Below are positions 1 to 13,828 of a stretch of 13,828 bases of DNA, one piece after another. The notes beneath the pieces were generated by a model, which had not been told where the DNA came from, searched no databases, and was given only the letters and a program-made list of their open reading frames with translations. Made by a program: the position numbers and the translations under genes. Source of the DNA: Deinococcales bacterium. Lineage in GTDB: Bacteria > Deinococcota > Deinococci > Deinococcales > JAAFIG01. The DNA is taken from positions 1-13,828 of the forward strand of contig JANNVX010000027.1 in the NCBI GenBank assembly GCA_031414595.1, in the 5' to 3' direction. Positions within the stretch are counted from its first letter, which is position 1. Every line of letters begins with the position of its first letter.

Positions 1-111
1 GTGTTGCGGAATACGAAGTGGTATTGCTCTGATTGGTTTATGGAGATTGCTTGTGGTTTGCATAACCTTCGCTGTGCTTTTCGCAAACGGGCTTTGCGGA
101 AATCGAGCTAG
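1..111 (+). CDS. C-terminal fragment of an IS5-family (ISL2-like, DDE_Tnp_4) transposase, 5' part outside the window
   Basis: Frame +1 reads VLRNTKWYCSDWFMEIACGLHNLRCAFRKRALRKSS* (TAG 109-111). D-x-x-MEIACGLHNLR resembles the C-terminal motif of DDE_Tnp_4 transposases. It is absent from the ORF track because it is partial. Confidence 0.75.
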   Translation: MLRNTKWYCSDWFMEIACGLHNLRCAFRKRALRKSS

Positions 112-133
112 TTTCTTATTTCCGATAACGTCT
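1..133 (+). mobile_element. Right end of an IS5-like insertion sequence inserted in hsdR
   Basis: The transposase stop is followed by a putative terminal IR (TTATTTCCGATAACGTCT, 116-133). HsdR similarity stops exactly at this junction (133/134, +/-1-3 nt depending on target duplication, e.g. TAA 133-135). Confidence 0.7.
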
Positions 134-451
134 AATATAATTATCATGGATTTTACGGCTTTTCTCGAGCATATTATCGCTGGGTTTATCCAAATACTCG
201 GCAACAAAACGCCGCCACTCAGCCTCTGAAAACAACACATTATTCAGATTTTGCAACTGCACCCGCAGATTAGCCAGCATTGTTTCGGGGTTGGTCAGTT
301 CGGGGCGGTACTCGTAGCCTTGGTTGACCAAATCCTGAACCAGTTCCCGTTCCAAATCGGCTTCGCTCTGATAACCACTGCCTAGCTGGTCAATTTTGGT
401 GTATTTATCCAAAACAATAAAATTATTGGATTCCGCAATGGGTGTCATCAT
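116..451 (-). pseudogene. hsdR: Type I restriction endonuclease subunit R (EcoR124I-like), N-terminal fragment truncated by an IS
   Basis: [13 protein letters not shown]...[15 protein letters not shown]...[13 protein letters not shown]...EWRRF...KIHDNYI matches the EcoR124I-type HsdR N-terminus. It then reads RRYRK* from IS sequence, whereas full HsdR is about 1000 aa. AGGAG lies upstream. Confidence 0.9.
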
Positions 452-494
452 TTGCTACACGCTCCTATCAGGTCTTTAAGTTCTCGAGAAGTGA

Positions 495-500
495 ATTCTA
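495..500 (-). promoter_or_regulatory. Putative -10 element (TAGAAT) for hsdR
   Basis: Minus strand reads GGG-TAGAAT about 45 nt upstream of the hsdR ATG, with an AGGAG Shine-Dalgarno in between. Confidence 0.4.
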
Positions 501-529
501 CCCATGAAACGCATAAATTTTAGTATCTT

Positions 530-1450
530 CTAAGAAATTTTGTTCTGCTCGAGAATTTCGGCACTCAGTCCTGTACTGGCTTGGATTTCTAGTAAGGTTT
601 GTCCGGCTGCTCTTAGAATTCGGGCAATCTCGAGCAGTTTTTGCTCGGCTCTGGCTTTCTCCTCGAGAATTCCAGCTTCTCGACCCTCAGCAATTCCAAC
701 TTCTCGCCCTTTTGCTTCTCCCTCGAGCAGTCCTTCTTGTCTTGCTGACTTGAACGCCGAATAATTATCCCGCATGATTTTTAAGCTCTGGTCGTAGGTG
801 TCCAGTTCATTCGGCTCGAGATTCGCGTATTTAGCTGTTTCAAAAGCCGATAGAAACGCTTCTTCCTTAAACAGTTCTGGAATTTGTTGCAAGTCACTTA
901 AATTCTTTAAGAAGTACAACCACTTATCAAGGCGTGTTTCTAACTTCTCGAGTGGCTTATTAAAATTCGGCATCTCGAGATAAATAAAGGTTAATTTTTT
1001 GTAGAATACTTGGTTGTTCTGGTCTTTGAGTTCAACCGTATGAACCACTTCGGTACGATTGGCTTTGTTGTCATCGAAGGTAAAACCTAAAACACCAACG
1101 CAATACACAGGTTGAAGCAAGTAATCCCAGTCTCCTTGCTTACCTTGGTCTTGAATCGGGAAGCTCGAGTAATAGATGGTTCTGTCCTTGAAGTTAATTT
1201 GTTTTACTTTTTGCAACTCAACTATAAAATACTCACCATTTTCGCCACGGCAATAAATGTCGTAAACGGCTTTACGTTCATCTGCGGAGCGTGGGAGTTG
1301 CTCGAGGTTCTTGAAACTCAAATCGGCTATTTTGGCTTCATCTGGCAGCAATGAATTAAGGAAATCAATCAAATGCGGCTTAGACGCTTCTTCCCCAAAG
1401 ATTTTTTTGAATCCAAAATCAGTAAAAGGATTGATGAAGGTCGTGAACAT
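530..1450 (-). CDS. Rpn family recombination-promoting nuclease / PD-(D/E)XK transposase-like protein (PDDEXK_2)
   Basis: N-terminal FINPFTDFGFKKIFG, catalytic YDIYC...FIVELQ, DRTIYYS, FIYLEMPNF, LDKWLYFLKN and the C-terminal EG-rich repeat (RQEGLLEGEAKGREVGIAEGREAG) followed by I..TGLS.. Confidence 0.92.
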   Translation of the reverse strand: MFTTFINPFTDFGFKKIFGEEASKPHLIDFLNSLLPDEAKIADLSFKNLEQLPRSADERKAVYDIYCRGENGEYFIVELQKVKQINFKDRTIYYSSFPIQDQGKQGDWDYLLQPVYCVGVLGFTFDDNKANRTEVVHTVELKDQNNQVFYKKLTFIYLEMPNFNKPLEKLETRLDKWLYFLKNLSDLQQIPELFKEEAFLSAFETAKYANLEPNELDTYDQSLKIMRDNYSAFKSARQEGLLEGEAKGREVGIAEGREAGILEEKARAEQKLLEIARILRAAGQTLLEIQASTGLSAEILEQNKIS

Positions 1451-1456
1451 GTTAAA

Positions 1457-1462
1457 ATCGTA
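1457..1462 (-). promoter_or_regulatory. -10 element TACGAT, leaderless start of rpn
   Basis: TACGAT-tttaac-ATG (6-nt spacer), no Shine-Dalgarno. Confidence 0.55.
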
Positions 1463-1497
1463 ACCGAAGACAGTTTATTTTCCAAGAGCTAAAACGC

Positions 1498-2691
1498 TTA
1501 GACCCCCACCACTAATTTAGGAAAACTAAGCAGCAATTCGCGGTAATACTCGTACTGCTGTTGGCGCTGCGCGATTTCAAGCGGCAACCCTTCGGTGATG
1601 GAATTGGTCAGGGCATCGAATTTATCCAAGATAGCCACGATTCGGGCTTGAGTCTCGAGGGGCGGGACGGGGATGCGAATTTTTTCAATTCCACTCACCA
1701 ATAATCTATTCACTTTTCCTCGAGAAACATGTTTCGCTTTTTCATCAATGAATGCAGATGTTTGCATTGCATAGGAAATATATTTTGGATTCATCGAATG
1801 GCGAAAAGCATAGCTGTCGTCGTGAATAGCCACTTTTTCAGTTCCAATCCAAGCAACAGCTTTACCAACATCTTCAACAGTCTCACCAACTCCTGCCATA
1901 ACAACATCATTAGGCTGTGCATAGCGCAATGAATCTGCCATGTCAAACCGAACTTTAGATACTGTGTGAGCCGTCCAAACACCGTACTGAGTGTATATCT
2001 CACCGTAGTGAATAACACTGATACCATCTTCGACATAATCAGCTTTAGTAAATCGCTTGCCGCGAATAAATTCGCCAATCTGCCCTAACGGTTTCCATTC
2101 TGCTTGCCCATCTTCAAAGGTTAAAAGCTGGTTGCGGTAGTAGGCGTATTGCTTTTTGCGGGCTGTAAGCTCCGCTGTAAGCTCCGCAAATGTATCCAAT
2201 ATACAAACAATTTTCGCTTGAATCTCGAGGGGCGGGATAGGGATTTGATACTCCAGTATTTTATCTTTATTGCCTCGAGGCATTTTTGCCCCTTTAGCAT
2301 GTTGCATGTTGTAATCGAAAAATTTATCGTCTGCCAAAACTTGATACAAATATCGAGAATCAACTTTCTTGTCGGTTATGTGTATTACAAGAACATCTCC
2401 ATTTGTGCCACCAATACAATCGGCGTGCCAGATTTTCTTTAAGTAAGGACGAATATTACCAATTAAAATATCACCAACACCATAACCCGTTAAATTACCT
2501 TCTGTTGGTACATAGTTTGATTGTGTTTTACCGCTTCGATTTTGTAGGAGATTATCAACGCCCACATAATTTGACTCGTCAAGTATATTAGAACTAATCC
2601 GCGTTCTCGAGTATTCAGCCACTTTCCTTAACGGTTTCCATTCCACCGTCACACCCTCGAGCAACCTGCCCATAAACGTTTGCTGGCTCAT
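1498..2691 (-). CDS. hsdS: Type I restriction-modification specificity subunit S (type IC)
   Basis: Two TRDs, each framed by EWKPL and IP(I/V)PPLE.QA.IV.ILD.F. Central TAEL linker with RKKQY, and C-terminal [26 protein letters not shown] overlap with the hsdM stop. Confidence 0.95.
2162..2187 (-). repeat. 12-bp tandem repeat (two copies + 2 nt) encoding the AELT/TAEL spacer linker of HsdS
   Basis: GCTGTAAGCTCC at 2162-2173 and 2174-2185, protein [15 protein letters not shown]. Confidence 0.85.
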
Positions 2692-4229
2692 GCTTCTATC
2701 TCGGCAATAATGGCATCTATTTCGGTTCGGAGGCGGTCTATTTTGGTAACGGTGGTTTTTAAGTTACTGTTCAGGGTTGTAATATTCACCACTTCTCGAG
2801 TGTCCTTGGCTTGTACATACGAACTTACTGAAAGGTTGTAGTCGTTGCTTTCTATGGTCTCGAGGTCAACCGATTTGGCTAGGTGTTCAACATCGGTTTT
2901 ATCATCAAAAATCTGCATAATTTGGTCTATGTGGTCTTCGGTTAGCATGTTGTTATTGGTTTCTTTTTTGAAGAATCCACTGGCATCTATAAACTGGGTT
3001 CTCGAGTCTGGTTTGTGTTTAGATAGCACCAAGATACACACTGAAATGGTTGTGCCATAAAACAGGTTTGGGGCTAATGAAATCACGGTTTCTACAAAGT
3101 TATTGTCTACCAAGTATTGTCGGATTTTTTGTTCCGCCCCGCCCCTATAAAAGATACCGGGGAAACAAACGATTGCGGCACGTCCTTTGCTTGACAAGTA
3201 ACTGAGCGCATGAAGCACAAAAGCAAAATCGGCTTTGGATTTGGGGGCTAGAACACCTGCTGGGGCAAAACGGTCATCGTTTATCAGGGTTGGGTCGTCG
3301 CTGCCAATCCAATTGACCGAATAGGGCGGGTTTGAAACGATTGCATCAAAGGGTTTTTGGTCGCCAAAATGTGGGTCTAGGAGCGTGTTGCCCAAGGCGA
3401 GGTTGAACTTGTCGTAGTTGATGTTGTGTAAGAACATGTTCATTCGCGCTAGGTTGTAAGTGGTGTGGTTGATTTCCTGACCGAAGAATCCTTCTTCGAT
3501 GATGTGGGCATCGAAGTGTTTTTTGGCTTGTAGCAGCAAAGAACCAGAACCCGCCGCAGGGTCATAAATTTTATTAACGGTGGTTTGTTTGTGCATGGCG
3601 AGTTGGGCAATCAGTTTGGAAACATTTTGTGGAGTGAAAAATTCACCGCCCGATTTACCCGCGTTGGCGGCATAGTTGGAGATTAAAAACTCGTAGGCAT
3701 CGCCGAAGAGGTCAATCTGGTTGTCTTCAAAATTGCTAAAACTTAGTCCTGCAACACCTTTAAGAACGGCAGTCAAACGGAAATTCTTGTCTTTGACGGT
3801 GTTGCCTAGGCGGTTACTGGTGGTGTCAAAATCGGCAAACAAACCTTTAATGTCTGTTTCTGAAGGGTAGCCGTTGGCAGAGCTTTCTATTGCCAAAAAA
3901 ATTTCTTTGAGTTCGGTGTTTAGGTTCTCGTTGTCTTTGGCTCTTAAAGACACGTTCAAAAAAAGCTGGCTTGGGTAAATAAAATAGCCTTTGGTTTTGA
4001 TCGCATCGTCTTTTATTTCTGCCAAGATGTCAGCATCAAGCATCTTGGCGTAGTTGATGCTTTCGTCGCCACCTTCGATGTACCTTGTAAAGTTTTCGCT
4101 GATAAAACGGTAAAAAAGAGTCCCTAGGACATACTGCTTAAAATCCCATCCATCTACTGAACCGCGTACATCGTTGGCTATTTTCCAGATTTGGGCTTGT
4201 AATTCGGCGCGTTGGGCTGTGCTTGTCAT
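2688..4229 (-). CDS. hsdM: Type I restriction-modification methyltransferase subunit M (N6-adenine)
   Basis: [38 protein letters not shown]-binding [11 protein letters not shown] and catalytic NPPY. Start reassigned to ATG 4229 ([10 protein letters not shown]) because AGGAG lies 8 nt upstream and HsdM-like sequence begins there. Confidence 0.95.
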
Positions 4230-4275
4230 TTTTTTACTCCTGATGACGAGTTTAACGCATTTTTGCACAACAAGC

Positions 4276-4306
4276 CTCGAGCAGAGGCATATGGCTTTTG
4301 CTCGAG
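4276..4306. repeat. Imperfect inverted repeat / hairpin closed by two CTCGAG sites, between mazF and hsdM
   Basis: CTCGAGCAGAGGC-ATATG-GCTTTTGCTCGAG: 13-bp arms with two G-T pairs on the + strand. Confidence 0.55.
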
Positions 4307-4321
4307 AAATAGCCATTAAGT

Positions 4322-4645
4322 TCAGAATGTATCTAAGCCCAAAGCAAAAATGGCTGCTCTTTGTACTTCCCGCAATCTGGTACGACTTAAATCCGTAATG
4401 AATTCACCCAAAGTTTCTTTAGGCACAGTTTGGAGGTTATCAAAAGAAATGGCTGACCGTTCAATCAGACCATCAAATGTTTCTAGTGTGACTTGCGATG
4501 CAATCCCTCGAACTCGAGTGGTGAGCGGTGCAACGGTTAGGTTTTGTAAATGAGGAATCAGTTCATCACGAGTTAAAATCATGACAGGGCGTTCTTTTTC
4601 GAGGTCGCACCAGCAAATATCACCGCGCCGCCATGCTCGAGTCAC
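4322..4645 (-). CDS. mazF: Type II toxin, PemK/MazF family endoribonuclease
   Basis: [22 protein letters not shown]...[30 protein letters not shown] overlap with the antitoxin stop. Confidence 0.9.
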
Positions 4646-4866
4646 ACATCACCCCAAGCTCGTTTTTTTGGTTGCCAAGTATCGGTTTCGGGTTGCTCGA
4701 GAAAACTCTGGCGATGCGCTACTTCCCACATTTGGTTCTGACGGCGTTTTAGTTCGGCTTGGAGGGCAATGCGAATAAAGGCACTACGGGTTTCACGGGA
4801 TTGTTCGGCGGCGGCATCTACAGCAAGCAGAAGTGGTTCATCCAGTGTCATTTGCACAGTTTTCAT
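4642..4866 (-). CDS. Ribbon-helix-helix (CopG-like) antitoxin of the MazF toxin
   Basis: MKTVQMTLDEPLLLAVDAAA....TRSAFIRIAL is an RHH signature; 74 aa, directly upstream of and overlapping mazF. Confidence 0.88.
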   Translation of the reverse strand: MKTVQMTLDEPLLLAVDAAAEQSRETRSAFIRIALQAELKRRQNQMWEVAHRQSFLEQPETDTWQPKKRAWGDV

Positions 4867-4872
4867 AAGGGG

Positions 4873-4878
4873 ATTTTA
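4873..4878 (-). promoter_or_regulatory. -10 element TAAAAT (TG just upstream), leaderless start of the antitoxin gene
   Basis: tgtgg-TAAAAT-cccctt-ATG (6-nt spacer). Confidence 0.6.
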
Positions 4879-4965
4879 CCACATAAAAATGTTGAAGACC
4901 CTGATTTAAGCAGTAATCCTCCTGCCCTGCCTAAAACTCGAGAAAACCCCAAGGTTAATTTGGGT

Positions 4966-4971
4966 TAGACT
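4966..4971 (+). promoter_or_regulatory. -10 element TAGACT, leaderless start of the aldo/keto reductase gene
   Basis: TAGACT-aagccc-ATG (6-nt spacer), no Shine-Dalgarno. Confidence 0.6.
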
Positions 4972-4977
4972 AAGCCC

Positions 4978-5997
4978 ATGACCACTTATCGGCGTTTGGG
5001 CAATTCTGGTTTGCATCTTTTTGCATTAGGACTCGGTACAATGCAGTTTGGTTGGACGTGCGACGAAGCGCGTTCGTTTGAAATTATGGATGCTTACTTC
5101 GCGGCGGGTGGAAATTTTATTGACACTGCCGATATTTACAGTTCTTGGGCAGAAAATAACGCTGGTGGCGTGTCTGAAGAAATCATTGGGCGTTGGGTTA
5201 AGGCTCAAAATAATCGTGACCAGTTGGTGCTTGCCACCAAGGTGCGCGGTGCAATGGGAACGAATTTTTCGCAAGGGCGCAACACCATCCATCAGCGTGA
5301 AGGTTTATCCAGAAAATGGATTCTAAAAGCCTGTGAGGACAGCTTAAAACGCTTGCAAACCGATTATATTGATTTGTACCAAGTTCATTGGGTGGACACC
5401 GAAACCCCAATCGAAGAAACATTATCTGCCCTGACCGATTTGGTCAAAAAAGGCTATGTGCGCTACATCGGCTGTAGTAATTTTAGTGCTTGGCGTTTAA
5501 TGCAGTCGCTCTGGGCATCGGATAAGCACAACCTAGAAAAATTTATTAGTATCCAACCCGAATACAGTCTGGTGCAACCGACCCGAGCCAATTTTGAACG
5601 CGAACTGGCGAAGGTCTGTCTCGAGTACGGCATTGGTGTGATTCCGTACAGTCCGTTAGCGGCTGGGTTTTTAACCGGTAAATACCGCCGTGGGCAACCC
5701 CTGCCAGACAGCGTGCGGGCGGGTGGCATTGGCTCGAGCCGAATGAATGAACAGAATTTAGATTTGATTGAAAAACTGGTAGAAATTGCGGCTGAACACA
5801 ACACAACCGCTACTCGAGTGACACTGGCTTGGATGTTAGCCCAGCCATTTATGAGTGCGCCAATTATTGGGGCAAACAACACCACGCAATTGGCGGATTC
5901 TCTTGGGGCAATAGACTTAAGCCTGACAGAAGACCAAATCAAGGCAATTTCTAGCGTCTCAGACTGGACTCGTGCCAGAACTGACCTCGAAAACTAA
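4978..5997 (+). CDS. Aldo/keto reductase (NAD(P)H-dependent)
   Basis: [86 protein letters not shown]. Confidence 0.95.
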
Positions 5998-6007
5998 GAA
6001 CAACCTG

Positions 6008-6013
6008 TAGAAT
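6008..6013 (+). promoter_or_regulatory. -10 element TAGAAT, leaderless start of the GSPII/MshEN gene
   Basis: TAGAAT-gtgttt-ATG(6020), 6-nt spacer. Confidence 0.6.
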
Positions 6014-6019
6014 GTGTTT

Positions 6020-7540
6020 ATGTTCATACTTTCCGAGGCAAATCAGAAACTAGCCGATTTACTGCTTGGTCAAGAAATTCTAACCGCTTCGGAATTAAAG
6101 CAAATACTCGAGCAGCACAGTTTAATCGGTGGGCGATTAGCCGATTTTTTAGTAGATACAGCTATTGTCCCAGAAGCCTCGTTGTTGCGCTTATACCAAA
6201 GGGCTTATGATTTTGAATTGGTTGGTTTTTCTAGCCTAGAAACGATTGACCGCCAAGTGGCTCGGATTATTCCAGCCCATTTGGCACAACTACAAATGAT
6301 CATTCCTTTTGCCCAAGAAGGCTTGGATATTCATTTGGCTTGTCTCGAGCCACCAGACTTAGAAGCCTTAGCCCAAATGAAGGGTTTAATCGGTAAGCAT
6401 ATCCAAGTGTTTTTAGCCCCAAGGGATTTAATGCGTTGGGCAATTGCTAAACATTACCCAGAATTATTTTTAACCCCAGCCAATCCAAATAGTCTGCGCG
6501 ACCCATTCGAGAACCGCATCGGACACCGTTTAATTGCCGAAGGTTTACTGACCGAATCGCAACTCGAGGAAGCACTGTTAGAACGCACCCCCGGTAAGGC
6601 TGGGCGGACTGGCGAATTACTAATGCGGATGGGCTATATCGCCGAGGATGACTTATACCGTTCTTTGGCAGCGCAAACGAAAATTCCATTCGTCAAAATC
6701 CCGCTCGAGTACAGCATTCCTAGTGCTGTGGCAGGGCTTTTTACTCGAGCCGATGTGATGCGCTGGCAGAGTATTCCAGTCTTTGAAGACCAAACCAGCA
6801 TTACTATTTTGACCAGCGAACCCAATATAATTGCTGACCTTGAGCCACTTTTTGATCGCAGCCTGACCCCGATGATTTCCACACCGACGCAAATTAAATT
6901 TTTAGCCCAACAACTCGAGACCGAGGATAAACCCTTGGTGCGCTTATTGTTAAAAACACACCTGCGGCTCGAGCAACGCGCCAAAGCCTTGATACACGCC
7001 CAAGAACACAACTTAGAACTGACCGAAGCGCTCTTAGAACTTGGTTTTGTCAGCCACGCAAACCTAGAAGCAGCACGTATTGCCATCCCCAGCGAACAAG
7101 TGATTCCAACCGAACAACCTTGGGAACTCTCATTCTCGGGACGCTTAGCCCATACCTTAGCCGAGCAACTTGGGGTGACTTATGTTGACCCAACAGAAAA
7201 CCCACCAGATTTAAGTTTGAGTTCTTTAATCCCAGAAAAAACCATGCGTCAATACTCGTTGTTCCCGTATCAAAAAACCATCGCTGGTTTAGCTGTGTTG
7301 ATGACCGACCCAAGAAACATTTTTGCGCTCAACGACTTAGAAGCCTTGCTCGAATTACCCATAGAACCCGTGATGGCGGACAGACTCGAGATTGAAAAAC
7401 TGATAGATGCTGCCTTTAGCACCTTAGTGACACTCGAAAACATTGAACCAATACCAGAAACACCCGAAGCCACCATTCGGCGTCACATCCGCGAAGAACT
7501 CGAGACCTTTCGTAAGCAATTGTTGCTTGATTTGCGGTAA
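6020..7540 (+). CDS. Protein made of tandem GSPII_N / T2SSE_N (MshEN) modules, without an ATPase domain
   Basis: Three repeats of helical MshEN-like pair + IP..(A)....(I/L)PF subdomain. The best motif is RIGHRLIAEGLLTESQLEEALLE...RTGELLMRMGYIAEDDLYRSLAAQ, and a late module has LAEQLGVTYVD...LIPEKTMRQYSLFPY...MTDPRNIFALNDL. No Walker A GxxGxGK(T/S). Start set to ATG 6020 on the leaderless promoter. Confidence 0.8.
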   Translation: MFILSEANQKLADLLLGQEILTASELKQILEQHSLIGGRLADFLVDTAIVPEASLLRLYQRAYDFELVGFSSLETIDRQVARIIPAHLAQLQMIIPFAQEGLDIHLACLEPPDLEALAQMKGLIGKHIQVFLAPRDLMRWAIAKHYPELFLTPANPNSLRDPFENRIGHRLIAEGLLTESQLEEALLERTPGKAGRTGELLMRMGYIAEDDLYRSLAAQTKIPFVKIPLEYSIPSAVAGLFTRADVMRWQSIPVFEDQTSITILTSEPNIIADLEPLFDRSLTPMISTPTQIKFLAQQLETEDKPLVRLLLKTHLRLEQRAKALIHAQEHNLELTEALLELGFVSHANLEAARIAIPSEQVIPTEQPWELSFSGRLAHTLAEQLGVTYVDPTENPPDLSLSSLIPEKTMRQYSLFPYQKTIAGLAVLMTDPRNIFALNDLEALLELPIEPVMADRLEIEKLIDAAFSTLVTLENIEPIPETPEATIRRHIREELETFRKQLLLDLR

Positions 7541-7561
7541 TTGAGGCATTTAAGTTACAAT
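7532..7561 (+). promoter_or_regulatory. Putative sigma70 promoter of the permease-glnA4 cluster
   Basis: TTGCGG (7532-7537), 18-nt spacer, TACAAT (7556-7561). Confidence 0.5.
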
Positions 7562-7648
7562 TCAGGGGTTCGCTGGCTCACACACTACGCTCGAGGTGCT
7601 TATCTGCCTCGTTATTTTTGTATAGCCAACGACCAAGGAGGGAATTGC

Positions 7649-9157
7649 ATGAGTCAATCAAACGACCAGCAGCAAATCAATGAGGATGTCAAAGTCCTGC
7701 ACAGCATGGGCTACGCCCAAGAACTGGCGCGTCGCATGAAGAGCTTTAGTAATTTTGCGATAGCCTTTTCGATTATCTGTATTTTATCTGGTGGCATTAA
7801 CTCGCTTGGACAAGCCATCGGTGGGGCTGGCGGGGCAGCCATCGGGATTGGCTGGCCCATTGGGGTCGGCATCAGTTTTATTTTTGCGCTTGGTATGGCA
7901 CAAATTGCCAGTGCCTACCCAACTGCCGGTGGTTTGTACCATTGGAGCAGTATCCTTGGCGGGCGTGGTTGGGGCTGGGCGACGGGTTGGCTTAATTTAC
8001 TTGGTTTGGTAACGGTGCTTGGCGCAATTAACGTCGGTACGTTCTACTTTTTTATTGGAGCGTTTGGCGGGGCGCTTGGACTCGAGGCAAACTTAACCAC
8101 CCAAGTGATTTTTCTGATTATCCTGACTGGAATTCAAGCGGCGGTCAATCACTTTGGAATTCAATTAACCACCATGCTGACCGATATTTCGGGCTACCTG
8201 ATTTTTGCAGTTGCCATTGCCCTGACGCTTGCCTTAATTATTTATGCGCCAAGCCGCGACTTTGCAAGGCTTTTTACCTTCACCAATTACTCGGGTGAAG
8301 CTGGTGGTAATGTCTGGCCCAGTACCGATCTAACCACGGTTTTTTTACTTGGCTTATTGCTGCCGATTTACACGATTACGGGTTACGATGCTTGCGCTCA
8401 TGTTTCCGAAGAAACGGTCAATGCTCAACGCGCCGTGCCTCGCAGCATTATCTCGAGTACCCTCTGGTCTGGGTTATTTGGCTACATCATGCTTTGCGCC
8501 TTTGTGATTGCTATTCCAGACATGAATGAAGCTGCCAAACAGGGCTTTAATGTCTTTTTCTATGTTATGGGTGCAGTTGTGCCAAGTGGGATTCGAGAAG
8601 TGCTTTATGTCGGTGTGTTTCTGGCACAAGTGCTTTGTGGATTGGCGACAGTTACCAGCGCCTCGAGAATGATTTTTGCCTTTGCTAGAGATGGTGGTTT
8701 CCCAAGTTTCTTAAAGGTGATTGATAAAACCTACCGTACCCCAGTCGCCGCAATTTGGACGGCTGGTATTGTTAGTATCTTATTTACCTTGTACGCCCCT
8801 GTGTACAGCACGATAGTCACGATTTGCGTGATTTTCTTGTTCTTAAGTTATGCCATGCCAATCGGTGCTGGTTTACTGGCGTATGGGAAGACTTGGACAA
8901 CCATGGGTCCTTGGGATATGGGTGCAAGTTTTAGAATTGTTGCAGTTGCGGCTGTTATTTGTATTCTCTTTATTTTTGGTATTGGCATCCAACCCCCAAA
9001 CGATAAAGCCCTTTGGGTGACACTTGGCATGTTTGCTTTACTGATTGCTGCATGGTTTGCCCTCGAGAAGAACCGTTTTACAGGACCACCCACCGGCGAA
9101 GGAATTGCCAAACGCCAAGCCGAGATTAAAGCCACCGAACAAGCCATTGACAACTAG
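7649..9157 (+). CDS. APC superfamily amino acid/amine permease
   Basis: LHSMGYAQELARRMKSFSNFAIAFSII, MAQIASAYPTAGGLYHW, YTITGYDACAHVSEET, SASRMIFAFARDGG, RTPVAAIW; about 12 hydrophobic helices. Start moved to ATG 7649 after the Shine-Dalgarno AAGGAGG (7635-7641). Confidence 0.93.
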   Translation: MSQSNDQQQINEDVKVLHSMGYAQELARRMKSFSNFAIAFSIICILSGGINSLGQAIGGAGGAAIGIGWPIGVGISFIFALGMAQIASAYPTAGGLYHWSSILGGRGWGWATGWLNLLGLVTVLGAINVGTFYFFIGAFGGALGLEANLTTQVIFLIILTGIQAAVNHFGIQLTTMLTDISGYLIFAVAIALTLALIIYAPSRDFARLFTFTNYSGEAGGNVWPSTDLTTVFLLGLLLPIYTITGYDACAHVSEETVNAQRAVPRSIISSTLWSGLFGYIMLCAFVIAIPDMNEAAKQGFNVFFYVMGAVVPSGIREVLYVGVFLAQVLCGLATVTSASRMIFAFARDGGFPSFLKVIDKTYRTPVAAIWTAGIVSILFTLYAPVYSTIVTICVIFLFLSYAMPIGAGLLAYGKTWTTMGPWDMGASFRIVAVAAVICILFIFGIGIQPPNDKALWVTLGMFALLIAAWFALEKNRFTGPPTGEGIAKRQAEIKATEQAIDN

Positions 9158-9206
9158 GAGGAAAGAGGAAGGAGAAAAAAATAGTTCTTCCTCTTTCCTC
9201 TTTTTT
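9158..9206 (+). terminator. Perfect 14-bp inverted repeat plus T6 tract (intrinsic terminator-like) between the permease and the GS-like gene
   Basis: GAGGAAAGAGGAAG (9158-9171) / CTTCCTCTTTCCTC (9187-9200), followed by TTTTTT. Confidence 0.6.
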
Positions 9207-9228
9207 CGTTCCTCTGCCTTTAAGGAGC

Positions 9229-10563
9229 ATGATGATTTCACTAACCGAACTCCGAAGCCTCGTCTCGAGCAATTCAATAGACACCGTAATCATTGCCCTG
9301 ACCGACATGCAGGGGCGTTTAATGGGTAAGCATGTGACTGCCGAATTTTTTTTAGAAGAAGTTGTCCCAAACGGGGCAGAAGGTTGTAACTATTTACTGG
9401 CAGTGGATACCGAAATGCGAACTGTAGATGGCTACGCGCTCAGCAGTTGGGGTACTGGCTACGGCGATTTTGTAATGAAACCCGACCTGAACACCCTAAG
9501 AATCGCCCCGTGGCTCGAGAAAACCGCAATGGTGCAAGTGGATTTAGAAAGCCATGACCATTTGCCAGTCTTGCCAAGCCCTCGGCAAATCCTCAAACGC
9601 CAACTCAAACGGCTCGAGGAGCGCGGGTTGGTGGCACTAGCTGCCACAGAACTCGAGTTTATTTTGTTCAAAGATTCTTACGAAGCCGCTTGGAAAAAAG
9701 CCTACCGTGACCTCGAGCCGTTTAATTATTACAACGTAGATTACAGCATTATTGGCACATCCAGAGCCGAACCCGTGATTGGGCAGATTCGCCGGCAAAT
9801 GACCCAAGCGGGCTTGGTCGTCGAAAATTCCAAAGGCGAATGTAACTTTGGACAGCACGAAGTTAATTTTAAGTACAAAGATGCGCTGTCTACCGCCGAT
9901 GACCATGTGGTCTACAAAACAGGGGCAAAAGAAATTGCCAGCCGCATGGGACACAGCCTAACCTTCATGGCAAAATTCAATGAAAAAGAAGGCAGCAGTT
10001 GCCACATTCATTTTAGTTTACGGCAAAAAGATGGAACACCGATTTTTAAGACCGACCCTGCAAGTTTCGATGCGTTCCTAGCGGGTCAACTGGCTTATTT
10101 GCGTGAACTGACGTTGTTCTATGCCCCAAACATCAACAGCTACAAACGTTATGCCATCGGCAGTTTTGCACCTACTGCCGTAGCATGGGGACGCGATAAC
10201 CGTACTTGTGGACTGCGTGTGGTGGGTTCTGGTGCTTCGCTTCGTCTCGAGAATCGCGTTCCCGGAGCAGATGTCAACCCGTACTTGGCACTGGCTGCAA
10301 TGATTGCCGCAGGGTTACAAGGAATAGACGATAAACTTGTTCTCGAGCCAGAATTTAAGGGCAATGCTTACCATTCAGATAAGCCTCGAGTACCACGCAA
10401 CATGCACGTTGCTCGAGAACTTTTTGCAAATTCGAGCCTTGCCAAAGAAGCCTTTGGGGATGTGGTGGTGGCGCATTACTTAAATTATGCCGATGTTGAA
10501 CTCGATGCTTATGATGCGGCTGTGACTGATTGGGAGCGTTTTAGGGGTTTTGAGCGGTTATAA
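9229..10563 (+). CDS. Glutamine synthetase-like gamma-glutamylamide ligase, GlnA4/PuuA-type
   Basis: IDTVIIALTDMQGRLMGK, EGCNYLLAVDTEM.TVDGY.LSSW..GYGDF (as in actinobacterial GlnA4), ATELEF, SKGECNFGQHE, GSSCHIHFS, NSYKR, WGRDNRT, RLENRVPGADVNPY, VTDWER.RGFERL. The start may be ATG 9232. Confidence 0.9.
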   Translation: MMISLTELRSLVSSNSIDTVIIALTDMQGRLMGKHVTAEFFLEEVVPNGAEGCNYLLAVDTEMRTVDGYALSSWGTGYGDFVMKPDLNTLRIAPWLEKTAMVQVDLESHDHLPVLPSPRQILKRQLKRLEERGLVALAATELEFILFKDSYEAAWKKAYRDLEPFNYYNVDYSIIGTSRAEPVIGQIRRQMTQAGLVVENSKGECNFGQHEVNFKYKDALSTADDHVVYKTGAKEIASRMGHSLTFMAKFNEKEGSSCHIHFSLRQKDGTPIFKTDPASFDAFLAGQLAYLRELTLFYAPNINSYKRYAIGSFAPTAVAWGRDNRTCGLRVVGSGASLRLENRVPGADVNPYLALAAMIAAGLQGIDDKLVLEPEFKGNAYHSDKPRVPRNMHVARELFANSSLAKEAFGDVVVAHYLNYADVELDAYDAAVTDWERFRGFERL

Positions 10564-10564
10564 A

Positions 10565-11128
10565 ATGGTTAAGTTTTATATTGAGATGTATTCAATCCTT
10601 GAAGCTCAAAAAACGGCTCAAATTTTACAGATTTACGAGGATACTGGCTTAGCCACTTTCCTAATCTCTTTTCCATTTCAAAAATTTTCTTTGCTTTCAA
10701 AGGTCATCATCAATAATACAGAGGTAAACGGTATCTATAGCTACCGCAGTAACCAGTGTGAGATTAGCGTTTTTCGTTTGGCAAAAGATTTTGGACAGGT
10801 TTTTAAGTATCAGAATTTTTACAGCATCAGTACACTGGCAATAAACCAGACTCGAGCCATACAGACCACAGCTATTCACGAATTAGGTCATCATATTCAT
10901 GCTTTTTTGCAACAGACATACCCACAATTTTTTCGTAAAACCATGCAAATTCCAATTGTTTTTGGGTTAAGTCAATATGCCCGAAAAGACAACCTCGAGT
11001 ATTTTGCCGAATGCTTTACAGCTTTTGTCTTTTGTAGAGCTAAATTGTTGCAGCATGACCAAATTGGGTATAACATGATTGTAGAAGGGCTTGAAATTTT
11101 GGAGATTCAAGTAAAGGAAATATCATGA
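10565..11128 (+). CDS. Putative zinc metallopeptidase (zincin/gluzincin fold), function unknown
   Basis: TAIHELGHHIH (HExxH) and downstream SQYARKDNLEYFAECF (third-ligand E motif); AT-rich. ATG 10565 directly follows the GS-like stop. Confidence 0.7.
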   Translation: MVKFYIEMYSILEAQKTAQILQIYEDTGLATFLISFPFQKFSLLSKVIINNTEVNGIYSYRSNQCEISVFRLAKDFGQVFKYQNFYSISTLAINQTRAIQTTAIHELGHHIHAFLQQTYPQFFRKTMQIPIVFGLSQYARKDNLEYFAECFTAFVFCRAKLLQHDQIGYNMIVEGLEILEIQVKEIS

Positions 11129-11343
11129 CACAACTGGCAGAACGCCCTATTTTACAACGCTCAGATGCAGAAATAGCCAATGATTTGACTATGACTTTTT
11201 TTGATGGCGTACTTACTCAAGCTGAATATGACAAAGCCATTCAAGAGTTAATCAATCGTCACTTCTCAGCAGAAGCACTGGGTACACTCATCCTCTTTGG
11301 TGAACTCGAGTGGCAACGAAAGTATCGGCAAGAAAATGTTTGA
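11125..11343 (+). CDS. Small hypothetical helical protein, translationally coupled to the peptidase
   Basis: 72 aa, Shine-Dalgarno AAGGA and ATGA overlap with the peptidase stop. Confidence 0.65.
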   Translation: MTQLAERPILQRSDAEIANDLTMTFFDGVLTQAEYDKAIQELINRHFSAEALGTLILFGELEWQRKYRQENV

Positions 11344-11429
11344 ACCACAAACTAAAGCCTTACTCGAGTTTATAGACCAACTCTCGAGCGAGTGCAGTAT
11401 CCAGTGTGAACTAACGAAGGGAGTAATCT

Positions 11430-12203
11430 ATGCGTCTCGAGAATAAAGTGGCTTTAATTACAGGTGGCGGCAGTGGCATTGGCAAAGAATCAGCATTGCT
11501 GTTTGCAAAAGAGGGCGCAAGTGTGGTCGTGGTGGATTTGAACGAAACTGCTGGTCAAGCGGTGGTCTCGAGTATTGTCGCCTCTGGTGGACAAGCCGTG
11601 TTTGCCAAAGCCGATGTTTCTAAAGCCAAAGACTGCCAGAACATGGTGCAGGTGGCAGAGGATACCTTTGGTAAACTGAATGTGATTTTTAATAACGCTG
11701 GTATTTCCCACGCGGACGACGACAACGCCATGAACACCGAAGAAGATGTCTGGGATTTAACTTTTGCGATTAACGTCAAGGGTGTCTTTTTGGGTTGCAA
11801 ATATGCCATTCCTGCTATGCTACGGGCTGGTAGCGGTAGTATTATTAACACCGCTTCATTTGTGGCAGTGCTGGGCGCAGCCACGCCTCAACTGGCGTAC
11901 ACCTCGAGCAAAGGCGCAGTGTTAAGCATGACTCGGGAACTCGCCGCGATTCATGCCCGTCAAGGTATTCGGGTCAATGCCCTGTGTCCGGGTCCACTGC
12001 GTACTGAACTTTTAATGAAGTATTTGGATACCGAAGAAAAACGTCAACGCCGTTTAGTCCATATTCCAATGGGTCGTTTTGGCGAAGCTGAGGAAATGGC
12101 AAAAGCTGCCCTGTGGCTGGCTTCGGACGACTCGAGCTTTACCACTGGGGCAACCTTTTTAGCCGATGGTGGCATCACCAGTGCCTACACCACGCCACTC
12201 TAA
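11430..12203 (+). CDS. Short-chain dehydrogenase/reductase of the glnA4-associated subfamily
   Basis: TGGGSGIG, FNNAGI, catalytic S...YTSSK, GIRVNALCPGP and RRLVHIPMGRF (the last typical of the SDRs next to glnA4); Shine-Dalgarno AAGGGAG. Confidence 0.93.
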   Translation: MRLENKVALITGGGSGIGKESALLFAKEGASVVVVDLNETAGQAVVSSIVASGGQAVFAKADVSKAKDCQNMVQVAEDTFGKLNVIFNNAGISHADDDNAMNTEEDVWDLTFAINVKGVFLGCKYAIPAMLRAGSGSIINTASFVAVLGAATPQLAYTSSKGAVLSMTRELAAIHARQGIRVNALCPGPLRTELLMKYLDTEEKRQRRLVHIPMGRFGEAEEMAKAALWLASDDSSFTTGATFLADGGITSAYTTPL

Positions 12204-12213
12204 AAGCAAACGA

Positions 12214-12238
12214 GGCTCGAGATTTTTGGTCTCGAGCC
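12214..12238. terminator. Hairpin between convergent SDR and ADH genes, built from two CTCGAG sites
   Basis: GGCTCGAGAT-TTTTG-GTCTCGAGCC; 10-bp stem with one G-T pair. Confidence 0.55.
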
Positions 12239-12242
12239 GCAC

Positions 12243-12270
12243 CTCATAGCTCAAGACTCATAGCTCATAG
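12243..12270 (+). repeat. Heptamer tandem repeat (CTCATAG)x4, one degenerate unit
   Basis: CTCATAG CTCAAGA CTCATAG CTCATAG. Confidence 0.75.
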
Positions 12271-12274
12271 CCCT

Positions 12275-13309
12275 TTACGGTATCAAAATCACTTTACTGG
12301 CAACTCGAGTATCAAACAATTCATACCCTTCGGCAGCGTCCTCGAGTGCAAGGCGGTGTGAAATCACGATTGTTGGGTCTATTACGCCTGTTCTGACCAA
12401 TTCTAGGGTTTCGTCTATGTCGCGGTGAATGTTGGCTAAACCAATCCGAAAAGTAATATCTTTGGTCAGGCTTTGCATTAAAGGGTACTCGAAAGTTTGG
12501 GCAGAAGTCACACCAACTGCCGCAATGTACCCACCCGAGCGCACCATTTCAAAAGACATCAGAATCGTTTTAGTACCACCGACAGCTTCGATCACCGCAT
12601 CTACACCGTCACCGTTGGTCAGTGCCATGACTTGCCCGACGGCATCGCTTTTTTGTGCGTTAATCGTCTCTGCGCCCAAACCCGAGGCAAGTTGCAAGCG
12701 CTCCTCGAGCAGGTCAATGGCGAGGACTCGAGTTGCACCAAGGGCAAAGGCACTTTGGATTGCCATGATTCCCACAGGACCACAACCAAGAACAGCCACC
12801 GTACTACCAGCCCCAATTTTGGCGTTTTTAACTGCGCCAAACGCCGTAGTCAGAATATCGCCAGTGAACAGTGCAGCCTCATCAGCCAGACCTTCTGGGA
12901 TAAGCCGCAAATTGATGTTGGCGTTCGGCACTCGAGCATATTCGGCTTGTGTGCCACCCATCGAACCATAAATTGGACCGTAGCCGTAAACGGCAGCATT
13001 CGAGCAGAGGTGAAATTCTTGGCGTTGACAAGCGGTACACGCGCCACAAGCGGTGTGAAAAGTACCAACCACCCTTTGACCGCGCTTAAAACTGGTACTC
13101 GAGCCAGTATCCTCAACAATGCCCGTGAATTCATGTCCGCACGTATCGCCGGGCAGCATTGGAATATCACCGTGGTACAAATGTAAATCTGAGCCGCAAA
13201 TGGCACAACGGGTGACTTTAACAATCACATCGGTTGCCTCGAGAATTTCTGGCTCGGGAGTCTCGAGGACGGCGACTGAACCGATGTCTTGGAAGGTCAC
13301 GGCTTTCAT
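12275..13309 (-). CDS. Zinc-dependent alcohol dehydrogenase (MDR family, formaldehyde-dehydrogenase-like)
   Basis: AICGSDLH, GHEFTG, structural Zn site CGACTACQRQEFHLC, GTQAEYARVP, GDILTT and GCGPVG. Confidence 0.95.
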   Translation of the reverse strand: MKAVTFQDIGSVAVLETPEPEILEATDVIVKVTRCAICGSDLHLYHGDIPMLPGDTCGHEFTGIVEDTGSSTSFKRGQRVVGTFHTACGACTACQRQEFHLCSNAAVYGYGPIYGSMGGTQAEYARVPNANINLRLIPEGLADEAALFTGDILTTAFGAVKNAKIGAGSTVAVLGCGPVGIMAIQSAFALGATRVLAIDLLEERLQLASGLGAETINAQKSDAVGQVMALTNGDGVDAVIEAVGGTKTILMSFEMVRSGGYIAAVGVTSAQTFEYPLMQSLTKDITFRIGLANIHRDIDETLELVRTGVIDPTIVISHRLALEDAAEGYELFDTRVASKVILIP

Positions 13310-13316
13310 ATCGTAA

Positions 13317-13322
13317 ATGTTA
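13317..13322 (-). promoter_or_regulatory. -10 element TAACAT, probable leaderless start of the ADH gene
   Basis: gg-TAACAT-ttacgat-ATG (7-nt spacer), no Shine-Dalgarno. Confidence 0.45.
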
Positions 13323-13330
13323 CCGCAAAT

Positions 13331-13639
13331 TTAGTCCTTTGGGAGTTTCCAACCGCGAAATCGGTAATAGCGCTCTTTTGGTTCTCCTGTTAAACCATTG
13401 ATTCCGAGTTTGGGTAAGTACCAGCCGTGAATCATAATCACAAACCCTGTCAGGATTGCAAGGAATACAAAAAACCATGTTCGTCCCAAAAACGCAGAAA
13501 TTGCAATTGATACACCCCAAAAAAGCAGAATTTTAGCAACTTTGCGAGTTTTGGGCGTATGTTCTTCAAAGTGTCCAAAGAAGATGTTCCCAAAGGCGAA
13601 AATACTGCTGATGATGGCGATTTCAAACCAGTAATTCAT
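13331..13639 (-). CDS. Small hypothetical membrane protein (about 3 TM helices)
   Basis: 102 aa with three hydrophobic segments and polar motifs GHFEEHTPK and HGWYLPKLGINGLTGEPKERYY; same strand as and 21 nt upstream of the ADH. Confidence 0.75.
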   Translation of the reverse strand: MNYWFEIAIISSIFAFGNIFFGHFEEHTPKTRKVAKILLFWGVSIAISAFLGRTWFFVFLAILTGFVIMIHGWYLPKLGINGLTGEPKERYYRFRGWKLPKD

Positions 13640-13640
13640 A

Positions 13641-13664
13641 GTACCTAAAATATATTTTAGGTAC
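13641..13664. promoter_or_regulatory. Perfect 24-bp palindrome abutting the membrane-protein start codon (operator candidate)
   Basis: GTACCTAAAATATATTTTAGGTAC is its own reverse complement. Confidence 0.55.
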
Positions 13665-13750
13665 GCCTAAACCACTAGAGTCTTTTGACTTAGGAACTGT
13701 CCAAGAATAACTTCCTGATTTCAAATAGACCAAAAACAGACAATTGGTCA

Positions 13751-13828
13751 CAGGGCGGACACGGGGGTCCGCCCCTACCTGACGTATTTTTATGGATTTT
13801 GTAGGGACAGACCCCTGTGTCTGTCCTG
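13751..13828. repeat. Inverted pair of GTAG-type REP elements (REPIN-like doublet)
   Basis: The reverse complement of 13751-13778 is GTAGGGGCGGACCCCCGTGTCCGCCCTG; 13801-13828 is GTAGGGACAGACCCCTGTGTCTGTCCTG. Both are GTAG + GC-rich hairpin, separated by a 22-nt spacer. Confidence 0.85.

Follow-up and report, generated by a model that had tools for sequence, protein, structure and literature searches.

In one family of Deinococcota, the hexamer CTCGAG is a true highly iterated palindrome. Throughout the resident DNA of this family, irrespective of what is encoded, precisely these six bases are subject to a fixation bias: one-step variants become CTCGAG at a rate above neutral, and established copies disappear about 7–10 times more slowly than under neutrality. 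Highly iterated palindromes (HIPs) have remained a puzzle for some thirty years and, to our knowledge, were known only from cyanobacteria before. CTCGAG constitutes a second and independent case, five times denser, in another phylum, showing that the phenomenon is general, and the bias is strong enough to double the frequency of one dipeptide.

In the window, meaning the whole analysed stretch of 13,828 nucleotides, CTCGAG occurs exactly 71 times (5.1/kb), with the first and last copies starting at 164 and 13262, respectively, in agreement with the approximate count and the positions given in a preliminary description of this DNA. The mean in 200 dinucleotide-preserving shuffles is 1.69 and the maximum 6, which upholds the excess proposed there but lowers its expectation of about 2–3 sites. 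With a 13-ORF model, codon phases 0, 1, and 2 hold 36, 15, and 12 sites, respectively, and eight sites are intergenic; 32 sites are located in plus-strand and 31 in minus-strand genes, so the earlier statement that all phases and both strands are represented is correct, as are its three examples of phase. Four of the six sites that it considered intergenic (483, 4937, 12216, and 12231) are indeed so, whereas 4276 and 4301 fall within the hsdM ORF when it is read at its longest (2688–4316); since the HsdM family match begins only at residue 35, these two may nonetheless be intergenic. The principal features are as follows:

164..13267, no strand: span of all 71 CTCGAG sites, 5.1/kb
483..488, no strand: intergenic CTCGAG between ORFs 116–451 and 530–1450
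3007..4275, minus strand: longest site-free stretch of the window (1,270 bp), within hsdM of a Type I restriction system
4937..4942, no strand: intergenic CTCGAG upstream of gene 4978–5997
5813..5818, plus strand: phase-1 site, aCT-CGA-Gtn, Thr-Arg-Val, in the aldo-keto reductase gene 4978–5997
9264..9269, plus strand: phase-2 site, gtC-TCG-AGn, Val-Ser-Ser, phase as placed in the ORF model
9514..9519, plus strand: phase-0 site, CTC-GAG, Leu-Glu in the context LEK, in the glutamine-synthetase-like gene 9229–10563
12212..12238, no strand: hairpin with a 9-bp stem made by sites 12216 and 12231, terminator-like as read from the sequence, between the convergent genes 11430–12203 (plus) and 12275–13309 (minus)

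The whole genome (4.49 Mb) contains 23,235 copies, or 5.2/kb, corresponding to approximately one per 190 bases and an observed-to-expected ratio (O/E) of 23.9, which makes CTCGAG the top hexamer, threefold ahead of all others. Protein coding does not explain this abundance, as had been argued from the window. The ORFs of the window carry 63 sites against 5.66 expected from 200 synonymous-codon shuffles (sd 2.2, maximum 12), and those of the genome carry 19,373 against 1,825–1,965 (about 1,870), a tenfold excess; shuffling of whole codons yields only 828–911. Genome-wide, codon phases 0, 1, and 2 hold 11,569, 3,749, and 4,055 copies, and the density in non-ORF DNA (5.32/kb) equals that in ORFs (5.15/kb). 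Leu-Glu is the dipeptide with the highest over-representation (O/E 2.22, compared with about 1 for Glu-Leu), and 60% of Leu-Glu pairs are encoded as CTCGAG; the bias has made Leu-Glu about twice as frequent in the proteome. An origin in codon or dipeptide usage, in a dispersed repeat, or in an assembly or library artefact was tested and rejected in each case, and we regard this group of explanations as extremely improbable. CTC and GAG are preferred codons in high-GC relatives and do lift the baseline there, as in genus g9, where the word reaches about 0.8–1/kb, near its reversed control word. A repeat element is contradicted by flanks that carry neither a conservation nor a composition signal. 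Confinement to one contig, which would have undermined the proposal, is contradicted by all 120 contigs of the assembly, each with 2.3–8.6 copies/kb. An assembly artefact is likewise ruled out, since the 18 other genomes of the family, independently assembled, share the excess at orthologous positions; DNA of the window was also found in sequencing runs from more than one study.

The density is not uniform along the genome. The tRNA genes (5.3 kb) contain seven copies against 27.5 at genome density, and the ribosomal-protein cluster contains 3.0–3.4/kb, a depletion that represents functional constraint opposing the bias. The density rises to as much as 7.0/kb in the first 40 bp past stop codons. 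Gaps longer than 1,500 bp without the word (n = 42) have a mean GC content of 40.5%, compared with 47.2% for the genome. Lineage-specific insertions are at full density (5.5/kb), low-GC islands are site-poor, as are nine of ten MITE-like families, and foreign-looking DNA contains the word at about chance density, so that CTCGAG distinguishes resident from incoming DNA.

All 19 genomes of the family, which represent five genera and are 57–94% complete (94% for G000; G013 is a single contig), carry 4.3–6.8 copies/kb. Comparison of G000 with G003, which share 78.6% DNA identity, reveals 1,087 shared sites and 312 and 621 unshared ones, a retention of 77.7% as opposed to 30% for control hexamers, with similar values in codon phases 0, 1, and 2 and in non-ORF DNA. 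Third-codon positions adjoining the word diverge by about 40% and those within it by 6–9%; the constraint spans exactly six bases, and the flanks show no sign of conservation. Base frequencies from −10 to +10 are near background, with mild avoidance of C before the word and of G after it. Where only one genome has the word, the other is a single step away from it in 30% of cases, compared with 51% for controls. The excess thus survives codon-based nulls, extends over the whole lineage, and is conserved in position, and together these properties bear out the earlier proposal that a process of this lineage creates and maintains CTCGAG, as well as the likeness to HIP1, since the word is independent of frame and strand and present in coding and non-coding DNA. 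Other families of Deinococcota contain weaker forms of the excess, with an index of 35 in this family, approximately 9–10 in two genomes of high quality from another family, and about 5 in G019, while genus g7 avoids the word (0.01–0.3/kb).

The value of 18*N0/N1 is 34.9, which gives a population-scaled bias S of 3.55. At this S, copies should be lost at 0.105 of the neutral rate, and the observed figure is 0.134, so one value of S, about 3.5, accounts for the abundance of the word as well as for its conservation. In formal terms, however, the model treats selection and biased conversion alike, so the fit cannot tell drive apart from function. Spacing is Poisson-like, with a hazard that is flat for gaps of 75–300 bp and a pair correlation that is flat beyond 60 bp; neighbouring sites inhibit one another only at short range, up to about 75 bp. 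Neither helical nor longer periodicity was found at lags up to 600 bp in the 120-contig assembly. The lack of a flank signal and the Poisson-like spacing indicate that the bias acts site by site. A repeat-family test of the direction of mutation comprised ten families, with few one-step precursor positions. Indel junctions are not associated with CTCGAG (17 of 155, compared with 11.9% expected), and a reading of the word as a rearrangement hotspot was dropped for this reason.

Some of these properties would suit a selected binding site, in which an abundant DNA-binding protein that organises or compacts the nucleoid targets CTCGAG and each copy brings a very small fitness benefit. The word is conserved in position in all contexts, the constraint is confined to six bases, and the inhibition between neighbours fits a footprint; a spacing of about 190 bp also lies within the range of abundant nucleoid proteins. 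We nevertheless consider this explanation improbable, as there is no candidate protein, the sites lack the periodicity sought above, and about 10,000 amino-acid changes are hard to square with individually tiny benefits. Selection and a role in chromosome structure have been argued for HIP1, in the accessible part of the account by Xu and colleagues (2018; PMC5861425).

The preliminary description had favoured a conserved orphan TCGA/CTCGAG methyltransferase with methyl-directed repair, and this part of it is not supported by gene content. In the corresponding model of Elhai for HIPs, a methyltransferase would mark the word and methyl-aware mismatch or very-short-patch repair would convert near-matches to it. 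This genome does encode more than 20 methyltransferases, two with TaqI-like recognition domains, MutS is present in 17 of the 19 family genomes, and CTCGAG appears among the methylated motifs of hot-spring communities in the portion of that source consulted. However, no orthologous methyltransferase spanning the five genera was found in the 19 genomes (57–94% complete), a statement about orthology rather than about specificity, which is unreadable from sequence, so that non-orthologous enzymes could have the same site. The TaqI_C-type enzymes L003 and L001 each occur in three of 19 genomes, one further genome has a distant homologue of L001, and the divergent L018 has orthologues in four of 19. 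G010 yielded no C5 enzyme, and the single-contig G013 no N6_N4 enzyme; the D12-class copies, only 26–28% identical, are not orthologous, and the sole gamma-class group widely common to the family is the Type I HsdM. The expected repair partners fare no better: MutH-like genes occur in two of 19 genomes, as part of a GATC-type restriction pair, and Vsr (PF03852) was not found in G000. Single-step differences, 110 at positions 3/4 of the word and 78 at positions 1/6, lack the strong hotspot of C-to-T change at a single cytosine. We therefore judge methylation-linked repair bias to be unlikely, and methyl-directed repair through a conserved orphan methyltransferase to be less likely here than an agent of transformation or recombination.

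CTCGAG is also the recognition word of the XhoI/PaeR7I restriction-modification systems. The XhoI-family nuclease (PF04555) was not found in G000 or in nine further sampled genomes of the family, and its model matched four of 301 genomes of the phylum. XhoI-type systems are present in sister families, in G021, G033, and G141, with a disrupted one in G031, and neither type of methyltransferase adjoining these nucleases has a close homologue in this genome. The true neighbour of the XhoI gene of G021 is a 340-residue N6_N4 enzyme; a 584-residue ORF beside it was discarded as a spurious antisense frame with stop-rich hits and no similarity to the enzyme of G031. Restriction targets are normally avoided, not enriched, and it is genus g7 that shows the avoidance typical of such a target, unlike the enriched family.

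Besides methylation, the preliminary description had named a DNA-uptake, recombination, or chromosome-organising signal, and these alternatives are still candidates. Our preferred, if tentative, candidate for the agent is a word-reading step in natural transformation or homologous recombination, of the kind now put forward for HIP1. Incoming or recombining DNA bearing CTCGAG would be favoured, alleles with the word would replace those without it in a molecular drive, and gene flow would be kept inside the CTCGAG-rich clade. Counted in favour of such an agent are the presence of ComEC in 18 of 19 family genomes, the contrast between insertions at full density and site-poor islands and MITE-like elements, the terminator-like hairpin of paired sites, and the density peak after stop codons. 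On the other hand, ComEC is present in all 22 non-family relatives (40 of 41 genomes overall), and since it is equally universal in sister families without the excess, its presence does not discriminate. A benefit at the level of DNA fragments should saturate and even out the spacing, whereas the hazard is flat with gap length, and known uptake sequences are longer, oriented, and sparser. The effect of HIP1 on transformation, as described in the part of the literature consulted, depends on methylation, whereas no conserved methyltransferase was found here. It is possible, although we hold this with low confidence, that CTCGAG is a methylation-independent 'self word', with a putative protein that reads the bare palindrome during uptake, recombination, or repair and biases every heteroduplex or incoming fragment in favour of the word. 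If so, the HIP puzzle would gain a second, independent, denser instance, and the graded strength of the trait across the phylum would allow the agent to be found by phyletic correlation.

Another DNA-level agent might be at work instead of transformation or recombination, for example a mismatch glycosylase that depends on sequence context, a nicking enzyme whose breaks lead to biased gene conversion, or a 'self' mark set by motif density and sensed by a nuclease of defence or end processing. A site-autonomous bias and an exact six-base footprint are expected of a sequence-specific enzyme, the chance-level density in foreign-looking DNA separates resident from incoming sequences, and the candidate families tried (MutH, Vsr, XhoI-type nuclease, and RecC) all fail to track the excess; neither these nor a methyltransferase was found family-wide. 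We consider such an agent rather unlikely, as it has no positive evidence, indel junctions are unlinked to the word, and RecC (PF04257) is missing from 41 of 41 genomes, which excludes a RecBCD/Chi system. Chi/RecBCD and the Dcm/Vsr very-short-patch repair of E. coli skew word frequencies less than about twofold, and Chi is oriented, while CTCGAG is palindromic. A target of Vsr-type repair is equally at odds with the failure to find Vsr in G000 and a C5 methyltransferase in G010.

Among known systems, the closest likeness is to the cyanobacterial HIPs, which are likewise palindromic words in tens-fold excess; they occur in every codon phase as well as in non-coding DNA, extend over whole lineages, and keep their positions between related genomes. 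An over-representation of at least about 15-fold is characteristic of the class, and CTCGAG, with its O/E of 23.9, lies above it, with conservation above background. In the portions of Elhai (2015; PMC4390886) consulted, the words are HIP1, GCGATCGC, and the alternates GGCGCC, GCsGC, GGGATCCC, and rCCGGy, with CTCGAG missing from the list; their density is 1,000–2,000 copies per Mb, compared with about 5,200 for CTCGAG, and a cognate methyltransferase is reported in every HIP-bearing cyanobacterium. As judged from sequence, no such enzyme could be assigned across the present word-rich genomes, which are 57–94% complete. CTCGAG is 6 bp long with 67% GC, while HIPs have 75% GC or more. Accessible parts of the literature also describe a periodic distribution of HIP1 at 10–90 kb (Xu, Lawrence & Durand 2018, PMC5861425) and a methylation-dependent increase in transformation efficiency, with HIP1 hypothesised to be an uptake sequence. 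The host is a member of Deinococcota and not a cyanobacterium: no photosystem reaction-centre gene was found in this genome, HIP1 core CGATCG occurs in it three times, and the best PDB match of its ribosomal protein uL2 is 1NKW/2ZJR (495 bits), which we take to be Deinococcus radiodurans. No 16S rRNA was found in this assembly.

The DUS of Neisseriaceae and the USS of Pasteurellaceae are oriented, non-palindromic words of 9–12 bp, present at about 1/kb. CTCGAG resembles them as a short genome-wide word of a naturally competent phylum, located in genes in all frames despite the cost to proteins, poor in foreign DNA, and able to form terminator hairpins in pairs; the ComEC uptake machinery is present as well, both inside and outside the family. 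It differs in that it is palindromic, 6 bp long, and present at 5/kb, and its flanks show no extended consensus; any role in uptake would be hypothetical.

No published report of a CTCGAG excess was found in a literature search whose scope did not extend to per-genome tables of top octamers (Elhai 2015 and a 2026 GBE paper). New here are the fit with S about 3.5, the Poisson-like spacing, the weaker forms in other families of Deinococcota, and the lack of a family-wide candidate enzyme. A conserved cognate methyltransferase, the anchor of current HIP models, was not found in the CTCGAG-rich family. The strength of the trait varies by degrees across Deinococcota, and the genomes concerned include some of high quality that resemble cultured relatives, which makes phyletic correlation, methylome analysis, and transformation work feasible. 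In practice, CTCGAG skews the statistics of codons and dipeptides, helps to recognise foreign DNA, and affects cloning and genome binning.

Two minor observations concern other sequences. The glutamine-synthetase-like protein of the window found matches only in Actinomycetota and other phyla in a contig search, at 61–67% identity. Among viral contigs, which are uninformative about phages of this family, 18 of 120 loci contain at least 4 CTCGAG/kb; these loci were picked for site clusters and are high in GC, and none matches the Deinococcota DNA compared.

The window carries 71 CTCGAG sites in its 13,828 bases, ranging from position 164 (first site) to 13262 (last site), just as the hand count of about 71 in the preliminary description had it; 200 dinucleotide-preserving shuffles average 1.69 sites and never exceed 6. 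In a 13-ORF model, 36 sites lie in phase 0 (CTC-GAG, Leu-Glu), 15 in phase 1, and 12 in phase 2, with 8 being intergenic; genes on the plus and minus strands carry 32 and 31 sites, respectively. The sites previously chosen to illustrate the three phases are read as described (Leu-Glu at 9514, Thr-Arg at 5813, and Val-Ser-Ser at 9264), as are four of the six sites assigned to intergenic DNA, while the other two, 4276 and 4301, fall in a stretch that may be a 5' extension of hsdM. The 63 sites within ORFs compare with 5.66 (sd 2.2, maximum 12) in 200 replicates of a shuffle that preserves every protein and the codon usage gene by gene. Features of the window are as follows.

530-1450, minus strand: gene of an Rpn-family recombination-promoting nuclease
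1498-2691, minus strand: Type I restriction specificity subunit
2688-4316, minus strand: HsdM gene, containing the longest site-free stretch of the window (3007-4275)
12216 and 12231: pair of sites forming a hairpin with a 9-bp stem, between convergent genes

Short intergenic sequences of ~30-70 bp at ~12242-12278 and ~9154-9228 have many matches in the source genome and its relatives (83-100% identity) and look like small dispersed intergenic repeats. The glutamine-synthetase-like protein (gamma-glutamyl-amine ligase type) encoded at 9229-10563 has its nearest relatives, among the listed public matches, in Actinomycetota MAGs (61-67% identity).

The assembly of the source genome (G000; 4.49 Mb, 120 contigs, 94% complete), in which the window is contig C27, contains 23,235 copies of CTCGAG (5.18/kb), with an observed-to-expected ratio (O/E) of 23.9. 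This word is threefold more frequent than any other hexamer, and the six that follow in rank each overlap it. Sites are found on every contig at 2.3-8.6/kb, and no flanking consensus is seen in this genome, only a mild avoidance of C before the word and of G after it. A codon-preserving null, named in the preliminary description as a check of its claim, was run genome-wide and leaves the excess in place: the 3,274 ORFs with a length of 150 aa or more hold 19,373 sites, versus 1,825-1,965 after synonymous-codon shuffling and 828-911 after whole-codon shuffling (five replicates each). The density of these ORFs, 5.15/kb, is close to that of the remaining DNA (5.32/kb). No dipeptide is more over-represented than Leu-Glu (19,213 versus 8,649 expected, O/E 2.22; Glu-Leu occurs 8,457 times), and CTCGAG spells 60% of all Leu-Glu pairs. 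The reading of the excess as a by-product or an artefact is rejected as scarcely credible, since the excess survives the codon null, extends over all contigs, and recurs in other genomes of the family; none of the findings that the preliminary description had set against itself (loss under the null, confinement to one contig, an artefact) came about. CGATCG, the core of the cyanobacterial highly iterated palindrome (HIP) HIP1, has 3 copies in the source genome. O/E is below 0.1 there for some 30 of the 64 palindromes of six bases (GGGCCC 0, TGCGCA 2, and GAGCTC 6 copies), and among four-base palindromes GGCC stands at O/E 0.01 and GATC at 0.14; this avoidance co-exists with more than 20 DNA methyltransferase genes. 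The arrangement CTCGAGNCTCGAG, with a spacing of exactly 7 bases, occurs 101 times; spacings of 8 and 9 occur 17-20 times.

Site density is 4.3-6.8/kb in each of the 19 family genomes, which represent five genera, and the reversed control word GAGCTC is nearly absent. In the phylum sample of 161 genomes, genera g13, g18, and g19 have 1.4-3.4/kb with the control word rare, g9 has ~0.8-1/kb, comparable to its control word, and the 79 genomes of g7 strongly avoid CTCGAG (0.01-0.3/kb, 26-1,010 copies per genome). Despite this avoidance, a search of 100 sampled g7 genomes gave no XhoI-family nuclease. Three non-family genomes were sampled for comparison with the codon null.

Non-family genomes of Deinococcota compared with the codon null
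G090: GC 64%; 3.45 sites/kb; hexamer rank 1; ORF sites 377 versus ~133 in the codon null; non-ORF 3.0/kb; Leu-Glu O/E 1.51
G117: GC 59%; 3.02 sites/kb; hexamer rank 1; ORF sites 294 versus ~74; non-ORF 2.95/kb; Leu-Glu O/E 1.54
G019: GC 58%; 1.6 sites/kb; hexamer rank 4
G019, GC3-filtered ORF set: ORF sites 311 versus ~190; non-ORF 1.87/kb; Leu-Glu O/E 1.11
G019, earlier ORF set: ORF sites 473 versus ~255; non-ORF 1.96/kb; Leu-Glu O/E 1.17

The excess in these sampled genomes and genera indicates that the trait is graded across the phylum and extends beyond the uncultured family. The index 18*N(CTCGAG)/N(one-step variants) gives a marked contrast, from ~35 in the family through ~9-10 in two genomes of another family and ~5 in G019 to baseline levels and, in g7, avoidance. 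Neither photosystem reaction-centre genes nor 16S rRNA are found in the source assembly. Its ribosomal protein uL2 matches best, among PDB entries, 1NKW/1NWX/2ZJR (~495 bits), the Deinococcus radiodurans 50S subunit, followed by the 1VY4 set (474 bits), from Thermus thermophilus, with the remaining entries at 376 bits or less.

Alignment of 258 kb of the congener G003 to the source genome (78.6% identity) reveals 1,087 sites present in both, 312 unique to G000, and 621 unique to G003. Thus, 77.7% of G000 sites are conserved, versus 30% of control hexamers, with conservation in phases 0, 1, and 2 and in non-ORF DNA of 0.79, 0.71, 0.79, and 0.78, respectively (controls 0.30, 0.30, 0.30, and 0.34). 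Identity within the word is 91-94.5% per position, whereas 30-45% of the third-codon positions directly flanking the sites differ, a level also seen far away (40.6%), so the constraint is limited to exactly six bases. Where the word is present in only one genome, the other is one step off in 30% of cases, versus 51% for differing control hexamers, which argues that one-step states are short-lived; the single-step partners of unshared sites are mainly transitions. The 23,235 copies and 11,992 one-step variants in G000 correspond to a gain/loss fixation ratio of 34.9 and to a population-scaled fixation bias towards the word, S, of 3.55. At this value, sites should be lost at 0.105 times the neutral rate; the distance observed within the word amounts to 0.134 times that at third codon positions, with Jukes-Cantor correction, third positions taken as the neutral proxy, and two-step flux ignored. 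To this approximation, a minimal two-state model with one S accounts for abundance and conservation together. The model fits selection and biased conversion alike; that CTCGAG is a selected protein-binding site seems to us improbable. Among 81 protein pairs with the outgroup G019 (53% identity), Leu-Glu is found in G019 at 24% of the 312 CTCGAG-encoded Leu-Glu positions of G000, the commonest other residue pairs there being LD, LR, IE, VE, and LQ.

The pair correlation of G000 sites is flat past ~60 bp, and no helical or longer spacing period is seen up to a lag of 600 bp. The gap hazard is 6.1-6.3/kb at 75-300 bp; shorter gaps have a lower hazard (1.5/kb at 6-10 bp), and the hazard declines above 400 bp. 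Empty stretches show no preferential gain of sites, so each site behaves autonomously, apart from an inhibition that acts at short range. GC averages 40.5% in the 42 gaps above 1,500 bp, versus 47.2% for the genome, and lineage-specific insertions, with 5.5 sites/kb overall, are site-poor only where they are low in GC. Density along genes is even, with a small peak of 7.0/kb directly past stop codons; indel junctions show no association with the word (17 of 155, versus 11.9% expected). The tRNA genes (5.3 kb) hold 7 sites, versus 27.5 at genome density, and the ribosomal-protein cluster has 3.0-3.4 sites/kb; function thus resists the word. Seven tRNA genes of the genome carry CTCGAG, five of them in the tRNA gene cluster G000:C56:144-2945. 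The consensus lacks CTCGAG in 9 of 10 MITE-like repeat families; in the sole site-bearing family, whose consensus has three, 55 of 63 copy-sites are kept at 12% divergence. One region is rich in repeats of this family.

G000:C49:473-6100: repeat-rich region in which two 2-kb segments have 25-27 matches, internal or paralogous

The bare hexamer CTCGAG is favoured across the lineage by a fixation bias that works site by site, strongly enough to overrule synonymous choice and many amino-acid positions. As its agent, the preliminary description favoured a methyltransferase with methyl-directed repair and proposed to look for a conserved enzyme co-occurring with the excess. Methylation-linked repair as the process creating or maintaining the word appears unlikely, because none of the methyltransferases of G000 seems, from gene content, to track the trait in the family (genomes 57-94% complete). 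The matches in G000 comprise 9 Eco57I-type, 9 N6_N4, 5 C5, and 1 D12 enzymes, and specificity is not readable from their sequences. Of the two enzymes with a TaqI-like recognition domain, L003 is present in 3 of the 19 family genomes and L001 likewise in 3, with a distant homologue in a fourth; for L018, a divergent methyltransferase of 424 aa, orthologues are found in 4 of the 19. Searches of G010 (91% complete) gave no C5 enzyme, and those of the single-contig G013 no N6_N4 enzyme. D12 enzymes occur in all five genomes searched, the G000 copy being just 26-28% identical to the G009/G011/G013 group. Clustering of all loci with reciprocal search gave an orthologue-like match in G000 for 5 of 35 foreign methyltransferase ORFs, and the sole methyltransferase group spanning three or four genera is Type I HsdM.

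Of 301 phylum genomes, 4 have XhoI-family nucleases; none was found in G000 or in nine sampled family genomes. The nuclease of G021 (L129, G021:C1:69000-81000) adjoins a 340-aa N6_N4 enzyme, with copies 71-73% identical in G033 and G141, and that of G031 (L061/L127, G031:C1) adjoins a 583-aa Eco57I/TaqI_C enzyme. Similarity in G000 is limited to a motif match of 62-94 residues for the former methyltransferase and to 23% identity for the latter. The nucleases of these sister families partner two unrelated methyltransferase classes, the N6_N4 type in G021, G033, and G141 and the Eco57I/TaqI_C type in G031; stop codons break the G031 nuclease gene.

MutH-like genes occur in 2 of the 19 family genomes, G000 and G005. 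In G000 the MutH/Sau3AI-like nuclease gene directly follows that of the D12-class (Dam-like) methyltransferase (G000:C1:26904-28483, L096/L243), so the two probably form a GATC-type restriction-modification pair; GATC has O/E 0.14. Vsr was not found in G000, RecC was found in 0 of 41 genomes, and MutS is present in 17 of 19 family genomes.

The agent that we would favour, tentatively and at rather less than an even chance, is a drive tied to transformation or recombination. Natural competence is known in Deinococcota, and ComEC was detected in 18 of 19 family genomes, as well as in each of the 22 relatives outside the family that were searched. A drive of this kind is also suggested by clade-internal accessory DNA being at full density and foreign-looking DNA at chance density, and by the terminator-like site pairs. 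Analogy to HIP1 points the same way, as far as the accessible portions of recent work on its role in transformation go (Kamoku & Nielsen 2024; Rodriguez-Cruz et al. 2026); however, the same portions describe an effect that needs methylation, and both the spacing without saturation and the form of CTCGAG, atypical for an uptake signal, argue against such a drive. An agent of yet another kind seems unlikely.

The CTCGAG excess behaves like those of the HIP class and shows its sequence-level properties, but the class is known from cyanobacteria, and this case lies outside them; in addition, the cognate methyltransferase reported for every HIP-bearing cyanobacterium would, judging by gene content, be missing here. 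CTCGAG does not appear among the alternate HIPs in the accessible part of Elhai 2015 (PMC4390886), or among the HIPs in that of a 2026 GBE paper; one methylome preprint, in its accessible part, has it among methylated motifs. The full-text literature searched, judged by listed titles and abstracts and with subscription journals and supplementary tables outside the search, yielded no report of CTCGAG hyper-abundance. HIP papers mentioning Deinococc concern cyanobacteria only, and the listed papers combining CTCGAG with Deinococc or Meiothermus use it in primers or cloning, except for the methylome preprint. New here are the negative survey of methyltransferase, MutH, Vsr, XhoI, and RecC, the restriction of the constraint to six bases, the fit with a single S, the Poisson-like spacing of sites, and the graded distribution of the trait over the phylum.

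High densities are also encountered in viral DNA. Among 120 IMG/VR loci (L275-L394), a biased sample picked for site clusters, 18 have at least 4 CTCGAG/kb, up to 6.9/kb, mostly at 58-71% GC. The ten densest long loci contain 294 sites, versus ~135 under a codon-preserving null, and reach 5.55/kb in non-ORF DNA.
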